NCBI GenBank assembly: GCA_021796435.1 | Contig: JAJYXM010000016.1 | Location: 118,625-182,624, forward strand | DNA from: a bacterium | GTDB taxonomy: Bacteria > Patescibacteriota > Patescibacteriia > 2-12-FULL-60-25 | DNA: 64,000 bases | Direction of reading: 5' to 3' | Part shown: piece by piece, positions 1 through 64,000 of the stretch | Numbering within the stretch: position 1 is the first letter of the stretch | Layout: each line of letters starts with the position of its first letter | Position numbers and translations under genes: made by a program | The notes under the pieces: generated by a model | What the model was told of the DNA's origin: nothing | Database searches by the model: none | Seen by the model: only the letters and a program-made list of their open reading frames with translations

Positions 1-2
1 AG

Positions 3-251
3 CTGGCCATCACGCCGTATTATTCGAGGTCAGACGGCAGGACGCGTTCCTGGACAGAGGTCTGGGGCGGTGGGCCGTATGGTTGGCTCGTATCCGTTCC
101 TGTGCCTTGGGATCAGGGCAAGACACTGTGGGGCCACGGCGTTGGCATGTCAGCGACCGGAGCGCTGGGTGCGGCGAATGACGGTTGGTTGTACGATAAG
201 ATACTGAAATATTTCTACACCGGCATCGACCTGGTCAGGATCTATAAATAG
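3..251 (+). CDS. SpoIID/LytB-domain protein, C-terminal fragment; the CDS begins upstream of the window
   Basis: Frame-3 translation ...GKTLWGHGVGMSATGALGAANDGWLYDKILKYFYTGIDLVRIYK* resembles the conserved C-terminus of SpoIID/LytB proteins. Stop at 249-251. Confidence 0.5.
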   Translation: MAITPYYSRSDGRTRSWTEVWGGGPYGWLVSVPVPWDQGKTLWGHGVGMSATGALGAANDGWLYDKILKYFYTGIDLVRIYK

Positions 252-262
252 AGAGATTCCAA

Positions 263-285
263 CCCCCGCGAAAGCGGGGGTTTTG
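263..285 (+). terminator. Rho-independent terminator
   Basis: Hairpin CCCCCGCG-AAA-GCGGGGG followed by TTTT. Confidence 0.6.
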
Positions 286-296
286 CTTGAAGGAAA

Positions 297-1340
297 ATGA
301 CGGCGTATCCTATTCCAATAGGGCAGAACGTCAAACATCAATCAACGGATGATAATTCAACGATAATCGATATGAGTGAAAAAGGCTTCATCAAACGTTT
401 GTCAGAGTCTCCTTTCGCGAAAGCGGCGCTAGTCGCGGGTGCGATGGCGATGCACGAAGGTCAGGCTCCGGAAAAAGAGGCGGTACAACATGGGGTGAAT
501 GCAGCCAGTGCCGCACTGGAGCGGGGACAGGAACAAGGGCCGCAGCCTTTGATGCTTAAGGAATTCGAAAAGATTTGGGGCAAGTATGGCGGGTCAGTAT
601 ATCTGCCTGAAAACATAAGCCTGCATGAAGCGTTGCCGACGTTACGCGAGTTCGCGAAGGAACATGGGATAAAGGATCTCCAACTCGACGCACGGTCGGT
701 GGATGCCGATGATCTGGAGGTATTGATGATGTTGCCGATCGATAAGATAACGGTCTCGATGAATAACGATCTTGACGACCAGGAAGCCGAAACATTGGCC
801 GAGAAACTGCATGAAGTGCGTGCTTCGTTCGTTGATGAGGGCGGTAAGCTCAGGATATCTTCCGTCTACAGGGATAAATTGCCGCACTTCGAGATGCAGA
901 CCGCGAGCCTGACGGCAGACGAAATGGTCTCGGTCCTGAGGGAGGCGAACTTCTTGCCGGATGTCACTTATTGGCAGAAGTTCCCGATGAGCTTGGAGCA
1001 GTTCAGGTCGATCATCGAGGCCGGTGACGACATGCCGAAACGCTTGACTATCATAAGCGACGGCTTGGACGGTGGCGATAAGGGGCCTGTCCTGGTCACT
1101 AATCCGGAAGATGAGGGGTCGAGGTTCGTGTCGTGCGATTCGCAGGCGGAGGCGGACTCGTTCGTCCAGGAGTTTTCGTCGATACTTAAAAAACATACCG
1201 GGAACAGTATCCTGGGCATCGACAAATCCTGGTATAAACAGCTTGTGCGCGTAGATGCGAGCTGGAATAACCGGAATGATGTATCAACGAACGATGTCGT
1301 CTGGTCGCAAGAGAAAGACGTCAGGCAGCACAGCCAGTAG
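297..1340 (+). CDS. hypothetical protein
   Basis: Long ORF of 347 aa with no motif I recognise. Confidence 0.5.
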   Translation: MTAYPIPIGQNVKHQSTDDNSTIIDMSEKGFIKRLSESPFAKAALVAGAMAMHEGQAPEKEAVQHGVNAASAALERGQEQGPQPLMLKEFEKIWGKYGGSVYLPENISLHEALPTLREFAKEHGIKDLQLDARSVDADDLEVLMMLPIDKITVSMNNDLDDQEAETLAEKLHEVRASFVDEGGKLRISSVYRDKLPHFEMQTASLTADEMVSVLREANFLPDVTYWQKFPMSLEQFRSIIEAGDDMPKRLTIISDGLDGGDKGPVLVTNPEDEGSRFVSCDSQAEADSFVQEFSSILKKHTGNSILGIDKSWYKQLVRVDASWNNRNDVSTNDVVWSQEKDVRQHSQ

Positions 1341-1421
1341 TACTGGCGAGAGAAACTTCGAATCCAAGCAAATGGCTCGCCTTTTGGGTGGACCGTTTTT
1401 TGGTTTGAAGGAAGCTTTCGT

Positions 1422-2315
1422 GTGAAGTATCCTGCTGCGTATATGGCACAAGTATTCGAATTCAACACCAAGCGTCAATTGACGGATGACGAAGCAGCGA
1501 CAAAAGAAGCTGAAGCGGCGGAAGAAAGGAAGCGGATAGATGAGGCACAGGAATATCTCGCGGCGCTGGATGAAGACAGCGTCCTTAAGGTGGGTGAGGA
1601 GGGAGAACGGGATCTTTCAGCCATGAATATGGACAAGGTGCGTACCGTGACGGAAAGCGTCGTCAACAGGGTGATCTTCGATGCAGCATCGAAAGTCTTC
1701 GATTTGGACGAACGGAGCAGCAAGGCGCTGAATAACTATCTTCAGGTCGCGCGTGTCGGCGAAATACCGCGTCCCAAGACGGGTTTGGCCATCGGACCTT
1801 TCCCCAGCCCGGAGCGCGAGAAGCTCCTGAAAGAGATAAGGGCGAAAAAGATAGAATTGTTGTCCGGTATGTTGGGTGAGAGGCTCCTGGAATCCATCGA
1901 AGGGATCAAGAGGATGATGACGGATGAATATTTTTCCGATGAATGGACGGAAGAAGTGAGGGAAAGGATGTCCAGGGTCAAACTGCGCGAAAGGGGAGCG
2001 GAAGAGACGTTGGAGATGATGGCCGCGATACGTTCGACCGGATCCTCTTCCGGAGAACAAGTGAGGAACCTGCGAGAGGCCAGGTCAAGGAGGGCGGAAG
2101 AGGCCCATATCTCGGATTTGCGCAAAGCCATCACTACCGGCGATCCGGCCAGCATCAAGGGGCACGCCGATCGCGACTTGGAGTTTTTGGCCGAGAAGGA
2201 GAGACGCGCGAGGGGTGAACTGAGCAAGGCGTCCGCCAAGGCGGAGATGGACGTGCTGAAGGAAAGGATAACCAGGGAATTGGTCAGGCTCAATACACGC
2301 GAAGTCGAGAAGTGA
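1422..2315 (+). CDS. hypothetical charged coiled-coil protein
   Basis: GTG start preceded by AAGGAAG; the 297-aa product is rich in E/K/R. Confidence 0.5.
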   Translation: MKYPAAYMAQVFEFNTKRQLTDDEAATKEAEAAEERKRIDEAQEYLAALDEDSVLKVGEEGERDLSAMNMDKVRTVTESVVNRVIFDAASKVFDLDERSSKALNNYLQVARVGEIPRPKTGLAIGPFPSPEREKLLKEIRAKKIELLSGMLGERLLESIEGIKRMMTDEYFSDEWTEEVRERMSRVKLRERGAEETLEMMAAIRSTGSSSGEQVRNLREARSRRAEEAHISDLRKAITTGDPASIKGHADRDLEFLAEKERRARGELSKASAKAEMDVLKERITRELVRLNTREVEK

Positions 2316-2419
2316 TTCCCATCCTGTTTCAGCACACCTCCAGGTCGACGGGTTGGAGGATTGCAGAAACACAAGGAAAATGCTTTAATTCCATCGCACT
2401 TTTTTCTCGGGAGGGTGAA

Positions 2420-2887
2420 ATGGCAGAAGAAATCCGTAGCGCGATGGCCAGCGAGCCGATGTTCCTGGACAGGACGTCATTTTTCGTCCTGTTGCAGGCC
2501 TGGCTGTGTTTCCCGAATGACGGAACACTCCATTTGCTGTGCGCTGAAGCGCTGGTTCATATCGACTTCCTGGTCCAGGATCAGGATGATGAGGGCGAGA
2601 AGGATAGAGGACGGTTCTTCTGTGCCTTGGCGCAGCGGTCAGTGGTCGCCTGGAACCACCTCTTGGCATATCTGATAGAACTCAACGACATGACGTCGTT
2701 CCTGCGTCTGAAGCAGTTTTCTCCATTCCAGGGCGATCTGGTGGTGGAGGTCAAGCGCGGAGCTTTTGGTCTCAGGGTGTGCAAGATGTTGGCGTATGAA
2801 CAATGGTTCATGGAGACCTACGGCAAGACCAGCGGCGTAAACACCCTAATAATCTCACAGCCGCGGATGCGCATATCCGTCGACTGA
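2420..2887 (+). CDS. hypothetical protein
   Basis: ATG preceded by GGGAGGGTG; ORF continuous to 2887. Confidence 0.4.
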   Translation: MAEEIRSAMASEPMFLDRTSFFVLLQAWLCFPNDGTLHLLCAEALVHIDFLVQDQDDEGEKDRGRFFCALAQRSVVAWNHLLAYLIELNDMTSFLRLKQFSPFQGDLVVEVKRGAFGLRVCKMLAYEQWFMETYGKTSGVNTLIISQPRMRISVD

Positions 2888-2930
2888 AGCTAAAGAAGCC
2901 CCGCTCGGTGAGAGCGGGGCCTCGCTGTAT

Positions 2931-3542
2931 TCAGGGTTCCAGCCGGCGGGCGATCTTGTCTTTTTTGTCGTCATCATCCGGCATGCCGAATTCCTCGACG
3001 GTCTCCTCCAGATGCTCGCGTCTGTCGGCTTCGGCCAGCTCGAGGATAAGTTTTGCTACGTGGTTCGGGTGAGGGACTTCCTCGAATTTGAAACGCTCCA
3101 TCTCGCCGGCCGTCTGCACATAGACATCGCCGTAATCCAAGAGAGTGTGCAGGATGCCTTTTATCTCGGCGGTCACATCTTGTGTCCGGTAAAGCCGCAG
3201 TTCCGAAACGGTGCGGCTGAAGAGCCCGTGCTGGTCGATATCGAGGATACGCTTATCCGTGACGATGAAGACGTCGAGCCAATATTCGACGAACATCTGG
3301 AAGGCGAACAAACAACCGAACATGAAGAAGATGCTGGCGCCAAGGATGTATAGGGTGAAATATTCCGGTTTAGCCAGGAATTCCGGTTGGACTATCTGGA
3401 GACCGATGTAGATACCGATGGGTAAGGCGACGATGAGCGAAGAGATGAGTATCAGCGGGATCAGCGTGATGGGGTGGCGGCGGAAGAACAGGACGTTCTG
3501 TTCATGCAGGTCGGATCCGGGCAGGTGATGGATATCTAACAT
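2931..3542 (-). CDS. membrane protein with bacterial PH-like (bPH_2/YdbT-like) domain
   Basis: Two N-terminal TM helices followed by a domain resembling YdbT/bPH_2, then an acidic tail. A hairpin terminator lies at 2898-2920 downstream on the minus strand. Confidence 0.5.
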   Translation of the reverse strand: MLDIHHLPGSDLHEQNVLFFRRHPITLIPLILISSLIVALPIGIYIGLQIVQPEFLAKPEYFTLYILGASIFFMFGCLFAFQMFVEYWLDVFIVTDKRILDIDQHGLFSRTVSELRLYRTQDVTAEIKGILHTLLDYGDVYVQTAGEMERFKFEEVPHPNHVAKLILELAEADRREHLEETVEEFGMPDDDDKKDKIARRLEP

Positions 3543-3552
3543 AAGGGTGGTT

Positions 3553-3807
3553 TCATGGATTGAAGTACATCGATCCCTGCAGGCCGCTGAAAAGATCGAC
3601 CGAACTTGACCAGTCGACGGTCAGGAAATATGCGCTGGAGGCGAGTATCGTCCCCAGGGAGAGGACCAGGAAAAGGAGCGTCGTGGCGTATGTGCCGAGC
3701 CCTGCGATGCCGAAGCGGACCATCTGCATGATGGTGAGCAATGACATTACCGTATAGATGACGAGGAATATGAGCCAGGCAAGCAAGAAATATTGGAGGG
3801 GAATCAT
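3553..3807 (-). CDS. small membrane protein
   Basis: 84 aa, hydrophobic. Confidence 0.4.
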   Translation of the reverse strand: MIPLQYFLLAWLIFLVIYTVMSLLTIMQMVRFGIAGLGTYATTLLFLVLSLGTILASSAYFLTVDWSSSVDLFSGLQGSMYFNP

Positions 3808-3814
3808 AAAAGCA

Positions 3815-4846
3815 TTATATCTCTAATCCAGGCTGCTTGTCGCCTTCAGCATATTCGAGGCCGAGGTGTCGGTAAGCCGCTTCCGTCGCCATCCGTCCGC
3901 GGGGAGTGCGGTTAAGCAGTCCTTCCTGGAGCAAAAACGGCTCGATCACGTCCTCAAGGGTCGCGACTTCTTCGTTTAAGCTGGCGGCGAGTGTGGTCAA
4001 ACCTACGGGCCCGCCGTTGAATTTGTTCATCAAAGCCAGGAGGACGCGGCGATCAGTCTCGTCCAGGCCCAAGGGATCGATCTCAAGTCCGGTCAAAGCA
4101 CGATCGACGGTCGTCATGTCGAGTATGCCGGAGCTCCTGACTTGGGCGAAATCCCTCACGCGTTTGAGCAGGCGGTTGGCGATGCGCGGCGTGCGACGTG
4201 CCCGGCTGGCGATGAGTCGGGCCGGTCCGTCTTCGATAGGTACGTCGAGCAGGCGTGCAGTGCGGCGGATGATCTGCGCCATCTCGTCATGGCCATAGAA
4301 ATCCAGATGGAAGACAGAGCCGAAGCGGTCGCGCAGCGGTCCGGAGATGAGGCTGAATTTGGTGGTGGCGCCGATGAGCGTGAAGCGTTTGAGGTCGAGG
4401 CGTAGCGTACGGGCGGTCGGGCCTTTGCCGATGACGATGTCGAGCGCAAAATCCTCCATGGCAGGATAAAGGACCTCTTCGATGCTGCGGTTCATGCGGT
4501 GGATCTCATCGATGAACAGGACGTCGCCTTCTTCGAGGTTGGTCAGGATCGCGGCTAAGTCGCCGACGCGTTCCAAAGCCGGGCCGCTGGTCACTTTTAC
4601 CGTGGCACCCATCTCGTTCGCTATGACATGAGCTAGAGTCGTCTTGCCCAGGCCGGGCGGACCATAGAGCATGACGTGCTCGCATGGTTCGTTGCGGCCT
4701 TTGGCGGCTTCCAGGAAAATCGCAAGATTCTCCTTGATTTTCGGTTGACCTATGAATTCATCCAAGGTTTTCGGACGTAAAGAAACGTCAAAGCCAAGTT
4801 CGGCAGGTTGGGTTTCAGGTGAAATGAGGCGTTCTTCCTCTTCCAT
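3815..4846 (-). CDS. ruvB: Holliday junction branch migration helicase RuvB
   Basis: Walker [22 protein letters not shown]; Walker B region with sensor and arginine-finger context typical of RuvB; 343 aa. Confidence 0.95.
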
Positions 4847-4934
4847 ATAGACAGAGCTTAATGGTTTGGGGGGAAATTGGCCAGATAGGCAAAAAGCAGA
4901 GCGCTCCGACGGACGTCGGAGCGGTGTAGGTGTA

Positions 4935-5246
4935 TCACTTCTTGTTGAGTCCGGCCGCCAACCTTTCGATCAGCCGTCGATCGTCCGGCGTCAGCGGACG
5001 GACGTGGGAGGTCTTGCGGTCCTTCACCTGATTGCCTATGCATATCTCGGGGTTGCTGTTGTAGTGCCAGGCGGCGTCAAAGGCGCTGCACCAGATCGAT
5101 CCGTCGTGCGTCAGCATCTCGTAGTGCTGGTCGGTCGAATCAACCGGCGTGTTGGTTTTTGCGTCGGCTTCGCTTGTTTGTTCCGCTGGAGCCGCGAAAG
5201 TAGGCTTTGTGGCACGCAAGGCCTGTTTCGAGAATGGTTTGCCCAT
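4935..5246 (-). CDS. hypothetical protein
   Basis: ORF of 103 aa. Confidence 0.35.
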
Positions 5247-5321
5247 CAGTGTACCTTTCGTGCGGGTTAGAGGTAGCTACCGGAAAGAACGGAGCTACCT
5301 TAAGGCAGGCGTCGGACCAGG

Positions 5322-5675
5322 TCAAACATCGTCAGCCGGACGGATGATGATGGATCTGAAGAATTGTTCCTGGAAATGGGTGGCTTGGCGGATCTCGTCG
5401 TCGGAAAATTCTGTCCCTTTCGGTACGACGATGAGCTTGTCGTCGTCATCGTCGAAGCGGTGGATGAAAGCGATGCATTCGCCAGAGAAAGACTTGAGCG
5501 GTTCCTTGACGCCAAGGACGTAAGCATCGAGCTCTTCACCGTCGGCAGAGACAGTACCGGGGACAAAGCCGTAATTTACGGGGTAGGTGAACCCATGCTC
5601 CGGGTGTTGGGAACCGAGCGGGCGGTCGAGGATGATTTCGACTGATTGTCCAAGGAATTCTTGCGCGTCGTTCAT
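5322..5675 (-). CDS. ppa: inorganic pyrophosphatase (family I), unusually short
   Basis: PVNYGFVPGTVSADGEELDAYVL matches the PPase core (NYG[FY]IP.T...DGDP.DVLV). The ATG sits immediately after the mntH stop. Only about 117 aa. Confidence 0.55.
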   Translation of the reverse strand: MNDAQEFLGQSVEIILDRPLGSQHPEHGFTYPVNYGFVPGTVSADGEELDAYVLGVKEPLKSFSGECIAFIHRFDDDDDKLIVVPKGTEFSDDEIRQATHFQEQFFRSIIIRPADDV

Positions 5676-6946
5676 AGCACGAAGAGCAGGATCACGGCGC
5701 CGGTGGTCGCGAGCAGCGTCAGTCCTCCGAAGAAATTGGACCATCTACCGTTGACCCATTTGCCCATGATCTTTTTGTTGTTGGCCACCATCAGGATGAT
5801 GAGGACAAGGGGAGGGGTGACTACACCGTTCAGCACAGCGGTCCAATACAGGGCTTTGATGGGATTCAGACCGGAGAAATTAATCAGCAGACCGATCAGC
5901 GTAGCGATGGTGATGGCGCCGTAGAATCCATGAGCTTGTTTGAGTTTCTTGTATAGGCCACTTTTCCAACTTAAGGCTTCGGATAGGGCATAGGAGGCGG
6001 AAGCGGAAAGTACTGGAACGGCCAACAGACCTGTGCCGACGACGCCAAGCGCGAAAATGAATGAAGCGAAGCGCCCGGCCAGCGGCGCCAACGCTTCGGC
6101 GGCCTGGGCAGTAGTCTGCACGTCGTGCAAACCGTGGCTAAAGAACGTCCCGGCGGCCGTGACTATGATGAAAAAAGTGATGGTCTGCGAAAAGCTCATG
6201 CCGATGGCCGTATCGCGGCGCATCTTGCGCACATCCGTAGCCGCTGCTCCGCGGCGTTTCTTGATGCTCGTGCGACCGGCGGCGATCTCTTCCTCGATCT
6301 CCTCGCTCGCTTGCCAGATGAAGAGATAGGGGGAGATGGTGGTGCCGAGGAGCGCCACGAAACCAGTGACGAAATCACGATCGAAACGGAACATCGGGAT
6401 GAAGGCGGAGGATAGGACGGTGCCCCAGTCCGTAGTTACGATGAAAGCAGTCAACAGATAGCCCAAGAGACTCACGGCGAACCATTTCAGGACGGAAGCG
6501 TAAGTCTTATAGCTCAAGAAGATCTCAAGCACGAGGATCAGGACCGTATATCCGATGAGCAGGATGCTGAAAGGGATTGAGGGCAACAAAAGGCGCGTTG
6601 AGTCAGCCATGGCGCCGAGGTCAGAGCCGATGTTTATGGTATTGGCGATGAAGACGAGAACGACGACCAGCCACAGGACGGGTTTGGAATAATGCTTGCG
6701 CAGGATGCTGGCCAAGCCTTCGCCGGCGACCATACCGATACGTCCGACCATCTCTTGGATGGCGATCATGAGAGGCAGGTTGACGAAGGTGGTCCAAAGT
6801 TGGGCTAAACCGAACTGCGCACCGACTTGGGTGTAAGTCGCGATGCCCGAAGGATCATCGTCTGAAGCGCCAGTCACGAATCCAGGTCCGAGCTTGTCCC
6901 AGATCTTCTCCTTCTTCAGGTCGTTGTTTTTTTCCATCTGACTCAT
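5672..6946 (-). CDS. mntH: NRAMP-family divalent metal (Mn2+/Fe2+) transporter
   Basis: GPGFVTGASDDDPSGIATYTQVGAQFG motif; polytopic membrane protein of 424 aa. Confidence 0.85.
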   Translation of the reverse strand: MSQMEKNNDLKKEKIWDKLGPGFVTGASDDDPSGIATYTQVGAQFGLAQLWTTFVNLPLMIAIQEMVGRIGMVAGEGLASILRKHYSKPVLWLVVVLVFIANTINIGSDLGAMADSTRLLLPSIPFSILLIGYTVLILVLEIFLSYKTYASVLKWFAVSLLGYLLTAFIVTTDWGTVLSSAFIPMFRFDRDFVTGFVALLGTTISPYLFIWQASEEIEEEIAAGRTSIKKRRGAAATDVRKMRRDTAIGMSFSQTITFFIIVTAAGTFFSHGLHDVQTTAQAAEALAPLAGRFASFIFALGVVGTGLLAVPVLSASASYALSEALSWKSGLYKKLKQAHGFYGAITIATLIGLLINFSGLNPIKALYWTAVLNGVVTPPLVLIILMVANNKKIMGKWVNGRWSNFFGGLTLLATTGAVILLFVL

Positions 6947-7034
6947 TTTAGCATCATTTACGCCTTAGGTGATGGGCTTGAAAAAACGGCAGGCCTATGC
7001 TTAAGTTGTAGCGGTACTTTCAAGGAGAAGGAGG

Positions 7035-7415
7035 ATGCATCGGGGAATCTGCATCTGGATAATCGAGGATGGATTGTGCCGCGAGTGCGGACAAAATACC
7101 TTCAGACGTCTGGTGTTTTGGGTCGGCAACAAGCCGGTGCCCATCGACGGGTACTGCACCAACCGGGAATGCAATCCGAACTATCGTTCCATCGACGAGC
7201 TTCGATGCGGCGAGTCTACGGGTTTTACGCCTATCCTGGTCTTCGAAGCCCAGCTCTGTCCTTTGTGCAATCGAGGCGATGCCGTGGTCGTCTATCGCGG
7301 AAATGATTTTTTGGCCAGCGAGTGCCCGGACTGCATGATGGGTTCCGCGCCCTTGCTCGACAGACGGGCTTTCAGGCTCGAGCCGCCGCGCTGGAGCGGT
7401 GTCGGCAACAAGTGA
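7035..7415 (+). CDS. Cys-rich (zinc-ribbon-like) hypothetical protein
   Basis: Multiple CxxC pairs. Confidence 0.4.
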   Translation: MHRGICIWIIEDGLCRECGQNTFRRLVFWVGNKPVPIDGYCTNRECNPNYRSIDELRCGESTGFTPILVFEAQLCPLCNRGDAVVVYRGNDFLASECPDCMMGSAPLLDRRAFRLEPPRWSGVGNK

Positions 7416-7716
7416 CGCTTTCGGCTCCGATCCTATCTTGGGTCGGAGCTGCTTCGTAAGTTGTTATTTTTTTTCCGGTAGGTTAGGCTATGGTCGGATT
7501 ATGCTTCCTAATTCGAACCTCAAGTTGAGCAAACTCACGCAAACGCATCAGACGCACAGGACGCAGACATTGCAGGCGATTTCGCAGAAGGCACACGCCA
7601 TCGATTCGCGTATCGAATACCTGAAGGTGCAAGGCGAGAAAGCGCGTAGACTTTTGGATGATATGCCGGATGATGTCTCGTCACGCTTAGCCTGGCTAAA
7701 TTCACAGTTGAACTGA
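7399..7716 (+). CDS. hypothetical protein
   Basis: ORF only. Confidence 0.3.
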   Translation: MSATSDAFGSDPILGRSCFVSCYFFSGRLGYGRIMLPNSNLKLSKLTQTHQTHRTQTLQAISQKAHAIDSRIEYLKVQGEKARRLLDDMPDDVSSRLAWLNSQLN

Positions 7717-7717
7717 T

Positions 7718-8074
7718 ATGAAAGAGATGATGTCCACAGCAGCTGCGCAAGAGATAGAGCCACGGGAGAAGCTTGAGCTGCTGCTTGAGATGAAACGTAG
7801 GAATCTGGAGCGTCTGAAGGAAGTCGCGGACATGCAGGCTTTATGGGTATCGAACATAAGGGATCTGGATGCCCGGGTGCCGCACGACCCGGTCCTCATG
7901 GATGACAAGACTTACAGCTTCGATGTACTGATGAATGCATGGTCGGCCGAACTGGCGGAGGTCGAAGCTACCCTGACGAGATTGAATAAACTGCAGCAGA
8001 CTCTGGACGAAGAGATTAAGGCGTTGCAGGAAGACCATGAGCTGGAAGCTATCGACCCGAAGGAGTTGAATTGA
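7718..8074 (+). CDS. hypothetical coiled-coil protein
   Basis: ORF of 118 aa, E/L-rich heptad-like. Confidence 0.4.
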   Translation: MKEMMSTAAAQEIEPREKLELLLEMKRRNLERLKEVADMQALWVSNIRDLDARVPHDPVLMDDKTYSFDVLMNAWSAELAEVEATLTRLNKLQQTLDEEIKALQEDHELEAIDPKELN

Positions 8075-8083
8075 AAAAGATAA

Positions 8084-8168
8084 GGGCCCGTGGCGGAATT
8101 GGTATACGCAACGGACTTAAAATCCGTCGCCGCAAGGCATGTGGGTTCGACTCCCACCGGGCCCACCA
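8084..8168 (+). tRNA. tRNA-Leu (anticodon TAA)
   Basis: Cloverleaf: acceptor GGGCCCG/CGGGCCC; anticodon stem ACGGA/TCCGT with loop CTTAAAA; long variable arm; T-loop GGTTCGACTCC; encoded CCA. Confidence 0.8.
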
Positions 8169-8308
8169 AAAATAAGCTGCGCAAACGAAAGCGCGGCTTG
8201 TTTTAATTTTTATGCATAAGCCGACGTGAATTGGGGGCAAGGAATTGACATATCCGGTCGGTTTTGGGAGGGTAATGGCGTACTTTACGCCAGCGAGGAG
8301 TCTTGAAC

Positions 8309-8788
8309 ATGCCAAGTTACGCTAAGCACCATCTGGTGCATGAGGATGTCTTAGGCGTCCACGACTGGAGCCTGGAACTGCAGGAATGTCCGATAACGGA
8401 CATGAACGAAGACGGCACGAAACGGGTCCATTCACATCACATGCGTTGCGCCGCTTGCGGCATCCGGAGACACGGAGCATACGCCGAACAAGGTGCGTAC
8501 CATTATTTCACCTACGACCACCGTGAATCGCAGTTCAGCAATCCGGCCATGGCAGACGAACGGATGAGGAAGCGCGCAGTATCGCCGGAAGACTTCTTCA
8601 CCCACGAGCTCTTGCCGCCGTGCACCAAGACCCGGCAACTTCCGTCTGGCATCGAGGTCTGGGAGATCAGGATCTGCGACGACTGCTTCCATTACCTGCA
8701 GTTCTACGACCGGTCGCCCGAATGCAGGTATGGCTGCCAAGCCGCCGGCACCATCACCTTGCTTGGTTGTTTCAAGCTGAAGACGTGA
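8309..8788 (+). CDS. Cys/His-rich hypothetical protein
   Basis: ORF with several CxxC and HxH pairs. Confidence 0.4.
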   Translation: MPSYAKHHLVHEDVLGVHDWSLELQECPITDMNEDGTKRVHSHHMRCAACGIRRHGAYAEQGAYHYFTYDHRESQFSNPAMADERMRKRAVSPEDFFTHELLPPCTKTRQLPSGIEVWEIRICDDCFHYLQFYDRSPECRYGCQAAGTITLLGCFKLKT

Positions 8789-8811
8789 CTGCCGTCGAAA
8801 AGGAGAAGCTG

Positions 8812-9441
8812 ATGGGGTACCGGGCTGTAGGGTCACGTTGCGCCTTGGATTTCGACGAGCTTACATCCGAGGCGAGAGAGCATGCACATGAGATGCTCGT
8901 ATCCTTGGGGTTCGTGAAGGTCGACGCGGATCCAGTCGATTTGGCGCGAAGCCGGGTAGGACATTCGCGCTTCGTCAAACGGGTATTTCCGGCGCGTGCT
9001 CCCCATGAGGTCAACTGCTCAAGCTTCATGAAGTGGGTATTTGGCCGATGCGGTATATGGCTTCCATGCTTGGCTGTCCAGCAGCGCGAGATGGGACAGA
9101 TGGTCGCGCCGGAAGAGATGGCTGCGGGTGACCTGATATTCGTGACGGCCCGCTTTAATCTCTATCAAGACGATCCTAGGGACGGCTTGGGCCATGTAGG
9201 AATCGTGACCGGACAGAGAACGGTCATTCATGCCAAAGGCGCTACGTCAGGAGTAGTAGAGGAAAAGGTGGAGCGGTTCCTTGCGCCGACCAGATTCCGT
9301 GGTCTTAGGCGCTTGGTAGCGCCGGGCCATCGTGTGGTGACCTATGAGATCCCAGACTCGGCATTCGTCGAGACATCGGATGACATCAAGTGGATTGTCA
9401 TCATGAACCTTGGGCGCTTTCAGGCGTCACTCGGCAAGTGA
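8812..9441 (+). CDS. NlpC/P60-family cysteine peptidase (cell-wall hydrolase)
   Basis: AAGGAG 6 nt before the ATG. The catalytic-type arrangement is C (CSSFMKWVF)...H (GHVGIVTG)...H (VIHA). Confidence 0.6.
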   Translation: MGYRAVGSRCALDFDELTSEAREHAHEMLVSLGFVKVDADPVDLARSRVGHSRFVKRVFPARAPHEVNCSSFMKWVFGRCGIWLPCLAVQQREMGQMVAPEEMAAGDLIFVTARFNLYQDDPRDGLGHVGIVTGQRTVIHAKGATSGVVEEKVERFLAPTRFRGLRRLVAPGHRVVTYEIPDSAFVETSDDIKWIVIMNLGRFQASLGK

Positions 9442-9446
9442 ACTAG

Positions 9447-9476
9447 CCCCCGTCCTCATCGAGGAACGGGGGTTTC
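9447..9476 (+). terminator. Rho-independent terminator
   Basis: CCCCCGT...ACGGGGG hairpin followed by TTTCC. Confidence 0.55.
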
Positions 9477-9547
9477 CGCTATCTGGAGAAAAAACGATCG
9501 TTGTGTTAGTCTTGTCTTCGAATTCACTATTAAGCCCATAAAAAGAT

Positions 9548-9970
9548 ATGTCACACAGCTGCAAATCACTCTTAATGCATTGCATGGATTTCCGTTTCGG
9601 CAAGGCCATCAAAGGTTTCATGGAAGAACACGGCATGATGGATGACGCCGACATAGTGGCCATAGCAGGTTCCGCCAGGAATCTCATCAATCCCGAGACG
9701 CAGGCTATCGCCTTGAGGCAGATTGAGATTTCCAAGACGCTGCATGAGATGAAGGAAGTGGTTTTGATGGCTCACTTGGATTGTGGAGCCTACGGCGGCA
9801 GCAAGTCATTCGAGACGGCAGAAGTCGAATACAATAAGATGACCGGCGACCTGAAGGAAGCGCGCGAAGTGGTCAAAGCCAAGTGGCCGGAATTGTCGGT
9901 CAAGCTTTGGCTCGCACATATCGAAGAGAGCGACCACGAGAAGAAGATCTGGTTCGAAGAGATAGCCTAG
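9548..9970 (+). CDS. small beta-carbonic-anhydrase-like protein
   Basis: The two beta-CA zinc-ligand motifs are present: C-x-D-x-R (HCMDFRF) and H-x-x-C-G (AHLDCGAYGG). Only 140 aa. Confidence 0.4.
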   Translation: MSHSCKSLLMHCMDFRFGKAIKGFMEEHGMMDDADIVAIAGSARNLINPETQAIALRQIEISKTLHEMKEVVLMAHLDCGAYGGSKSFETAEVEYNKMTGDLKEAREVVKAKWPELSVKLWLAHIEESDHEKKIWFEEIA

Positions 9971-9976
9971 AGAAAA

Positions 9977-9999
9977 GCCCCGAATATCCGGGGCTTTTT
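9977..9999. terminator. bidirectional rho-independent terminator
   Basis: GCCCCG-AATAT-CCGGGGC with T-runs on both strands, between convergent genes. Confidence 0.7.
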
Positions 10000-10874
10000 C
10001 ATTCCGCCAGTGCAGCCAATAAAAGGATGCTGAAAAGAGCTAATCCGATGCCGAAGAATTGATGTTTTTTGAGTTTTTCCTTGTTCAGGATGACGCCATA
10101 TAGCGCACCGACGACGATGAAGCTTTCACTTATAGTCGCTGCGATGCCGATCGGAATCAGGATCGTGGCATAAGCATACGAGATCCATGCGGCGTTATCC
10201 AGGAAGCTTTGGAGGACGATGATGGATGGGTTCTTTTTTATGTCAGAGAGAATCGTCTTCAAGTCCAGGGAACCGAGCCTATGGAGAACGATGACAGCGA
10301 CGATGACGGAGACTGTGTGCGTCAGCCAGATCGTGAAGAGCGGGGAGTATGCACGGCTGGCTTGTCCGACAAGATAGTTGGTGATGCCGAGACCGACTGC
10401 TCCTCCGAGCGCATATAGGGTTCCGCCTTCTAATTTCAGCCCGCGTAAATCGCGCCAACTCATGATGGTAGTGAGCGTAATGCCGAGGGCTGCGGTCATC
10501 ATAAGAACGTATATAGTGGGCGAAAGGAGCTCTTTTCCGATAAGAGTCGTCAGCAGTATGGTGACGGGTAATTCAAGGCCGGTGAGCGGAAGGACGACTG
10601 AGAGTTTGCCTAGTTTAAGCCCTTGGAAGTTGGAGAACGCCGCTAATATGACTACGACGCAAACGGAGATGAGCAGAGGCCATTCTCCGGTGGCGCGGAA
10701 CGCCGGCAAGATTTCGTCATATATGAAAGGGAGAAGACCGATCGAACCTACAAGACCGATGAAGAGTAGGCTCTTGATGATGCCGACTGCGCGTGTCGTG
10801 CGTTGGATAAAAAAATCGCCGGTTGCCCAGCCGAAGAGCGCGCCGAAGGCGAAGATGATGCCCAGAAAAGACAT
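9999..10874 (-). CDS. EamA/DMT-family transporter
   Basis: About 10 TM segments of 291 aa with duplicated EamA-like halves. Confidence 0.65.
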   Translation of the reverse strand: MSFLGIIFAFGALFGWATGDFFIQRTTRAVGIIKSLLFIGLVGSIGLLPFIYDEILPAFRATGEWPLLISVCVVVILAAFSNFQGLKLGKLSVVLPLTGLELPVTILLTTLIGKELLSPTIYVLMMTAALGITLTTIMSWRDLRGLKLEGGTLYALGGAVGLGITNYLVGQASRAYSPLFTIWLTHTVSVIVAVIVLHRLGSLDLKTILSDIKKNPSIIVLQSFLDNAAWISYAYATILIPIGIAATISESFIVVGALYGVILNKEKLKKHQFFGIGLALFSILLLAALAE

Positions 10875-10891
10875 AAGAGAAAGTCATCAAA

Positions 10892-12646
10892 TCACCTTTG
10901 GTGTTTTTTGGCCAGGTAAACGAGGAGCTGTTTGAGCGGTTTCGTGTTCAGGATGTCTTTCTTGCTGGCCCAGCCGCGGCGGGCGATGGCTTCGCCGAGC
11001 GGAATGAAACGGAAATGCTCGGGTGCGTGTGCGTCGGTGTCGATGACGAGCATCACGCCGGCTTTGACGGCGGCGCGGACGTGACTGTCGTTCAGATCGG
11101 AACGATCCGGGTAGCAATCTATCTCAAGGGCGACGTGATTTTTTTTCGCGACGGCCAATATCTCGTCAAAATCATAGTCGATGGGTTCACGTTTGCCGAT
11201 GAGGCGGCAGGTCGGATGGAAGAAGCAATCGACATTTGGGTTAGAGAGCGCTTTGACGATGCGCTTGGTCTGCTCGGTGCGAGATAAATTGAAGGAGGAG
11301 TGGATGGATACGCCGACCCAGTCGAGTTTCGCGAGCGCAGCGTCCGAAAGGTCGAGTGAACCGTCTTTATGGATGTCACATTCTGTGCCTTTCAGGATGG
11401 TGAAGCCTTTGAGGTTTTTGTTGATCCGGTCGATCTCTTTGCCTTGTTTGGCTAGTCGTCTCTCATCCAAACCATCGATGAAAGCGAGAGCCTTGGTGTG
11501 GTCCGTGACAGCCATATAATCCAAACCAGCGGCTTTGGTGGCTTTGGCCATCTCTTCGATCGAAGAATCGCCGTCGGTCCAATTCGTCTGGACCTGAAGG
11601 TCGCCATGAACGGAGCCGTACGGTATCAAGTCGGGGAGCTTGTGCTTTTGGGCGGCTTCGATTTCGTCTGCGCCGACGCGGATTTCCGGCGGGGGTGTAT
11701 CCATGCCGAGTTTCTTGTATATCTCTTCCTCGGTCTTGCAGACTATGAGTTTGGGTTTTGCACTGCGAGCGCCGTGTGAGCGCCTGAAGAGACCGTATTC
11801 GCTCAAGGTGTAACCCTTGGACAGGGCATATTCTCGCAGCAGCACGTTATGTCGTTTGTCGCCGGTGAAATATTGCAGCGTGGCACCATAGACTTGGTCT
11901 GGGATGACGCGCAGATCGCAGTCGATGCCGATCTTCAACCGTACGGAAGACCTGGTCTTGCCGCGTTCGTGGATCGATTCCACGAAAGGCAGGTCCACGA
12001 AGGCGTCCATGACACGATTCGGGTCAGAAGTAGTGGCCAGCAGGTCGATGTCGCCGACAGTCTCTTGGCGGCGACGGATGGAGCCAGCCACGGCGACGCG
12101 TTTGACGCCTTTTACCTTCTTGAGCTTGGCGATGATCTCCTCGGCGAGCGGTAGGATCTCGCCCAGTAAGCGGCGACCGGAGGCACGTTGCATCAGCTCG
12201 AGTCCGCGGGCCAATTTAGCTTCGCTTTTTTCGCCCCAGCGCGGGATGGTGCTGACTTTGTGTTTCTCCAGCGCCCATTCGAGCCCTTCCAGGTTTTTGA
12301 CTTTAAGATATCTGTACAGATCGGCGATGTGTTTGGGGCCCAGACCTTCGATACGGGAAAGCCCCCAGATATCGACCGGGAAATCCTTGTGCATCTTTTC
12401 GTATTCTTTGATCTTACCGGTACGGAAAAATTCGTCGATCTTCTCGGCGATGCTTTGGCCTATGCCGGGGAGGTCTTTCAGGGCTTTTATGCCGCCTTTG
12501 CGCCAGGCTACTTCGACTTCGTCTTTCAATGCTTCGATAGATTCGGAAGCGAGTTGGTAGGCACGCGGCTTGAACGGCACGTCGAGCATGGCATCGCGAT
12601 AGCTGAATTCGAACAGCATCTTGGCGAGTTCCTCGTATTTGGTCAT
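10892..12646 (-). CDS. polX: DNA polymerase X family with C-terminal PHP domain
   Basis: N-terminal helix-hairpin-helix (GIGQSIAEKI...) and an NT-transferase core (GSIRRRQETVGDIDLL); C-terminal PHP (HxH...SIHSS...DTDAH). Confidence 0.85.
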   Translation of the reverse strand: MTKYEELAKMLFEFSYRDAMLDVPFKPRAYQLASESIEALKDEVEVAWRKGGIKALKDLPGIGQSIAEKIDEFFRTGKIKEYEKMHKDFPVDIWGLSRIEGLGPKHIADLYRYLKVKNLEGLEWALEKHKVSTIPRWGEKSEAKLARGLELMQRASGRRLLGEILPLAEEIIAKLKKVKGVKRVAVAGSIRRRQETVGDIDLLATTSDPNRVMDAFVDLPFVESIHERGKTRSSVRLKIGIDCDLRVIPDQVYGATLQYFTGDKRHNVLLREYALSKGYTLSEYGLFRRSHGARSAKPKLIVCKTEEEIYKKLGMDTPPPEIRVGADEIEAAQKHKLPDLIPYGSVHGDLQVQTNWTDGDSSIEEMAKATKAAGLDYMAVTDHTKALAFIDGLDERRLAKQGKEIDRINKNLKGFTILKGTECDIHKDGSLDLSDAALAKLDWVGVSIHSSFNLSRTEQTKRIVKALSNPNVDCFFHPTCRLIGKREPIDYDFDEILAVAKKNHVALEIDCYPDRSDLNDSHVRAAVKAGVMLVIDTDAHAPEHFRFIPLGEAIARRGWASKKDILNTKPLKQLLVYLAKKHQR

Positions 12647-12724
12647 GAGCGTATTTTAGCATTGATTTGTGTATTTGGCGTCTTATGTTAAAGTTTCGTC
12701 GGCACATTAATAGGGAGGTCTGTC

Positions 12725-13258
12725 ATGCAACCTTCGGCGTTCGATCAGCTGTTCAGGCTCGACGGTTTTCTCTCGCTTTTGGTCGTCATGATCGTCATCA
12801 GCGCCTTCGGATACACGAAACTCGGCACACGCCATGGTTCGCTGCTCGAACTCATCTCGTTGACGCCGACCGAATGGCCCTGGTGGATCAGGCTCATGCG
12901 GGATATGGGAAAATATCTCGGTTGGTGGGGCATGACCGAGGTCTGTTTGGGGCACATCGCCGGATCCCTGCCCTTGATCTTCGGAGTGTTCATGCTGTGG
13001 TTGTCCGGAGATTTCTACGTCACTCATATGAAGGAGCGGGAAAAGCGTGGGGCGGCTGGTTTCAACCTCAGTGAAGCGCAACGAGCTTTCGAGAAGATCC
13101 AGCCGCAACTGCCACCTTTTGGCGAAGACCATAATTCCGTGGCGCTGAACGTGGACACGCTCGAATTCGTGATCGGGCGCACACTGAAGCAGACGGAGGA
13201 CTTGGCTGCAGCCAAATGGCCGGATGAGATGCACCGAATCTACGTCCGCTCGCTGTAG
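12725..13258 (+). CDS. membrane hypothetical protein
   Basis: ORF of 177 aa with TM helices. Confidence 0.45.
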   Translation: MQPSAFDQLFRLDGFLSLLVVMIVISAFGYTKLGTRHGSLLELISLTPTEWPWWIRLMRDMGKYLGWWGMTEVCLGHIAGSLPLIFGVFMLWLSGDFYVTHMKEREKRGAAGFNLSEAQRAFEKIQPQLPPFGEDHNSVALNVDTLEFVIGRTLKQTEDLAAAKWPDEMHRIYVRSL

Positions 13259-13301
13259 GCGTGGTACCATGAGTCCAGCTCATTCATTGAGGAGGCGCGA
13301 G

Positions 13302-13526
13302 ATGCCGACGACAAGGAAAGACGGAGTCCCGCTTGAGGAGCGGACGGATGGCGGGCAGTTGCCGCCGTGGCGGTTGCATCCAGCGGACATGCTGCAGTTC
13401 TTGGACGAGGGAATCCGTCCGGTCGAGGTCTCGGAGGACGACTTCGATGATCTTGAACGACACGGCGAGGACTTGGAGAAGTTCTTCGGCTGGTCATACG
13501 ACACCAACGGAGGAAGTCATGCCTAG
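13302..13526 (+). CDS. small hypothetical protein
   Basis: GGAGG then ATG. Its stop overlaps the start of the next gene (ATGCCTAG), consistent with translational coupling. GC-rich. Confidence 0.4.
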   Translation: MPTTRKDGVPLEERTDGGQLPPWRLHPADMLQFLDEGIRPVEVSEDDFDDLERHGEDLEKFFGWSYDTNGGSHA

Positions 13527-13977
13527 AGTCCCGTTGACGATCAACTTGTCGCGGCCGCGGACGCCGCTCGTCAAGTTCCATATCGGCGACAAGGTCTGCT
13601 TCGAGCGAAGCGTGGACCGGCGCGACCAGGTGGAACATCCGGATCCGTTGCCGGTCATCAACGCCGGAAGTCTCGGGACCATCCTGGAGAATGACGGCAA
13701 GAGCGTACTGGTCGGCGTGATCAAAGGACCGGACAAGAAAGTGGTCACGACCGTGCGGCTGTACGACACGGACCCGAAGGACGACGACTGCTCCACGGCA
13801 GCGATTCGGCATCTGCAATATCTCTCCAGAGATGGCCGTTGCCTTTTGAGAGCACCTGAGACCACGGGTTTCCAAGGCCGGCCTGATCCGTATCTCGACA
13901 ATCCGCCGCCGGAAAGAGTGCGGACAATACGAGACATTTGGCCGGACGAACATATCCCGTCACATGACGAGGATTGA
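13519..13977 (+). CDS. hypothetical protein
   Basis: GGAGGAAGTC ATG; 152 aa. Confidence 0.45.
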   Translation: MPRVPLTINLSRPRTPLVKFHIGDKVCFERSVDRRDQVEHPDPLPVINAGSLGTILENDGKSVLVGVIKGPDKKVVTTVRLYDTDPKDDDCSTAAIRHLQYLSRDGRCLLRAPETTGFQGRPDPYLDNPPPERVRTIRDIWPDEHIPSHDED

Positions 13978-14104
13978 GAAACACGGCAACTACTGACCCC
14001 AGAGGAGACTCTGGGGTAAAGCTTTATAGAATGGATTCCCGCCTGCGCGGGAATGACAAAAATGGAGAACCCGCCGGAGAGGGCGGGTCGAGGGGTAGGT
14101 CGGG

Positions 14105-14617
14105 CTAGCGGTTTCGGGTCAGCTCATGAAGGCGATAGGGAGGCGGCCAGCCGGCGTGATCGAGGTCCGGGAATTCGTAGCGGTAAGGTCCGGGGTCTCT
14201 GGCACGGGCGCGAGCGATGGCTTGCGAATCCACGAACGGACCGATGGTGCGCTCCTTATCGTCGACCACGAAGTGTTTCGGCTGCCAGGGGAAACGCGGC
14301 GGGCGGGGAATCTCTTCCACGATGTCAGGACGCGAGTAGAAGAAGCAGACCTTGCCGGTCTCGGCTTCCTTCTCGGTGATCTGTGCGTCGCTCAAACGTT
14401 CGTTGCGTTTGCCTTGCGACACGATCTTGCCCGGCGAACCGGCGATGAGGATCCAGGCTACGTCCGGGTCGGCGAAAGCCTGGTCGGCGAGCGGCTTGTT
14501 CATGCAGAAAGCGAGATGGTGGACGCGTTCGCGTTCAGATTCTCCGAGCGCGGTGTATTCTTCTGGCGTCAAGGTGGAGATATCGAGGGTCGGGCGATCT
14601 GAAGGTGCATTGGGCAT
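14105..14617 (-). CDS. hypothetical protein
   Basis: ORF of 170 aa. Confidence 0.45.
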   Translation of the reverse strand: MPNAPSDRPTLDISTLTPEEYTALGESERERVHHLAFCMNKPLADQAFADPDVAWILIAGSPGKIVSQGKRNERLSDAQITEKEAETGKVCFFYSRPDIVEEIPRPPRFPWQPKHFVVDDKERTIGPFVDSQAIARARARDPGPYRYEFPDLDHAGWPPPYRLHELTRNR

Positions 14618-15114
14618 GTTCTATCCCTCCGGTTGACTGGCTAGTTGGAGGTTAAAGCTGTAAATTCGAACGGTCAAGCGGATTGACGATGATCAGATTC
14701 GTGTTAAGCTTGGGCGGGTCCTTTTGTGAGGAGGTAGCTGATGAGCATCGAGTTTCCATGGTTTGCGATGTTCGCGGGGTTGCCGAAAGGGCGGAAGCCC
14801 GTGAAGCCCGAAGAGGAGGCGTCGATCGGCTCGGAAACGGGGGATCAGGCGCAGGAAAACAGCTCGGCAGCGCCGGCACAAAGGCCGACACGGGCCAAGC
14901 ATGAGGCTAAGCCGTTCCGCGTGAAGGGCGGCTCCAGGCGTCGGCGCAAGCGAAAGGCTTAGCAATAAGCTGGCCGTATAAGGATTTGCTGCCTAATCCT
15001 AAGCATGACAGTAGTGACAACTCATAACCCCGTACCGTCCTGGTGCGGGGCGTTCGTGTTTTGTACACCCCTTGCATATCATGCAAACCTTTGGTAATCT
15101 CTCCGCACAATTAA

Positions 15115-15189
15115 GCGGGTATCGTATAGTGGCTATTATGCGTCCTTGCCAAGGACGAGAGGCGGGTTCAATTCCCGCTACCCGCTCCA
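15115..15189 (+). tRNA. tRNA-Gly (anticodon GCC)
   Basis: Acceptor GCGGGTA/TACCCGC; anticodon stem CGTCC/GGACG with loop TTGCCAA; T-loop GGTTCAATTCC; encoded CCA. Confidence 0.8.
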
Positions 15190-15192
15190 GAA

Positions 15193-15221
15193 GAAAACCG
15201 ACCCATGAGGTCGGTTTTCTG
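15193..15221. terminator. Rho-independent terminator
   Basis: AAAACCGACC-CATGAG-GTCGGTTTT followed by CTGTTTG. Confidence 0.65.
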
Positions 15222-15242
15222 TTTGTCATATGGTATTCGTTG

Positions 15243-16037
15243 TCAGGTCGAGACGGCTGCACATTGGTCCCACATGAAACGGAACCAGGTACGGTAGCAA
15301 TTCGCCAGCTCCTTGTTGACCATGACGATCAATGTGATGTCGTCCGTGATGTTCTTGAGCGTCAGGCCGGAGAAGGTGACCACGTGGTCGCCGAAGATAT
15401 CGATGGCTCCGTTAGTGGAGTATCGAGGGGGAAAGAAACGATATGGTCTGCCCAAGGTCTTGAGCAGTTCGGGAGCTAAAGTCTTGACCTCGGCGTCGAA
15501 GATGTGGCGATATCTGATTTTCTTTTCCTCGGCCTGTTTCAGGAATTTCTTGATGAACGTCTGGAGTTCAGGGTCGAACCAGCCGCCTTTGGCGCCGATG
15601 AAATAGACGTCTTCCCCGACTTCCAGGATATCGCGCAGATAGTTCTTGAAACCTTCGATTCCCTTGTAGATGAAGACTTCTTCTGCAGTATTGATCCGGT
15701 TGAATTCCTGGTTAAGGGCTGGCAGGATGCTGTTGAGTTTAGTCTCCTGTTCCCAGATCAGGTCGGAGAGTTTGCTTGGTTCGACGGGCGCGAAAAGGTT
15801 TCCTTTCGGGTCACTGATCTGGTAGATCAAGCCTTTCTTAAGGAGTTTGGGGATGAGGTCATAGATGTTGCGTTTGTGGACGCCGATCTTGAGCGAGATG
15901 TCGGGCACGGAGGCGGGTCCGAGTTCCAGAAGACCTAGGTATACTTTTGCTTCGTTGGGTGAGAGGCCAAGGTCCTCAAGTATTTCACGATACATATTTT
16001 TGAGTAGTGGTGGTATTTGCCACTCACGATATATCAT
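15243..16037 (-). CDS. TrmB-family transcriptional regulator
   Basis: N-terminal winged HTH (LSPNEAKVYLGLLELGPASVPDISLKIGVHKRNIYDLIPKLLKKGLI) plus a C-terminal TrmB-like domain. Confidence 0.6.
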   Translation of the reverse strand: MIYREWQIPPLLKNMYREILEDLGLSPNEAKVYLGLLELGPASVPDISLKIGVHKRNIYDLIPKLLKKGLIYQISDPKGNLFAPVEPSKLSDLIWEQETKLNSILPALNQEFNRINTAEEVFIYKGIEGFKNYLRDILEVGEDVYFIGAKGGWFDPELQTFIKKFLKQAEEKKIRYRHIFDAEVKTLAPELLKTLGRPYRFFPPRYSTNGAIDIFGDHVVTFSGLTLKNITDDITLIVMVNKELANCYRTWFRFMWDQCAAVST

Positions 16038-16059
16038 CTAGACTGGGTGTCAAGTAAGT

Positions 16060-17613
16060 ATGTCGACGCAAACGTTATTGACGCTGACACCCGCTCAAGG
16101 CTATGGCCTGCTGTTTTTGTATGGGCTTTTCATGGTGGCGATCACTTGGCTTTTCGCGAGATGGAAGGCGTATCGTTCGATCCGTGGGTTTCTGGTGGCA
16201 GAAAGGAATGTGCCGTGGTGGCTGGGGGCGGCCAGCATAGCGGCGTCCTGGGTCTGGGCACCGGCTCTGTTCGTATCGGTGCAGATAGCTTATCAAAAAG
16301 GATTGCCGGGTATTTTTTGGTTCACTTTCCCGAACATCGTCGCCTTGCTGATCTATGTATTTCTCGCGCCACGGATCAGGGAAAAACTGCCGCACGGCTT
16401 TACCTTGCCCCAGTGGATCCTATATCGCCTTAAAAGCAAGCGGGTCCATAGGGTATATCTTTTCCCGTACTTCTTTTACCAACTCATGGCCGTATCGGTG
16501 CAGCTCTTCGCGGGCGGCAGCCTTGTCTCGTTGCTTACGGGCATCCCTTTGTTCAGCGCGATGTCGTTCATGGCCGTGACGGTGCTGGTTTATGCTTTCA
16601 TCTCCGGGTTGGAATCGTCATTCGTCACGGATCTCGTGCAATTCCTGCTGTTGATCATCGGTGTGGTCTTGGTCGTGCCTTGGGCCATAACTTCAGGCGG
16701 CGGATGGGCTGCGGTCGTGCAGGGGTCGGGAGGAGTGACGGGTGAGTTCAAGGATATCTTCGATCCTGGTGTCGCTTTCTCGTTCGGAATCGTGACGGCT
16801 ATCGGATTGATTTCCGGAGCGATCTCCGATCAGCAATATTGGCAGCGTGCGTTCTCGATAAAGAAGAGCAATCTAGTCCCGTCGTTCATCTTCGGCGCAA
16901 TCATCTTCGGGATAGTGCCGTTGGCGTTATCCGCCCTCGGTTTTTTGGCGGCGAACAGCGGTTTGGGTATAAGTCTGCCGCCAGGTGCGGATGTTTCGAT
17001 GATAGGGGTAGTAACCGTCAGCAGGCTTTTGCCTGCATGGGTGATGGCGATATTCGTAGTGATGCTGTTGAGCGCGTTGTATTCGACTTTGGATTCCGGT
17101 GTCGTGGCGGCGAGTTCGTTGTACGTCACCGACGTCATGCGATATACGGATCAGGAAAGGCAGATCTTGGAGAAGCTGGATGAAGGCGGACAGCTCGAAC
17201 AGGCTGAGGCGGAGATCGGCAAGGCATTGGATGTGCGAGGCGTGAGGAATGCGCGCTGGGCCATGCTCGGCATCACACTGTGCGGCTTCATCGTGGCTTT
17301 GGCGGCAAAGTATATACCGCATTTCGGTCTGGAGCAGCTGTGGTGGATCTTCAATACTGTCGCGGCATGCGTCGTCGTGCCGACGGTGTTGAGCCTGTAT
17401 TGGAAAGGATTGGATGAGCGTGGCGTGTTTTGGGGCGTGCTCGTCGCATTCGTCGTCGGGATGCCGCTATTCATCTACAGCAACATGATGAACAGGCCGG
17501 CTTGGATAGTCGGTGTGTCGTTAGGAATAGTCGGCGTCAGCCTAGCGTCTTGTCTCGCGTTATCGAAAAGCAAGAGAAAGGGTTTGGAGCTAAGCGGCGC
17601 GACGGTCGCATAA
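16060..17613 (+). CDS. sodium:solute symporter (SSS) family transporter
   Basis: 517-aa polytopic protein with SSF-like N-terminal region. Confidence 0.75.
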   Translation: MSTQTLLTLTPAQGYGLLFLYGLFMVAITWLFARWKAYRSIRGFLVAERNVPWWLGAASIAASWVWAPALFVSVQIAYQKGLPGIFWFTFPNIVALLIYVFLAPRIREKLPHGFTLPQWILYRLKSKRVHRVYLFPYFFYQLMAVSVQLFAGGSLVSLLTGIPLFSAMSFMAVTVLVYAFISGLESSFVTDLVQFLLLIIGVVLVVPWAITSGGGWAAVVQGSGGVTGEFKDIFDPGVAFSFGIVTAIGLISGAISDQQYWQRAFSIKKSNLVPSFIFGAIIFGIVPLALSALGFLAANSGLGISLPPGADVSMIGVVTVSRLLPAWVMAIFVVMLLSALYSTLDSGVVAASSLYVTDVMRYTDQERQILEKLDEGGQLEQAEAEIGKALDVRGVRNARWAMLGITLCGFIVALAAKYIPHFGLEQLWWIFNTVAACVVVPTVLSLYWKGLDERGVFWGVLVAFVVGMPLFIYSNMMNRPAWIVGVSLGIVGVSLASCLALSKSKRKGLELSGATVA

Positions 17614-17618
17614 AAAGA

Positions 17619-17672
17619 GAAACCGTCCCGATGGACAACCACAGAGTACGTGGTGAGTCGGGACGGCGATTT
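17619..17672 (-). terminator. terminator for the RT gene; copy 1 of a repeated palindromic element
   Basis: GCCGTCCCGA...TCGGGACGG hairpin followed on the minus strand by TTTCTCTTTTT. Confidence 0.6.
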
Positions 17673-18747
17673 AGGGACGGGGTCGGGTGAGAGGAACGAG
17701 GCCTTGGGCTACGGCTGCGCGGTAACGCGCGTAGGGCAGCTTGAGTTGCGAAGGTATGGAGCCGCAGTACACGGAGCGGACCCAGCCGAGCACGCCCTCG
17801 ACCTCTTCTTGGCTGCGTTCGCCACGGACGGCGTGATGCAGCAAGGAGCGGTATTGCCCCAGGCGCTTTCGTGAGAGCCGTACGTTGATGTAACGGTTCC
17901 AGGTTCCACCGCGCCACGAACGGATCGGTACCTTGAGTCCGTTGCCGTTCACGGATAGGCCGGTGACGCTGACTGAGCCATGCTTCAGATCCAATCGTCG
18001 TGTCTTGCGAGGATTGATGACGAAGCCGTACTCCGCGATGGTGCGCAGGAATTCTGGTACGGCCAGGTCGAGGAGCTCGGCGTAGTCGGAGGAGAGGCAT
18101 AGATCGTCGGCGTAACGCGTGTAGACGAGCCGCGGCCAGACGCCATCAGCGATCTTGATCCAGGCGTTCTGGATACGATAGTCCTGTTGGAGACGGCGGA
18201 TGGTTTGTTTCAGGGCTAGATCCAGATCGCGACAGGCGTAGTTCAGGAGTACGGGCGAGCTGGCTGCACCTTGGGGCAGCGAACCTTGGAAGGTCGTGAT
18301 CGCAGTCAACAGCTCGGCTTCTTCGGCGTTGAATCCGTAGCGTACAAGCAACTCGCGGAGGCGGCGGGCGTCGATCTGACCGAAAGCATCCTTGAGGTCG
18401 CAGATGAAGAAGTCGAAGCTCACGCGATGACGCAGTGCGTTGCTCATGGGCGAATGGCCAGGGACGAAACCGTGGACCGTGCGTGTCAGTCGGTCGTGCG
18501 CCAACTCACGAGGCAGGTGACGGCTTAAGACCGTGGCGATCGCCGATTGGGCTTTGGCCAGATCAGATGGAGCTTCGACGAGCTGGCGTGTGCCGCCGCT
18601 TTTCTTACGTCGGGTGAAGATGCGATAGTTTTCGCGCGACTGATATGCCGCTAGCAAGTCCTCCGGTGACAGCCGGAAGAGCGCGCAGAGCGCCGGCGTG
18701 ATCCCTTTCAGCGGATCGGCCGGGAAACGCAGTTCCTGCTGTTCCAT
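17671..18747 (-). CDS. retron-type reverse transcriptase
   Basis: RT motifs RRKKSGGTRQL, QGAASSPVLLNYA and YTRYADDL. Also the retron-characteristic NAxxH (SNALRH) and VTG (VSVTGLSVNG) motifs. Start taken at MEQQELRF; the in-frame upstream extension is probably leader RNA. Confidence 0.8.
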   Translation of the reverse strand: MEQQELRFPADPLKGITPALCALFRLSPEDLLAAYQSRENYRIFTRRKKSGGTRQLVEAPSDLAKAQSAIATVLSRHLPRELAHDRLTRTVHGFVPGHSPMSNALRHRVSFDFFICDLKDAFGQIDARRLRELLVRYGFNAEEAELLTAITTFQGSLPQGAASSPVLLNYACRDLDLALKQTIRRLQQDYRIQNAWIKIADGVWPRLVYTRYADDLCLSSDYAELLDLAVPEFLRTIAEYGFVINPRKTRRLDLKHGSVSVTGLSVNGNGLKVPIRSWRGGTWNRYINVRLSRKRLGQYRSLLHHAVRGERSQEEVEGVLGWVRSVYCGSIPSQLKLPYARYRAAVAQGLVPLTRPRP

Positions 18748-18965
18748 GATGACCTCGTTTTCAAAGTGCGGTTGACCGCGCCCCGCGAGTTGCGGGGTCG
18801 CGGCCAACCGAATCCACCAGAGCGCCTCTGTGCCGCATGCTGCATGCGAGCGGTTTGACGGCACGTCGCAACGACGCACCGGTGAGGGTTTCTAGGGCCA
18901 TCTTTACCTTTCCTTACGGATCGGCTCGGGGGGCCTATCCCCACAACTAGCCAGCTGGTGGACCT
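18748..18965 (-). ncRNA. candidate retron non-coding RNA (msr/msd) leader
   Basis: About 200 nt lie between a promoter-like TTGACG-N18-TAAAGT (around 18985-18955, minus strand) and the RT ATG. It contains a strong hairpin CCGCGACCCCGC-AACTC-GCGGGGCGCGG at 18769-18797 and the palindrome GCATGCAGCATGC. No a1/a2 repeats were confirmed. Confidence 0.3.
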
Positions 18966-19004
18966 GGGCAGACTTTAACCGTCAGAGAGACGTAACGTCA
19001 AATA

Positions 19005-19045
19005 AAAAGAAGAGCCGTCCCGATGGGCATCGGGACGGCTGTGGG
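19005..19045 (-). terminator. terminator; copy 2 of the repeated palindromic element
   Basis: CCGTCCCGATG-CCC-ATCGGGACGG followed on the minus strand by CTCTTCTTTTTATT. Confidence 0.6.
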
Positions 19046-19067
19046 GGCAGGGAAGGAGCGGGTGAGG

Positions 19068-19262
19068 TCACGTTGGATCCAGACGGATCAGTGCCGGACG
19101 CCACCTTTCGTCGGCAGGATCTTCGTCGATGCGACCATCCCGTGAGTCGGATCCGTGACTGTCTGCAGGTGTTGGCGGGGCATGGAGCAGTTGCCAGTCA
19201 GTGGCGAAACCCTCGTTTCCGCCGAGATCGATGTTCAGGCGCGGGACGATGCGACGTTGCAT
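19068..19262 (-). CDS. small Pro/Asp-rich protein, member of a tandem paralog set
   Basis: The ATG is preceded by the conserved junction ...CTGAAGAGGTGAACC. 64 aa. Confidence 0.4.
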   Translation of the reverse strand: MQRRIVPRLNIDLGGNEGFATDWQLLHAPPTPADSHGSDSRDGRIDEDPADERWRPALIRLDPT

Positions 19263-19265
19263 GGT

Positions 19266-19661
19266 TCACCTCTTCAGGGCGGATCGTCGGGTTTGGCGGC
19301 GCAGGTTCAGGAAGTACTGCATAGCCCTGGAGATATCCGCAGCCGTGTAGACCGTGCCTGGAGGGTCGATGGGACGAATGCCTTTGCAGGCCTCGGCTAG
19401 GGAGATCTGCTTTTGCGGTTGTCGTCCCAGTGGAGCGGCGCTGTTATCGGGGTCGGGAGGCTGGCTCACTTGAGTCGGACCCCAGTCTTCGAGTACGCCG
19501 GCTTCGGTGCCGGGTTCCGGAGGAGCGCATTGAGCACGTTCATACGCTTCATCGTCCATGGTGGTCTGGCCAATGCTGCGACCCTCGCAGGGCGACCGGC
19601 GGATGCGACCATCGTCGGGCGGAACCCACTTGGGTTCGTCGTCTTTCCAGTTTTCGCTCAT
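19266..19661 (-). CDS. small Pro-rich protein, member of a tandem paralog set
   Basis: The junction GAAGAGGTGGACC-ATG supplies an SD. Shares the motif GQTTMDDEAYERAQ with the 68-aa ORF. 131 aa. Confidence 0.45.
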   Translation of the reverse strand: MSENWKDDEPKWVPPDDGRIRRSPCEGRSIGQTTMDDEAYERAQCAPPEPGTEAGVLEDWGPTQVSQPPDPDNSAAPLGRQPQKQISLAEACKGIRPIDPPGTVYTAADISRAMQYFLNLRRQTRRSALKR

Positions 19662-19672
19662 GGTCCACCTCT

Positions 19673-20020
19673 TCAGAGCGGATCCTTGGGGCCGCCGACG
19701 CGTTCGGGAAGCCAGGGTTTGTCAGTGTCAGGATGCGGGATCCGGGGCGGGCAGAGCCGTGGCTGGGGAGGCCAGGGGCGCAGGATCTGCTCTTCGACGT
19801 ACGCGGCATTCGGAGACGAGTCGGTGGAGTCAGCATCTGTATCGACGATCGAGGAACAGGAGGGTGCCAACTCGTTGGGATCCGTGTCGAAGCGTCGTTC
19901 ACCGGTCGGGTCGGGATCGACGAAAGGCGGACTAGTAGGCGCCAGTTCGTTGGGATTGGCGTCGGGTCGGCGCGGCGGCGGTGGACCCCAGGGATGAATC
20001 AGCTTGTCGGCGCGGCTCAT
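19673..20020 (-). CDS. small Pro-rich protein, member of a tandem paralog set
   Basis: AAGGAGA is 9 nt before the ATG. Start and stop overlap the upstream gene as ATGA. 115 aa. Confidence 0.45.
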   Translation of the reverse strand: MSRADKLIHPWGPPPPRRPDANPNELAPTSPPFVDPDPTGERRFDTDPNELAPSCSSIVDTDADSTDSSPNAAYVEEQILRPWPPQPRLCPPRIPHPDTDKPWLPERVGGPKDPL

Positions 20021-20223
20021 GGCTCATTCTCCTTATCTGGAACACTTTGGTCGCGTAGGACTCCGGGAATAGCCAGACCGGCTTGAGCGTCCTCTTGCGC
20101 CTTGGCATAGTCTGCATCCGACATGGTCGTTTCGCCGTACTGGCGCGGACGGGGCGGATCGGGTTCGATGCGCGCGAATGGACTCGGAGTCCAGTCGATT
20201 TTGGGGATCAGTGGGTGGCTCAT
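20017..20223 (-). CDS. small protein
   Basis: 68 aa; GETTMSDADYAKAQ motif; translationally coupled. Confidence 0.4.
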   Translation of the reverse strand: MSHPLIPKIDWTPSPFARIEPDPPRPRQYGETTMSDADYAKAQEDAQAGLAIPGVLRDQSVPDKENEP

Positions 20224-20435
20224 TTTTCTTCGATGACCTCCGAAAGGTCTACACGGGGCGTTGTCCAGTCGCCGACCAGACCGCTGTGGAATGAGCAGGG
20301 ATTCTGATCTTCTGCCCAGTGTCGGAGTGCAGCATCCAGATGGCGAACGCGTTCTTCGGGCGTTCGGTTCGAACCCAGAAGTCGGCCGAACAGAGATTGT
20401 ATTGCGCTTGGCTGTTTGGATTGGTTGTCGGGCAT
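20220..20435 (-). CDS. small protein
   Basis: 71 aa; start and stop overlap neighbouring genes. Confidence 0.35.
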   Translation of the reverse strand: MPDNQSKQPSAIQSLFGRLLGSNRTPEERVRHLDAALRHWAEDQNPCSFHSGLVGDWTTPRVDLSEVIEEK

Positions 20436-20450
20436 CGTGTGAACCTCCGT

Positions 20451-20639
20451 TCAGCGGTAGATGACTCGGGTGTGGGCTCGGGCTTTGGAGCGGGCGAGGA
20501 AGGCGTGGTGTTCTTCCGCAGCTTTGCGGAGTTGCTGCCTGGTTACAGCTTCGGCCCGCTCTTGTCCTTCGGGCGAGTCGAGTTCAGCGCGGATCCGATC
20601 GAATTCCGCCTGGATTTTCGTTTTCGTCTCTTCGTCCAT
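20451..20639 (-). CDS. small charged helical protein
   Basis: 62 aa; first ORF of the operon. Confidence 0.35.
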   Translation of the reverse strand: MDEETKTKIQAEFDRIRAELDSPEGQERAEAVTRQQLRKAAEEHHAFLARSKARAHTRVIYR

Positions 20640-20769
20640 GGAAACCTCATTGGGAAGGAGCAGCTAACGCTTAGACGGTAACAAGGTGAGCATCATTAAT
20701 CAAATTCAACAGGAGAGATTCTTCGCGGATGACTGGATTCCCCGGTCAAGCCGTGGAATGACAGATGAG

Positions 20770-20820
20770 AAAGCCGTCCCGGAGGTCACCACGTAGGACA
20801 CGGCGAGTCGGGACGGCAGT
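20770..20820 (-). terminator. terminator; copy 3 of the repeated palindromic element
   Basis: GCCGTCCCGG...TCGGGACGGC, about 80% identical to copy 1 and followed by a T-rich stretch on the minus strand. Confidence 0.5.
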
Positions 20821-20829
20821 GGAGAGGGG

Positions 20830-21936
20830 TTAGTGCTCGGGTGGGGCGAAGACGCCGCACCAGTCGAATTTGCGGAAGCGGCGGCGGACGGCGAGGACTT
20901 CGGCTACGCCGATGATCTCCCGCCTGACCGATATTACCTTGCTCAGTAAGTAGGATGTGACGTCGGGGTGATCCGGTGCATTTTCCTTGTCGAAGCGGAA
21001 TTCGCCTTTGACTTCTTCGCCGTTCTTGAGTCGGAGCTTGGCCCAGTAATCCCCGTAGGGATTCTTGCCCGGATCGAAACGACCGTGGAACCGGCTTCCA
21101 TCCGCGAATTCGATGCTGAATTTCGTTAGTTTGCCGGCAAGGAGCTGCTCGAATTGTCGGATTGCCTCGTGGATCCAGAGCTGATCGCTGCGCAGCGGTC
21201 GGGGTTCTGGGTCGTTGCTGCCTTCGTGCCAGATGTAGCCGTCATCGAAGAATACGGCGCGTCTTGGCGGTTTCTCGTCGTAGCAGCCGCTTGAGTGCAG
21301 GTCGCGTTCGAGGCGTACGCCGTGGCATTCGACGATGTGCTGTACGTCGTTACGCGGGTTCACCACGAATTTGCGGCCGAAGCGGTAGACCGGATCCTCC
21401 ATGACACAGTCCGGGAACACGATGTCGCCCGCGAGGTGCTGGTCGCCGACAGCATAGAACCAGGGCGTCTGGAGTCCGCAGTAAACCGTGCGCAGAAAAC
21501 CCGGGCATGCGGCAAGCTTGTCTTCGCGGCCCTTGACGCGGAAGACCTTCTGCACCGCGGCGAGCAGGTGCTCGAGCGAAGCGAACTCCGCGAAGCTGGT
21601 GCCGTCGTCGCTCCAGTCTTCATGTAGCACGAAACCGCAGCGGCCGTCGGGTGCATCCTTGATCTCCAACGCCTCGACAAAGCCCTGGATCTCGCTTTCG
21701 CAATCGCTGCAGCCGTATTTGTGCTGTACGATCTCGAAGCGCGTGTGCATACGGTAGGCGCCATGCACGACGTTCTTGACGAGGCCGGTGGTCGGCGGTT
21801 TGATTTCGCCGAAGAGCTTGAGCGCCTCGAGGGCCTTTTCGCGGTCTTCGCGCCGACAGGTGAAATGGACCAGCCAACCTTCGGCGGTCTTGCCTTCAAC
21901 ATCCACTGGATCCATCAGCCGATGAGAGTCTGACAT
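20830..21936 (-). CDS. hypothetical protein, orphan in this window
   Basis: 368-aa ORF with strong coding character (Cys/His/Trp-rich) and no motif I recognise. It lies upstream on the same strand as the small-ORF operon and the RT. Confidence 0.55.
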   Translation of the reverse strand: MSDSHRLMDPVDVEGKTAEGWLVHFTCRREDREKALEALKLFGEIKPPTTGLVKNVVHGAYRMHTRFEIVQHKYGCSDCESEIQGFVEALEIKDAPDGRCGFVLHEDWSDDGTSFAEFASLEHLLAAVQKVFRVKGREDKLAACPGFLRTVYCGLQTPWFYAVGDQHLAGDIVFPDCVMEDPVYRFGRKFVVNPRNDVQHIVECHGVRLERDLHSSGCYDEKPPRRAVFFDDGYIWHEGSNDPEPRPLRSDQLWIHEAIRQFEQLLAGKLTKFSIEFADGSRFHGRFDPGKNPYGDYWAKLRLKNGEEVKGEFRFDKENAPDHPDVTSYLLSKVISVRREIIGVAEVLAVRRRFRKFDWCGVFAPPEH

Positions 21937-22050
21937 GGGACGTCTCCTTGAAAGGGCACTGCCAGACCTTAACTGATGACGGAGGTGAAGGCAAACGGAG
22001 GAAAACCCTAATCTTGATTAGCGTCGCCCCGCGAAGTAATCTATTTATCT

Positions 22051-22836
22051 ATGATTAAGGCAGAAAACCTGACTAAGAAGTACGACGAATTCACAGCCGT
22101 AGACAGCATCAACTTCGAGGTCGAGAAAGGTGAGATATTCGCGTTTCTCGGGCCGAATGGAGCGGGCAAGACGACGACCATCAAGATGCTGACGACGTTG
22201 ACCAAGCCGACTTCCGGCACGGTGCAACTGAACGGCTTCAATCCGGTCGAATCACCGGATGACGCCCGTAAGTCTTTCGGCATCGTGTTCCAGGACCAAA
22301 GCCTGGATGACGAATTGACGGCTTGGGAAAACATGGAGTTCCACGGCGTGCTGTATGGAGTCGAGAAGAAGTTGCGTCGCGAACGCATCGAACAGCTGAT
22401 GAAGTTCGTTGAATTGTGGGACCGTAAGAACGATTTGGTCAAGACTTTTTCCGGCGGCATGAAACGGCGCCTGGAGATAGCGCGTGGGTTGCTGCATCAT
22501 CCCAAGATATTCTTCTTGGACGAGCCGACGCTCGGCTTGGATCCGCAGACGCGCAACCACATGTGGGAGTACATAAAGAAATTGAGGCAGGAAGAGGGGA
22601 CGACCATATTCTTCACCACCCATTATATGGAGGAGGCGGAGAAGAATTCCGACCGTATAGCCATCATCGACCACGGCAAGATCGTGGCGCGGGGAACGGC
22701 CGGCGAATTGAAGCAGCAGACCAGCACTGATTCGCTCGAAGCGGCGTTTTTGTCTTTGACCGGAAAAGATATCCGTGATGAGCATGCTACCGGCGCGGAT
22801 CATATGAGGATGAGGCGCCGCATGTGGCACAGATAA
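22051..22836 (+). CDS. ABC transporter ATP-binding protein
   Basis: Walker A GPNGAGKTTTIKML; ABC signature LSGGMKRRLEIA; Walker B IFFLDEPT. Confidence 0.9.
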   Translation: MIKAENLTKKYDEFTAVDSINFEVEKGEIFAFLGPNGAGKTTTIKMLTTLTKPTSGTVQLNGFNPVESPDDARKSFGIVFQDQSLDDELTAWENMEFHGVLYGVEKKLRRERIEQLMKFVELWDRKNDLVKTFSGGMKRRLEIARGLLHHPKIFFLDEPTLGLDPQTRNHMWEYIKKLRQEEGTTIFFTTHYMEEAEKNSDRIAIIDHGKIVARGTAGELKQQTSTDSLEAAFLSLTGKDIRDEHATGADHMRMRRRMWHR

Positions 22837-22840
22837 AAAT

Positions 22841-23587
22841 ATGCAAACTATCTACATACTTTGGTTAAGGCAACTCAAACGATATTCGCGTTCCAGGGCC
22901 CGTATCATCGGTTCCTTGGCGCAGCCGTTGCTTTTCCTGGTGGCTTTGGGTTTCGGTTTCGGACCGATATACCAGAAGGCAGGAGGCGGCAATTACATCC
23001 AGTTCCTGGCCCCGGGCATCATCGGGATGAGCGTATTGTTCACGGCGGTATTCACGGGGATCGAGATAATCTGGGACAGGCAGTTCGGGTTCCTCAAAGA
23101 GACCATGGTGGCGCCTGTCACGAGGCTGAAGATAATGTTCGGACGGACCCTGGGAGGTGCGACAGTAGCGACTATCCAGGGTGTCGTCGTATTCCTATTG
23201 TCCTTGATCGCCGGGTTCAGGCCAGTTTCGTGGCTTGGGTTGTTCCCTGCCATGTTGGTGATGTTTTTGACGGCGTTGCTGTTCACCGCATTGGGGACGG
23301 CGATAGCCTCTACGTTGGATGACATGCAAGGTTTCCAATTGATCATGAACTTCGTCATCATGCCGGTATTCTTCTTGTCGGGAGCCTTGTTCCCGCTGGA
23401 TGGATTGCCGCCGGTGATAATGCTGGTCGCGCGTTTCGATCCGTTGTCATACGGCATCGACGGTCTGCGTTGGGCGCTGATCGGGTTGACGCATTTCGGA
23501 TTCGGACAGGACTTGGCGATTTTGACCGCAGTGACCGCAGTGCTTTTGGCCGTAGGCAGTTATCTGTTCTCGAAGATAGAGATTTAA
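22841..23587 (+). CDS. ABC-2 type transporter permease
   Basis: Six TM helices of 248 aa immediately downstream of the ATPase. Confidence 0.75.
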   Translation: MQTIYILWLRQLKRYSRSRARIIGSLAQPLLFLVALGFGFGPIYQKAGGGNYIQFLAPGIIGMSVLFTAVFTGIEIIWDRQFGFLKETMVAPVTRLKIMFGRTLGGATVATIQGVVVFLLSLIAGFRPVSWLGLFPAMLVMFLTALLFTALGTAIASTLDDMQGFQLIMNFVIMPVFFLSGALFPLDGLPPVIMLVARFDPLSYGIDGLRWALIGLTHFGFGQDLAILTAVTAVLLAVGSYLFSKIEI

Positions 23588-23592
23588 GCGGA

Positions 23593-23648
23593 CTTCCGCG
23601 CTCGGTCGAACTCTTGTTCAAATGTAGACAGAGCGCGGAAGTTTTTTT
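23593..23648 (+). terminator. Rho-independent terminator
   Basis: CTTCCGCGCTC...GAGCGCGGAAG followed by TTTTTTT. Confidence 0.6.
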
Positions 23649-23854
23649 GTCGGCGAGGCTTAGTCTTCGGAAGTCAGGTGTGTTTCTAGCTTGTCGAAGC
23701 GTGAGTCAAGCTCGGAGAAGATCTCTTGAAGGATATCGGATATTTCGGTCACCCGATCATAGAGTTCTTTCATCAGCACATAAGAATCTTTCAACGTAGG
23801 TTCCACTTGGATTTCGTCTTCTTCCACGTATTGCATATGGTTACGTTCATTGGA

Positions 23855-26332
23855 TCAGATTTGTGTCTGCATGTCCGTGATTTCCGCCAGCCTTTCTTCC
23901 AGCTTTTTTTGTTTACGCCGGCGGTTCAAGCGACGTGCGCCCTCGGTGACGACGATGGCTCCGCCTGCGGCGCCTAGCGGCATCCAGGGAGGAAGACTGA
24001 CCGGCGTCTTGTCTTGGATGGTGCTGGCTGCGGGCGTAGCGTGCGAAACTATCTGGATATCGTCTTCATGCATGGGCAGGAGGCGCAGCGGCGATTTGCT
24101 CGTATCAAGTACGCCTCTTATCTTTACTGTGTCACCGGCAAGCAGGCGCTGCGGCCGATATTTGATGTCTGGTTTTATGACGACCGTCAGATCGATGCCG
24201 TCGACGTTCAGATAGACGTTCTGCCCACTGACTTTGTTCACCTCGCCGACGATTTCGACCAGGCTCCAGGCATCCTCGGCACCAGGAGAAAAAAGGTCGA
24301 CGATCTGCGGCGTGATTCCGCTGGAGGATGCTTCGCCGACAGACGTGATGGCATCCGTGGCCGCCATCTTGAGGGAAACCACGTTTTTATCGCTGGTCGA
24401 GAGGGTGCCGGTGATGACGAGACGGGTATCGAGCTGCGGCAAGGATGAGTTGGCCGGTGCTTTCACCAAAAGGCCGCGGCCTTGGGGGGAAAGAAGGATG
24501 AACGAGTGATTGGCTATGCTGCCGGGGAAACTGCCGACAACACCTTCCAACCTGACGCGGATGTTGTTGTTGGCCATAGAGGAAAGGTCGTTTATTTCGA
24601 TGGGAGTGATGGTTGTCTTCGTGGCGCTGGTAGCTTTTGTCGCAGTGGTTTTGGTCTTGGCTGTTTTAGTCGTGGACTTCGGCGTGCTTGTTTTTGTCGT
24701 AGCTGAGGTTTTTGCGGTTGTCGGTTGTATCGCAGTTTCAGGCCAAACGATTGTCTTGTATGCGTCCAGCGCGGCGTCGTCGTTTGTCGCTGCTCCTGAA
24801 GAAACATCGGGGACAGCCGTGTCCGTCTGATTTACGCTCGTCGCAGCAGGCGCGGTGACGGGAGATGCCGTATCGGTGGATATGCTGTTCGTCACGTCTT
24901 GTGTTAGCGTAGTGGTATTCGTGGAGGTTTCAGCCTGGGTCAGCAGATTGGCGGAACCCTTGGTCGGTGAAAGCGTCGATTGCCAATTCCCAGTGACTTC
25001 CGGATATCTGATCCAGCTCCTGTCTTTCGTGGTTTTGCCGAAACGCATGGCGTCCAAGAGCTGTCCGTCGGGGGAGTAGAGGGCGACGCCGTCGCCATCA
25101 TTGTTGAGTTTGGATGAAGGCAATTCGATGACGGCATAACTGGAGGTCGCGGGGTCAATCATCAGGTCCGAAATGGTGTATATACGTCCTGTACTGTCGA
25201 AGATCTGGCAGCTTTTCAGGTTTATGGCTTGGTTGGAGTCAAGAGAAATGATCTCTATCCATTCTTTGCCGCTGGATGGATATGCCATTATCTCGTTCAG
25301 GCGCAATAGGTTGTAGTTCGGCTTGGGTGTTTCGACGGATGCGGTTTGCGTGGAGGCATTCGAGTAGGTCGTTGAAATAGATGCGGCGACAGAAGAGGAT
25401 TCGGACTGGGTGGCGGTGTTTTCTGAAGACGTGCTGCTAGAATCCGTCACGTCAGTCAGACTTTCAGTTGATGTGGCTAAGGTGTCCGTTCCGATTGTCG
25501 CATCATCCGAAGTTACGTCAGGTTCTGGAGCGATAAGGGCGGTTGATGAAACATCGGTTATGTCCGTATCTTCTATGGATTGGGACGAGGTCGTGGTTTC
25601 AGTCGGATTGACGATGTCGGTGGCCGTCGAGGTCGTAGTTTGTTCTTCCGTCGGCGGCAGAATTTCGGTTGAGCTCGTATCGGCCGGAGGAATGATGGTG
25701 TCTTCGGATGTTGGAGCGCAGAGGTCGCAGATACCAGGTGTGCCCAAATCTTCGACTCCGGCTTTGAGATTCAAGCTTTGTTCAGCGGAAACCCAGGCTT
25801 CCGCAGAAGCGCCGTCCGTGTCGACTGATTTGCGCAGCATGGTAATTTTTTGCGGGAGCGACGCTCCGGCAGGAGGCGAACCGCCATCTCCTGCAGAATC
25901 GACAAGGCTGCCGGTGTCGTCGAAAAGTCCGATCATGAGTTGGGAATTGCTGATGCTGACTGTCGTAGTCACGACTTGAGGAGGAAAAACACCCGCACTT
26001 TTGGCGTCAGCGCTGCCGTAGTTAGCGATGACGAAAACTTCGTGCGCAGAGATGGTGGAGTCGGCGGGAAGCACGATCGTCTTCCCGTTTTCTCCCATGC
26101 CGTCAAGGCGCCAACCGTCGAGCGATACGTCTTGGTCGGATAGGTTCCAGAGCTCGACCCACTCATCAGAAGTGGAGAGGGATGAGCCGGCCCACGAAAT
26201 CTCGCCGATCACGATTCGGGGAAGCGGGTCGGCCGCGTGGGCGGAAAAGGCGAAAAGGGGATTGAACACGGTCGAGAGACAAAGCAGGGTGCATGAAACA
26301 AGGCGCAACACGGAAGCGTTCTTATGGGGCAT
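23855..26332 (-). CDS. large surface protein with lamin-tail-domain (LTD) and Thr/Ser-rich linkers
   Basis: Signal peptide; LTD-like segment (WVELWNLSDQDVSLDGWRL...TIVLP...VFVIAN); long T/S-rich low-complexity stretches; C-terminal TM anchor plus a basic tail. Confidence 0.6.
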   Translation of the reverse strand: MPHKNASVLRLVSCTLLCLSTVFNPLFAFSAHAADPLPRIVIGEISWAGSSLSTSDEWVELWNLSDQDVSLDGWRLDGMGENGKTIVLPADSTISAHEVFVIANYGSADAKSAGVFPPQVVTTTVSISNSQLMIGLFDDTGSLVDSAGDGGSPPAGASLPQKITMLRKSVDTDGASAEAWVSAEQSLNLKAGVEDLGTPGICDLCAPTSEDTIIPPADTSSTEILPPTEEQTTTSTATDIVNPTETTTSSQSIEDTDITDVSSTALIAPEPDVTSDDATIGTDTLATSTESLTDVTDSSSTSSENTATQSESSSVAASISTTYSNASTQTASVETPKPNYNLLRLNEIMAYPSSGKEWIEIISLDSNQAINLKSCQIFDSTGRIYTISDLMIDPATSSYAVIELPSSKLNNDGDGVALYSPDGQLLDAMRFGKTTKDRSWIRYPEVTGNWQSTLSPTKGSANLLTQAETSTNTTTLTQDVTNSISTDTASPVTAPAATSVNQTDTAVPDVSSGAATNDDAALDAYKTIVWPETAIQPTTAKTSATTKTSTPKSTTKTAKTKTTATKATSATKTTITPIEINDLSSMANNNIRVRLEGVVGSFPGSIANHSFILLSPQGRGLLVKAPANSSLPQLDTRLVITGTLSTSDKNVVSLKMAATDAITSVGEASSSGITPQIVDLFSPGAEDAWSLVEIVGEVNKVSGQNVYLNVDGIDLTVVIKPDIKYRPQRLLAGDTVKIRGVLDTSKSPLRLLPMHEDDIQIVSHATPAASTIQDKTPVSLPPWMPLGAAGGAIVVTEGARRLNRRRKQKKLEERLAEITDMQTQI

Positions 26333-26453
26333 ATTAGGTTGTTTGGACTTAGACCTTTGGGCTTAAGTCCGATTAATTAATCAAAGCCTCTATCTATACC
26401 GCTGCCAAAACTAAGCTGAAATGTCAAGGGTTTTATGTGGATATGGGTAGGTA

Positions 26454-26482
26454 TTGACAGGTTAAGATGGCTATATTAATAT
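26454..26482 (+). promoter_or_regulatory. sigma70-like promoter (TTGACA-17-TAATAT) that makes sdpR essentially leaderless
   Basis: Exact -35 TTGACA at 26454-59, a 17-nt spacer and -10 TAATAT at 26477-82. The ATG follows at 26491. Confidence 0.6.
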
Positions 26483-26490
26483 ATAGACAA

Positions 26491-26766
26491 ATGTCTATGG
26501 ATACCGTGTTCAAAGCTTTAGCTGACCCAAGCCGTCGTAAGATTTTGGATCTGCTCAAGCAAAAAGATATGTCCGTGACAGACCTGCAGGAACATTTCGG
26601 TTTTACGCAGGCGTCGTTGTCGCACCATCTGGATATCCTGAAACGAGCTGATTTGGTGGTGACGGAAAGGCGTGGGCAGTTCATATTCTATTCTTTGAAC
26701 GCGTCGGTTTTCGAGGAAATGGCTAATTCAATCTTGAACTACTTCAATTATGACAAACGAAAATAA
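26491..26766 (+). CDS. sdpR: ArsR-family (SdpR-like) transcriptional repressor
   Basis: ArsR HTH (ALADPSRRKILDLL...SHHL). Confidence 0.7.
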   Translation: MSMDTVFKALADPSRRKILDLLKQKDMSVTDLQEHFGFTQASLSHHLDILKRADLVVTERRGQFIFYSLNASVFEEMANSILNYFNYDKRK

Positions 26767-27406
26767 GGGCATCGACAAGATGCTGATAGTGCGTTCAGTG
26801 TTCGTGGCCGCCATGTTCGTGGCTGGTGCGGTCCTGTATCCGCATCTGCCTGATTCGATACCGACGCACTGGGGGTTCGAAGGGGAGCCGAACCAGTGGT
26901 CGCCCAAGACTTGGGGAGCGTGGATCATTCCGTTGATGTCGTTGGCTTTTTTGGTGCTCATGCCTTTGCTGGCGAAAATCGATCCGAAGAAGGCGAACTA
27001 TGAGTTGTTCAAGAAGCCATGGAGTTTCATCCAGAGCATACTTATCGTCTTCATGGCTTACATGTACGCCGTGACGATGTATGTGACGTTTTATCCCGAG
27101 CATAATGCCCTGGTCGGGAGAGCTATGGTGTTCGGCATAGGCATCCTGTTCGTGTTGCTGGGTAATGTGATGGGAAAGGTGCGGCAAAATTATTTCGTCG
27201 GACTCAAGACGCCGTGGACCCTGAACGATCCGGAGGTGTGGCAAAAGAGTCAGCGTTTCGGCGGATGGATGTTCGTGTTGGCGGGGTTGGCATTCATGAT
27301 AGAGGGCGTCATCTGGCTTGCTGTTTTGCCGATATTCTTTAGCGCACTCATCGCGATGGTAGTTTTTCCGATCGTCTATTCATATCTGATTTCACGGAAG
27401 AAATAG
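26750..27406 (+). CDS. sdpI: SdpI/YhfL-family membrane protein
   Basis: Polytopic membrane protein with DUF1648/SdpI-like architecture; overlaps the sdpR stop. Confidence 0.6.
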   Translation: MTNENKGIDKMLIVRSVFVAAMFVAGAVLYPHLPDSIPTHWGFEGEPNQWSPKTWGAWIIPLMSLAFLVLMPLLAKIDPKKANYELFKKPWSFIQSILIVFMAYMYAVTMYVTFYPEHNALVGRAMVFGIGILFVLLGNVMGKVRQNYFVGLKTPWTLNDPEVWQKSQRFGGWMFVLAGLAFMIEGVIWLAVLPIFFSALIAMVVFPIVYSYLISRKK

Positions 27407-27414
27407 CGTTTTTA

Positions 27415-27443
27415 TTGACCGTCTCTTGTTTAGCGTGATAATT
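27415..27443 (+). promoter_or_regulatory. candidate promoter TTGACC-17-ATAATT
   Basis: Sits upstream of the GGAGGTG SD of the 27476 gene. Confidence 0.45.
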
Positions 27444-27475
27444 ATAGGCAGTTCCTTTTGAACTGGAGGTGGCTC

Positions 27476-27868
27476 ATGCCATTCAGTGCGATTGAGCTGG
27501 TGCAACGGAATCATCACTATCTTGCAGGTCTTCGTCCCGTGAAGCCTGAAGACATCAGGGCGGGAGCAACCGTCTTGAAGTTTGCGGTCAAGGTCGAGGA
27601 TGGAGTGTGCTTCAGCCATCCGCGTGAGTTGCGCATCTATGATCCGCCGATCGTACGTGGCGGGTTTCTTGGTCTTTTCGGCCCGAAGTTCGTGGTGTGC
27701 CAAACCCCTCGTATCCTGGATGGCGCAACTGAATACGCCTATATACCTTTGGATGAGATGCTGTCAGATGTCCGCGAGCCAAGAGCGAGGGACTGGCGAC
27801 TCCATATCTATCTCGTCAGAGATGAGGCTTCCATGGGAGGTGTAAGTTGTCAGACAAAAGCGGGATGA
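27476..27868 (+). CDS. hypothetical protein
   Basis: GGAGGTG then ATG. Confidence 0.4.
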   Translation: MPFSAIELVQRNHHYLAGLRPVKPEDIRAGATVLKFAVKVEDGVCFSHPRELRIYDPPIVRGGFLGLFGPKFVVCQTPRILDGATEYAYIPLDEMLSDVREPRARDWRLHIYLVRDEASMGGVSCQTKAG

Positions 27869-28278
27869 AGATTGCCCAGCGATCTACCTTCAGACGGTTG
27901 GACGAACCAGCATGGAGCTGGACGGGGGATTTGACCTCGTTTGAGCGACACTTGCTGAAGAGGGAAGAGCGTGAGCGTCGCAGACTGGATATGGAGACCA
28001 TCCTCTCCAAGCCCGAGCATATGCGTGAGGCCATCACACAGCTTGAGCAAAGGCTTGAACAGCTCAGGGGCTGGGAAACACAGCCGGATCGTTTCATGCA
28101 TGAGAACAGGTTCTTCGTCGTCGAGCGGATCCTCATGCAGCTCGAAACCGTCGCAGGATATACGACGTTACACGTCTGGCCTGACTTCTTCGAGGTCGTC
28201 GAGGGGTTCAGGCAGTTGGCGATACGTACCGCAGGAGTACGCTATGGCGCCGTGCGCAGCGTTTTCGAATCACCCTAG
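27847..28278 (+). CDS. hypothetical protein (TTG start)
   Basis: GGAGGTG 6 nt before the TTG. Confidence 0.35.
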   Translation: MSDKSGMKIAQRSTFRRLDEPAWSWTGDLTSFERHLLKREERERRRLDMETILSKPEHMREAITQLEQRLEQLRGWETQPDRFMHENRFFVVERILMQLETVAGYTTLHVWPDFFEVVEGFRQLAIRTAGVRYGAVRSVFESP

Positions 28279-28329
28279 CATCTATCAAGAGCGGCTTCTC
28301 GGCCGCTCTTCGCATTCTTATCGTTCGCT

Positions 28330-28725
28330 TCATTCTGCGCTCCGATGCCCTTTTTCGTTTTGGATGATCCCTTTGATCAACTGGCTCAGCTCCTGGAAGG
28401 TCTGCTCGCCTTCGAAGCCGGACATCCCCAGATGTCGTAGCCTATTTGCCATGTCGTCCAGGATGGTCTGGTGGAGCGTATCGATATCTTCTTGCGTGAT
28501 AGAGAGTTTTTTCGAGGGCAGCGGAGAGGAATGTGCGAGGTCGGGAGGATGATCCGTCGCCAGACGTGCAACCAGGTCGTTCAACTCAGGCCGCAGCTTC
28601 GGGTCGATCTTGTCATTCTCTACGTCGCAGATGAACAAGGAATCGAATATGGCATCCATAATTTTCTGGACGCGGAGCTTGAGTTCGATTTCAGCTCTTT
28701 GGGGAATCTTTGGTTCGTGGTTCAT
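28330..28725 (-). CDS. hypothetical protein
   Basis: ORF of 131 aa. Confidence 0.4.
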   Translation of the reverse strand: MNHEPKIPQRAEIELKLRVQKIMDAIFDSLFICDVENDKIDPKLRPELNDLVARLATDHPPDLAHSSPLPSKKLSITQEDIDTLHQTILDDMANRLRHLGMSGFEGEQTFQELSQLIKGIIQNEKGHRSAE

Positions 28726-29228
28726 ATTTTTTTGCTATCGTAGGCCCAGTGGAGTAGGGCTTGGCGTTGTTTGCGATGGCAGTCCAGTTCACCTTTGCGG
28801 CAGTTATTCTTTATCTGTGCCGCGTGACGTCTTATGGCCTTCCAGCGTTTTATCTGGCGAGCATCTTCTTCGGGTAGCCGACGACCCATGTAATAACGAC
28901 AATACCATTGGAACCAGCCGCGAGGATCATCTTTAGAGATCCAGCCTTTCTTTTCCCACTCCCTTAATGATTGACTGGCGTTGATCTTGAAGTAGTTGAG
29001 TTTAGCATCGTGTTTTTCGTGGCAGAGCTTGGCTTTTTTGAACCACGATTTAGGGAATTCATCCTGGCAGTCAGTCATGTACTTGCCTCCGAACACGCCG
29101 AGCTCGAGCATCTCTTTGGGCGTCAAATCTGGCTTGAATTCGGGATCGAAATTCCGGCCGACTGGTTCGGTGAGGTAATAGATATAGCCATGCTGCATCA
29201 GGTCATTGACGACGATTTTCTTGCGCAT
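28722..29228 (-). CDS. hypothetical protein (W/Y/C-rich)
   Basis: 168 aa with a GWFQWYCRYYMGRR motif; its stop overlaps the start of the 28330..28725 gene. Confidence 0.45.
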   Translation of the reverse strand: MRKKIVVNDLMQHGYIYYLTEPVGRNFDPEFKPDLTPKEMLELGVFGGKYMTDCQDEFPKSWFKKAKLCHEKHDAKLNYFKINASQSLREWEKKGWISKDDPRGWFQWYCRYYMGRRLPEEDARQIKRWKAIRRHAAQIKNNCRKGELDCHRKQRQALLHWAYDSKKI

Positions 29229-29607
29229 ACTTCAATTCATTTTTCCATCCGGTGTAGAACAGGCCAGCAATGAGGAATGCAGGACCGGCGATGATGATAG
29301 ACCACGCGATCATGTAGAATTCGAAATTATTGCGGATGGCGCTCATGGTCAAAAGCATTATGTAGGCTAAACCGGCCAGGAGATAGAAGACCGCACCGAC
29401 GAGTTTGTGTTTCCAGGCAACGGCAAGGACGATGGCTAAGACGAAGACCGGAATGTTATGCATGAAGAGTCCGAGGAGCGTACCCCAAAAACCGAGATTT
29501 TCATCGAATACATCAAGCGAGAACATGGCTAGGAACAGCAAGAAGAGGATGGATAGGATGCGGGGAGTCCAGAGGATCAGCTTTTCGCGTTTTGAGATCA
29601 TATTCAT
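29203..29607 (-). CDS. membrane protein
   Basis: 4 TM helices. Confidence 0.45.
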   Translation of the reverse strand: MNMISKREKLILWTPRILSILFLLFLAMFSLDVFDENLGFWGTLLGLFMHNIPVFVLAIVLAVAWKHKLVGAVFYLLAGLAYIMLLTMSAIRNNFEFYMIAWSIIIAGPAFLIAGLFYTGWKNELKYAQENRRQ

Positions 29608-29807
29608 TCAGACTGGATATATTGCACTCGACCGACTTCGCCGCTATCCAGCCGGACTTTGATGCCGCGCGGATGGACGGAGATATTGGTCAGGATGTCT
29701 TTGACGATGCCTTGCGTCATCTTGCCCGTTTTCTGGTCCTCTTTCTTGACCACAACCACGACCAGACCTGGTCGTATATTCCTGCGGATCGTGGGGTCGA
29801 GTTCCAT
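29604..29807 (-). CDS. YwbE-like small protein
   Basis: 67 aa; resembles the YwbE family. Confidence 0.45.
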   Translation of the reverse strand: MELDPTIRRNIRPGLVVVVVKKEDQKTGKMTQGIVKDILTNISVHPRGIKVRLDSGEVGRVQYIQSE

Positions 29808-29917
29808 GTCGGTAGTAGCTTAGCAGTTTATCGTAAATGAACAAAAAGAAAGCCCCGTAGCATCCGGAAGGACGGTACGGGGTTTTAAGGAGTCTTTATA
29901 GCCGACTGATGTCAGCC

Positions 29918-30250
29918 CTAGGCGGTGTGGCTGTGGCTGCGGCCGCAGTTGTCGCAGATGTAGGTGCTCGTCAGACCCCAATCCGATGAGCCTGACGTCG
30001 TGACCAGTCTTTGATAGTGGCCTTTGTGGGATATGATTTTTTTTGATTCCGTATTGCCACAGCTCCTGCACCTAAAAGTGCGTATGTAACGGCAGGGTCC
30101 ATTTGGGACTTCGCTAATTTGCTCCCAGTCGTGTTTGTTTTCTTCGCACATGATACCTGTCTCCCGACATGCCGCGGAACCGGTACCTCCGCAGCGGATT
30201 AAAGAGCTTATGTACCGGCGTGTGTCGTCGGATACGGCAACATGCGCCAA
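29918..30250 (-). CDS. Cys-rich hypothetical protein
   Basis: Several CxxC pairs. A downstream terminator hairpin CCCCGTA...TACGGGG lies at 29851-29883. Confidence 0.4.
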   Translation of the reverse strand: MAHVAVSDDTRRYISSLIRCGGTGSAACRETGIMCEENKHDWEQISEVPNGPCRYIRTFRCRSCGNTESKKIISHKGHYQRLVTTSGSSDWGLTSTYICDNCGRSHSHTA

Positions 30251-30546
30251 AACACAAACTCCGCCGGCAGAGCCAGCGGAGTTTTGTGATGATTAAAATC
30301 AGTAAATCAAACACCTTGGGCCTTGCCGTGAAGCTTGGTCCAGCGCCATGAGCGGGAAAGAGAGGCGTTTGATGACATATGGCTATCTTAAGATCAGCTT
30401 AGCACGGTTTGTGTTGGCGTCAAGATTTCGCGATCAGCCTTGCTTTTTTGACTCTGTGGAAGTGCTTGTAGTTGGTTTGCGTTCTTATCTTGGGGATAAA
30501 TATACGGATTTAGTTAAAAATGGCTGTTTGACAGATATTTGATAGT

Positions 30547-30561
30547 GTTCTATTTTTGTTC
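30547..30561 (+). promoter_or_regulatory. putative LexA box GTTC-N7-GTTC
   Basis: GTTCTATTTTTGTTC sits upstream of the four-helix-bundle gene and lexA. Confidence 0.5.
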
Positions 30562-30601
30562 GTATAGGGAATGACGAATGCCAAATGACGAATGACGAAT
30601 T

Positions 30602-30964
30602 ATGGAAGGTAATATAATCCAAACCAAAAGTTACGAATTCGCTTTGGCCATAGTCGATGTATACAAAAGGTTGTCGGGCGAACGGAGGGAGTTTGTATTG
30701 TCTAAGCAGTTGCTAAGAAGCGGTACTTCAATCGGTGCCAATATCGAAGAGGCGATTGGCGGGCAGTCGGATAGGGATTTCTTCACGAAGATGACTATAG
30801 CCTACAAAGAAGCGCGTGAGACTTTGTATTGGCTTCGTTTGTTAGGAGATGCAGGATATTTGGAAATGGATGATTCGGCATTATTAGGTAGTAAGTGCGA
30901 TGAGCTGTGCCGAATACTTTCCAAAATCCAATTAACTTTAAAATCTAGAATGAATAGTCCTTAA
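30602..30964 (+). CDS. four-helix-bundle protein (23S rRNA intervening-sequence protein family)
   Basis: SYEFALAIVDVYKRL...QLLRSGTSIGANIEEA is characteristic of this family. Flanked by inverted repeats. Confidence 0.6.
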   Translation: MEGNIIQTKSYEFALAIVDVYKRLSGERREFVLSKQLLRSGTSIGANIEEAIGGQSDRDFFTKMTIAYKEARETLYWLRLLGDAGYLEMDDSALLGSKCDELCRILSKIQLTLKSRMNSP

Positions 30965-31004
30965 TTCGTCATTTGGCATTCGTAATTCGTAATTAATAAA
31001 GTTT

Positions 31005-31628
31005 ATGCCCCCCTTAACACCAAAACAAAAAGAAGTCCTGGACTTCATCGTCAACTTCATAAATGAGCGTGGTTATCCGCCTTCGTTCCGTGAGATCGCC
31101 GATGGATTGGATCTGGCTTCGCCCTCGACCGTGCACGTACACATCCATGCCTTGAAGGAACGTGGTTTCCTTAAGGGCAATGTCGGTGGAGCTCCGGGTG
31201 CGCGCAATCTGGAACCGACGAATAAAGCTGTGCAGTGGGGTAAGAGCGTGCTGTTGCCGCTGAAGGGTCTGATCGCGGCTGGTGCGCCGATCGAGGCAGT
31301 AGAGGAGCGCGAAAGCTTTGCTGTACCGGTAGAGTTGGCGCCGGACTCGGCTAACTCGTATGTGTTGCGAGTAAAAGGTGATTCGATGATCGAGGATGGA
31401 ATCTTCGACGGAGATTATGTCGTAGTCGAACGTTGTCCAAGCCCAAAGAACGGCGACACGGTCGTAGCGCTTTTGGATAATGAGTATGCCACGCTAAAGC
31501 GTTTCTATCGTGAACGTGACCGCATCCGTCTGCAGCCGGCGAATTCGACCATGAAACCGATCTATTGTTACGACCCGTTGATCCAGGGGGTCGTCAGGGC
31601 AGTGATCAGAAAGTTCGAGTTGAGATAA
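31005..31628 (+). CDS. lexA: LexA repressor
   Basis: N-terminal winged HTH; cleavage region with S24 peptidase Ser (GDSM) and Lys. Confidence 0.85.
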   Translation: MPPLTPKQKEVLDFIVNFINERGYPPSFREIADGLDLASPSTVHVHIHALKERGFLKGNVGGAPGARNLEPTNKAVQWGKSVLLPLKGLIAAGAPIEAVEERESFAVPVELAPDSANSYVLRVKGDSMIEDGIFDGDYVVVERCPSPKNGDTVVALLDNEYATLKRFYRERDRIRLQPANSTMKPIYCYDPLIQGVVRAVIRKFELR

Positions 31629-31848
31629 ATTTCGCCTAACATACGACTTAAACGAAGTTTGATTTTTTCAGAGTCGGAACGAGGATTTTTGAGGCAACCC
31701 GCAAAAATCCGAAGTGACCTCGAAAAAATCAAATTTGGGAGAGGCACGAGCCGAGTGCCGAGCCGTTTAAGTCGTGTTATACACCCCGAACGAAGTGAGA
31801 GCGCAGCGTGGTCTGAGCCGAAAGGCGAAGAAGTTTTTCTTTGGGCAA

Positions 31849-32457
31849 TTATAGAATCTTAATTATTCCAATAATTGCATCTGATTTCTTATCTTGATTT
31901 TTAAAAACAAAACCATCCTTCTTTATTTCTTTCTCTCTTCCTTTGTATCTATGTTCAACTCTTTCTAATTGAGATAAATCATAAACGATGGCTATATCAA
32001 CTTTTACAGGTTTGTTCCTGTCAGCTATTGGCCAAAAATAAAATGGCTCGAGAAAATGTTTAAAATATTCATCATTCTTTTTGACTTTGAAATCCAATGC
32101 AAAAAAGTCGATATGCTTGTTATCAAGATTTTCATATCTGTCACCCTTCCGCTTTGGATTATATCTGTCGTATCCTAATTTTTTTATTATTTTGATTAAA
32201 TCATCTATTGTTTTTCCTTTGTGTTCATCTGAACCTAAAACTCTAATAGCGACTTTTTTGCCTAGAAAATGAGATTTTAAACATTTATCAATTTTTTTAC
32301 CTATCTTTTCAAAATCAGGAACATTATCCCAATATATTTTTGGAATTTTGATGTTGTACCAAGGTGTTCCTGCATAATCCATTTTATTTTTGGTGTTTTT
32401 GAAATTTTTAAGTTTATATTCAGGAACACTGACTTGATAGATTGGAATTTTAGCCAT
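31849..32457 (-). CDS. hypothetical protein (AT-rich, Lys-rich)
   Basis: 202-aa ORF in a markedly AT-rich segment. Confidence 0.4.
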   Translation of the reverse strand: MAKIPIYQVSVPEYKLKNFKNTKNKMDYAGTPWYNIKIPKIYWDNVPDFEKIGKKIDKCLKSHFLGKKVAIRVLGSDEHKGKTIDDLIKIIKKLGYDRYNPKRKGDRYENLDNKHIDFFALDFKVKKNDEYFKHFLEPFYFWPIADRNKPVKVDIAIVYDLSQLERVEHRYKGREKEIKKDGFVFKNQDKKSDAIIGIIKIL

Positions 32458-32637
32458 AGTTATCTTAAAGATGGTTTTGTTTTATAAGCTTTTACATCAA
32501 AGTGCCCAAAGAAAAATTGTGTATAACTCGTTTTTGTGCGCAGTGATTGTGGTTTAGGCTGCGATATTGGCATGTTAGACGATGTGTGTTAGCTAGTAAA
32601 TAAGGTGCACGTTCGTAATCCATGTTTATTCTTAGCC

Positions 32638-33462
32638 ATGTTTTTTATGTTGGAGAGATGTCTGCAGAAGACGGCTGACGAAATACGTTTGCGCAATTAT
32701 AGTCGCAAGACCATTAGCGCGTATTTGGCTTGTATAAAGGATTTTTTGTCTAAGAATCCGAATTGCTGTGAACATTGTGATGAGGAAGTAATTCGTCGTT
32801 TTTTGTTGGACAAACATGAAAAGGATTATTCGCCACAAACCGTGAATTTATACTTGAATGCAATCAAATATTATTATCTTGATGTTTTGCGTCTGGGCGT
32901 AAAAATCAATATCAGATTCGCCAAGCGATCAAAGAGGCTGCCTGTCGTGCTGTCTCGTGGTGAGATAGCACGCTTGCTTTCGACCATCAGGAACAACAAA
33001 CATAAGGTTTTGGTGGCCTTAGCTTATGGCGCTGGTATGCGCGTCAGCGAAATAGTCAGGTTGAGGGTCGGCGACGTGTTGTTGGACGAGCTTGTTTTGC
33101 ATATCAAACAAGCCAAGGGGGCCAAAGATAGGATTACAGTAATGCCGGAAAGATTGGCAGATGAGCTGCGTGCTCTGATGGCCGGAAAAGCTCGGGAAGA
33201 TTTTGTTTTTTCCAGCGAACGCGGCGGTCGACTTTCTGAGAGGACGGCGCAGGTTGTGTTCGAACGTGCATTAGTATCAGCCGGGATAGGCAAAACCGCA
33301 ACTTTCCACTCGTTACGTCATAGTTTTGCTACGCATTTACTGGAGAATGGGGTGGATGTGCGTTATGTGCAGGAACTTTTGGGACATCAGAACATACGCA
33401 CGACCCAAATCTACACGCATGTGACTGATCCGGGCATCAGGGGGATAAAAAGTCCGTTTTGA
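32638..33462 (+). CDS. tyrosine site-specific recombinase (XerC/D/integrase family)
   Basis: Catalytic pattern R...HSLRHSFATHLL...R..LLGH....T.IYTHV. Confidence 0.75.
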   Translation: MFFMLERCLQKTADEIRLRNYSRKTISAYLACIKDFLSKNPNCCEHCDEEVIRRFLLDKHEKDYSPQTVNLYLNAIKYYYLDVLRLGVKINIRFAKRSKRLPVVLSRGEIARLLSTIRNNKHKVLVALAYGAGMRVSEIVRLRVGDVLLDELVLHIKQAKGAKDRITVMPERLADELRALMAGKAREDFVFSSERGGRLSERTAQVVFERALVSAGIGKTATFHSLRHSFATHLLENGVDVRYVQELLGHQNIRTTQIYTHVTDPGIRGIKSPF

Positions 33463-33498
33463 ACTTATATTTCAGGGGCTTGACGAGTATTTGCAAGT

Positions 33499-33513
33499 GT
33501 TCTATTTTTGTTC
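33499..33513 (+). promoter_or_regulatory. putative LexA box GTTC-N7-GTTC
   Basis: AGTGTTCTATTTTTGTTCTAGTA is near-identical over 23 nt to the site at 30545. Confidence 0.5.
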
Positions 33514-33606
33514 TAGTAGGCTGATGGATTGTCATCTCGGCCAGCGCGGAGGGATTTTCCAACTAGAAGATTTCTCGACTGTGCTCGAAATGACATTAAG
33601 AGACAT

Positions 33607-33852
33607 ATGTACGAAAAAATCGCGCAGACAATCGACGTATTAGTGGCCTTCCGGAAAGGGCAGGTAGAACCCATGACTTTCAAATGGGATGGTCATTATT
33701 ATCAGGTCAAGAAGGTGAACTTGGTGCACAGCGAGCGGCGGGGCAGGGAAAAGGTAGTGATCTTTTCCGTGTCGGATGAGGCAAATGCGTATCGATTGGC
33801 GTTTTCGACGGAGACGCTGGGCTGGGAGCTGGAGGAGATGGCGACGTTATAA
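33607..33852 (+). CDS. small hypothetical protein
   Basis: ORF beginning just after a roughly 70-bp palindrome. Confidence 0.35.
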   Translation: MYEKIAQTIDVLVAFRKGQVEPMTFKWDGHYYQVKKVNLVHSERRGREKVVIFSVSDEANAYRLAFSTETLGWELEEMATL

Positions 33853-33939
33853 ATAGAATTGTCATCTCGACCGAAGCGGAGAGATCTTCCGGATGTATAG
33901 TCCCTTGAAAAATCTTCTAAACCGTGGCAGCAGTAAGTA

Positions 33940-34230
33940 ATGGGTAGGATTTACTGGGTGTACATACTTACGAATTGCGTGAGCAGCGTCTTTTATATCG
34001 GCGTGACGAATGATTTGGAAAGGAGGCTATTTGAGCATAAAAGTCATGCGGTTCACGGTTTTACAGATAAATATCAGATTAACCGTTTGATTTATTTCGA
34101 AGAGACTACGGATATCATGGCTGCGATTGAGAGAGAAAAGCAGTTGAAGAGGTGGAGCCGGAGTAAGAAAGAACGGTTGATAGCTACGTTGAATCCATTT
34201 TGGAATGATCTGTCGGATGGTTCCCAATAG
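33940..34230 (+). CDS. GIY-YIG nuclease-superfamily protein
   Basis: IYWVYIL...FYIGVTNDLERRLFEHK matches the GIY-YIG motif. Confidence 0.7.
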   Translation: MGRIYWVYILTNCVSSVFYIGVTNDLERRLFEHKSHAVHGFTDKYQINRLIYFEETTDIMAAIEREKQLKRWSRSKKERLIATLNPFWNDLSDGSQ

Positions 34231-34394
34231 GAAGATTTATCGACTGTGCTCGAAATGACATTTTAGAATAAATTGTCATCTCGACCGAAGCGGAGAGATC
34301 TTCCAGACGGAGTGATTCGCCTGTCCGTCCTTCGAGTAGAAGATTTCTCCACTCAGTCGCTAGGCTCCTTCTGTCGAAATGACATTAAGCTTTT

Positions 34395-35780
34395 ATGTCT
34401 TTTTCTCACTCAAAAAATCTCATTGTCCACCTCGACATGAATTCGTATTTCGCGTCGGTGGAGCAGCAGGCTAATCCTACTCTGCGCGGTCGGCCGTTGG
34501 GCGTATGTGCTTATCTTCATAAGAAGGGTTGCGTTATAGCGGCGTCGATCGAGGCAAAGCGTTTAGGCATGAAGGTCGGGATGTCGGTGGAAGAGGCAAA
34601 GATGAAGGTGCCGGGTGCGGTGTTTGTGCAGAATGATCCGCCTAAATATCGTGCGGTGACGTCGCGCGTGTTCGGGATTTTGCATGAACTGACGGACTGC
34701 ATGGAGCACTATTCCATCGATGAAGCGTTCCTCGACATGACGGGTTGGTACCGTGATGCGGCGGAAGTGGCTTGGGTGATGACCCGCGCGCGGCGACGTA
34801 TCCGTGACGAGGTCGGGGATTGGTTGCGCTGTTCCATCGGCATCGCGCCGACGAGATTCTTGGCCAAGACGGCATCTGACATGGAAAAACCGAATGGTTT
34901 GGTGGTGATAGACTACGATAATCTGGATGAGATCCTGGCTAGTTTGGACCTGCAAGATGTGTGCGGTATCGGGCCACGCATCAGTCGACGATTGAAGCGC
35001 CTGGGGATCGAGACGCTGTTGGACCTGAAGCGTTATCCGGTCGGAAACCTGATGCGAGCTTTCGGTAAGAATGGGTTTTACCTGTGGTCTAAGGTAAACG
35101 GCTCCGAAGTGGAGAACGTGACGTCATCAGATGCGGCACCATCGCCTAAATCAGTAGGGCATTCGTATTGCGTCCCTGACAGGGTGAACAAGGAAGGGAA
35201 GGTCTTGGCTACGCTGGTCAAATTGACGGAGCGTGCCGGACGCAGATTGCGTGCCCTGGGTCTCGTGGCTGGGTCGGTGTATGTGAACGTGGGTTTCAGG
35301 AACAGTCTCGTCTCGCCGTTGACCGAAGTGCGTCCGTCGTTCTGGCAGCCGGGGGCGGGTGAAGGAGGCACGTTGTATTCGCTGTTGGATGAACCGGCTT
35401 CGGATTCTTTCACCCTAGTCGGTGCAGCGACGGAGTTATTGCGTGAATTGTGGCATGGGGAAAGGGTGAACTTTCTAGCGGTGACGCTGACAAATCTGGC
35501 GCCGCCTTCACGGCAAGAAAAACTGTCTTCCTGTGCCGCTGTCATCCCGGACTTTATTCGGGATTCAGAAGCTAGATCCCGGGTCTTTGCCCGGGATGAC
35601 GTGGGTACGATTTGTTGGAACGGCGAGGTTGATCGTAAGCGCCTAGCCTCGAAGGCAGCTGACTTGGTGCGCGACCGTTATGGGGACGAGGCGATAGTCT
35701 TGGGTAATATGTTGGGCTTGGGCGATGAGGCGCCGGATAGGATCGGGTTCAGGAAAGTGGAAGGCCTAGAGTTCAGGTGA
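34395..35780 (+). CDS. dinB: DNA polymerase IV (Y-family) with a roughly 100-aa C-terminal extension
   Basis: LDMNSYFASVE...; Y-family palm, fingers and little-finger order. The ORF continues about 100 aa beyond the usual DinB end. Confidence 0.85.
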   Translation: MSFSHSKNLIVHLDMNSYFASVEQQANPTLRGRPLGVCAYLHKKGCVIAASIEAKRLGMKVGMSVEEAKMKVPGAVFVQNDPPKYRAVTSRVFGILHELTDCMEHYSIDEAFLDMTGWYRDAAEVAWVMTRARRRIRDEVGDWLRCSIGIAPTRFLAKTASDMEKPNGLVVIDYDNLDEILASLDLQDVCGIGPRISRRLKRLGIETLLDLKRYPVGNLMRAFGKNGFYLWSKVNGSEVENVTSSDAAPSPKSVGHSYCVPDRVNKEGKVLATLVKLTERAGRRLRALGLVAGSVYVNVGFRNSLVSPLTEVRPSFWQPGAGEGGTLYSLLDEPASDSFTLVGAATELLRELWHGERVNFLAVTLTNLAPPSRQEKLSSCAAVIPDFIRDSEARSRVFARDDVGTICWNGEVDRKRLASKAADLVRDRYGDEAIVLGNMLGLGDEAPDRIGFRKVEGLEFR

Positions 35781-35846
35781 CTGTATCTTGCAAGAACCGG
35801 CTTTCATGCTTAAGCTTGTGGCACACATTCGAGTCAGGAGGCGATT

Positions 35847-36401
35847 ATGCATGCGGAATTGAAGAAGCGCGGGCAGGAACTCATCGCGGCGGCGGAATTC
35901 CTGGAGCAAGTCGAGGCCGTGCTGGCCAAGCATGGGATCGGCCGTCAGGGATCGGAGTGGGTCATGGAGGTCGGTTTTCCGGAGCGAATGGAGAAGACTA
36001 GGACAAGAGCAAGCGGCGGAACGGGGAACACGGCCATTTATTGGGGCATGTCTAATCCGCCGCATAGCGCGGTTACGGCGTATGTCGAGCTCCATTTCGT
36101 AAAAATGGGCCGCGCTAATGATGAGTCGCTCTTCAAGACGCGTGAGGCGCGGCTTGTGTACTTCACGGGCGACTCGCCTTTCTACTCGTTCAGCGTTTAC
36201 GATTTCGACAAGCATTGCGACTCGGATTTCCCGGAATGGGATCCGACGCTAGCGGAATTCCTGCTGGCGCGACACGTCCCGCTCGGCGAACTGCCGAAGA
36301 AGCGTCCTAGCCGCGAGGACGTGTTCGAGATCGTGGAGACCGTGGCCAAGTTCTACGCTGGCCTGAGGTGGCCTGAAGCATGCGCTACAAGCGCACTCTG
36401 A
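35847..36401 (+). CDS. hypothetical protein
   Basis: ORF of 184 aa. Confidence 0.45.
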   Translation: MHAELKKRGQELIAAAEFLEQVEAVLAKHGIGRQGSEWVMEVGFPERMEKTRTRASGGTGNTAIYWGMSNPPHSAVTAYVELHFVKMGRANDESLFKTREARLVYFTGDSPFYSFSVYDFDKHCDSDFPEWDPTLAEFLLARHVPLGELPKKRPSREDVFEIVETVAKFYAGLRWPEACATSAL

Positions 36402-36438
36402 CGTAAAAGCTCCGCTGTTCTGGCGGAGCTTCACGTGT

Positions 36439-37227
36439 TTAGCGGCTGGTGACCTTGGATATGTCTATGAACGGCGTCGCTCCGCTCATGACGGCAGGCA
36501 GCTTGCCGTCCCACTTCTCGATGGCACGCAGTTCCAAGACTTGGGGATTCGAACGCAGCGCTTCTGATTCGACGCGCAGAGCTTCGGCCTTACCGCGCGC
36601 TTCGGCGATGTTCTGGTCGGCTTCGAATTTGATCTGTTCCAGCTTGTTCTTGGCGGCGAGCGCGGCCTGTTCCGCGGTCACTTTGGCCTCGATGGCTTCG
36701 TTGAATGATTTGGAGAAGCTGAAATCCACGATGTTGAAGTCGTCGACTTCGATGCCATGCGGCGAGAGCTTGTTTTTGACATGGTTGCGGATCTCTTCGC
36801 GGACTTCTTCACGTTTGGTGATTAGCTCTTCGGCCGTGTATTTGGCAGTCGAGGCTTTGACCGATTCCTGTAACGCAGGGTCGATGAGTCTCGTCTTGTA
36901 ATCCACGCCTACATCCTGGTAGATGTTGGCGACTTTATCGGGATTGATGTGGAAGTTGAGCGCTACGATGCTGCTGACGCTTTGCAGGTCTTTAGAGGCG
37001 GCCGTTGCATCGACCTGTTCTTTTTGAATTTTGACGTCCATCACTACGACACGATCCGCGATCGGTACGCGCATGAACAGACCTTCGTCGTAAATCTTAT
37101 CAGTGACGGCGTCCCAACGGAGGAGCACGCCTCGTTCACCGGCGCCGATAGTGCCGAACGGCCAGGCTATAAGTAAGACGACGATGACTGCAAATGCCGC
37201 TATGGCTGGCTTGATGGGGAATTTCAT
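36439..37227 (-). CDS. SPFH/band-7 (prohibitin-like) membrane protein
   Basis: N-terminal TM helix followed by an SPFH-like domain. Confidence 0.7.
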   Translation of the reverse strand: MKFPIKPAIAAFAVIVVLLIAWPFGTIGAGERGVLLRWDAVTDKIYDEGLFMRVPIADRVVVMDVKIQKEQVDATAASKDLQSVSSIVALNFHINPDKVANIYQDVGVDYKTRLIDPALQESVKASTAKYTAEELITKREEVREEIRNHVKNKLSPHGIEVDDFNIVDFSFSKSFNEAIEAKVTAEQAALAAKNKLEQIKFEADQNIAEARGKAEALRVESEALRSNPQVLELRAIEKWDGKLPAVMSGATPFIDISKVTSR

Positions 37228-37275
37228 ATGGCTTCAGTAGACTTGATATATGAAAACGTGTCAATATTGCGGCAT

Positions 37276-38160
37276 ATGAAAGCAGCTGTAGTATCACCAT
37301 CCGCGCCGTCGACATTTTCCGAAGAGCGCAGAAGCCAGTATGAGAGAGGGCTCACTAACATGAGCGTTTGGGGATTAGATTACGTAGTCATGCCACATGC
37401 GGCGAATGCTTTGAGCTATGTGTCGGATACGGCGGACAACCGGCTGGACGACTTCATGGCGGCTTATCATGACAAGACCGTCGATGTCGTCATGACCACT
37501 AACGGCGGTTGGAATGCGGGTGATATCCTGGCGGGCATAGATTGGGAAACCGTGAAAAATAATCCCAAGACATTGGTAGGTTTCTCGGACATCACAGCAT
37601 TATTGAATGCCGCATACGCCAAGACGGGTCAGGTCCAGATACAGGGGCCGATGGTGACGTGGGGTTTCAATGAGAACGATCGGCTGACGATAGAATGTTT
37701 CATGAAGGCATTGCGGGATAAGCACTACGATCTACCGTTAGAGAAATTCGGTAAATTTTTGCGCGGTTCGAATCTTGAGGGTATAGGGATCGGCGGTAAT
37801 CTGGTCACGCTTGAGTCATTATTCGGCACACCATACATGCCGGATTTCGAGGGTAAGATATTGTTTTGGGAAGAGACGGAAGAAAAATTGCCAGCCCTGA
37901 TGAGGATCTTGGCACATTACAAGAACGTCGGCGCGTGGGATAAGATCAAAGGGATGATCATCGGACGGTTGGACCAGATCGACTGCCGCTTCGCTGGTCG
38001 GGAGTTTGATCCGCTGACGACGATATTGGAGCATCTTGAGCCTTATGGTTTTCCTATAATGAAGACTGAACTGTTCGGTCATGAGATAGATCAGTATCTT
38101 CCACTACCGGTCGGCGGTAAGATAAAAGCTGATGAAGCAAAGATACAATTCACATTCTGA
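37276..38160 (+). CDS. LD-carboxypeptidase (peptidase S66, LdcA/MccF-like)
   Basis: VGFSDITALL nucleophile-region motif and overall S66 layout. Confidence 0.7.
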   Translation: MKAAVVSPSAPSTFSEERRSQYERGLTNMSVWGLDYVVMPHAANALSYVSDTADNRLDDFMAAYHDKTVDVVMTTNGGWNAGDILAGIDWETVKNNPKTLVGFSDITALLNAAYAKTGQVQIQGPMVTWGFNENDRLTIECFMKALRDKHYDLPLEKFGKFLRGSNLEGIGIGGNLVTLESLFGTPYMPDFEGKILFWEETEEKLPALMRILAHYKNVGAWDKIKGMIIGRLDQIDCRFAGREFDPLTTILEHLEPYGFPIMKTELFGHEIDQYLPLPVGGKIKADEAKIQFTF

Positions 38161-38169
38161 ATCATTGAT

Positions 38170-38790
38170 ATGCAGGCGGTTTTATTGGCTACAACGAACA
38201 AGGCGAAGATAGAACGTATACGTAAGTTGCTCAAAGCCTCGCAGCCAGAAGTTAGGGTTGATATCCCGACCGACCTCGGTTTGGAGGCGATAGAAGTGGA
38301 GGAGGGAAACGACCTACTGGAGAATGCGCGGGCCAAAGCGCGGGCGTATCACGGTAAGACGGAATCGCGGATCATAGGGATGGACGCAGGATTCTTCATC
38401 GAAGGCGAGAAGCTGGATCCGGCCTTGGTGAAGAGGAATGCTTTGGACGGCCATGAAGAGAGGGAATTTTCACAGCACGAGATCGGCCAGGCGATGCTGG
38501 AGTACTACCGTAGCCTGGCCCGTGAGCATGGCGGTACCGTCGAGGCGTATTGGAAAGACGTATTCGTGATGGTGCAGCCTGACGGAAGCGAGAGGGTGGC
38601 AGAAGCCATCAGGCCGGTCATCCTGACGACTGAAGTACACGGCAAGGTAGATGATTATATGCCGCTGCGGAGCTTGTATTATTCGAAGGCGACGGGGAAG
38701 TACGCGTGTGATGCGACAGAGGAAGATGAGCTTAAGGAACTTGAGCCGATTACAAAGGCTTTGTCTGAGTTGTTGGGTTCTTTCGGGTGA
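38170..38790 (+). CDS. rdgB: non-canonical purine NTP pyrophosphatase (Ham1/RdgB family)
   Basis: N-terminal LLATTNKAKIER motif typical of Ham1. Confidence 0.6.
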   Translation: MQAVLLATTNKAKIERIRKLLKASQPEVRVDIPTDLGLEAIEVEEGNDLLENARAKARAYHGKTESRIIGMDAGFFIEGEKLDPALVKRNALDGHEEREFSQHEIGQAMLEYYRSLAREHGGTVEAYWKDVFVMVQPDGSERVAEAIRPVILTTEVHGKVDDYMPLRSLYYSKATGKYACDATEEDELKELEPITKALSELLGSFG

Positions 38791-38888
38791 GGTCCGAGCT
38801 TTTTGTCCTGAGAGGGTTGACAAGTAGAGCGTTTTATTGGTAAAGCAGACATGAACCGATAACTGAACCTTCGCTCAGGAGTAACCCC

Positions 38889-39203
38889 ATGATCTCAGAT
38901 AGCTCGGCTGAGTCTATCCTCGGGAAGTTTGTATGCGTCACACCTGTCGCTAACAGGGGGTTGGTCATGTACATGGCCTATCGTCAGATAGTCGCGGTCG
39001 ACGCTTTTGAAGAGAGTAGGTCTATGCGACAGGGACTGACCGTGTTTCTGAACAGAAAGGTCAGTCATCCATTCCTTTCTGGAATTTACGAAGAGGGAGG
39101 CGTCGACACGGTCATGCTCTCTCCGACTGACGATCCGGATCGCTTCGAAGGCTACTTCCTCTCCCGTGAGGGTGTCCGGGTCGAAGTCCGGGTGCTCCGA
39201 TAG
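38889..39203 (+). CDS. hypothetical protein
   Basis: ORF of 104 aa. Confidence 0.35.
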   Translation: MISDSSAESILGKFVCVTPVANRGLVMYMAYRQIVAVDAFEESRSMRQGLTVFLNRKVSHPFLSGIYEEGGVDTVMLSPTDDPDRFEGYFLSREGVRVEVRVLR

Positions 39204-39321
39204 CGCAATCGCCTGCCTTGACACGACGCATCCGTCTCTTGTTAGACGGATGCGTTTTCAGTTTTTTTAGAAATGCTCAATATTGTAAAAATAGAGTAGA
39301 ATTGATAGCGTAGTTAGCGCT

Positions 39322-41925
39322 ATGGCATCAACATATCCATTCCAAGAAATAGAGAAGAAGTGGCAGGAATTCTGGGACAAAGAGGGGACTTATCGGGCGG
39401 AAGACCTTCCGTCGAGCGAGAAGCAGAAAAAGTTCTACGGCCTGATCGAGTTCCCGTACCCCTCGGGAGAAGGTCTGCACGTGGGACATCCGCGCTCTTA
39501 CATCGCCATAGATCTGATGACGCGCAAGAAGCGCATGGAGGGCAAGGATGTGCTCTATCCCATAGGTTGGGATGCTTTTGGGTTGCCGACAGAAAACTTC
39601 GCGATCAAACACAAGGTCAAACCGGCTGATGCGACGGCCAAGAACGTAGCGAACTTCACACGACAGATAAAGTCGCTCGGCATAGGGTTCGACTGGTCGC
39701 GCGAGATCAATACGACTGATCCGGCTTATTATCGATGGACACAGTGGATGTTTCTCAAGTTCTACGGCTCGTATTTCGATGTCGTGGAGGGTCGGGCTAA
39801 GCCTATAGACCTGTTGGCTATCCCACAGAACGTAGCGGAGCAGGGCGAGGAAGCGACGAGACGGTTCCGGGACGAACATAGGATGGCTTTCAAGGCAGAG
39901 ACTAAGATCAACTGGTGCCCGAGCTGCAAGATAGGCCTGGCCAACGAAGAGGCTATCGGTGGGGTCTGTGAGCGTTGCGGCTCGACAGTCGAGCAACGTA
40001 CCAAAGAGCAGTGGATGATCCGCATCACAGCCTATGCGCAACGTCTGTTGGATGATTTGGCGAACGTAGATTATCTGGAAAAGATCAAAGCACAGCAGAT
40101 CAATTGGATCGGACGGAGCGAGGGAGCTTATGTTGATTTTGGGATCAGAACCGATAAGAGCGGAGATCTGTTACCTGAAAAATTGACGGTTTTCACCACT
40201 CGGCCCGACACCTTGTTTGGCGCGACTTATATGGTCTTGGCGCCGGAGCATGAGATGGTTTCGCGATGGATCGAAGACGGATCGATAGAGAACGCTACGG
40301 AGGTGGAGGCGTATAAAGCTCAAGCCAGAGGGATGAGCGAACTGCAACGACAAGAAAATAAAGAGAAGACTGGTGTTCAGCTCAAAGGAGTCGTGGCGAT
40401 CAATCCGGCGAACAACGAGAAGATACCGGTATGGATAGCGGATTATGTCTTGGCCGGATATGGGACGGGGGCGATCATGGCGGTACCGGCGCATGACGAA
40501 CGCGATTTCGAGTTCGCACAGAAATTCGGTCTGCCCATAGTCCAGGTCGTAGCGGCGGCGGAAGGGGACGAGACGCGTGGTTTGCCGTTCACCGTGAAGG
40601 GAGTGGCTTTCGATTCCGGCATATTGAACGGATTAACGACGGATGAAGCGACGACCAAGATGATCGAATGGTTGGCACAGAACGGATATGGTCGTGGAGC
40701 GATCAACTACAAGCTGCGTGATTGGGTCTTTTCCCGTCAGAGATATTGGGGCGAGCCGATTCCGTTGGTGAAGTGCCAGAAGTGCGGTTGGGTACCGGTA
40801 CCGGAAGAACAGCTGCCGGTGACTTTGCCTGACGTGGATAATTACGAGCCCACGGATAACGGAGATTCGCCGCTTGCGGCTATACGCAGCTGGGTCGAAA
40901 CGACTTGTCCGCATTGCGGCGGTCCAGCAGAGCGCGAGACGGACACTATGCCCAACTGGGCGGGTTCATCCTGGTATTTCATGCGCTACTGCGACCCACA
41001 TAACGACAAGGCGTTCGCGGATCCGGAGAAACTGAAGTTCTGGATGCCGGTAGACCTATATAACGGAGGCATGGAGCACACGACTCTGCATCTGTTGTAT
41101 TCGCGTTTTTGGTACAAATTCTTGTGGGACCTGGGTTTGGTGCCGCATGAATGCGGGTCTGAACCGTACGCCAAACGGCGTTCGCATGCTTTGATTTTGG
41201 GTGAAGGCGGCATCAAGATGTCCAAATCAAAAGGTAATGTCGTGAATCCGGACGATGTAGTGAAGGATTATGGCGCTGACGTATTCCGTGTCTATCAGAT
41301 GTTCATCGGACCGTTCGACCAGGATGCGCCTTGGGATACGCATGGGATCGAGGGTGTGAGGAGATTCTTGGAGAAGGTGTTGAGAATTTTTGACTCTGTT
41401 ATTCCAGCGGAGGCTGGAACCCAGGAACCAGATTCCCCGGTCAAGCCGTGGAATGACAATGTTGAAACCTTGCTCCATCAGACGATAAAGAAAGTTGGTG
41501 AAGATATCGAAGCCATGCACTTCAATACCGCGGTGTCAGCTTTGATGATCTTGGTGAATGAAATGTCGGAATCGCGTACCTCGTACCGCGTACCGCGTGC
41601 GGATTTGGAGACGTTGCTCAAGCTAGTGGCGCCCTTCGCCCCACATATGACTGATGAGTTATGGCACAAGTTAGGGCACGAAACATCGATCCATCGTGAG
41701 GCGTGGCCGCAATATGATCCGGCGAAATGCGTGACCTCGACGTTCGAGATGGTGGTCCAGGTGAACGGCAAGGTACGTGATAAGATGGAAGTGGCGACGG
41801 ATATCCCTGAAGAAGAAGCGAAGGCCAAAGCGTTGGCTTCGGAGAAGGTAAAGCCTTATCTTGATGGAAAAGAACCGCAGAAAGTGGTGTATGTGAAAGG
41901 ACGGTTGGTGAGCATTTCGATCTGA
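39322..41925 (+). CDS. leuS: leucyl-tRNA synthetase
   Basis: HIGH motif (HVGHPRSY), KMSKS, and CP1 editing domain; 867 aa. Confidence 0.95.
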   Translation: MASTYPFQEIEKKWQEFWDKEGTYRAEDLPSSEKQKKFYGLIEFPYPSGEGLHVGHPRSYIAIDLMTRKKRMEGKDVLYPIGWDAFGLPTENFAIKHKVKPADATAKNVANFTRQIKSLGIGFDWSREINTTDPAYYRWTQWMFLKFYGSYFDVVEGRAKPIDLLAIPQNVAEQGEEATRRFRDEHRMAFKAETKINWCPSCKIGLANEEAIGGVCERCGSTVEQRTKEQWMIRITAYAQRLLDDLANVDYLEKIKAQQINWIGRSEGAYVDFGIRTDKSGDLLPEKLTVFTTRPDTLFGATYMVLAPEHEMVSRWIEDGSIENATEVEAYKAQARGMSELQRQENKEKTGVQLKGVVAINPANNEKIPVWIADYVLAGYGTGAIMAVPAHDERDFEFAQKFGLPIVQVVAAAEGDETRGLPFTVKGVAFDSGILNGLTTDEATTKMIEWLAQNGYGRGAINYKLRDWVFSRQRYWGEPIPLVKCQKCGWVPVPEEQLPVTLPDVDNYEPTDNGDSPLAAIRSWVETTCPHCGGPAERETDTMPNWAGSSWYFMRYCDPHNDKAFADPEKLKFWMPVDLYNGGMEHTTLHLLYSRFWYKFLWDLGLVPHECGSEPYAKRRSHALILGEGGIKMSKSKGNVVNPDDVVKDYGADVFRVYQMFIGPFDQDAPWDTHGIEGVRRFLEKVLRIFDSVIPAEAGTQEPDSPVKPWNDNVETLLHQTIKKVGEDIEAMHFNTAVSALMILVNEMSESRTSYRVPRADLETLLKLVAPFAPHMTDELWHKLGHETSIHREAWPQYDPAKCVTSTFEMVVQVNGKVRDKMEVATDIPEEEAKAKALASEKVKPYLDGKEPQKVVYVKGRLVSISI

Positions 41926-41932
41926 AACAGAT

Positions 41933-42349
41933 ATGTCGAACGAGTTCCCTAAGCCTAAACCTGAAGCGAAAAAACAGGGGGGTGAAATCCCGGATGAGAT
42001 AGATTTAGGTTTCGCCAGCGGGATTGAGGAGGAGCCGGAAGCGGAAGTACGGAATGAAGTCGTCTGGACCAGGGAGGATCTGGATGAGTTGCGGCACAGC
42101 GAAAAGGAATTGCGAAGTTTGGAATTGCCTTTCCAGGTGAAGGCTTATCGGATATCCAGCGGGACGTTCATCAGCGAGAATTTTCCGGATCTGAATAAGG
42201 AACAGATACCGGAGTATTTGAGTGAGCTGGCGGAGACGCAAGAAGCGATCCATTCCGGAGAGGCTCCACGTAGCAGCCATTTTACCCCGGATATCATGCG
42301 CGAATACTATCGTATAGCCCTTAAGATCAGCCGTAAGAATCAACGATGA
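41933..42349 (+). CDS. hypothetical protein
   Basis: ORF of 138 aa. Confidence 0.4.
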   Translation: MSNEFPKPKPEAKKQGGEIPDEIDLGFASGIEEEPEAEVRNEVVWTREDLDELRHSEKELRSLELPFQVKAYRISSGTFISENFPDLNKEQIPEYLSELAETQEAIHSGEAPRSSHFTPDIMREYYRIALKISRKNQR

Positions 42350-42353
42350 ATTT

Positions 42354-43646
42354 ATGAAAGTCGCAGTCGTAGGTACGGGTTATGTGGGTCTGGTATCAGG
42401 CGCCTGTTTGGCCGATTTGGGCCACGAGGTGATATGCATCGATACTGACGCCGAGAAGATAGCCAAGCTCGAAGCGGGGATCATGCCGATCTTCGAACAG
42501 GGGCTCGAAGAAGTCGTCAAACGTAATGCCAAGGCAGGGAGGATAAGGTTCACTACGGATTTCAGTCTTGGCGTGCCTGGCGCAGAAGTCGTCTCTGTCG
42601 CAGTGGGCACACCGTCGGCTGATGATGGCTCGGTGGACATGAAGTATGTGGATGCCGCGGCGGCAGAAATCGGAAAGAACCTATCGGCATATGCGGTCAT
42701 CGCGAACAAGAGCACTGTGCCGGTCGGGACTGCAGAACGGGTGACCAATATAATACGGCAACATACGGAACAAGAGTTCGATGTGGTCTCAAATCCGGAA
42801 TTCCTGCGGGAGGGTACCGCTGTCTTCGATTTTTCAAAGCCCACGCGCATCATCATCGGCACGGATTCCGAGCGTGCCAGGGAGGTCATGCGGAAGCTAT
42901 ATGCGCATATCAGCTGCCAGAAGATCGAGACAGACGCAGTCTCGGCGGAACTGACTAAGTACGCCTGCAATACTTTTTTGGCGACGAAGATAAGTTTCAT
43001 CAATGAAGTCGCACATCTGAGCGAGGCGGTCGGTGCAGACGTAGAGGCGGTCGCGGCAGGCATGGGGAGCGATCCCCGCATAGGAAAAGAGTTCCTTAAG
43101 GCTGGACCCGGTTGGGGAGGAGGGTGTTTCCCGAAAGACGTCAGAGCCTTCCTGAAATTAGGTGAAGCTCATGGGCATGCGATGCCGTTGACCAATGCGG
43201 CCATGGCGATGAATAAGCTGGCTCGTTCGCGCATCGTGGACAGGCTGGAACGAGAGCTAGGGAGCCTGACGGGCAAGAAAATCGGTGTCTTGGGCGTGGC
43301 TTTCAAGGGTAATACGGACGATACGCGCGAATCGCCGGCGCTAGACATCATCAATGAATGTTTGAGGCGCGGTGCCGTGGTCGCGGTCTATGATCCGCAG
43401 GCTCGGTTCGGGGATGGTGCTGTCGCGCAGGTCGATTCATTGTTCGAAGCGGCAAGGGATGCCGAAGCTTTAGTCATCGCCACCGAGTGGGAAGAATTCA
43501 GGACCTTGGATCTGGATAAGATGAAGCAGACCATGGCAGGGGATCTGATCATGGATGCGCGTAACCTTCTTGACGCCGATGCGGCAGAACGGTCGGGGTT
43601 CACTTATCTGCGTGTCGGGCGAAAGGAAAAGAGGAAAGGTATATAA
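42354..43646 (+). CDS. ugd: UDP-glucose 6-dehydrogenase
   Basis: MKVAVVGTGYVGL Rossmann motif; catalytic Cys context (GGGCFPKD). Confidence 0.85.
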   Translation: MKVAVVGTGYVGLVSGACLADLGHEVICIDTDAEKIAKLEAGIMPIFEQGLEEVVKRNAKAGRIRFTTDFSLGVPGAEVVSVAVGTPSADDGSVDMKYVDAAAAEIGKNLSAYAVIANKSTVPVGTAERVTNIIRQHTEQEFDVVSNPEFLREGTAVFDFSKPTRIIIGTDSERAREVMRKLYAHISCQKIETDAVSAELTKYACNTFLATKISFINEVAHLSEAVGADVEAVAAGMGSDPRIGKEFLKAGPGWGGGCFPKDVRAFLKLGEAHGHAMPLTNAAMAMNKLARSRIVDRLERELGSLTGKKIGVLGVAFKGNTDDTRESPALDIINECLRRGAVVAVYDPQARFGDGAVAQVDSLFEAARDAEALVIATEWEEFRTLDLDKMKQTMAGDLIMDARNLLDADAAERSGFTYLRVGRKEKRKGI

Positions 43647-43690
43647 TCAAAATCAGACAGCCGGTAATTAAGCCGGCATAAAATAATCTT

Positions 43691-43876
43691 ATGGGCGATT
43701 GGTGCAAGAGCAAGTCACAAGGCGGTAACGCCGTGTATGGCCTCGGATTGATCGGGGCGGCAGTCTACTATATCGGCCATGCAGCGGGTTTTTGGATGGG
43801 AGTATTGGGCCTGCTCAAGGCCTTAGTCTGGCCAGCATTCCTGGTCTACGACGTGTTGATGTTCCTGGCTAAATAA
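43691..43876 (+). CDS. small membrane protein
   Basis: 61 aa, 2 TM helices. Confidence 0.35.
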   Translation: MGDWCKSKSQGGNAVYGLGLIGAAVYYIGHAAGFWMGVLGLLKALVWPAFLVYDVLMFLAK

Positions 43877-43950
43877 GCCAGCGAGAAGACCGCTCGTCTA
43901 TCCGGACGGGCGGTTTTCCTTTATCTGCGCTTTCCGGCTAAGATGGGATT

Positions 43951-44574
43951 ATGTGCTTCTGTGCAACCGGTAGTTTCGCGGCGAGTGGGGTTTTGGTTGT
44001 GGCTGGTGCGGCTACTTTAGCCGTGGCCGAGAGCGAGGAGTTGATGCTCGCCTTACTCCCGATATTCTTTGCCGTGCAGCAGGCCATAGAAGGATGGCAG
44101 TGGCTCGTTCCGCATCCTAGCGCGCAAAGCGCTATCCTCGGTAAGCTGTATTTATTTTTCGCCTTCGTCTTTTGGCCGGTGTACATACCTTGGATGGTTC
44201 ACAGCGTAGAGTCCGATAAGCATAGACGAGGGATCCTGCGTTGGTTTATCGCAATCGGTCTGATGTTGTCACTGGTGCTGTTGGGTTTCTTGATCCTTAA
44301 GCCAGTTGACGTGGTTTTACATCCTTTGGGTATCTTCTATAGCATAGATGTCCCACCGTTGTGGGAACTGTTGGCCTGGTATGTACTTGCGACATGCGGA
44401 AGCATGTTGGTCTCTAGCCGAAAAGGCATTAGGTGGCTGGGTTTCGTCACATTCCTTGCGGTGATAATGGCTTTGGCGATTTCCTTAGGGTCTTATGTTT
44501 CCGTCTGGTGCTTTTTTTCGGCGCTTTTAAGCCTGTTTGTTTATTTCGTGGTAGATAAAAAAGTCGGCACCTGA
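43951..44574 (+). CDS. membrane hypothetical protein
   Basis: 207 aa polytopic. Confidence 0.4.
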   Translation: MCFCATGSFAASGVLVVAGAATLAVAESEELMLALLPIFFAVQQAIEGWQWLVPHPSAQSAILGKLYLFFAFVFWPVYIPWMVHSVESDKHRRGILRWFIAIGLMLSLVLLGFLILKPVDVVLHPLGIFYSIDVPPLWELLAWYVLATCGSMLVSSRKGIRWLGFVTFLAVIMALAISLGSYVSVWCFFSALLSLFVYFVVDKKVGT

Positions 44575-44684
44575 GAGCTGATAAGGGTCGACAAAAATTT
44601 GGGATGTGATAGCTCTGGAACATGGAACCGTCATTCGTCTAAGGGCGAGAGCGGCAGTTTGGATTTGTTTCTGCGAAGGTTATT

Positions 44685-46229
44685 TTGTATGATGGCAACA
44701 ATCCTATGCCGGAAAAAATGCCTGGATACGGAATCTTGCCTGAATCGAATCCTTTCAGATCCGGTTCGGGCGGCGCTGACATCAAGGCAGAGAAGGTGGC
44801 ATCTCAAGAGGTCGAGCCTAACGAAAAGGCCATGGAGAAGGTCGTGGATTTTCTGGAGACTAAAGACCTGAAATACCGCGATTTTTATGCGAATAATCCA
44901 AAGCATCTGCATATGCTGGCAGCTTCGTTCGAGACCGGGATACCTACCCCCATGACGAGCTTTTTTTACGAACCGTTCGGACGGTTCGACGAAGAAGCTA
45001 AGGCGAAGCTACGGACTGGAGAAACGGAACGACATAAGGCAAACGTTTTTTATCCCGAGGGGATCATCAATATCTATCGCGATGAATTATTGGGTACTCA
45101 TGAGACAAAGAAATGGCCGGACGATAGCTATGTTTCTGACGTTTATTACGAGGGAAGTGCCATTGTTTACGCGTTATATGATTTTTTCAAATCTCTGGAT
45201 ACAGAGCAATTGGGAGAGCTGGCCCGTCTTAGTGGTTTGAATGCAGGTGATTTGACTAATATAGAACGTAGTGATTTGGAGACTGCTTTTAGCTCAAGAT
45301 ACGATCCTGACGGTGTGCCGAAAAAGTTGCTGGCTATATTCGGAAATAAGGAGGCTTGGGAGTTCGTCAGACGAAATTGGTTGAGGTCTTTTTTCGCCTC
45401 CTCGATCTACAAGCCACGAAGCGGTGAAAGCCCAAGGATGATTCGTATCGGCGGCAAGGAATATGACCGGGACAAACTCGGGGAAGGTCTTCAGCCGTGG
45501 GGATATATGTTGCATCTCGGTTTTGTGCTTGCTCCGGGGACCGAGGTTGCCGTTTCACCGCATGGTGATTACTACACCCAGGCTACAATTGTCTCACCCC
45601 GGGTAGCTCCAAAAAAAATCCTTGGCATCTATATCAACACGGATGAACGTAATAATATAAACATGCGAGCTGGGGAGGAATGGGTTACTAACGATATTCC
45701 TGCGCCTAAAAAATCATCTTTCAGGGCATCGGTGTTGGAACAATTAGAAAATACGGTCTACAAATCGCCCAAACATCCTCTCGAGTATCTGCTGCTTTAT
45801 TATCCGCGGCCGTTCAACATTTTCCTCGAAAACAACGGGATAGAGTTGGAGAAACTGAAGGGCTACTACGAGGAGTTCACGAAGCTGAAAGAGTCCGCGA
45901 AAAATAAGATGTATAAAGAAGACAAAGAAGTCGCGGATCCGATCCATGAAGAGTTAGAGGAGAAGCTGGGCGTCGAGGTCTATTCCAGGCTGCAGGAGCT
46001 GGCTGAACGGTTCTTGAAGGAGAAAGCCCCTATCAAGGATGGCGAGACTTTCATGACCGGTTTGATCAGGATGGCTGAACGCCATCAACTTCCGATTTAT
46101 AACATCCGAGGAGATTTGTTGTGGCCCAAAAAAATGGATCATGAGGAAGTGGCGAAGCAGGTAGCGGAGAAGGAAGCCGCGAAAGCTGAAGATGTAAAGG
46201 CGAAATCCCGTGTAAGTCACGAGCAATAA
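44685..46229 (+). CDS. hypothetical protein
   Basis: 514-aa ORF with no motif I recognise. Confidence 0.5.
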   Translation: MYDGNNPMPEKMPGYGILPESNPFRSGSGGADIKAEKVASQEVEPNEKAMEKVVDFLETKDLKYRDFYANNPKHLHMLAASFETGIPTPMTSFFYEPFGRFDEEAKAKLRTGETERHKANVFYPEGIINIYRDELLGTHETKKWPDDSYVSDVYYEGSAIVYALYDFFKSLDTEQLGELARLSGLNAGDLTNIERSDLETAFSSRYDPDGVPKKLLAIFGNKEAWEFVRRNWLRSFFASSIYKPRSGESPRMIRIGGKEYDRDKLGEGLQPWGYMLHLGFVLAPGTEVAVSPHGDYYTQATIVSPRVAPKKILGIYINTDERNNINMRAGEEWVTNDIPAPKKSSFRASVLEQLENTVYKSPKHPLEYLLLYYPRPFNIFLENNGIELEKLKGYYEEFTKLKESAKNKMYKEDKEVADPIHEELEEKLGVEVYSRLQELAERFLKEKAPIKDGETFMTGLIRMAERHQLPIYNIRGDLLWPKKMDHEEVAKQVAEKEAAKAEDVKAKSRVSHEQ

Positions 46230-46270
46230 AGGCTTATCGACATTTTCACTGGATGTGATAGCTCTGGAAT

Positions 46271-47764
46271 ATGGAGCTACCACATCTTTTTGAACGCGGA
46301 CGCTACAGCGGGATTCTTTTGAGTTCATTCCTGCTGGGTGTGGCGGTGCATTCAATCTACGCATTCGAGAAGTTCGGTTGGCTGACATCCATAGTCTTGA
46401 CGGTCGGGATCATGGCCCTGTTAGGTCAGGGCAGGGTGCGGTTGGTCTTATTGTTGATTTTCGGATTTCTCTTAGGCATGTGGCGATTCGATATGAGTTT
46501 GCCTAATCGGCAGTCGGGTCTGGTCCACTGGCTCGGCCAAGAAGTGATCGTTTCAGGGACGACGACGGCGTCGAACCAAGGTGACATCATAGTGCTGGTA
46601 CGGAAAGTCGGACAAGTTGCGGTAAATGGGCAAGGGACGAACCTGCATCTGAAGGGTAGGCTGGGAATCAAGATCGGCGATAAGTTGGAATTCAGTTGCC
46701 GTCTGCGTCCTATCGCCACATTCCCTTCGAACATCGACCAGCGCGTGTTCGAGGCACGGAAAGGGGTGTTCGTGCAGTGTTCCGATGTATGGGATTTTCA
46801 CGTCGTGGGTAGCGACGGGCTGTTTTATGTCCAAGGGTTGTTCGGGATTTGGCGGCAAGCGCTGACTGCGCGGATAAATTCGACCATGGGGAGGGATGAA
46901 GCTGCGCTCACGGCCGGCGTCTTGTATGGAGAACAGGCTTTATCCGCGGAGCGTCTGGCTAATTTCCGTAGCGCCGGGCTGATGCACATCATAGCCGTCT
47001 CAGGATCTAACGTAACGATCGTCGTAAGCGTAATCATGGTGGTCATACTTTCCTTAGGTGTAGATCGCAAGCGGGCTTTCTGGTTCGTGACCATCGGGAT
47101 AATCGCCTTCGTGATCTTCGTCGGTTTTTCCGCTTCGGTGCTGCGGGCTGCTTTGATGGGCTGGCTGGTCATACTGGCACGGGCTTGCGGTCGGTTGCCT
47201 TCCGTCTGGAGATTATTGTTGGTGGCTGCATGCGCACTTAACTTTTTCAACCCTTGGCTACTGGGTTTTGACGCGGGTTTTGCGCTGTCGTTCCTGGCTA
47301 CGCTGGGCTTGATGGTCTGGTCTCCGCTCTTGGAGAAGCGCCTGCGTTGGATGCCAAAGATGTTCGGTTTGCGTGAGAGCACGGCGGTCACTTTGGGGGC
47401 GACAGTGATGACCTTGCCCTATCTGGCGTGGGCTTTCGGTCAGATGACGCTGCTCGGCGTAATCACGAATGCCGTGGTCTTACCGTTAGTGCCTTGGCTG
47501 ATGCTCTTTGGCGCGATGACTGCATCGTACGGTAATTCACCCGGATATATGTTCATGGCTGCGCCGGCACAAGGTCTGGCTTGGTTGATCATCAAGATTT
47601 CGGACTATAGCCGCCTCTTGCCTTGGTTGGACATGAAAGTCGAGAACCTGGATTTTTATCTGATGGCTGCGACGTATCTGTGCCTTTTCCAGATGGCGCG
47701 GTTATTGGCGAAAAGCTCAGATCATACTCCAAGCCTTGTGGAAAAAGCTGTTGGAGAAAATTAG
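46271..47764 (+). CDS. comEC: ComEC/Rec2-family competence membrane protein (no beta-lactamase domain)
   Basis: ComEC core with MHIIAVSGSNV motif; N-terminal DUF4131-like region. Confidence 0.7.
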   Translation: MELPHLFERGRYSGILLSSFLLGVAVHSIYAFEKFGWLTSIVLTVGIMALLGQGRVRLVLLLIFGFLLGMWRFDMSLPNRQSGLVHWLGQEVIVSGTTTASNQGDIIVLVRKVGQVAVNGQGTNLHLKGRLGIKIGDKLEFSCRLRPIATFPSNIDQRVFEARKGVFVQCSDVWDFHVVGSDGLFYVQGLFGIWRQALTARINSTMGRDEAALTAGVLYGEQALSAERLANFRSAGLMHIIAVSGSNVTIVVSVIMVVILSLGVDRKRAFWFVTIGIIAFVIFVGFSASVLRAALMGWLVILARACGRLPSVWRLLLVAACALNFFNPWLLGFDAGFALSFLATLGLMVWSPLLEKRLRWMPKMFGLRESTAVTLGATVMTLPYLAWAFGQMTLLGVITNAVVLPLVPWLMLFGAMTASYGNSPGYMFMAAPAQGLAWLIIKISDYSRLLPWLDMKVENLDFYLMAATYLCLFQMARLLAKSSDHTPSLVEKAVGEN

Positions 47765-48229
47765 ATTGTCAGCGCTCTCTGACAAAAGAAAAGGGATGTT
47801 TTTTCGGTGGATGGCGCAGGAAAAAGATCGGTGCGTATTGTTTGTCAGCGCTGACAAACAGAATCTTTGACCCTGTTTACTGTGAGGCTTAAGCTGGAAT
47901 CATGGATCACATGATCCTGCACCTAAGACACACGAAGAGGCTCGAGAAGCTCAGGTCGGACAGGCGCGGGCGGGGAGGTAAAGCGGCCCCGTACTGTGCC
48001 CCGGAAGCGGTACGGCGACTGCACCGGAGAGATGAGGCTTCGCGGGAAATGTATGCCGGACAGATATCCTCCAAGCGATCGGGCAGAACTCTCCAAAGCG
48101 GAGAACATAGACGCCAGGACGCTTGTCGGCAGCAGCAACGAGGTCGGCCCGAAAGGCCGGTCGAACGGACTGCGGGTATGTCCCGAGCCTCTTCGCGATG
48201 TCGTACTTAGCGGGTAAAATCTAATTTCT

Positions 48230-48850
48230 ATGAAGAAAATCAAATTAACGACAGTCCATTTATCGCTTTTGGGTGTAGGTGTGGTCATTTTGGCCGCGAT
48301 AGCGCTCATGCGGAGCACGCCATTAAGCGTGAAGTTGCCTAAATCATATTTCACCGGTCCGGATCAGGCCTCTGTGGCGCAAGGCACTTCAGCCACCTCG
48401 ACGTATGCGGTGCCTGATGGTTTGCCGGCACCGACATCTGCCCATTTCGAGAACGGCGATGCGCTTCAAGCGCTGGGTCCGAATTGGGCGTTCCTGAACC
48501 AGTACGAGATGAAAGATGGCGACTCCGTGACTTTGGACGGTACGCGGCCGGTGCGGGAAACGATGGCGCAACTCATAGGTAATGACAATATCGGTCTGCT
48601 GATCCAGGAGGACAACATCGTCGATAGGCAGAAGCTGGAGAAGGCTTTGACGCAGGATGGGATCAAGAAGACGCAAATCGGGCTGCGCGAAGGTTATGTG
48701 ATACCGATGGGCGGTTTGGCGGGCGGCAGCGCTTTCCTATTGACCGGAACTTCCACGGTCTTGATTCTGCAGGACGCGAATGCCGCGAATTGGCCGGATG
48801 AACCGCATCCTGAAGTCCAAATATACATATCGTCAGTCAACGTGCCCTAA
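48230..48850 (+). CDS. secreted hypothetical protein
   Basis: Signal peptide; 206 aa. Confidence 0.45.
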   Translation: MKKIKLTTVHLSLLGVGVVILAAIALMRSTPLSVKLPKSYFTGPDQASVAQGTSATSTYAVPDGLPAPTSAHFENGDALQALGPNWAFLNQYEMKDGDSVTLDGTRPVRETMAQLIGNDNIGLLIQEDNIVDRQKLEKALTQDGIKKTQIGLREGYVIPMGGLAGGSAFLLTGTSTVLILQDANAANWPDEPHPEVQIYISSVNVP

Positions 48851-48941
48851 CGTTCCTTCTTCCGCTCGGGATGCATAGCGGGCGGAAACCGGGAATCACG
48901 TCCTTTCGACAAGCCACAAGGGCACAACAGGAGTCGGTGTC

Positions 48942-51173
48942 ATGACAAGGAAACTCTTTTTCGTAGTCTTCGGTCTGTCCACGCTCATCAATTGCGGGCC
49001 GCAATACGATCCGGAAAACGGAGCGCCTGAAAGCACACAGGATCCGCTCCAGATCGACCAGCAGACGGGTGTGCCGTACGCCAACACCTACCAGTATCCG
49101 ATCCAGGGCTTCAACGCATCGGACTTCGGCTTCGGTTTCGGCAGCATGAACGACCTGATCTGCATGAGCCGCGACAAGGATGGGCAGTGCTTGGCCTTCG
49201 GCTACCACCTGGCGCACGATTCACTCGTCGGACGTACGCCTTACGGCAAGGAAGTCCTGGCGCCGGCCGACGGCATCGTGCGCGTCACGACGGACCTCAC
49301 CTTCAGGGGCTATGGTTCCACCAGCAGCGGCAACAGCAACTACTACGGTTGCGTGCTCGTGCTCGAGCATGAATTCCCTGACGGCAGTCCGTTCACGACT
49401 TTGCTTGGGCACGTGCAGTGCGAGTCGACCACGAACTATGATCCGGCGGCGCGCATCGGCAATCCGGCGCGTGGGACGATCGTACGGCGCGGACAGTACG
49501 TCGGTCATGTAGGACACTATTGGTACGGCGCCGGCAAGACCACGGATTGGCACCACGTCCATTGGGGTAACCGTAAGGGCGCGTTCACGGCGACGAGCTA
49601 TACGCGTTCCGGCGTAGGCGTCTGGGTGCGCGGCTATGCTGCACGGAGCGAGTTCAGCAAGGATCCGCAGACCGGGAAGCTGGTGCACCCCGAATGGTTC
49701 GACCCGATCGATACGGTCAAGAAGTACGGCGATCCGGCCCTTACGCCGGATGTCGGAGTACGCCATCACCCGCCGGGCTCGATGCTGGAGGATCAGCAAG
49801 GGACGTTCTGGCTGGTGACGAATGAGGCGGAAATCGCCAAGCTGCCGACGGCAGTCATCGCATCCGACCACTATGACACTTCATTGGCGGCACGTGCGTC
49901 GCAGGACGAACTCGATTGCTACGCGCATGCGGCGGACATCAAATCGTTCGGCAGCGTCACTCTTTACCAACGGCCGGGTACGCACACGGTGGTCATGGCG
50001 TATGACGACAAGAAAGAACGCTACGACGTGATCCGCCAGGAAGCGCTCTATTCCTGGGGTTATAACTTCCAGGGACTTACGACGGATGCGTCCAAGATCC
50101 AGAAGTGTGAGAACGCATATGCAGCGCGCGGATTCCGCCAGCTGCGTCCGGGCTCGCTCATCAAGGCTGACGAAGAGAGTGAGGTCTCCATCGTCACGCC
50201 GTGGCAGACGCGACGGCCGATCGGCACGGGTGAGATCTACGAGAAGCTCGGTTATTCTTGGGACCGCATCATGTCCGTGCCATATGACGTCATCGACGCG
50301 GTGGCCGGGGTGCGTGAGTCCAATATCGTGGATTACGACTCCATCTTCGCCTGTGCCTTGCCGGCACCTTGTCCATCAGACGGTATGTGCGGCGGCGGCG
50401 ATGATCCGGAAGACTACGTCGATGATGTCGGAGATGTGTCGGAGCAGGACGCGGGCGCATCGACGGAGGGCGGGACGGAACAGCTTGACTCAGGCGCGCC
50501 AGCCGAGGCCTCTGCGACCACGGAATCATGCAACGGCTTGGACGACGACGGCAACGGCCAGATCGATGAAATCTTCATGTGCCGTCTCGGGGCAGTCGGC
50601 GGCGGCTGCGTGACTTCCTGCGGCAGCGCCGGATATCTGGTGTGCACGGCGCCGGCCTGTAGCTGGGGCGAGTGCCACAGCTATCCCGAGGATTGCAGCA
50701 ATACGATCGACGACGACTGCAACGGTCTGGTCGATTGCGCGGATCCTGCGTGTGCCAAAGACGCAAACTGCCAAACTGAAGCAGATGCCGGCATGCTGGC
50801 GGGACAGATTCGATTCATCTATGACGGGCCAGCGAGTCCGGGGAGCATCAAGCTCATGGCTTGGTGGCAGCCTCCGGAGACTGAGCCTCGGATCTGGGAC
50901 GAGGTGACGGATTGCCTGGATGCTGTGCCGGATGATGGCCGTTTCGACTGTACCTTCTTGGTACCGTCGGGTACGGGCCCCCTTGAATTCCAGGTGAATC
51001 TGCCTGATGGCAGCTACTGGGGTGACGAATCGTGCGACCAGATGGGCGGTTGTGGTTCGACCATCGGCACGACCAAGGTCTATGGCTCGGCAGGTGAGTT
51101 GGAGATCAAGATGGTCCCCAATAACGACCAAGGCCAGCCTTACTATAACGGTCATATCGACTCGGTTCCGTGA
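48942..51173 (+). CDS. large secreted protein with M23-like metallopeptidase region and C-terminal Cys-rich repeats
   Basis: Lipobox-like N-terminus; HxxxD...HxH-like motifs; repeated CNGLDDDGNG/CNGLVDC-type Cys/Asp repeats; GC-rich. Confidence 0.5.
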   Translation: MTRKLFFVVFGLSTLINCGPQYDPENGAPESTQDPLQIDQQTGVPYANTYQYPIQGFNASDFGFGFGSMNDLICMSRDKDGQCLAFGYHLAHDSLVGRTPYGKEVLAPADGIVRVTTDLTFRGYGSTSSGNSNYYGCVLVLEHEFPDGSPFTTLLGHVQCESTTNYDPAARIGNPARGTIVRRGQYVGHVGHYWYGAGKTTDWHHVHWGNRKGAFTATSYTRSGVGVWVRGYAARSEFSKDPQTGKLVHPEWFDPIDTVKKYGDPALTPDVGVRHHPPGSMLEDQQGTFWLVTNEAEIAKLPTAVIASDHYDTSLAARASQDELDCYAHAADIKSFGSVTLYQRPGTHTVVMAYDDKKERYDVIRQEALYSWGYNFQGLTTDASKIQKCENAYAARGFRQLRPGSLIKADEESEVSIVTPWQTRRPIGTGEIYEKLGYSWDRIMSVPYDVIDAVAGVRESNIVDYDSIFACALPAPCPSDGMCGGGDDPEDYVDDVGDVSEQDAGASTEGGTEQLDSGAPAEASATTESCNGLDDDGNGQIDEIFMCRLGAVGGGCVTSCGSAGYLVCTAPACSWGECHSYPEDCSNTIDDDCNGLVDCADPACAKDANCQTEADAGMLAGQIRFIYDGPASPGSIKLMAWWQPPETEPRIWDEVTDCLDAVPDDGRFDCTFLVPSGTGPLEFQVNLPDGSYWGDESCDQMGGCGSTIGTTKVYGSAGELEIKMVPNNDQGQPYYNGHIDSVP

Positions 51174-51254
51174 AAAATCTACCCTTGACGTCTCGGTAAA
51201 ACGAGGCGTCTTACCCTTATCCACAAAAGGGTACTTGCGTGGTAAGGTTATTTA

Positions 51255-51279
51255 GTTCAAAATAGAACAAAATTAGAAC
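51255..51279 (-). promoter_or_regulatory. putative LexA box(es) upstream of recA
   Basis: The reverse complement TGTTCTAATTTTGTTCTATTTTGAAC contains GTTC-N7-GTTC and lies about 140 nt upstream of the recA ATG. Confidence 0.5.
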
Positions 51280-51418
51280 ACAGGTATCTTTTAAATCGCG
51301 AACTGTTAGGGCTTCGCTCCGCTCCTGGTCGCCGTAGGTCAAACTACGGCTCCGGCAGTGCTCGCTCCAGCCCGTCGCATTTCATCGATTTAAAAAATAC
51401 CAAATTAATCAAAATCTT

Positions 51419-52510
51419 ATGCCGAAAAAAGTAGTTGACGAAAAAGACGAGCGCCGGTTGGCGGCGCAAGAAGCCATCGATCAGATAAAGGAGCGCTTCG
51501 GGGAGGGGAGTATCATGCGTTTGGGCGAAGCGAAGAAGATGGCGGTGGATGCGATACCTACGGGCTGTCTGTCTTTGGATCTGGCACTAGGCGTGTTGGG
51601 TGTGCCGCGTGGCCGTATTGCTGAGATTTATGGTCCGGAGTCGTCCGGCAAAACCACTTTGGCGCAACACATCATCGCAGAGGTACAGAAGTTGGGCGGT
51701 ATTGCGGCTTTCGTGGACGCGGAACATGCTTTGGATCCGGATTATGCCCGTAAGATCGGGGTTAACGTGGATGAACTCCTGATTTCACAGCCGGATACGG
51801 GCGAACAGGCTTTGGATATCGTTGAGACCTTGGTCAGATCGAACGCAGTAGATGTGATTGTCGTCGATTCAGTGGCAGCTTTGACACCGAAGGCCGAAAT
51901 TGAGGGTGAAATGGGCGAATCGCATATGGGATTGCAGGCTCGCCTCATGAGCCAAGCTCTGCGCAAGCTGACGGGAGTAATCTCAAAGACCAAGACCTCG
52001 CTCGTCTTCATCAACCAGATACGCCAGAAGATCGGCGTCGTGTTCGGCAATCCGGAGACGACGACCGGAGGTGTGGCGTTGAAGTTCTATTCATCAGTCC
52101 GTGTCGAGGTGCGGAGGTCTGCGCAGATAAAGATGGGCGAGAAGATCCTGGGTAATCGCGTGAAGGTCAAGGTCGTGAAGAATAAGGTTGCGCCGCCGTT
52201 CCGGACCTGTGAATTCGACATCATGTATAACGAGGGAATCTCGTTGGTCGGAGACTTGTTGGATCTCGGCGTAGAATATGGCGTGATCAAGAAATCCGGC
52301 AATTCATACATGTACAAGGACGAAAAGATAGGTTTGGGCCGTGAGAACGCTAAGTTGGGTCTGCGTGAGCGTCCGCAATTCCATAAAGAGATTCGGGAGT
52401 TGGTGATCGCGGAGTGGCGACGACGCGAAGACAGCGATAACGGCACCACAAGACAACCTCCAGCTGGAGATCAGGAGGATGATGTTCCGCCGCCTGAGAC
52501 GATGGAGTAA
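51419..52510 (+). CDS. recA: recombinase RecA
   Basis: Walker [12 protein letters not shown]; L1/L2 loops; 363 aa. Confidence 0.95.
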
Positions 52511-52578
52511 CCAGGCGTCTTGGCGCGGAGGTCAGACGTGACTTTCGTCGGATTTTCAGCTAGGATAAAATAGATTTC

Positions 52579-54804
52579 ATGTCACGTAGACGTAAAGGTT
52601 TCAAATTCCCCGACTTGTCGCTCGATCCAGAGACCGCGCATGGTATTTTGACGGTAGCGGTATTCGCCGTCGGGGTGCTCATTTTCCTGTCCATGTTCGA
52701 TTTGGCTGGAAGCTTGGGAAAAAGCCTGGATGGTGCCCTGATGCACGTCTTCGGTTGGGATAGGATAGTCTTGCCGTTCTTTTTTTTCGCCATCGGAATC
52801 AACCGGCTCACGCCGCATCGTTTTCCGTTGAAAGCTACGAATTACATCGGTTTTGTGGTGTTTTTTTTGGCCTTCAATCCTTTCATCCATACAGTGAACG
52901 CGAGCGACGGCATCACGACGCCCGAACAAATCGGAAGCTGGGGAGGCAAACTGGGAAGCCTGTTGTCGGAACCGTTCGTGGGGTTGTTGGGAAGATTCGG
53001 CGCAGGGACTTTGTTCTTCGCGATCTTCGTCATCTCTCTGTTGTTGATATTCAATACTTCGCTTAAACGCGTAGTCGCTATCCTCAGTCTGCTTTTGGGG
53101 TATCTGAAGAGCTTGATGTTGGCGTTGCTTTCTCCTTTCAAATGGTTGGTGAGCCGTAAGACGATCCAAGCGGAAGAACGCATACGACAACAATACGCGG
53201 CTCCAGAAAAGCCGGTTCCTGTCGCTCCGTTGGCGAAGGTTCCCCAAGCGGCGGCACAAGATGATGAGGAAGATGAGGATGAGGCCGAGGACGAGGTCGA
53301 TATAAAACCGGCGAAACCAAAGCGCAAGCAGCCGAAAGTGGAGATACCTCTGGAATTGTTGATCAGACGCGATCAGAAGCCCACATCCGGCGATATACAG
53401 CGTAACCAATACGTCATCCAGCGGACACTGGAGACATTCGGTATTCCGGTAGAAATGGGTGAGGTTTCAGTAGGACCGACGGTCACGCAGTTCACGCTTA
53501 AACCCTCGGAAGGCATCAAACTCTCGAGGATCACGGCACTACATAATGATCTGGCGTTGGCATTGGCGGCGCATCCTATCCGTATCGAGGCGCCGATTCC
53601 GGGTAAGTCGTTGGTGGGTCTCGAAGTACCTAACCAGAGCGTAGCTACAGTGGGCATGCGCGAGATGTTCGAGTCCAAAGAATGGCACGAACGACGGGAT
53701 AACCTGCACTTCGTACTGGGTCGCGATGTCTCGGGCAAACCTTGGGTCACCAATCTGGGTCGGATGCCGCACCTTCTGGTCGCAGGGGCGACAGGTTCCG
53801 GAAAATCCGTATGTCTGAATACGCTGATCATGTCGTTGCTCTACGCCAATGGACCGGATGACCTGAAGCTCATCATGGTCGACCCGAAGCGTGTCGAACT
53901 GCAGGTCTACAACGGCATACCGCATCTGGTCACGCCGGTCATCACGGACGTGGAGAAGACGGTGAATGCATTGAAATGGGCGTTGCGCGAGATGGATAGG
54001 CGATTCGATATCCTTTCCAAGTTCGGTTCGCGCGATATCTATACGTATAATGCGGCCGCCGAGGAGAAATTGCCTTTCTTGGTGGTCATCGTCGATGAGT
54101 TGGCTGACCTGATGGTCACGGCCATGCAAGAAGTGGAAGGTCCGATCGTACGTCTGGCTCAGATGTCGCGTGCCGTAGGTATCCATCTGGTCTTGGCGAC
54201 GCAACGACCGTCCGTGGATGTGTTGACCGGCCTCATCAAAGCGAACATCCCGGCGCGTATCGCATTCGCAGTCGCGTCAGCGACGGATTCACGTACGATA
54301 TTGGATCAGATGGGAGCGGAGAAGCTCATCGGACGCGGCGATATGCTGTATCAGACTGCGGAAATGGCCAGTCCGCGCCGTATCCAAGGGGCTTTCGTGG
54401 CGGACGATGAGATCAAACGCGTAGTGGAATACCTGAAATCTAAATATGATCCGGCGGACTACGATCCTTCGGTAGTAGAGTCCTATCGCGGCAACGCGGT
54501 CTTCAACGGCGGCGACATAAACAGCAGCGGAGCGGATGGTGATGCACTGTTGTCGGAGGCTAAAGAAGAGATCTTGCGCGCCGGCAAAGCTTCCGCCTCG
54601 CTTCTGCAGCGTAGGTTGAAGGTCGGTTATGCACGTGCAGCCAGGATTTTGGATCTGTTGGAGGAAGAAGGCTTCATCGGTCCGGCTGATGGGGCAAAGC
54701 CGAGGGACATCCTGAAGGCAGACTTCACGAATCAGATGGAAGAGCCGAGCCATCCGGCTCTGGAGCAGGTGAACCGTGAGATCCCTGATATCGAGGAAGA
54801 ATAA
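52579..54804 (+). CDS. ftsK: DNA translocase FtsK/SpoIIIE
   Basis: N-terminal TM region, linker, then motor domain with VAGATGSGKS Walker A and a gamma/winged-helix C-terminus. Confidence 0.9.
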   Translation: MSRRRKGFKFPDLSLDPETAHGILTVAVFAVGVLIFLSMFDLAGSLGKSLDGALMHVFGWDRIVLPFFFFAIGINRLTPHRFPLKATNYIGFVVFFLAFNPFIHTVNASDGITTPEQIGSWGGKLGSLLSEPFVGLLGRFGAGTLFFAIFVISLLLIFNTSLKRVVAILSLLLGYLKSLMLALLSPFKWLVSRKTIQAEERIRQQYAAPEKPVPVAPLAKVPQAAAQDDEEDEDEAEDEVDIKPAKPKRKQPKVEIPLELLIRRDQKPTSGDIQRNQYVIQRTLETFGIPVEMGEVSVGPTVTQFTLKPSEGIKLSRITALHNDLALALAAHPIRIEAPIPGKSLVGLEVPNQSVATVGMREMFESKEWHERRDNLHFVLGRDVSGKPWVTNLGRMPHLLVAGATGSGKSVCLNTLIMSLLYANGPDDLKLIMVDPKRVELQVYNGIPHLVTPVITDVEKTVNALKWALREMDRRFDILSKFGSRDIYTYNAAAEEKLPFLVVIVDELADLMVTAMQEVEGPIVRLAQMSRAVGIHLVLATQRPSVDVLTGLIKANIPARIAFAVASATDSRTILDQMGAEKLIGRGDMLYQTAEMASPRRIQGAFVADDEIKRVVEYLKSKYDPADYDPSVVESYRGNAVFNGGDINSSGADGDALLSEAKEEILRAGKASASLLQRRLKVGYARAARILDLLEEEGFIGPADGAKPRDILKADFTNQMEEPSHPALEQVNREIPDIEEE

Positions 54805-54808
54805 AGGT

Positions 54809-55540
54809 ATGCCGTTTTTACGCAAACGGGTCTTGAACGGCAACCGCGGTTTCGGCGAAGACCTGAAAGAGTTGAGGGAGCTGAGAGGCTATACGCGCCA
54901 GACCTTGGCCAAGATTTGCGGTATCCATCCGGCGATCATCGAGTCCCTTGAGGAAGAGCGTCTCAAGGATTTCAAGGATCCATATTACGCCAAGCGACAC
55001 GTCAAACTGTTGGCGTCAGCTTTGGAGGCAAGCGAGTTTTTTTTGCTGGAAAAGTACGACAAGTTGTTGAAAGCGAATGACGTCAAGCAAGAGGCGACAT
55101 TCAACCTCAATCCCCGTACCAAGAAGACGGATTTTTGGGTCACTTCGAAGATCCTCGTCGCTTTATTGACCTTGGCGATCGTCGGCATCCTGACCAGCTA
55201 TCTGGTATGGCAGGTCAAGCAGATGACGGCTCCGCCTGATCTGGAATTGATGCAACCGGTCGAAGGCTTGCATGTCGATGTGGCGGAAGTGCAAGTGGAA
55301 GGCAAGACGGACACTACGGCCAAAGTCGAAGTCAACGGGCGACAGGCCGTGGTCGGGAATGACGGGATTTTCGCCTTGACCTTGGATGTACCGGAAGGCG
55401 TTTCGACCATAACAGTACAAGCCCAGCGAAGGTATAGTGCGCCTGTAGTGATCGAACGCCATATCCTGTTCACGCGTCAGCAGGTTGACGCTACATCGAC
55501 CGTGAATGCTGAAGTCGTGACGTCGACGGAGAGCGAATAG
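54809..55540 (+). CDS. HTH (XRE-type) membrane protein, RodZ-like
   Basis: N-terminal HTH (LKELRELRGYTRQTLAKICGIHPAII), a single TM helix and an extracytoplasmic domain. Confidence 0.5.
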   Translation: MPFLRKRVLNGNRGFGEDLKELRELRGYTRQTLAKICGIHPAIIESLEEERLKDFKDPYYAKRHVKLLASALEASEFFLLEKYDKLLKANDVKQEATFNLNPRTKKTDFWVTSKILVALLTLAIVGILTSYLVWQVKQMTAPPDLELMQPVEGLHVDVAEVQVEGKTDTTAKVEVNGRQAVVGNDGIFALTLDVPEGVSTITVQAQRRYSAPVVIERHILFTRQQVDATSTVNAEVVTSTESE

Positions 55541-56032
55541 GCGGGGAGGATACAGCAAAGGAGAGTTTTTTCATTTGTTCCGGAACTCGCTTGTTTTTTG
55601 TCATCCCGCACTCCCGCCCGCAACGCCTTGCTTGCATGGCGGGCGCGGTGATGCGGGATCTGGATCCAGGGTCTTTGCCCGGGACGACAGGCTGAGCAAA
55701 AGAAAACAAAAAAATCACCCCGATGGATTCATCTCGCGATGGATCATCGGGGTGATTTATTCCCGGACCGGAAGCTGCAAAGAGCTGCCACGCCAAGTAA
55801 ACGGCTGTACCCATGTGAGGAGAGAGAATCCCTCAATGAAGAGGGAAACCACGGATATTACCATTAGAAGCGTACAACACTTCGCAGCTCCCGGGCCGGG
55901 AATCCGCATACGGTAGGTGGCGCTACATTCTTTGTCAAGATGAAAACTTCGCATCCTTCTTCGGTCAACCGTCAGTATGGCGGATCGAAGGAGGTGTCCG
56001 ACCGGTAAGGGAGCCCGGTCGGAAGAGTCGTC

Positions 56033-56740
56033 CTAGTATTGGAGCGGATCGGAGGCTTCGACGAAGCGCAACAGCTTGTCGATGCTGATCCACTTGTCGT
56101 CGCAAGTGGCGTGCGCTTTGCGCAGGGTCTCTTCGGTACTTGCGCAGCGGGAGAAGCCGGCGGGAAAGCCGGAACCGTCGGTGCGCTTGAAGAGCGGGAT
56201 CCAGCCACGCACGGAGTATGGGCGCAGGTAGGCCTCGTCATCGTGCTTGTAGAACGGCGCCGGGATGATGGCGAAGATTTCGCGGTCCAGACGCATCTCA
56301 GGACGGCGCAAGATGATGGACAGGATGAAAGCCAGGATGAAGTGGGCCCAAGCCCGGAAGTCGTGCCACGAAGCAGGCGTCGCGATATCACGCGGACGAT
56401 ACAGGATGAACACCACCGTGGGGTGCAGATCGATAGTCCGGATGAGCGGGCGCAAGTTGGCGCTTCCGCGGAGTGCCGGACTCGAGATGCGCTCCTCGTC
56501 GGGAAGAGCGATACCTTCTTCGTCCGCAGACGCTACATCGGACGAAGTCGGAGGACTGCTCTTGCGCAGGAAGAGCTCTGAGGCATCGATGAGGACGCCG
56601 TCCGATTGCCTCGCGCGCGATTTTTGAGTCACGTTCCCACTCTTCATCGTACTGCTCCAGACGAATCCTAGGACGTTGGAAATGAAAAGATCCCTTAAGT
56701 CCTTCATAGCATGATGTTGCCCTTTTGGCAAGGTATGCAC
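56033..56740 (-). CDS. hypothetical protein
   Basis: ORF in a GC-rich minus-strand cluster. Confidence 0.4.
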   Translation of the reverse strand: MHTLPKGQHHAMKDLRDLFISNVLGFVWSSTMKSGNVTQKSRARQSDGVLIDASELFLRKSSPPTSSDVASADEEGIALPDEERISSPALRGSANLRPLIRTIDLHPTVVFILYRPRDIATPASWHDFRAWAHFILAFILSIILRRPEMRLDREIFAIIPAPFYKHDDEAYLRPYSVRGWIPLFKRTDGSGFPAGFSRCASTEETLRKAHATCDDKWISIDKLLRFVEASDPLQY

Positions 56741-56808
56741 CTATGGAAGATTTAAGGGATCCCGCAAAGCCGAGAGATTGAGCTTTGCGGAACGGTTGTG
56801 AGACGGGG

Positions 56809-58236
56809 TCAGTCGAGCGCGTCGGCGGTAGCCGGCGTGAACTCGACATGCGTTTCGGTGGCAGGAGCTGCTTCGGCCTTGGTGGCTTCTGCAGCGGTTT
56901 CGGTGGCGGGAGGCTCCGCGGTCGCGCCTTCGGGCTGCTCGGTGGCAGCGTCGGCAGCGACTTCGGGGCTGCTGTCGGGTGAACTGTCGTCCGCGGCGGC
57001 GACGGCTTTGGGGCCATCGTCCTCCTCGGAGCTGTCTTCGGTTGCATCGCCTGCGCCTTCCTCCGCCGAAGCGGATTGGGTCGTGGAATCGTCCGAAGCA
57101 CCCGTCGTGGCGTCGTCGTTGACTGCGGCGGCGTCGGCGGATGAGGTACTTTCGTCCGTACCGGCGAGCAGGTCGTCGAGGTCCACCTTCTCGATTCCTT
57201 CGTTGTCCTTGTCGGCGGTGATGGCCTCGGCGGTGCCTTCGAGGAGTTTGTCCAAGAAAGCGACGCTATCTTCGGGGGTGGGGCACATGGAGAGCCAGCT
57301 CACCATCAAGCTGAACCCCTCCACCGTCGGCTCCTCATTGGAGTAGTCGAAGCCTGGGAGGATGAGCGTCTGATAGGTCCAGATGGCGACCTTGATCAGC
57401 GGCAGCTCGATGATGAAGATGAGCCCGCGTCCATCGCGGCCCGCTGCTCCGACGGAGATCGGCCGATCCGTAGGCGCTCGTCGCGCGCCGCGGGATGGCA
57501 TGTAGCCCACGATGACGTGTGTCGCGACCGTGCTCTGGCCACGGCTGTCGTTGACCACATGGCCGGCCAGCCGAACGAACTTTGTGGGTCCGTTCTTCCG
57601 GCCGAAGATCTTGAAGGTCTCGCCCACGGGTCGGTTCATGGCCCGGCTGAGGTCGTACAGGTTGACCCTGTATGACTCGCCCCGCTTGATGGGCACACTC
57701 ACCTGGCGCCGATTGCCGTCACGGTCCGTGCGGTCGATCATCTGATGGGTGTCGGGCCTGATCACCACGACGTCCATCACGCCCTCCTTGAGGGCCGCCT
57801 TGATCTGCTTGCCACTGGATCGGATTGCCGGAAGCTTCAGGGCGTCGTCCGGGGATTCCTGATCGAATCTCCCGTACTCGAGGTCGAGGTAGCGCTCGTA
57901 CTCCAGGAGCGCAAGCTCCTGGTAGTGGTTGAACTGTCGCCGAGCCTTCTCGTCGAGCGCCGCGATCTGTTCCGGTGCGACGAGTTCCGGATCCAGACTG
58001 AGCTGCATGATGGACAGCTCGCGGCTGGAAACCAGAACCGGGAACCCGCCGCTGCACTTCGGGACGTTGCTGACGACCAGCCGCATACCGGGCGGGGGTG
58101 TGATTCCAGGCACCAGATTGCTCAGGCCCGTGGTGAACAGCTGCCGCACTCCGTTCGGGGCGGGACAGGTCTGCTGCTCGAGCGCGTCGTAGAGCTTGCG
58201 ATTCTCGGCCCGCTTCTCTTCTTCGGTCTTCTTCAT
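56809..58236 (-). CDS. hypothetical protein with a long acidic Ala/Asp/Glu/Thr-rich C-terminal tail
   Basis: Start taken at MKKTEEEK. Globular N-terminal region of about 340 aa followed by a roughly 130-aa acidic low-complexity tail. Confidence 0.45.
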   Translation of the reverse strand: MKKTEEEKRAENRKLYDALEQQTCPAPNGVRQLFTTGLSNLVPGITPPPGMRLVVSNVPKCSGGFPVLVSSRELSIMQLSLDPELVAPEQIAALDEKARRQFNHYQELALLEYERYLDLEYGRFDQESPDDALKLPAIRSSGKQIKAALKEGVMDVVVIRPDTHQMIDRTDRDGNRRQVSVPIKRGESYRVNLYDLSRAMNRPVGETFKIFGRKNGPTKFVRLAGHVVNDSRGQSTVATHVIVGYMPSRGARRAPTDRPISVGAAGRDGRGLIFIIELPLIKVAIWTYQTLILPGFDYSNEEPTVEGFSLMVSWLSMCPTPEDSVAFLDKLLEGTAEAITADKDNEGIEKVDLDDLLAGTDESTSSADAAAVNDDATTGASDDSTTQSASAEEGAGDATEDSSEEDDGPKAVAAADDSSPDSSPEVAADAATEQPEGATAEPPATETAAEATKAEAAPATETHVEFTPATADALD

Positions 58237-58916
58237 GGTGAACTCTCCTGTGTGACGGGGGATACCCGCCAAAATGATTTCCTGCGTTTGTGTCTCAAAA
58301 CCGTTGAGTTCCGTGCATTGCCGCCGTTGCGGTTACACGGAAGAAGTTGTTCAGTTGTCGATGTGCGCAGGTCCGATACGCCGTGCCGAAGCACTTCGTG
58401 TCAGGCCTGTTCGATGATGATCGAGCCGAGTCAGGCAGTAGCCTTATCGTCTCCTGGTTTACCCCACAGGGGTGACATAAGGGTTATCTTACCGCGGCTT
58501 TGCGGTGTGAGACCCTTAAAGATTGTGAGGAAGTGGGAGGATGATTTCAGGTCATCTCCCGCAACAGGATCGAAGGCTTTCGATTCTCTTGCGGGAGAGC
58601 GAACGCTGTGTGGTTCGCCCAAGAGGTAGGGTTCGCGTCAGTTCGGGTGTTCGACGGGGCCGAATACCTCCTGCAGCGTAACTTCGTCGAAGTTGCTACA
58701 CGAGGAGGCGGTTCCCCTCAAGAATGCAAGGTCGTCGTCTGAGCTCTGGAATGCGTTGACGGCGTCGCCAGCGCTCCAATCGACAAGCTCGCTGCCGGGG
58801 TAGTCCTCGGGGTTAGGCGCACCCGGATGCAGGGATTCGAATCTACTCGCTGGCTTCTGCGAACTTCTTGAGTCTGTCCTTCTGGGACCCTTCTTTTTCG
58901 CCACTTCAACTCTCCT

Positions 58917-59201
58917 TTATCGCCGGGACTTTCCCCATTCCCGGACTTTTCGCCACTGTTCCATCCCATTCTGCAACGTGCCGAAGTGAGACGGTTCGTG
59001 GCTGGAACGCGATGTGCTGATGATGAGCAGAGCCGCGAGGCAAATGCTCACGAGAATGGCGACGAGCGTTGCGGCTTCGTCGCGGAACAGCCAACCGAAA
59101 ACGATTAGAAGAAAAACGCCCGCAATCACTACTGACGCCTTTTTCAACATTGAAAGAACGCCTCCGTAAGTAACGTCCTCGGGTCCGGCGAGGTCCGGCA
59201 T
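58917..59201 (-). CDS. small membrane protein
   Basis: 94 aa, one TM helix. Confidence 0.3.
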   Translation of the reverse strand: MPDLAGPEDVTYGGVLSMLKKASVVIAGVFLLIVFGWLFRDEAATLVAILVSICLAALLIISTSRSSHEPSHFGTLQNGMEQWRKVREWGKSRR

Positions 59202-59866
59202 GGCGCGGACCTTAATGGATGGTCCATTAGGGCCGGACGAACACCGGAACCGAGGAAATTAGGACTTACGTGTTTGGCGCATAACTTTGTTAGTTCTGTT
59301 TCCAAACACGAAAGTCCAAAGTTTAGTTATTATCCGGAAGGAGATGGAGGCGGCCCGCATCGGCAATAACCTTTGCAGGCCGAATTGGTTTGTATTCACG
59401 TTTCGGCACAAAGGCCTGACGCGAACGAGGAGAGCGGCCCGGACCGGTCCAGCGAAAGCCGGAGAAGTCGTTTGGCCATAGGTTTTTTACCTCCATTTCC
59501 TTCGGGGTAATTTTGAGGCGCCATGAGCCCCATCAACATGTATAAGAACAATACGGTAATCTACCAGTTTTTGCAGTAAATGTCAAGGGCAGTTGAACAA
59601 AAAGCGTGGAAATATCATGAAAGTCATATTTTGTTTAAATTAAGCGTTTTTGTGGATTTTTGCCTGAATCTAGGCCTTAATGTGATGTTTAAGACAGGTG
59701 ATTAATTGATAAATACCAAGATGATTAAACAAAAAAATGTTATTTTGCTGCGGGGTTGTTGTGATTGAGTGAACCTCAATAGTTGTTACGCTAATAGTGC
59801 AATTGTTAGATACCCCACTAACAAGATGACCGCTATGTTGAATAGATTCAATATCAAGAATTTAGT

Positions 59867-60175
59867 TTACGAATAGATAGCGAGCAACATCAAGAATATA
59901 ATCGGGATGAGGGCGTAACGCCCCCTAGCGCTGTATAGCGCGACGATTATTCCGATGATGAGAATGAAGGCAAGGAAGCTTAAGGCGAGCGCACCTAAAA
60001 CTATGAATAGCTGCCAAAAGTATACCAAGAGGCACACGGCAAGTACTGCGCCTAAGATACACAGGGATATGCGCCAAAAGAGGAAGGCGAGTACGATCAC
60101 GACCAATGCAATGGTAGCCCCTAAGAGCCACGGCACAAGCGCACAGGCGATGATAAATAGAAGTAAGGCTATCAT
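59867..60175 (-). CDS. small membrane protein
   Basis: 102 aa, 3 TM helices. Confidence 0.4.
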   Translation of the reverse strand: MIALLLFIIACALVPWLLGATIALVVIVLAFLFWRISLCILGAVLAVCLLVYFWQLFIVLGALALSFLAFILIIGIIVALYSARGRYALIPIIFLMLLAIYS

Positions 60176-60412
60176 ATAATTGTTAGAATTGATCTTCCCT
60201 AGGCGCGCCGTTTAAGGCATCCACGAAAGATTGTGCGTTAGCTGTTGCTACCTCCATTATGGTGGCCTGTTTAGACATTCTCCTGATGGACGCAGAGGGG
60301 ACGCCGCAGTGCCAAGGCACGCTTTGTCCGGTGGATCAGTACTTTCATGGAGAACCAGCGACATCGAGTAAAACTCGACAGGCCGGTTCTCATAATTTTC
60401 CTCTCCTATTTC

Positions 60413-60568
60413 TCTCCTCCACGTCTATCGGGAGAATCGGCTCCCGTTTCTAGCGAATAACGGCGCTCGTCCCGTCGGATGACGGGATCAGAATCTCCGC
60501 GACTCGCTCCGCGTACGTTTGAGTACGCACCTGCCTGTCGGCAGACAGGTCTAGAAACGAAAGCCGCA
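60413..60568 (-). ncRNA. candidate structured RNA element, copy 1
   Basis: A 15-bp closing helix (60439-53 with 60551-65) encloses three hairpins. The element is paralogous to 61691-61836 and the helix shows compensatory changes between copies. Confidence 0.4.
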
Positions 60569-60678
60569 TATCAAGTGTTCTCCAGTCTAGTTTTAAAATT
60601 CCTGCCTGAGGCTGTGATGGGTATCACAGACTCGGGGGGATTGCCGAATTAGGGGTTCGGCGAGGAAGGGGTGGTGGG

Positions 60679-60924
60679 TTAGCGCTCGGGCTCGACGACG
60701 ACGTCGTTGAGTTCGATCTCGCGTTCGCCGTTGTTAGCGACGGCGACTGTCCCGGCCTTGGTCTGGACAACGAGAGTTTCGTTGAGCTCGATCAGCTTGC
60801 CGGTGGCGGTGTCGGGACGTGACGCGTCCACAAGAGTGTGGAACATCTGATTGACGCCGATGGCAGCGAGGCTGCCGACGCAAGGGGCGATGCACACGAG
60901 GCACAGAAACAGTGTCTTTTTCAT
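60679..60924 (-). CDS. small secreted protein
   Basis: AGGGGAGG SD then ATG; signal peptide MKKTLFLCLVCIAPCVGSLAA. Confidence 0.45.
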   Translation of the reverse strand: MKKTLFLCLVCIAPCVGSLAAIGVNQMFHTLVDASRPDTATGKLIELNETLVVQTKAGTVAVANNGEREIELNDVVVEPER

Positions 60925-61025
60925 CAGAACCTCCCCTTGAGATCGGAAGTGCTAACTTCTGAGCTCGAGGGGATTGCCGAATTAGGGGTTCGGCAAAGGT
61001 GTTCAGGTGGGAAGGTGCGGGGTGG

Positions 61026-61265
61026 CTAGTGACCCTTGCTGCGGCGGTGACGTCGGTGCGAGGCAGTCGAGGAGAACGCGGTTCCGTTATCGGGGGCGCG
61101 GCGGCGTTCGATGCGGTACGAAACCACATCAGACCCGCGCATCTCGACCGCGTTGACCACCATCTGCGGCGTCTCGACGTGCGGAGCGCGCTGACGTCGC
61201 GCTGGCCAGGGAGCGTCGGGGTCGTTGTGAGTGACACTGACTCCGCAATGCGTGTCGTACGGCAT
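61026..61265 (-). CDS. small basic protein
   Basis: AAGGAGA SD then ATG; 79 aa. Confidence 0.35.
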   Translation of the reverse strand: MPYDTHCGVSVTHNDPDAPWPARRQRAPHVETPQMVVNAVEMRGSDVVSYRIERRRAPDNGTAFSSTASHRRHRRSKGH

Positions 61266-61690
61266 GGAGCGTCTCCTTGTGAAGGTGGTGCAGGGACGAA
61301 GGATATTCGCCACTACGGTCAGACTTTGGTGACAGCTGGCTCAAAATCTTGAATGTTTCATGATCTTGAGCCAGCGCTGGAACAGAATCGTTCCAGCGAG
61401 GAGGAGTCTTGGCGACGGAAGGTTGGAGGCAAACACCTTCTGTTTCTCTTGTTTAGAGAGTTTTGGCCCTGCTTAACAGGGCACCCCCGAGTTTTAAGCC
61501 CCGTATCTAGGTGGGCGCCGCCAAAAATTTCGTCAGAATTTCTCCCGACAGATGTAGAGGGGATAGTCGCTGACATAAAGTCGGCGACACATCCGCGGAA
61601 CGTATGTTCAGAGTTCGCCAGCCGAAGCCGGCGATGTCTGACCTGTCCCGACCATCCCAGGATCCGGGTTCGGACTTAGGATGGGTTTTT

Positions 61691-61836
61691 CCTCCTCCAC
61701 GTCTGTATGGAGAATCGGCTTCCGTTTCTGGCGCATAACTTCGTCAGAATCTGTGCGACTCGCTTTGCGTACGTTTAAGTACGCGTCGCTCATTGCTCGA
61801 TTCTTCCTCGTTCTGCATCCAGAAACGAAAGCCGTG
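61691..61836 (-). ncRNA. candidate structured RNA element, copy 2
   Basis: Closing helix 61717-31 with 61819-33; shares the GCGTACGTTT(G/A)AGTACGC hairpin with copy 1. Confidence 0.4.
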
Positions 61837-62377
61837 ATTTTGTAAATGTTCGTTGAGCCTTTTTGCTTACAGGATTTTAGTTTCACCCAGGACGACACGA
61901 AGGGGATGTGAAGAGGCGAGAAGCCTTTCACATCCTTAGTCGCTTACTGCCAGAGTCGCCAGTAAATCGGCTTACGCCGCAACCGGCTGGTCTGGGTTCT
62001 TCGACCCTCTACGACAGATGCCGTGAGGCACTGCCGTAAGATCTCTCTCCTCCGCGTCGTCATGGGCGACTTAAAATAGACGCTTTCGGGCGTCTCGAAG
62101 GGCATCAAACATAAACCGGTCGGTTTTGGTTTGATTGGCGATTGGCCTCGCTCTCCTTTCGAGACTAGTTCGCTTTTAAATTGCGTGCTAACTGACGGAG
62201 TCCTCCATTAGTTAACGAAACACTATAGCACGTATTGATGGTTTTGTCAAGGGGTAAAGCAACAAAAGTATGTATTAATATTTGTCTAATTTTAGCTAAA
62301 TATTGGTTAGAAGCAAATTTTTATGTTAATTATCGCATTAAATTATACATTGCAGGATAAGCAAGCAAATTCTCCTC

Positions 62378-62406
62378 TTGACGAAGTTTTGATAATTTGA
62401 CATAAT
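62378..62406 (+). promoter_or_regulatory. sigma70-like promoter TTGACG-17-CATAAT for rpoB
   Basis: Good -35 and -10 elements with a 17-nt spacer in an AT-rich region about 400 nt upstream of the rpoB ATG. Confidence 0.5.
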
Positions 62407-62809
62407 CCGCGCACGAGATGCGGCTTGCCAGATGAGAGTAAAACTGCAGAATTCTCACCTGACCGGTCGTAACCCACTTCAATCTTGAATGGTTACGTCG
62501 CTAAAATAACGTGAAAAAGCAACGGATTTGACATCCGTGATTTTTGCGTCTGCGGCTGCATCTAGATTTCCACATTGTGTGGATGTCAGACAAAAGAAAA
62601 CGCCCTTTTCCCCAAATTATTAACTAACAGCGTACAGCTTGTCTTGTAGGCGCCTGGTCCGCACCGACGGCACGGTCCCAAAAGGATCATGGCCCGAACG
62701 GGATTGCTGTATATGTCTGTAGCAAAATATTTGCATGCCAAATTCAGTCTTCCGGCGCCAAGCCCCCAAGGAGCTTGAACGTCGATACTTTACGGCGTCA
62801 CGTGACGCA

Positions 62810-64000
62810 ATGGCCTTGCCGGATCTCATCGAGATCCAAAAACAGAGCTATCGCTGGTTCCTCGAGACAGGGATCCGCGACTTGCTCAAAGAGATCTCGC
62901 CGATCAAGGATTTCATCGGCCGCGACCTGGAACTCTCGTTCGTGGATTACTTTTTGGACGAGCCTAAGTTCGACGAGAAGACGTCGCGCGCCAAGAACAT
63001 CACTTTCGACGCTCCGTTGCGCGTCAAGACGCGCTTGGTGAACAAGCGTTCAGGGGAATCGAAAGAGCAGGAAGTCTATCTGGGCGACATCCCGGTCATG
63101 ACGGATCGCGGTACGTTCATCGTGAACGGCATCGAACGCTGCGTGGTTTCGCAGCTGGTGCGTTCGGCAGGTGCATTCTTCACCGCTGAGCTTTACCGCA
63201 ACCGTCGTTACTATGGAGCCAAGGTCATACCGGATCGCGGTGCCTGGCTCGAATTCGAGACTGACCAGAATAACGTCATCTGGGTGAAGATAGACCGCAA
63301 GCGCAAAGTGGCCGCTACGTCGCTTTTGCGCGCTTTCGGTTACAGCACCAATGAAGAGATATTGGAGCTTTTCAAGGACGCAGACATCCATCCGCTCAAC
63401 CACTATATAGAAGCGACGATAGGGAAGGATGCCGCAAGCAACGAAGACGAGGGGCATATCGAGGTCTACAAACGCATACGTCCGGGAGACATGGCGACTG
63501 CAGACAACGCGAAGTCGTTGATCCATGCCATGTTCTTCAAGTTCGAGCGCTATGACCTGGGTGCCGTCGGCCGCTACAAGTTCAACCAACGTTTCGGTTT
63601 GCCGGTCGTGGTCGAAGATGTGGCCAAAGAAGAGAACCGCATCCTGACCAAGGAGGATCTCGTCCTGATACTGAAGGAGATCATCCGTCTGAATAACATG
63701 CAGGAAGAACCGGATGACGTAGACCACTTAGGAAATCGTCGCGTACGTGCCATCGGTGAATTGGTGAAGGGCCGCTTCCGCATCGGTTTGGCTCGCATGG
63801 AGCGCATCGTCAAGGATCGCATGTCTACGCAGGACATCACCTTGATTTCGCCGGCGAAACTCATCAACGCACGTCCGGTCATCGGCGCGGTGCGCGAGTT
63901 CTTCATGAGTTCGCAGCTTTCGCAGTTCATGGACCAGACGAATCCGCTTTCCGAATTGGAGCATCGTCGCCGTCTGTCGGCCATGGGTCCTGGAGGTCTG
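62810..64000 (+). CDS. rpoB: DNA-directed RNA polymerase beta subunit (5' part; runs off the window end)
   Basis: Translation MALPDLIEIQKQSYRWFLETGIRDLLKEISPI...GNRRVRAIGELV... is an unmistakable RpoB N-terminus. Not in the supplied ORF track because no stop falls within the window. Confidence 0.9.
   Translation, partial: MALPDLIEIQKQSYRWFLETGIRDLLKEISPIKDFIGRDLELSFVDYFLDEPKFDEKTSRAKNITFDAPLRVKTRLVNKRSGESKEQEVYLGDIPVMTDRGTFIVNGIERCVVSQLVRSAGAFFTAELYRNRRYYGAKVIPDRGAWLEFETDQNNVIWVKIDRKRKVAATSLLRAFGYSTNEEILELFKDADIHPLNHYIEATIGKDAASNEDEGHIEVYKRIRPGDMATADNAKSLIHAMFFKFERYDLGAVGRYKFNQRFGLPVVVEDVAKEENRILTKEDLVLILKEIIRLNNMQEEPDDVDHLGNRRVRAIGELVKGRFRIGLARMERIVKDRMSTQDITLISPAKLINARPVIGAVREFFMSSQLSQFMDQTNPLSELEHRRRLSAMGPGGL

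Follow-up and report, generated by a model that had tools for sequence, protein, structure and literature searches.

A probable ssn unit with two empty SRM pairs in the lexA-orf81-dinB operon of a Patescibacteria genome

The Ssn family of nucleases was described in 2025 (PMC11893778), and Ssn-related motifs (SRM or NTS, also CGTC-tagged REPs) flank ssn genes (Chenal 2025, PMC11893778; Di Nocera 2013, PMC3733652). The SsnA protein of Neisseria meningitidis bound its hairpin only as single-stranded DNA, showed neither activity on double-stranded DNA nor RNA binding, and no longer cleaved when it carried the Y6A, Y17A or E64A mutation (PMC11893778). We analysed a locus in a 64,000-nucleotide stretch of Patescibacteria DNA, referred to below as the window, in which a small GIY-YIG gene lies among hairpin repeats next to a tyrosine recombinase gene. 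Searches of the full-text literature for the repeat sequence itself, or for GIY-YIG together with hairpins or inverted repeats, returned nothing useful. We conclude that the locus is very probably an ssn unit, composed of a single-domain GIY-YIG gene (ssn) and two inverted, outward-tagged SRM hairpins, accompanied by two "empty" SRM pairs; all three units are inserted into intergenic spacers of a lexA-orf81-dinB operon. The features are collected in Table 1.

Table 1. Positions in the window of the operon genes, the SRM arms and the neighbouring features
Feature	Position	Strand	Remarks
Solo canonical SRM TGTCATTCCCGCGCAGGCGGGAATCCAT	14031..14058	-	NTS-like
Intergenic SRM	20733..20763	-	Published search pattern matched
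Xer/XerA-like tyrosine recombinase	32638..33462	+	Adjoins the Ssn/SRM system, no part of it
Second operon promoter copy, TTGACG-17-TATTTT	33480..33513	+	GTTC-N7-GTTC box at 33499-33513
H1 (empty unit), left arm	33529..33560	+	Divergent copy
H1 (empty unit), right arm	33565..33597	-	
orf81, conserved 81-aa Patescibacteria protein	33607..33852	+	91 homologues
H2, left SRM arm	33859..33890	+	TGTC tag, ATCTC-GA-CCG/AAG/CGG-A-GAGAT hairpin, C tail
ssn, 96-aa single-domain GIY-YIG nuclease (Ssn family, by sequence)	33940..34230	+	Pfam PF01541
H2, right SRM arm	34230..34262	-	Minus-strand tag TGTCATTTCGAGC...; begins at the ssn stop codon
H3 (empty unit), left arm	34273..34304	+	Identical to H2 left arm
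H3 (empty unit), right arm	34338..34389	-	About 19 bases inserted
dinB (Y-family polymerase), downstream operon gene	34395..35780	+	
In-frame SRM pair inside dinB	35540-35601		
In-frame SRM pair inside leuS-like ORF (39322-41925)	41396..41458	.	
Intergenic SRM pair	55599..55689	.	Tags outward; other stem class (ATCCCGC / GTCCCGG)

An earlier note on this DNA had listed six repeat copies downstream of the recombinase gene, and all six were present, far beyond chance. The forward motif TTGTCATCTCGACCGAAGCGGAGAGATCTTCC occurred exactly as the left arms of H2 and H3 and, with mismatches at 6 of its 32 positions, as the left arm of H1; 100 shuffles gave 0 matches to it. The inverse motif AGAAGATTTCTCGACTGTGCTCGAAATGACATT was exact in the right arm of H1, carried two mismatches in that of H2, one of which (A at 34239) weakens the arm's own stem, and was interrupted in that of H3. 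The two motifs are imperfect reverse complements (24/32 positions), and the six arms formed three inverted pairs, H1 (33529-33597, arms separated by a 4-nt spacer), H2 (33859-34262) and H3 (34273-34389), with the palindromes ending in TGTCAT and ATGACA. The pairing that the note had proposed was therefore real, but not its picture of palindromes bracketing both a small ORF and the GIY-YIG gene: the GIY-YIG ORF was enclosed between the two arms of H2, and the 81-aa ORF was the only one found between units. Every arm was also a tagged hairpin by itself, and all six read TGTC-AT...AT-C, with the stem ATCTC/GAGAT in left arms and ATTTC/GAAAT in right arms. Because the arm stems differ in this way, the C/A "mismatch" that recurs between left and right arms is compensated within each arm. 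The tags of the H2 arms pointed outward, as inverted copies on both sides of ssn. Within the 64-kb window this repeat subfamily was confined to the locus; a degenerate counterpart of the H1 left arm was seen in the same spacer of three related loci (L001, L219 and L216).

The PF01541 match covered residues 5-77 of the protein encoded between the H2 arms (E=1.5e-16), with no further Pfam domain. Among its homologues, of which 1598 were found, Y8, Y19, R29, E66 and N85 were invariant or nearly so in a 30-sequence alignment. The spacing of Y8, Y19 and E66 (+11 and +58) was identical to that of SsnA residues Y6, Y17 and E64, and it is on this spacing that we mapped the one set onto the other. NCBIfam contained no model specific to the window protein, and the PDB contained no Ssn structure, the nearest entries being weakly matching UPF0213 proteins. 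Judged from its sequence, the window protein is an Ssn-family nuclease, with a predicted activity.

The association of such genes with oriented hairpins was observed across the family. In 80 metagenomic ssn homologues, chosen as those closest to the window Ssn, a tag-outward hairpin lay upstream in 58 of 76 loci (76%) and downstream in 48 of 75 (64%); both sides carried one in 38 of 71 loci, compared with about 0.55 loci expected from shuffles. At two loci (L208 and L170), whose Ssn proteins were 56% and 54% identical to that of the window, the flanks read TGTCATTCCCGCG(C/A)AGGCGGGAATCC(A/G)G, which is the NTS consensus apart from base 1. Genome stretches carrying the right-arm motif numbered at least 120 and came from many phyla. 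The alternative offered in the earlier note, that of a hairpin family tied to a mobile GIY-YIG gene, was thus essentially right, except that the family is not restricted to the CPR. Two nearly identical copies from Clostridia (L002 and L006), in different contexts, shared a 98%-identical segment (2940-3331) that ended inside the repeats, and no clean boundaries emerged when element ends were sought from this comparison. At four other sites of the window (14031, 20733, 35572 and 41428) the sequence fitted the published SRM pattern; 0.4 such sites were expected, and 0 of 200 shuffles reached four. The copy at 14031, which has a perfect 8-bp stem with a 4-nt loop (-8.9 kcal/mol, z -4.35), departs from the Neisseria NTS consensus only at base 1 and in the YRG tail, whose final two bases read AT instead of RG.

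The earlier note had favoured an integron-like platform, in which the recombinase would act on the palindromes as attC-type sites and capture cassettes upstream of dinB. Several features do recall an integron: the best NCBIfam match of the recombinase was the integron-integrase model TIGR02249, its N-terminal domain is the SAM_4 domain typical of IntI, the palindromes are imperfect and 70-120 bp long, and the spacer content differs between relatives. However, the TIGR02249 match came in two stretches and scored 223 bits, under the curated cutoff of 265. When the recombinase was compared with VchIntIA (PDB 2a3v), query residues 14-182 aligned to chain residues 11-182 and 198-273 to 241-316, so that chain residues 183-240 were skipped and only 15 residues of the recombinase stood in their place; about 43 residues were missing exactly where the IntI-specific domain (about 35-45 aa) lies. 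A scan of both strands from 33400 to 34450 for RYYYAAC...GTTRRRY box pairs, the attC core boxes, found none. The supposed cassettes do not fit either, as the GIY-YIG ORF lies within a palindrome and orf81 has a fixed place in the operon (see below), and the recombinase runs in the same direction as the repeats. Its gene is part of a 1.9-kb insertion (about 31629-33515) peculiar to the window and was absent from seven related loci that hold lexA-orf81 (L001 and L216-L221), five of which carry the repeats; L132 was left out of this count as too short to tell. The family of the recombinase comprises over 7000 Patescibacteria proteins of about 270 aa, and its closest homologues are found in unrelated contexts. 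We observed the same independence from recombinases in other genomes: there was none in the 90 ssn-homologue loci searched (the 80 metagenomic ones and ten further), and 3 of the 120 motif-carrying genome loci among the matches listed had one. The repeat family is thus scattered independently of recombinases, with SRMs also elsewhere in the window. This scatter and the missing IntI domain are the two findings that the earlier note had named as refuting its reading, and we regard an integron as extremely unlikely. On the explanation that we propose, the neighbouring recombinase is unrelated to the Ssn/SRM system.

To place the units we compared the operon with its relatives. orf81 occupied the same place between lexA and dinB in L001, L216, L217, L219, L220 and L221. 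It had a weak match to DUF6504 (E=0.009), and PHROGs and PADLOC gave nothing for either orf81 or the AT-rich ORF. Going by this conserved placement, orf81 belongs to the core of the lexA-orf81-dinB operon and is not a cassette. A first copy of the operon promoter lies at 30528-30561 of the window, in addition to the second copy in Table 1; the related genomes have a single copy, upstream of lexA. The conserved backbone is probably an SOS-type operon under LexA control. Turnover among the relatives was evident in the orf81-dinB spacer, which was empty in L216, L220 and L221, held ssn on the plus strand in L217, L218, L132 and L001, and held it on the minus strand, antisense to the operon, in L219. 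Extra empty pairs were also present in this spacer, and in L001 their order was swapped relative to the window. The Ssn proteins of L217 and L219 were only 62% identical to that of the window, whereas LexA was 91-93%, orf81 84-88% and DinB (L219) 76% identical; because Ssn is so much less similar than the flanking genes, the ssn units appear to have been replaced and not inherited. This comparative series provides direct, if circumstantial, evidence that ssn units are gained, inverted and replaced around the operon. The comparison of homologous loci that the earlier note had suggested showed a turnover of ssn units. SOS co-regulation was considered as a functional link to ssn and was down-weighted, since ssn is missing from three relatives and its unit in L219 runs antisense to the operon.

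The same comparison bears on whether the GIY-YIG gene behaves as a homing-endonuclease gene, its product breaking both strands of empty palindromes and its ORF being copied in by recombinational repair. Of the adjacent hairpin pairs, the one that houses the gene in L001 is not the one that houses it in the window; the empty pair of L001 retains some 30 nt similar to the 3' end of the ORF, each junction carrying TGGAATG; and there were weak PHROG and NCBIfam matches to homing endonucleases. Deletion between the TGGAATG repeats would, however, explain the empty pairs equally well. Moreover, Ssn has no DNA-binding domain, its characterised relative SsnA has no activity on double-stranded DNA (PMC11893778), and the near-identical Clostridia copies, in their two contexts, end inside the repeats and not at clean ends. 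We therefore consider homing very unlikely.

The hairpins themselves proved to be of a distinct class. The local arms have five Watson-Crick pairs, then tandem G.A/A.G, then one to three further pairs, with some long loops. By nearest-neighbour folding, the left arm as single-stranded DNA folded as predicted, with only -4.5 kcal/mol, and the right arms alone gave a weak hairpin or none (-1.4 to -2.1 kcal/mol, z about 0 to +0.85). The entire H3 unit formed a long hairpin (-19.8/-22.9 kcal/mol, z -2.7/-3.3), and in the empty units this long left-right hairpin was more stable than the single arms. The published SRM search pattern, HGTCWYN(0-2)YYVSBRHN(0-5)WNVSBRGN(0-2)RNCYNB, matched none of the six local arms and, among the 80 closest homologue loci, fitted no more than 3. 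With the local arms and most homologue loci unmatched, the pattern evidently misses the tandem-GA class that dominates this Ssn branch. It was the detection of few arms by a strict hairpin finder (at least six contiguous pairs) that led us to recognise this class. Among 243 hairpins from ssn loci, stem position 1 was A-T in 230 and position 2 was T-A in 215. Rfam returned nothing relevant, whether at the gathering threshold for the window and 17 loci or at E<=5 over 31500-34500.

Hairpins in an operon could also work mainly in the transcript, where they would stabilise the mRNA in the manner of REPs, be processed by RNase III or serve as attenuators, with ssn as a passenger. One promoter precedes the co-directional genes between which all three units lie, so that the units are transcribed; the long H3 hairpin is stable, on the sense strand a number of the left-right mismatches read by eye as G.T wobbles, and an RNA-element function has been proposed for CGTC-tagged REPs (PMC3733652). 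Against this, tag, stem and tail are kept in both orientations relative to the neighbouring genes, including the antisense L219 unit, and the gene-repeat association across phyla points to a partnership of protein and DNA. SsnA does not bind RNA (PMC11893778), no terminator-like T tracts follow the hairpins, and there was the lack of an Rfam match noted above. Taken together, these results make a mainly RNA-level role improbable.

By homology with SsnA of N. meningitidis (PMC11893778), the window Ssn would bind its own hairpin only in single-stranded DNA, would recognise the tag (YGTC), the stem and the C that follows it, and would make its cut 5' of the tag at a distance of a few nucleotides. 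With outward-facing tags, this predicts one cut per strand, each just beyond the unit. The comparisons establish the anatomy of the locus, the association of gene and repeats across the family, its independence from recombinases and the turnover among relatives; we infer that Ssn binds and cleaves single strands and that it may have a part in moving the units. The empty pairs behave like non-autonomous derivatives, comparable to MITEs or REPINs. That SRM-ssn-SRM is a genuinely mobile element driven by a GIY-YIG single-strand nuclease, with the gene-less pairs as its non-autonomous derivatives, is a tentative proposal and, in our judgment, somewhat unlikely. If true, the CGTC-tagged REPs would have their "missing transposase" in this unit, SRM pairs would also have landed in frame in dinB and leuS, and the present lineage may show the element as it moves, with the spacer empty, filled either way, or filled by a non-orthologous ssn with its own arms.

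The analysis removes a false integron call from a candidate-phyla-radiation genome, and serves as a reminder that Xer-like recombinases with an IntI-like N-terminus beside palindromes are easily mistaken for integrons. Patescibacteria can also be counted among the hosts of the recently described Ssn/SRM system. Gain, inversion and replacement of ssn were only raised as a question in PMC11893778, and the comparative series now bears on it. Should Ssn mobilise the repeats, this would be a new enzymatic route for the spread of REP-like repeats.

Compared with known systems, the locus resembles an integron (IntI with an attC array) in having a recombinase with an IntI-like N-terminus beside imperfect 70-120 bp palindromes and a variable content of small ORFs. 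It differs in that the recombinase lacks the IntI-specific domain, is co-directional and not divergent, and is not conserved at the locus, and in that there are no attC core sites, the ORF is inside a palindrome, and the repeats are widespread without recombinases. With REP/BIME and RAYT (REPtrons) and with IS200/IS605 it shares a small nuclease gene within inverted hairpins of a kind recognised as single-stranded DNA, together with gene-less copies and dimers (REPINs); here, however, the nuclease is of the GIY-YIG type and not an HUH Y1 transposase, and the tag is YGTC (locally TGTC) and not GTAG. We know of no case in which strand transfer or transposition by Ssn has been shown. The CGTC-tagged REPs (PMC3733652), such as dRS3 of Neisseria and RPE-4/6 of Rickettsia, are alike in the terminal CGTC/TGTC tag outside the stem, the stem beginning A-T then T-A, the short tail, the frequent inverted dimers and the occasional in-frame copies in genes (here dinB and leuS), notably repair genes. 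Their stems have 8-9 uninterrupted bp with 4-5-nt loops, whereas the stems of the local arms are interrupted and their loops in some cases long, and no dedicated enzyme for them was found in PMC3733652, whereas here the repeats flank ssn. From the Ssn system with its NTS/SRM (SsnA of Neisseria meningitidis, CDD cd10448, PMC11893778) the locus differs in its host, a group (Patescibacteria, CPR) unmentioned in the main text of that paper; in its six arms, which fall outside the published pattern, contain tandem G.A/A.G and have different left and right stems; and in the position of the unit inside a putative SOS operon. It shares with this system a single-domain GIY-YIG protein of about 95 aa with identical Tyr/Tyr/Glu catalytic spacing, the inverted, oriented hairpins on both sides (YGTC tag, AT-start stem, C tail) that make up the "NTS-ssnA-NTS" arrangement, and gene-less copies elsewhere, of which that at 14031 is close to the NTS consensus.

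The forward and inverse repeats that the earlier note described near a tyrosine recombinase proved to be real. The forward 32-mer, for which no match was expected by chance, has exact copies at 33859-33890 and 34273-34304 and a third, differing at six positions, at 33529-33560; of the inverse 33-mer, the copy at 33565-33597 is exact, the one at 34230-34262 has two mismatches, and the third (34338-34389) is split by about 19 bases. As the two motifs are imperfect reverse complements of each other, they make up three inverted pairs, H1 to H3 (see the table). These had been described as palindromes bracketing two genes; the inverted pairs do form, but the 96-aa GIY-YIG nuclease gene, ssn, lies inside H2, whose right arm abuts its stop codon, and the sole ORF between pairs is the 81-aa orf81 (33607-33852). 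We concluded that this is an Ssn/SRM unit, in which ssn lies between tagged hairpins (Ssn-related motifs, SRMs), and that two empty SRM pairs accompany it.

Features of the lexA-orf81-dinB region and SRM copies elsewhere in the window
Feature	Position	Strand	Description
Unit H1	33529-33597		inverted pair
Unit H2	33859-34262		inverted pair; GIY-YIG ORF 33940-34230 (+) inside
Unit H3	34273-34389		inverted pair
SRM	14031-14058		intergenic; published pattern; NTS (Neisseria SRM) consensus except first base and last two tail bases
SRM	20716-20763 (pattern match 20733-20763)		intergenic
SRM pair	35540-35601 (pattern match 35572-35601)		inside dinB (34395-35780), in-frame, tags outward
SRM pair	41396-41458 (pattern match 41428-41458)		inside leuS-like ORF (39322-41925), in-frame
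SRM pair	55599-55689		intergenic; further pair
Promoter copies, ~45 bp	30528-30561 and 33480-33513		TTGACA/TTGACG-17-TATTTT; -10 overlaps GTTCTATTTTTGTTC, a GTTC-N7-GTTC direct repeat; second copy at right end of 1.9-kb insertion
Nested palindromic element, ~150 nt	31637-31790		directly after lexA, left insertion edge; ssDNA -36 kcal/mol, z -6.05
202-aa ORF	31849-32457	minus	27-29% GC versus ~50-55% around
Recombinase gene			inside 1.9-kb insertion

When the right-arm motif was scanned as TTCTCGAC-N(2-5)-CTCGAAATGAC in one genome per species, it was found in at least 120 stretches, with about 17 matches estimated by chance. Those listed included Bacteroidota, Clostridia, Chloroflexota, Planctomycetota, Verrucomicrobiota, Spirochaetota and several lineages of the candidate phyla radiation (CPR); the fallback proposal of a CPR-specific hairpin family associated with a mobile GIY-YIG gene held in substance, but not in its restriction to CPR. 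Among the 120 stretches listed, only 3 encoded a tyrosine recombinase and only 2 a GIY-YIG protein. Among 80 metagenomic loci with ssn homologues, 58 of 76 had a hairpin with the tag outward upstream of the gene, 48 of 75 had one downstream, and 38 of 71 had one on each side, whereas shuffled sequences would give about 0.55 loci. Neither these 80 loci nor another 10 with ssn homologues (309 kb altogether) contained a tyrosine recombinase, and thus the repeats occur independently of recombinases, a finding that the earlier note had named as contrary to an integron. In Clostridia metagenome contigs (L002-L011), an identical 97-aa Ssn protein occurred in two genomic contexts, one with a GerA operon and P-type ATPase and the other with an ABC transporter and VanW; each gene copy lay within arrays of SRM hairpins, and the DNA was 98% identical over 393 bp.

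The properties of the recombinase itself also spoke against an integron. Its best NCBIfam match, in two stretches, was the integron-integrase model at 223 bits versus a cutoff of 265, nearly equal to its score with the archaeal XerA model (217.6 versus 220). On alignment with the VchIntIA structure, residues 14-182 corresponded to chain positions 11-182 and residues 198-273 to positions 241-316, so that about 43 residues are missing where the IntI-specific domain belongs, the insertion for which the note had suggested looking. There were no attC core-box pairs in 33400-34450. With the sub-cutoff score, the missing domain and the recombinase-free ssn loci, the integron reading is refuted. The recombinase family gave 7083 matches at E<=1e-20, Patescibacteria proteins of about 270 aa that are typically 57-68% identical; the closest homologues of the recombinase are found beside genes for type I restriction-modification, or for AdoMet decarboxylase and ComEC, rather than beside lexA or dinB. 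Relative to all related loci compared, the gene lies in a 1.9-kb insertion (about 31629-33515) that is present only in the window, between lexA and H1. The palindromic element at its left edge had no Rfam match and is single-copy in the window. The AT-rich 202-aa ORF, which lies between the arms of a perfect 14-nt inverted repeat (31834-31847 and 32503-32516), had no match in Pfam, NCBIfam, PHROG or PADLOC and is probably foreign DNA. We concluded that this insertion is independent of the repeats.

The backbone into which these elements fall is an operon, lexA-orf81-dinB, preceded by a promoter (TTGACA-17-TATTTT) with its -10 region overlapping a GTTC-N7-GTTC box, which resembles the alphaproteobacterial LexA box. 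Two related loci, L001 and L216, have a single promoter copy, upstream of lexA. Homologues of orf81 numbered 91 (P0121-P0211), all from Patescibacteria where the source names an organism; in all relatives examined it stands between lexA and dinB, and so orf81 is not a cassette. It matches DUF6504 weakly (E=0.009) and could be an accessory factor, as yet uncharacterised, of the SOS response or of translesion synthesis. Loci L216 and L220 have lexA-orf81-dinB without ssn, and L221 has lexA-(four-helix-bundle ORF)-orf81-dinB. The order is lexA-orf81-(ssn, plus strand)-dinB in L217 and L218, lexA-orf77-(empty pair)-orf81-(ssn, minus strand)-dinB in L219, lexA-(empty pair)-orf81-(empty pair)(ssn, plus strand)-dinB in L001, orf81-(ssn, plus strand) in L132, and orf81-(ssn, plus strand)(empty pair)-dinB in the window. 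Identities to the window proteins were 97% for LexA, 84% for orf81, 88% for DinB and 90% for Ssn in L001; 91% for LexA, 88% for orf81 and 62% for Ssn in L217; and 93%, 84%, 76% and 62% for LexA, orf81, DinB and Ssn in L219. Since 62% is the level seen with Ssn homologues from other phyla, and the arms of L217 and L219 are unlike those of the window, the ssn units occupying this spacer are not orthologous and were replaced or inserted independently. An L001 empty pair retains about 30 nt resembling the ssn 3' end, with TGGAATG at both ORF-segment junctions, which fits an origin through internal deletion. This series of relatives offers circumstantial support, at the level of sequence comparison, for the proposal that ssn units are mobile.

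The four-helix-bundle ORF of the window (30602-30964; '23S rRNA intervening sequence protein' family, PF05635, TIGR02436) belongs to an inserted element (30569-30994) that separates the SOS-type promoter from lexA and whose own 35-37-nt inverted repeat with GAATGAC/GAATTAC-like heptads encloses the ORF. In L221 (3082-3500) a homologous ORF lies between lexA and orf81 within differing inverted repeats; the lexA operon thus hosts elements of a second type in which a hairpin encloses an ORF.

The published SRM pattern matched four further sites in the window, versus 0.4 expected and with none of 200 shuffles reaching four. The three intergenic copies are of other stem classes and have no ssn nearby in the window, indicating that the genome carries several SRM classes with one ssn gene within 64 kb. 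The pair inside dinB encodes AAVIPDFIRDSEARSRVFARDDVG, a peptide (VIPDFIRD...ARDD) present only in the window and L001 and absent from DinB of L216, L219, L220 and L221; L216 DinB is about 22 aa shorter in this region. The leuS pair occupies a linker that is variable in leucyl-tRNA synthetase. The counterpart segment in L001 has 15 nt fewer and is similar only in part, so that either the window acquired the pair recently or the L001 copy has decayed.

From its outer end, each arm of the local units reads TGTC, an AT-initial stem, and C. The stems are ATCTC...GAGAT in left arms and ATTTC...GAAAT in right arms, so that the apparent C/A mismatch between arms is a compensated difference within each. 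The published search pattern matched none of the six local arms and only 3 of the 80 closest ssn-homologue loci. In 243 distinct tagged hairpins from those 80 loci, five Watson-Crick pairs were followed by G.A at position 6 (78%), A.G at position 7 (73%) and a Watson-Crick pair at position 8 (80%); the local arms belong to the tandem-GA class so defined. When folded as ssDNA by the standard method, the left arms (-4.5 kcal/mol) and two of the right arms (about -1.5) had little stability, versus -8.9 kcal/mol (z -4.35) for the canonical SRM at 14031-14058. For the empty units, a long left-right hairpin was a more stable fold than separate arms.

These arms resemble the CGTC-tagged REPs named by Di Nocera et al. 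2013 (PMC3733652), which have a CGTC/TGTC tag, A-T-initial stems, a short tail and inverted dimers, and were found now and then inside repair genes, with no dedicated enzyme known then. NTS (CGTCATTCCCGCGMAVGCGGGAATCYRG) is the Neisseria member of this superfamily, and its ssDNA is bound by SsnA (94 aa; CDD cd10448), a protein with a GIY-YIG domain as its single domain, which cleaves a few nucleotides 5' of the tag and is inactive on dsDNA, RNA and the reverse strand; SRMs flank most ssn homologues in an NTS-ssnA-NTS arrangement (Chenal et al. 2025, PMC11893778). For two homologues 54-56% identical to the window Ssn (L170, L208), the flanking sequence is TGTCATTCCCGCG(C/A)AGGCGGGAATCC(A/G)G, the NTS consensus except for the first base. 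Like SsnA, the 96-aa window protein consists of a GIY-YIG domain only, and its conserved residues Y8, Y19 and E66 are spaced like those at which mutation inactivates SsnA; it appears to fit the Ssn family. By homology, it would recognize the single-stranded hairpin and cut 5' of the tag. The Ssn/SRM system has been known since 2025, and the unit in the window is a new CPR member of it.

Follow-up and report, generated by a model that had tools for sequence, protein, structure and literature searches.

Hairpin and junction modules beside rpoB in a Candidatus Uhrbacteria genome: possible folded domains of long minus-strand transcripts

What recurs in the DNA beside rpoB in this Candidatus Uhrbacteria genome, and does it act as RNA or as DNA? 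The genomes of CPR bacteria (Patescibacteria) are small and densely packed with genes, and to our knowledge almost no regulatory RNA is known for this lineage. The ~3 kb adjoining rpoB are mostly non-coding, yet they are more strongly conserved than the protein genes lying within them, which points to a function at the RNA level. In the window, the whole 64-kb stretch of DNA that was analysed, a preliminary description had picked out two copies of a roughly 150-nt structured element at this locus and likened it to a riboswitch-like leader or a small RNA. Each reported repeat is a dispensable hairpin, here called D1, together with one strand of a larger adjoining module, D2.

The two copies (60413-60568 and 61691-61836) align with 107 matches and 21 mismatches, which is 84% of aligned columns, or 61% when 46 gap columns are counted, and they are the only loci in the 64 kb with the diagnostic blocks (none expected by chance). 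The closing helix that had been put at 15 bp is real but comprises 16 bp, which on the minus strand read CGGCUUUCGUUUCUAG / CUAGAAACGGGAGCCG, and the double change from A:U to G:C within it is genuine. The mismatches left on the plus strand become G-U pairs on the minus strand, where both copies fold better (-82.5 and -70.1 kcal/mol versus -68.1 and -57.6 on the plus strand; shuffle z of -6.2 and -8.9 versus -3.6 and -5.0). Every neighbouring gene has this orientation, as do two conserved sigma-70-like promoters, so the minus strand is likely the functional one. One of the inner hairpins described as conserved, GCGUACUYAAACGUACGC, is common to both copies, but the other, CCTGTCTGCCGACAGG, occurs in copy 1 only. 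A protein-coding reading was rejected: the two copies do not share a reading frame, the lengths of the indels between them are not divisible by three, and stops occur as well. The description as a structured, strand-specific and non-coding element thus stands, as does its assignment to no known family: Rfam 15 at the gathering score returned only two tRNAs elsewhere in the window, and at E<=10 gave four unrelated weak matches between 58800 and 62800, none of them on D1 or D2. ARAGORN found no tRNA or tmRNA gene between 58000 and 63000, and BLAST against phages and plasmids gave no matches.

The boundaries of the element are different from those first drawn. The GGAGG-rich stretch seen after each copy (60413-60437 and 61691-61715) is present, but it is the 5' arm of the D2 closing stem rather than the tail of the element. 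In a helix of ~24 bp it pairs with sequence another 110-130 nt downstream (60273-60301 and 61535-61563), so that the unit spans at least 300 nt and two domains, and the interval reported earlier mixes D1 with the D2 5' arm. Beyond D1, copies 1 and 2 have in common an upstream GAACAYTT and the downstream D2 arm. In the order of the minus strand, the modules are as follows.

D2c0, 61882-62070, minus strand: four-way junction directly after the leader terminator (z -8.4 and -8.8).
D1 copy 2, 61716-61834, minus strand: rod-like hairpin of 119 nt, abutting D2c2 with zero spacer.
D2c2, 61539-61715, minus strand: four-way junction, its 5' arm being the GGAGG-rich stretch of copy 2.
D1 copy 1, 60438-60566, minus strand: hairpin module of 129 nt, abutting D2c1 with zero spacer.
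D2c1, 60277-60437, minus strand: two long inner hairpins, the 5' arm being the GGAGG-rich stretch of copy 1.
D2c3, 59329-59511, minus strand: four-way junction in the leader behind promoter P2.
D1 copy 3 (mini), 59262-59317, minus strand: ~65 nt of the interior deleted, closing helix retained.

Two of the D2 modules in this strain thus carry a D1 at their 5' foot, and a third is followed downstream by the deleted remnant. The D1 stem comprises the 16-bp closing helix plus an extension. In copy 2 the helix reads CGGCUUUCGUUUCUGG/CCAGAAACGGAAGCCG; copy 1 has the same closing helix and apical GCGUAC..GUACGC hairpin, plus two additional inner hairpins. The interiors differ between copies by indels, leaving the stems and the one apical hairpin in common, and the interior architecture of copies 1 and 2 is unlike. 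Across the closing helix 97% of cells are paired, with double-sided change in 5 of 16 pairs, against 27-43% paired in slid controls. When copy 2 is compared with the D1 at site 3 of a related contig, L090, there are 35 invariant pairs, 3 compensatory, 3 of G-U type and none broken.

The window holds four D2 paralogs of 160-190 nt, all on the minus strand and mostly four-way junctions, and a descriptor scan returned exactly these four on that strand, versus ~0.25 expected per shuffled window. The closing stem is 20-26 bp long (in D2c0, GUCGCCCAUGACGACGCGGAGG / CCUUCGUGUCGUCCUGGGUGA), and its inner closing pairs are GGAGG:CCUCC, of which GGAGG is Shine-Dalgarno-like. In outline, the D2 architecture leads from a long stem strand with GGAGG at its end through an A-rich joiner and three hairpins to CCUCC and the returning strand. 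With 18-21 of 22 positions paired, these stems reach the near-continuous double-stranded length (upwards of ~20 bp) of an RNase III-type stem, as does the stem of D1. Every module has a fold energy far below that of shuffled sequence (z -5.5 to -10.9). The closing stem is all that the paralogs share: among paralogs and orthologs 89% of it is paired and 9 of 22 pairs have changed on both sides, while the interiors are conserved among orthologs and unlike between paralogs. Stems better conserved than interiors between paralogs are also a signature of protein-recognised inverted repeats.

In orthologous D2, variable columns make up 37 of 482 paired positions versus 46 of 229 unpaired ones (Fisher p 4e-6). 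The 25 variable pairs divide into 10 compensatory, 7 of G-U type and 8 broken, counted in structures predicted from the same sequences, of which there are 3-7 distinct ones per module; seven of the eight broken pairs fall in D2c3. In D2c2 of contig L085 the four-way topology is kept with different inner-helix sequences. Strand preference is clear for D1 copies 1 and 2 and for D2c0. For D2c3, and for D2c2 of L085 and L091, the fold of the other strand is equal or better; as the preference is not universal, selection may act on single-stranded DNA hairpins. An alternative terminator-like hairpin (61550-61531) overlaps the D2c2 3' arm, a feature of this module and not general to the others.

Comparison with five related Uhrbacteria contigs separates the two kinds of module. 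Every relative has D2 fixed at the orthologous sites, and conservation of D2, interiors included, exceeds that of the neighbouring genes and the intervening small ORFs; its changes mostly preserve pairing, and between the window and L091 it is 90-100% identical, against 58-71% for ORF A. D1 is missing from site 1 in L090, from all three sites in L091 and from L085, with flanking sequence retained, so that filled and empty sites are both found across the window, L089, L090, L091 and L085. At the copy 1 site L091 has another hairpin repeat instead; a dispersed palindromic repeat unlike D1, the GTCRTTCCGAGC family, stands exactly at the two D1 positions of that contig. L090 carries a full-length D1 at the mini-copy site (59262-59317), and D1 copy 2 of the window is 86% identical to an L090 copy at another site. 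The absences and replacements in L090, L091 and L085, together with this resemblance of copy 2 to a copy elsewhere, mark D1 as accessory.

The island that contains the modules adjoins rpoB and is confined to one strain group; by rpoB-guided synteny, contigs L086, L087, L098 and L099 are without it. Its genes are all on the same strand, and its other features are these.

Promoter P1, 62222-62250, minus strand: TTGACA-17-TATAGT with TG, divergent from rpoB, conserved in L085, L089 and L091.
Leader, 62072-62218, minus strand: ~140 nt, ending in an intrinsic-terminator-like hairpin (62095-62078) and preceding D2c0.
ORF A, 61265-61026, minus strand: 79 aa.
ORF B, 60924-60679, minus strand: 81 aa, with a signal-peptide-like N-terminus.
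Promoter P2, 59558-59586, minus strand: TTGACA-17-TAGATT with TG, conserved in L089, L090 and L091.

To reach the first module and the rest of the array, transcription from P1 has to read through a terminator-like hairpin; the 5' half of this terminator has an alternative pairing with upstream GUCUCGAA. The ORF A/B region (60679-61265) consists of hypervariable cassettes between D2c2 and the D1 copy 1/D2c1 pair: for ORFs A and B the identity of the window to L089 is 55-87%, against 98-100% in the flanks, and ORF B is absent from L090 and L091. A GCCGAACCCCUAAUUCGGC hairpin follows each ORF (60995-60970 and 60662-60637). Pfam and PHROGs searches with eight island proteins gave nothing usable and no partner protein, and the AlphaFold2 model of a 475-aa island protein, made with 4 homologues, is unusable (pLDDT 41).

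The best explanation, held here with slightly less than even confidence, is that long transcripts of the minus strand, started at the two conserved promoters, contain D1 and D2 as folded RNA domains, D1 being an accessory hairpin. We infer that the modules are transcribed and processed. D2, which follows both promoters and occupies the 5' leader as well as gaps between short ORFs, would then be a cis-acting RNA architecture. Its long double-stranded closing stems could serve as processing or stability determinants, either as RNase III-type substrates or as 5' and 3' protective structures, and would also hide the Shine-Dalgarno-like sequence, so that the modules would segment and stabilise a long transcript dependent on terminator read-through. 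D1 would have an accessory rather than a regulatory role, and may have reached its several sites through gene conversion that started at the common D2 5' arm, or through transposition. A more elaborate RNA-centred system is conceivable, though improbable. In it, promoter and attenuator-like leader would gate an array of ~180-nt four-way-junction RNAs whose stems imitate SD:anti-SD pairing, and the target of these RNAs would be either the ribosome or the translation of the small hypervariable proteins, membrane or secreted, that are encoded next to them, the host being a CPR episymbiont. Palindromic hairpins such as D1 would be accessory parts that can be swapped.

RNase III stems that bracket a functional RNA or separate short cistrons are known from phage T7 intercistronic sites and rRNA stalks. 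The predicted D2 stems resemble these in being long (20-26 bp) and near-perfect, with small internal loops, and in being related to each other in sequence. They differ in enclosing branched domains of 110-145 nt.

It may instead be, although this seems doubtful, that D1 and possibly D2 represent mobile DNA, in the form of non-autonomous palindromes (MITE, REPIN or PATE type) moved or copied as single-stranded DNA hairpins. Upkeep of the helices would then reflect transposase recognition or hairpin-templated repair, not RNA function. The ends of D1 form a 16-nt inverted repeat, like the terminal inverted repeats of MITEs, and its presence and absence at orthologous sites is the insertion polymorphism expected of such elements. 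The GTCRTTCCGAGC family at two D1 positions, the likeness of copy 2 to an L090 copy at another site, an internal-deletion derivative with its terminal helix kept, the conserved stems with variable interiors, the several modules that fold equally well on both strands, and the three D2 modules directly behind terminator hairpins also favour mobility. However, no target-site duplication is present at any D1 end, where the flanks (gatatg/attctc, aaatca/attctc, acttt/taatt and gctta/gacta) contain no direct repeat, and the window holds no transposase or autonomous IS with D1 ends. There are just three copies, in a single 2.6-kb stretch and one orientation, with none outside the island in a covariance-model search of 127 kb (the 64-kb window and ~63 kb of relatives). 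Among 15 billion proteins, the peptides that spurious ORFs over D1 would encode occur as singletons, and 1.84 billion representatives include no relative of them; in HMMER, a spurious 61-aa peptide over D1/D2 found itself and two weak matches in longer proteins, at 33-35% identity with 5-9 matched stretches each. The fixation of D2 at orthologous sites, with conservation above that of neighbouring genes, also runs counter to mobility.

Among known dispersed elements, Correia (Neisseria), ERIC (enterobacterial) and BOX (pneumococcal) sequences are among the closest to D1: they are 100-150 nt long, have conserved inverted repeats at their ends around a core that varies or can be deleted, occur in transcribed intergenic DNA, are present or absent from strain to strain, and fold into RNA hairpins. 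BOX elements are of modular build, as is the D1+D2 arrangement. D1 differs from all three in having no TA or other target duplication, and in its three copies of one orientation in one island with none dispersed, while D2 is larger, branched and fixed at orthologous sites, and the host is a CPR bacterium. RNase III binding, cleavage or protection is described for Correia elements (PMC2649163), as is an influence on nearby genes.

A second alternative, which we regard as unlikely, holds that each module matures into a stable trans-acting small RNA of ~120-190 nt, for example a protein or ribosome sponge acting through GGAGG/CCUCC, with the closing stems as excision sites like rRNA stalks. Compact closed domains with 20-26-bp stems would suit such RNAs, as would interiors that are conserved in orthologs and different between paralogs, and conservation exceeding that of the adjacent ORFs. 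On the other hand, no individual promoters or terminators were found for single modules, and the protein searches and model described above offered no partner. D1 itself may be a stand-alone small RNA; no promoter or terminator was found to bracket it.

The riboswitch-like leader of the preliminary description, a ~150-nt cis-regulatory element for a downstream ORF, is largely refuted by the comparison with relatives and is now very improbable. The element is structured, on the coding strand and upstream of a Shine-Dalgarno-like sequence that the D2 closing stem sequesters, and copy 1 is also upstream of an ATG. Like SAM-I and cobalamin riboswitches, the modules combine a multi-helix junction closed by a P1 stem containing an SD-like sequence with a place in a 5' leader behind a promoter. 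However, D1 is lost from orthologous sites in L090, L091 and L085 with flanks kept, and so does not hold a conserved position upstream of a conserved gene, and its copies precede unrelated sequence. The 40-codon ORF reported after copy 1 exists (60271-60393, enclosed by D2c1), but is not conserved, reading ATG TGA in L090 and L091. Nothing coding follows copy 1 in relatives, copy 2 is at least 270 nt from ORF A, and no constant gene lies downstream of the modules. Nor is there an aptamer core in all copies: Rfam gave no aptamer match, D1 interiors differ, and the four D2 paralogs, with unrelated interiors, have only the closing stem in common.

That the palindromes are attC-like recombination sites exchanging the hypervariable small-ORF cassettes is scarcely credible: they share with integron attC sites a strand-biased imperfect palindrome with conserved stems and variable terminal structure, placed between small variable ORFs whose divergence and loss among relatives would suit cassette exchange, but they lack the RYYYAAC / GTTRRRY core, have the wrong polarity (on either strand the helix reads GTTTCTRG...CYAGAAAC, which puts GTT on the 5' side and AAC on the 3' side), are accompanied by no integrase gene among the island proteins (no Pfam matches), and are not where the divergence breakpoints fall, which is inside ORF A and at a small GCCGAA hairpin.

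Several further candidates were rejected. REP and REPIN sequences are high-copy 20-40-bp palindromes with a GTAG/CGTC head and a RAYT, whereas D1 is 119-129 nt long, without such heads, and low-copy. Type I toxin mRNAs such as hok and aapA1 are compact (160-400 nt), with ends that pair, a sequestered Shine-Dalgarno sequence and often tandem paralogs. The modules differ from these in having no conserved small ORF: the 40-codon ORF of D2c1 is not hydrophobic and is reduced to ATG TGA as noted, and the D2c3 ORFs are frame-shifted between relatives. An integrated filamentous phage, considered for the small membrane ORFs and the 475-aa protein with its low-complexity tail, found no PHROG or Pfam match, and a template/variable repeat pair of a DGR is contradicted by indels between the copies and by the lack of a reverse-transcriptase domain in the eight island proteins.

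Exact-pattern scans were aimed at the D1/D2 junction and the D2 arm with patterns that were probably too specific: GAAACGGNAGCCGATTCTCC gave 3 matches in viral_contigs and 7 in genome_contigs, each of them short, due to chance and located in coding sequence of an unrelated taxon; CGGCTTTCGTTTCTRG gave 73 in viral_contigs, by chance; and TTCTCCNNANAGACGTGGAGGAG gave one chance match in metagenome_contigs, inside an msrA-like gene, and none in viral_contigs. As a target for covariance-model searches and metatranscriptomics the locus is concrete: it has four paralogs that a simple descriptor captures, promoters that are conserved, an attenuator-like leader and hypervariable small ORFs alongside. 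Even if they are merely selfish palindromes, the modules document the swapping of hairpin repeats at fixed positions in reduced genomes. The descriptor scan found one further D2-like module in a more distant relative, L097, where it too lies behind a terminator.

The structured elements at this locus are real and apparently undescribed, but the unit was mis-delimited in the preliminary description, and its riboswitch reading was an over-interpretation. The two copies at 60413-60568 and 61691-61836 are identical at 107 of 128 aligned positions (84%), with 46 further indel columns, and the diagnostic blocks AGAAACGGRAGCCGATTCTCC and GCGTACTYAAACGTACGC are confined to them within the window (chance expectation 0). 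A repeat search detected a second conserved block pair about 1262 nt apart (60273-60301 and 61535-61563), which is the reverse complement of the "GGAGG-rich stretch" reported beside each copy (60413-60436 and 61691-61714; families D6 and I3). That stretch is present, but as one strand of the closing stem of a neighboring module; the interval taken as one element is thus a hairpin module, D1, joined to a single stem strand of a larger module, D2. The stretches 60255-60580 and 61517-61848 each fold as two adjacent domains (z -7.8 and -10.9). The D1 domain comprises the helix originally noticed plus its contents, and D2 adjoins it with a spacer of 0, its roughly 24-bp closing stem (AUUCUCCCGAUAGACGUGGAGG / CCUCUGCGUCCAUCAGGAGAAU) surrounding 110-130 nt of further hairpins. 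Two more D2-type modules were found via this stem signature. The locus also holds a third, internally deleted D1.

Features of the locus, in minus-strand order
62810, plus: start of rpoB; closest named homologues in Candidatus Uhrbacteria (CPR/Patescibacteria)
62250-62222, minus: P1, sigma-70-like promoter matching the consensus at 11 of 12 positions and carrying TG
62095-62078, minus: terminator-like hairpin ending the leader of about 140 nt behind P1
62070-61882, minus: D2c0, found via the stem signature
61716-61834, minus: D1c2, D1 copy 2
61715-61539, minus: D2c2, followed by a 270-nt stretch
61265-61026, minus: ORF A (79 aa), followed by a small hairpin
60924-60679, minus: ORF B (81 aa), followed by the same small hairpin
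60438-60566, minus: D1c1, D1 copy 1
60437-60277, minus: D2c1, followed by a 102-aa ORF
59586-59558, minus: P2, sigma-70-like promoter
59511-59329, minus: D2c3, found via the stem signature
59262-59317, minus: mini-D1, followed by ORFs of 94, 88, 475 and 204 aa

A D2 descriptor was set to require GGAGG:CCUCC, or a wobble variant of it, as the inner closing pairs, pairing at 18 or more of 22 stem positions, and an interior of 90-210 nt. Its minus-strand matches in the window are exactly these four modules, and one further match falls inside a low-complexity coding region; a shuffled window is expected to give about 0.25 matches, and 5 weak ones turned up in 760 kb of unrelated loci. In three of the four modules, the closing stem and three hairpins form a four-way junction. 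No known counterpart was found for a locus-confined array of this kind, whose branched modules measure about 180 nt and have closing pairs resembling SD:anti-SD; within the searches made, the family is narrow.

On the minus strand, both D1 copies are closed by a helix (CGGCUUUCGUUUCUAG / CUAGAAACGGGAGCCG in copy 1) of 16 bp, not the 15 first counted. The proposed covariation, A-U in copy 1 to G-C in copy 2, holds, as does the observation that plus-strand mismatches become G-U pairs on the minus strand. The preference for that strand is borne out by RNA folds of -82.5 and -70.1 kcal/mol for copies 1 and 2 (z -6.2 and -8.9), versus -68.1 and -57.6 kcal/mol (z -3.6 and -5.0) on the plus strand. 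One of the two hairpins described as conserved, CCTGTCTGCCGACAGG, occurs in copy 1 only. As initially suspected, the copies belong to no known family, with no match at gathering score or E<=10 in an Rfam 15 scan. A coding reading was rejected, as the common blocks lie in different frames and the indel lengths are not divisible by three. A riboswitch is a poor fit for D1, given the lack of a conserved downstream gene, an ORF that is ATG TGA in relatives, and relatives in which D1 itself is missing.

Structures in this analysis were predicted from the same few sequences in which pairing was counted, and these are related, so the following numbers are supportive rather than proof: in the D1 closing helix (six sequences), 97% of cells are paired and both sides have changed in 5 of 16 pairs, while sliding the partner by 1-3 columns leaves 27-43% pairing; in the D2 closing stem, compared over seven sequences (paralogs and orthologues), the paired share is 89% of cells and two-sided changes affect 9 of 22 pairs. 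Between D1c2 and the site-3 copy of the related contig L090, the nine paired-region differences amount to three compensatory and three G-U-type pairs with none broken, and 11 of 38 unpaired columns vary. Across orthologous sets of the four D2 modules, 37 of 482 paired columns are variable versus 46 of 229 unpaired ones (Fisher p 4e-6); pair changes are compensatory in 10 cases, one-sided in 7 and broken in 8, seven of these in D2c3. The D2c2 topology is kept in another related contig, L085, despite largely different helix sequences.

Exact-pattern scans of viral, genome and metagenome collections gave chance matches only, and relatives were found via proteins (rpoB, ORF A and the 475-aa protein). 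L089, 93% identical over the region, carries everything except a replaced segment (window 60277-59700). The syntenic L091 (GCA_031082005.1) has D2c0, D2c2, D2c1 and D2c3 and no D1; both D1 positions are occupied by another hairpin repeat, from the GTCRTTCCGAGC family, and the mini-D1 segment is missing. The short L090 (1626 nt) has D2c3 and a D2c1 without D1 (…ggaacaaaacc/ATTCTCACGATAGACG…), and carries a full-length D1 at the site of the window's mini copy. L085, whose rpoB protein is 87% identical, has P1, leader and terminator, a single D2 directly before its ORF A homologue, and no D1; L095, its sister contig, has a further D2-type 5' arm behind ORF A. In the more distant L097, with a different small-ORF island, one D2-like module with a four-way junction lies directly behind an intrinsic terminator. 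The island is missing from four other rpoB relatives (L086, L087, L098 and L099), and recA adjoins rpoB in the last two. In L098 and L099, which are more distant Uhrbacteria, the absent part is 55600-62300, including the 204-aa, 475-aa and small ORFs and the modules.

The D2 array is more conserved than neighboring genes. Against L091, identity is 90-100% in the modules, 58-71% in ORF A and about 88% in rpoB DNA; against L089, it is 98-100% everywhere but in three places: in the 3' two-thirds of ORF A it drops to 63-87%, in ORF B to 55-72%, and one segment is replaced. Constraint in the island thus falls on the non-coding modules, and variation on the small ORFs.

All called genes at 56033-61800 are on the minus strand and all but one, of 475 aa, are short; none has a Pfam or PHROG assignment, and P1 and P2 share their direction. 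Thus co-oriented with conserved promoters, the modules combine a folded architecture and constraint on pairing with, in D1c1, D1c2 and D2c0, a strand bias. The favored reading makes them domains of long minus-strand RNAs, in which closing stems of 20-26 bp, matching RNase III substrates in length and quality, would conceal the SD-like GGAGG. Such modules could divide the transcript into segments, make it more stable or be cut out of it as stable RNAs, and D1 would be one extra hairpin at the module foot. RNase III processing stems of phage T7 and rRNA are close analogues. Closest among known systems are palindromic repeats that are transcribed (Correia, ERIC and BOX); Correia elements are described as bound by RNase III and as affecting neighboring genes (PMC2649163). 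Several modules, however, fold equally well on the opposite strand, and between paralogs the stems are more conserved in sequence than the interiors, which makes DNA-level selfish palindromes a serious rival to RNA domains.

D1 itself is dispensable, because relatives keep its flanks without it, and its position can hold another palindromic repeat. The window's site-2 D1 and the site-3 D1 of L090 are 86% identical, as high as true orthologues, and a deletion derivative retains the closing helix alone, a pattern that fits a mobile or recombining hairpin. Several points count against a classical MITE: there is no target-site duplication; the only three copies lie within 2.6 kb and share one orientation; no others were found with a covariance model in the 127 kb searched (the window itself is about 4% of the genome, so dispersed copies may exist elsewhere); and the spurious ORFs over D1 give peptides that are singletons in a set of 15 billion proteins and lack relatives in 1.84 billion representatives. 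Flanking sequence is shared by copies 1 and 2 too, with some 8 nt (GAACAYTT) on the upstream side of D1 and the D2 arm on the other, so gene conversion between two paralogous D2 sites would be a simple route for its spread. The modules do not qualify as attC sites, having the wrong polarity and lacking an integrase, nor as type I toxin mRNAs (no conserved ORF), REP elements or members of any Rfam family.

In the leader behind P1, the 5' half of the terminator-like hairpin can pair alternatively with upstream GUCUCGAA (UCUCGAU/AUCGAGA in L085). The whole unit (62072-62250, minus strand), which has no Rfam match, may be attenuator-like, riboswitch-like or a small RNA gene. The L097 leader also has a GGAGAG motif. 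On the rpoB side (62378-62809, plus strand) lie a putative rpoB promoter (TTGACG-17-CATAAT) and some 400 nt of 5' leader. Compared with L091 in 60-nt windows, they show 82-100% identity, versus about 88% for the coding part of rpoB; the stretch 62414-62473 exceeds the latter at 100%.

The 3' two-thirds of ORF A together with ORF B (60679-61218, minus strand) are 55-87% identical to L089, and the flanking non-coding DNA 98-100%; from sequence, two small proteins, one with a signal-peptide-like N-terminus, seem to have undergone cassette replacement or strong diversifying selection. ORF B is missing from L090 and L091. Recombination between the identical 23-nt hairpin blocks behind ORFs A and B (GCCGAACCCCTAATTCGGCAATC, minus strand; 60970-60995 and 60637-60662) would delete ORF B, giving that state. 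The window-only segment 59700-60277 encodes the 102-aa multi-pass membrane ORF (60175-59867), and L089, L090 and L091 have an unrelated short sequence instead. Between mini-D1 and the 77/94-aa ORF, whose start is probably the second ATG (MLKKASV...), lies a hairpin of about 85 nt, CCUCGGUUCCGG ... CCGGACCCGAGG (59204-59261, minus strand), which L091 lacks, as it lacks D1 there.

A dispersed family of palindromic repeats of about 65 nt (GTCATYYCGRGC ... GATGAC) has members in the window (33528-33597, 33858-33891, 34221-34305, 35541-35600 and 55650-55688), L089 (3576-3618), L090 (608-678) and L091 (7549-7610, 8356-8470 and 8654-8719), with members in L091 lying exactly at the window's D1 positions. 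One arm of this palindrome, CGACCAACGTGGAGGGAT, is similar to the D2 5' arm, CGATAGACGTGGAGGAG.
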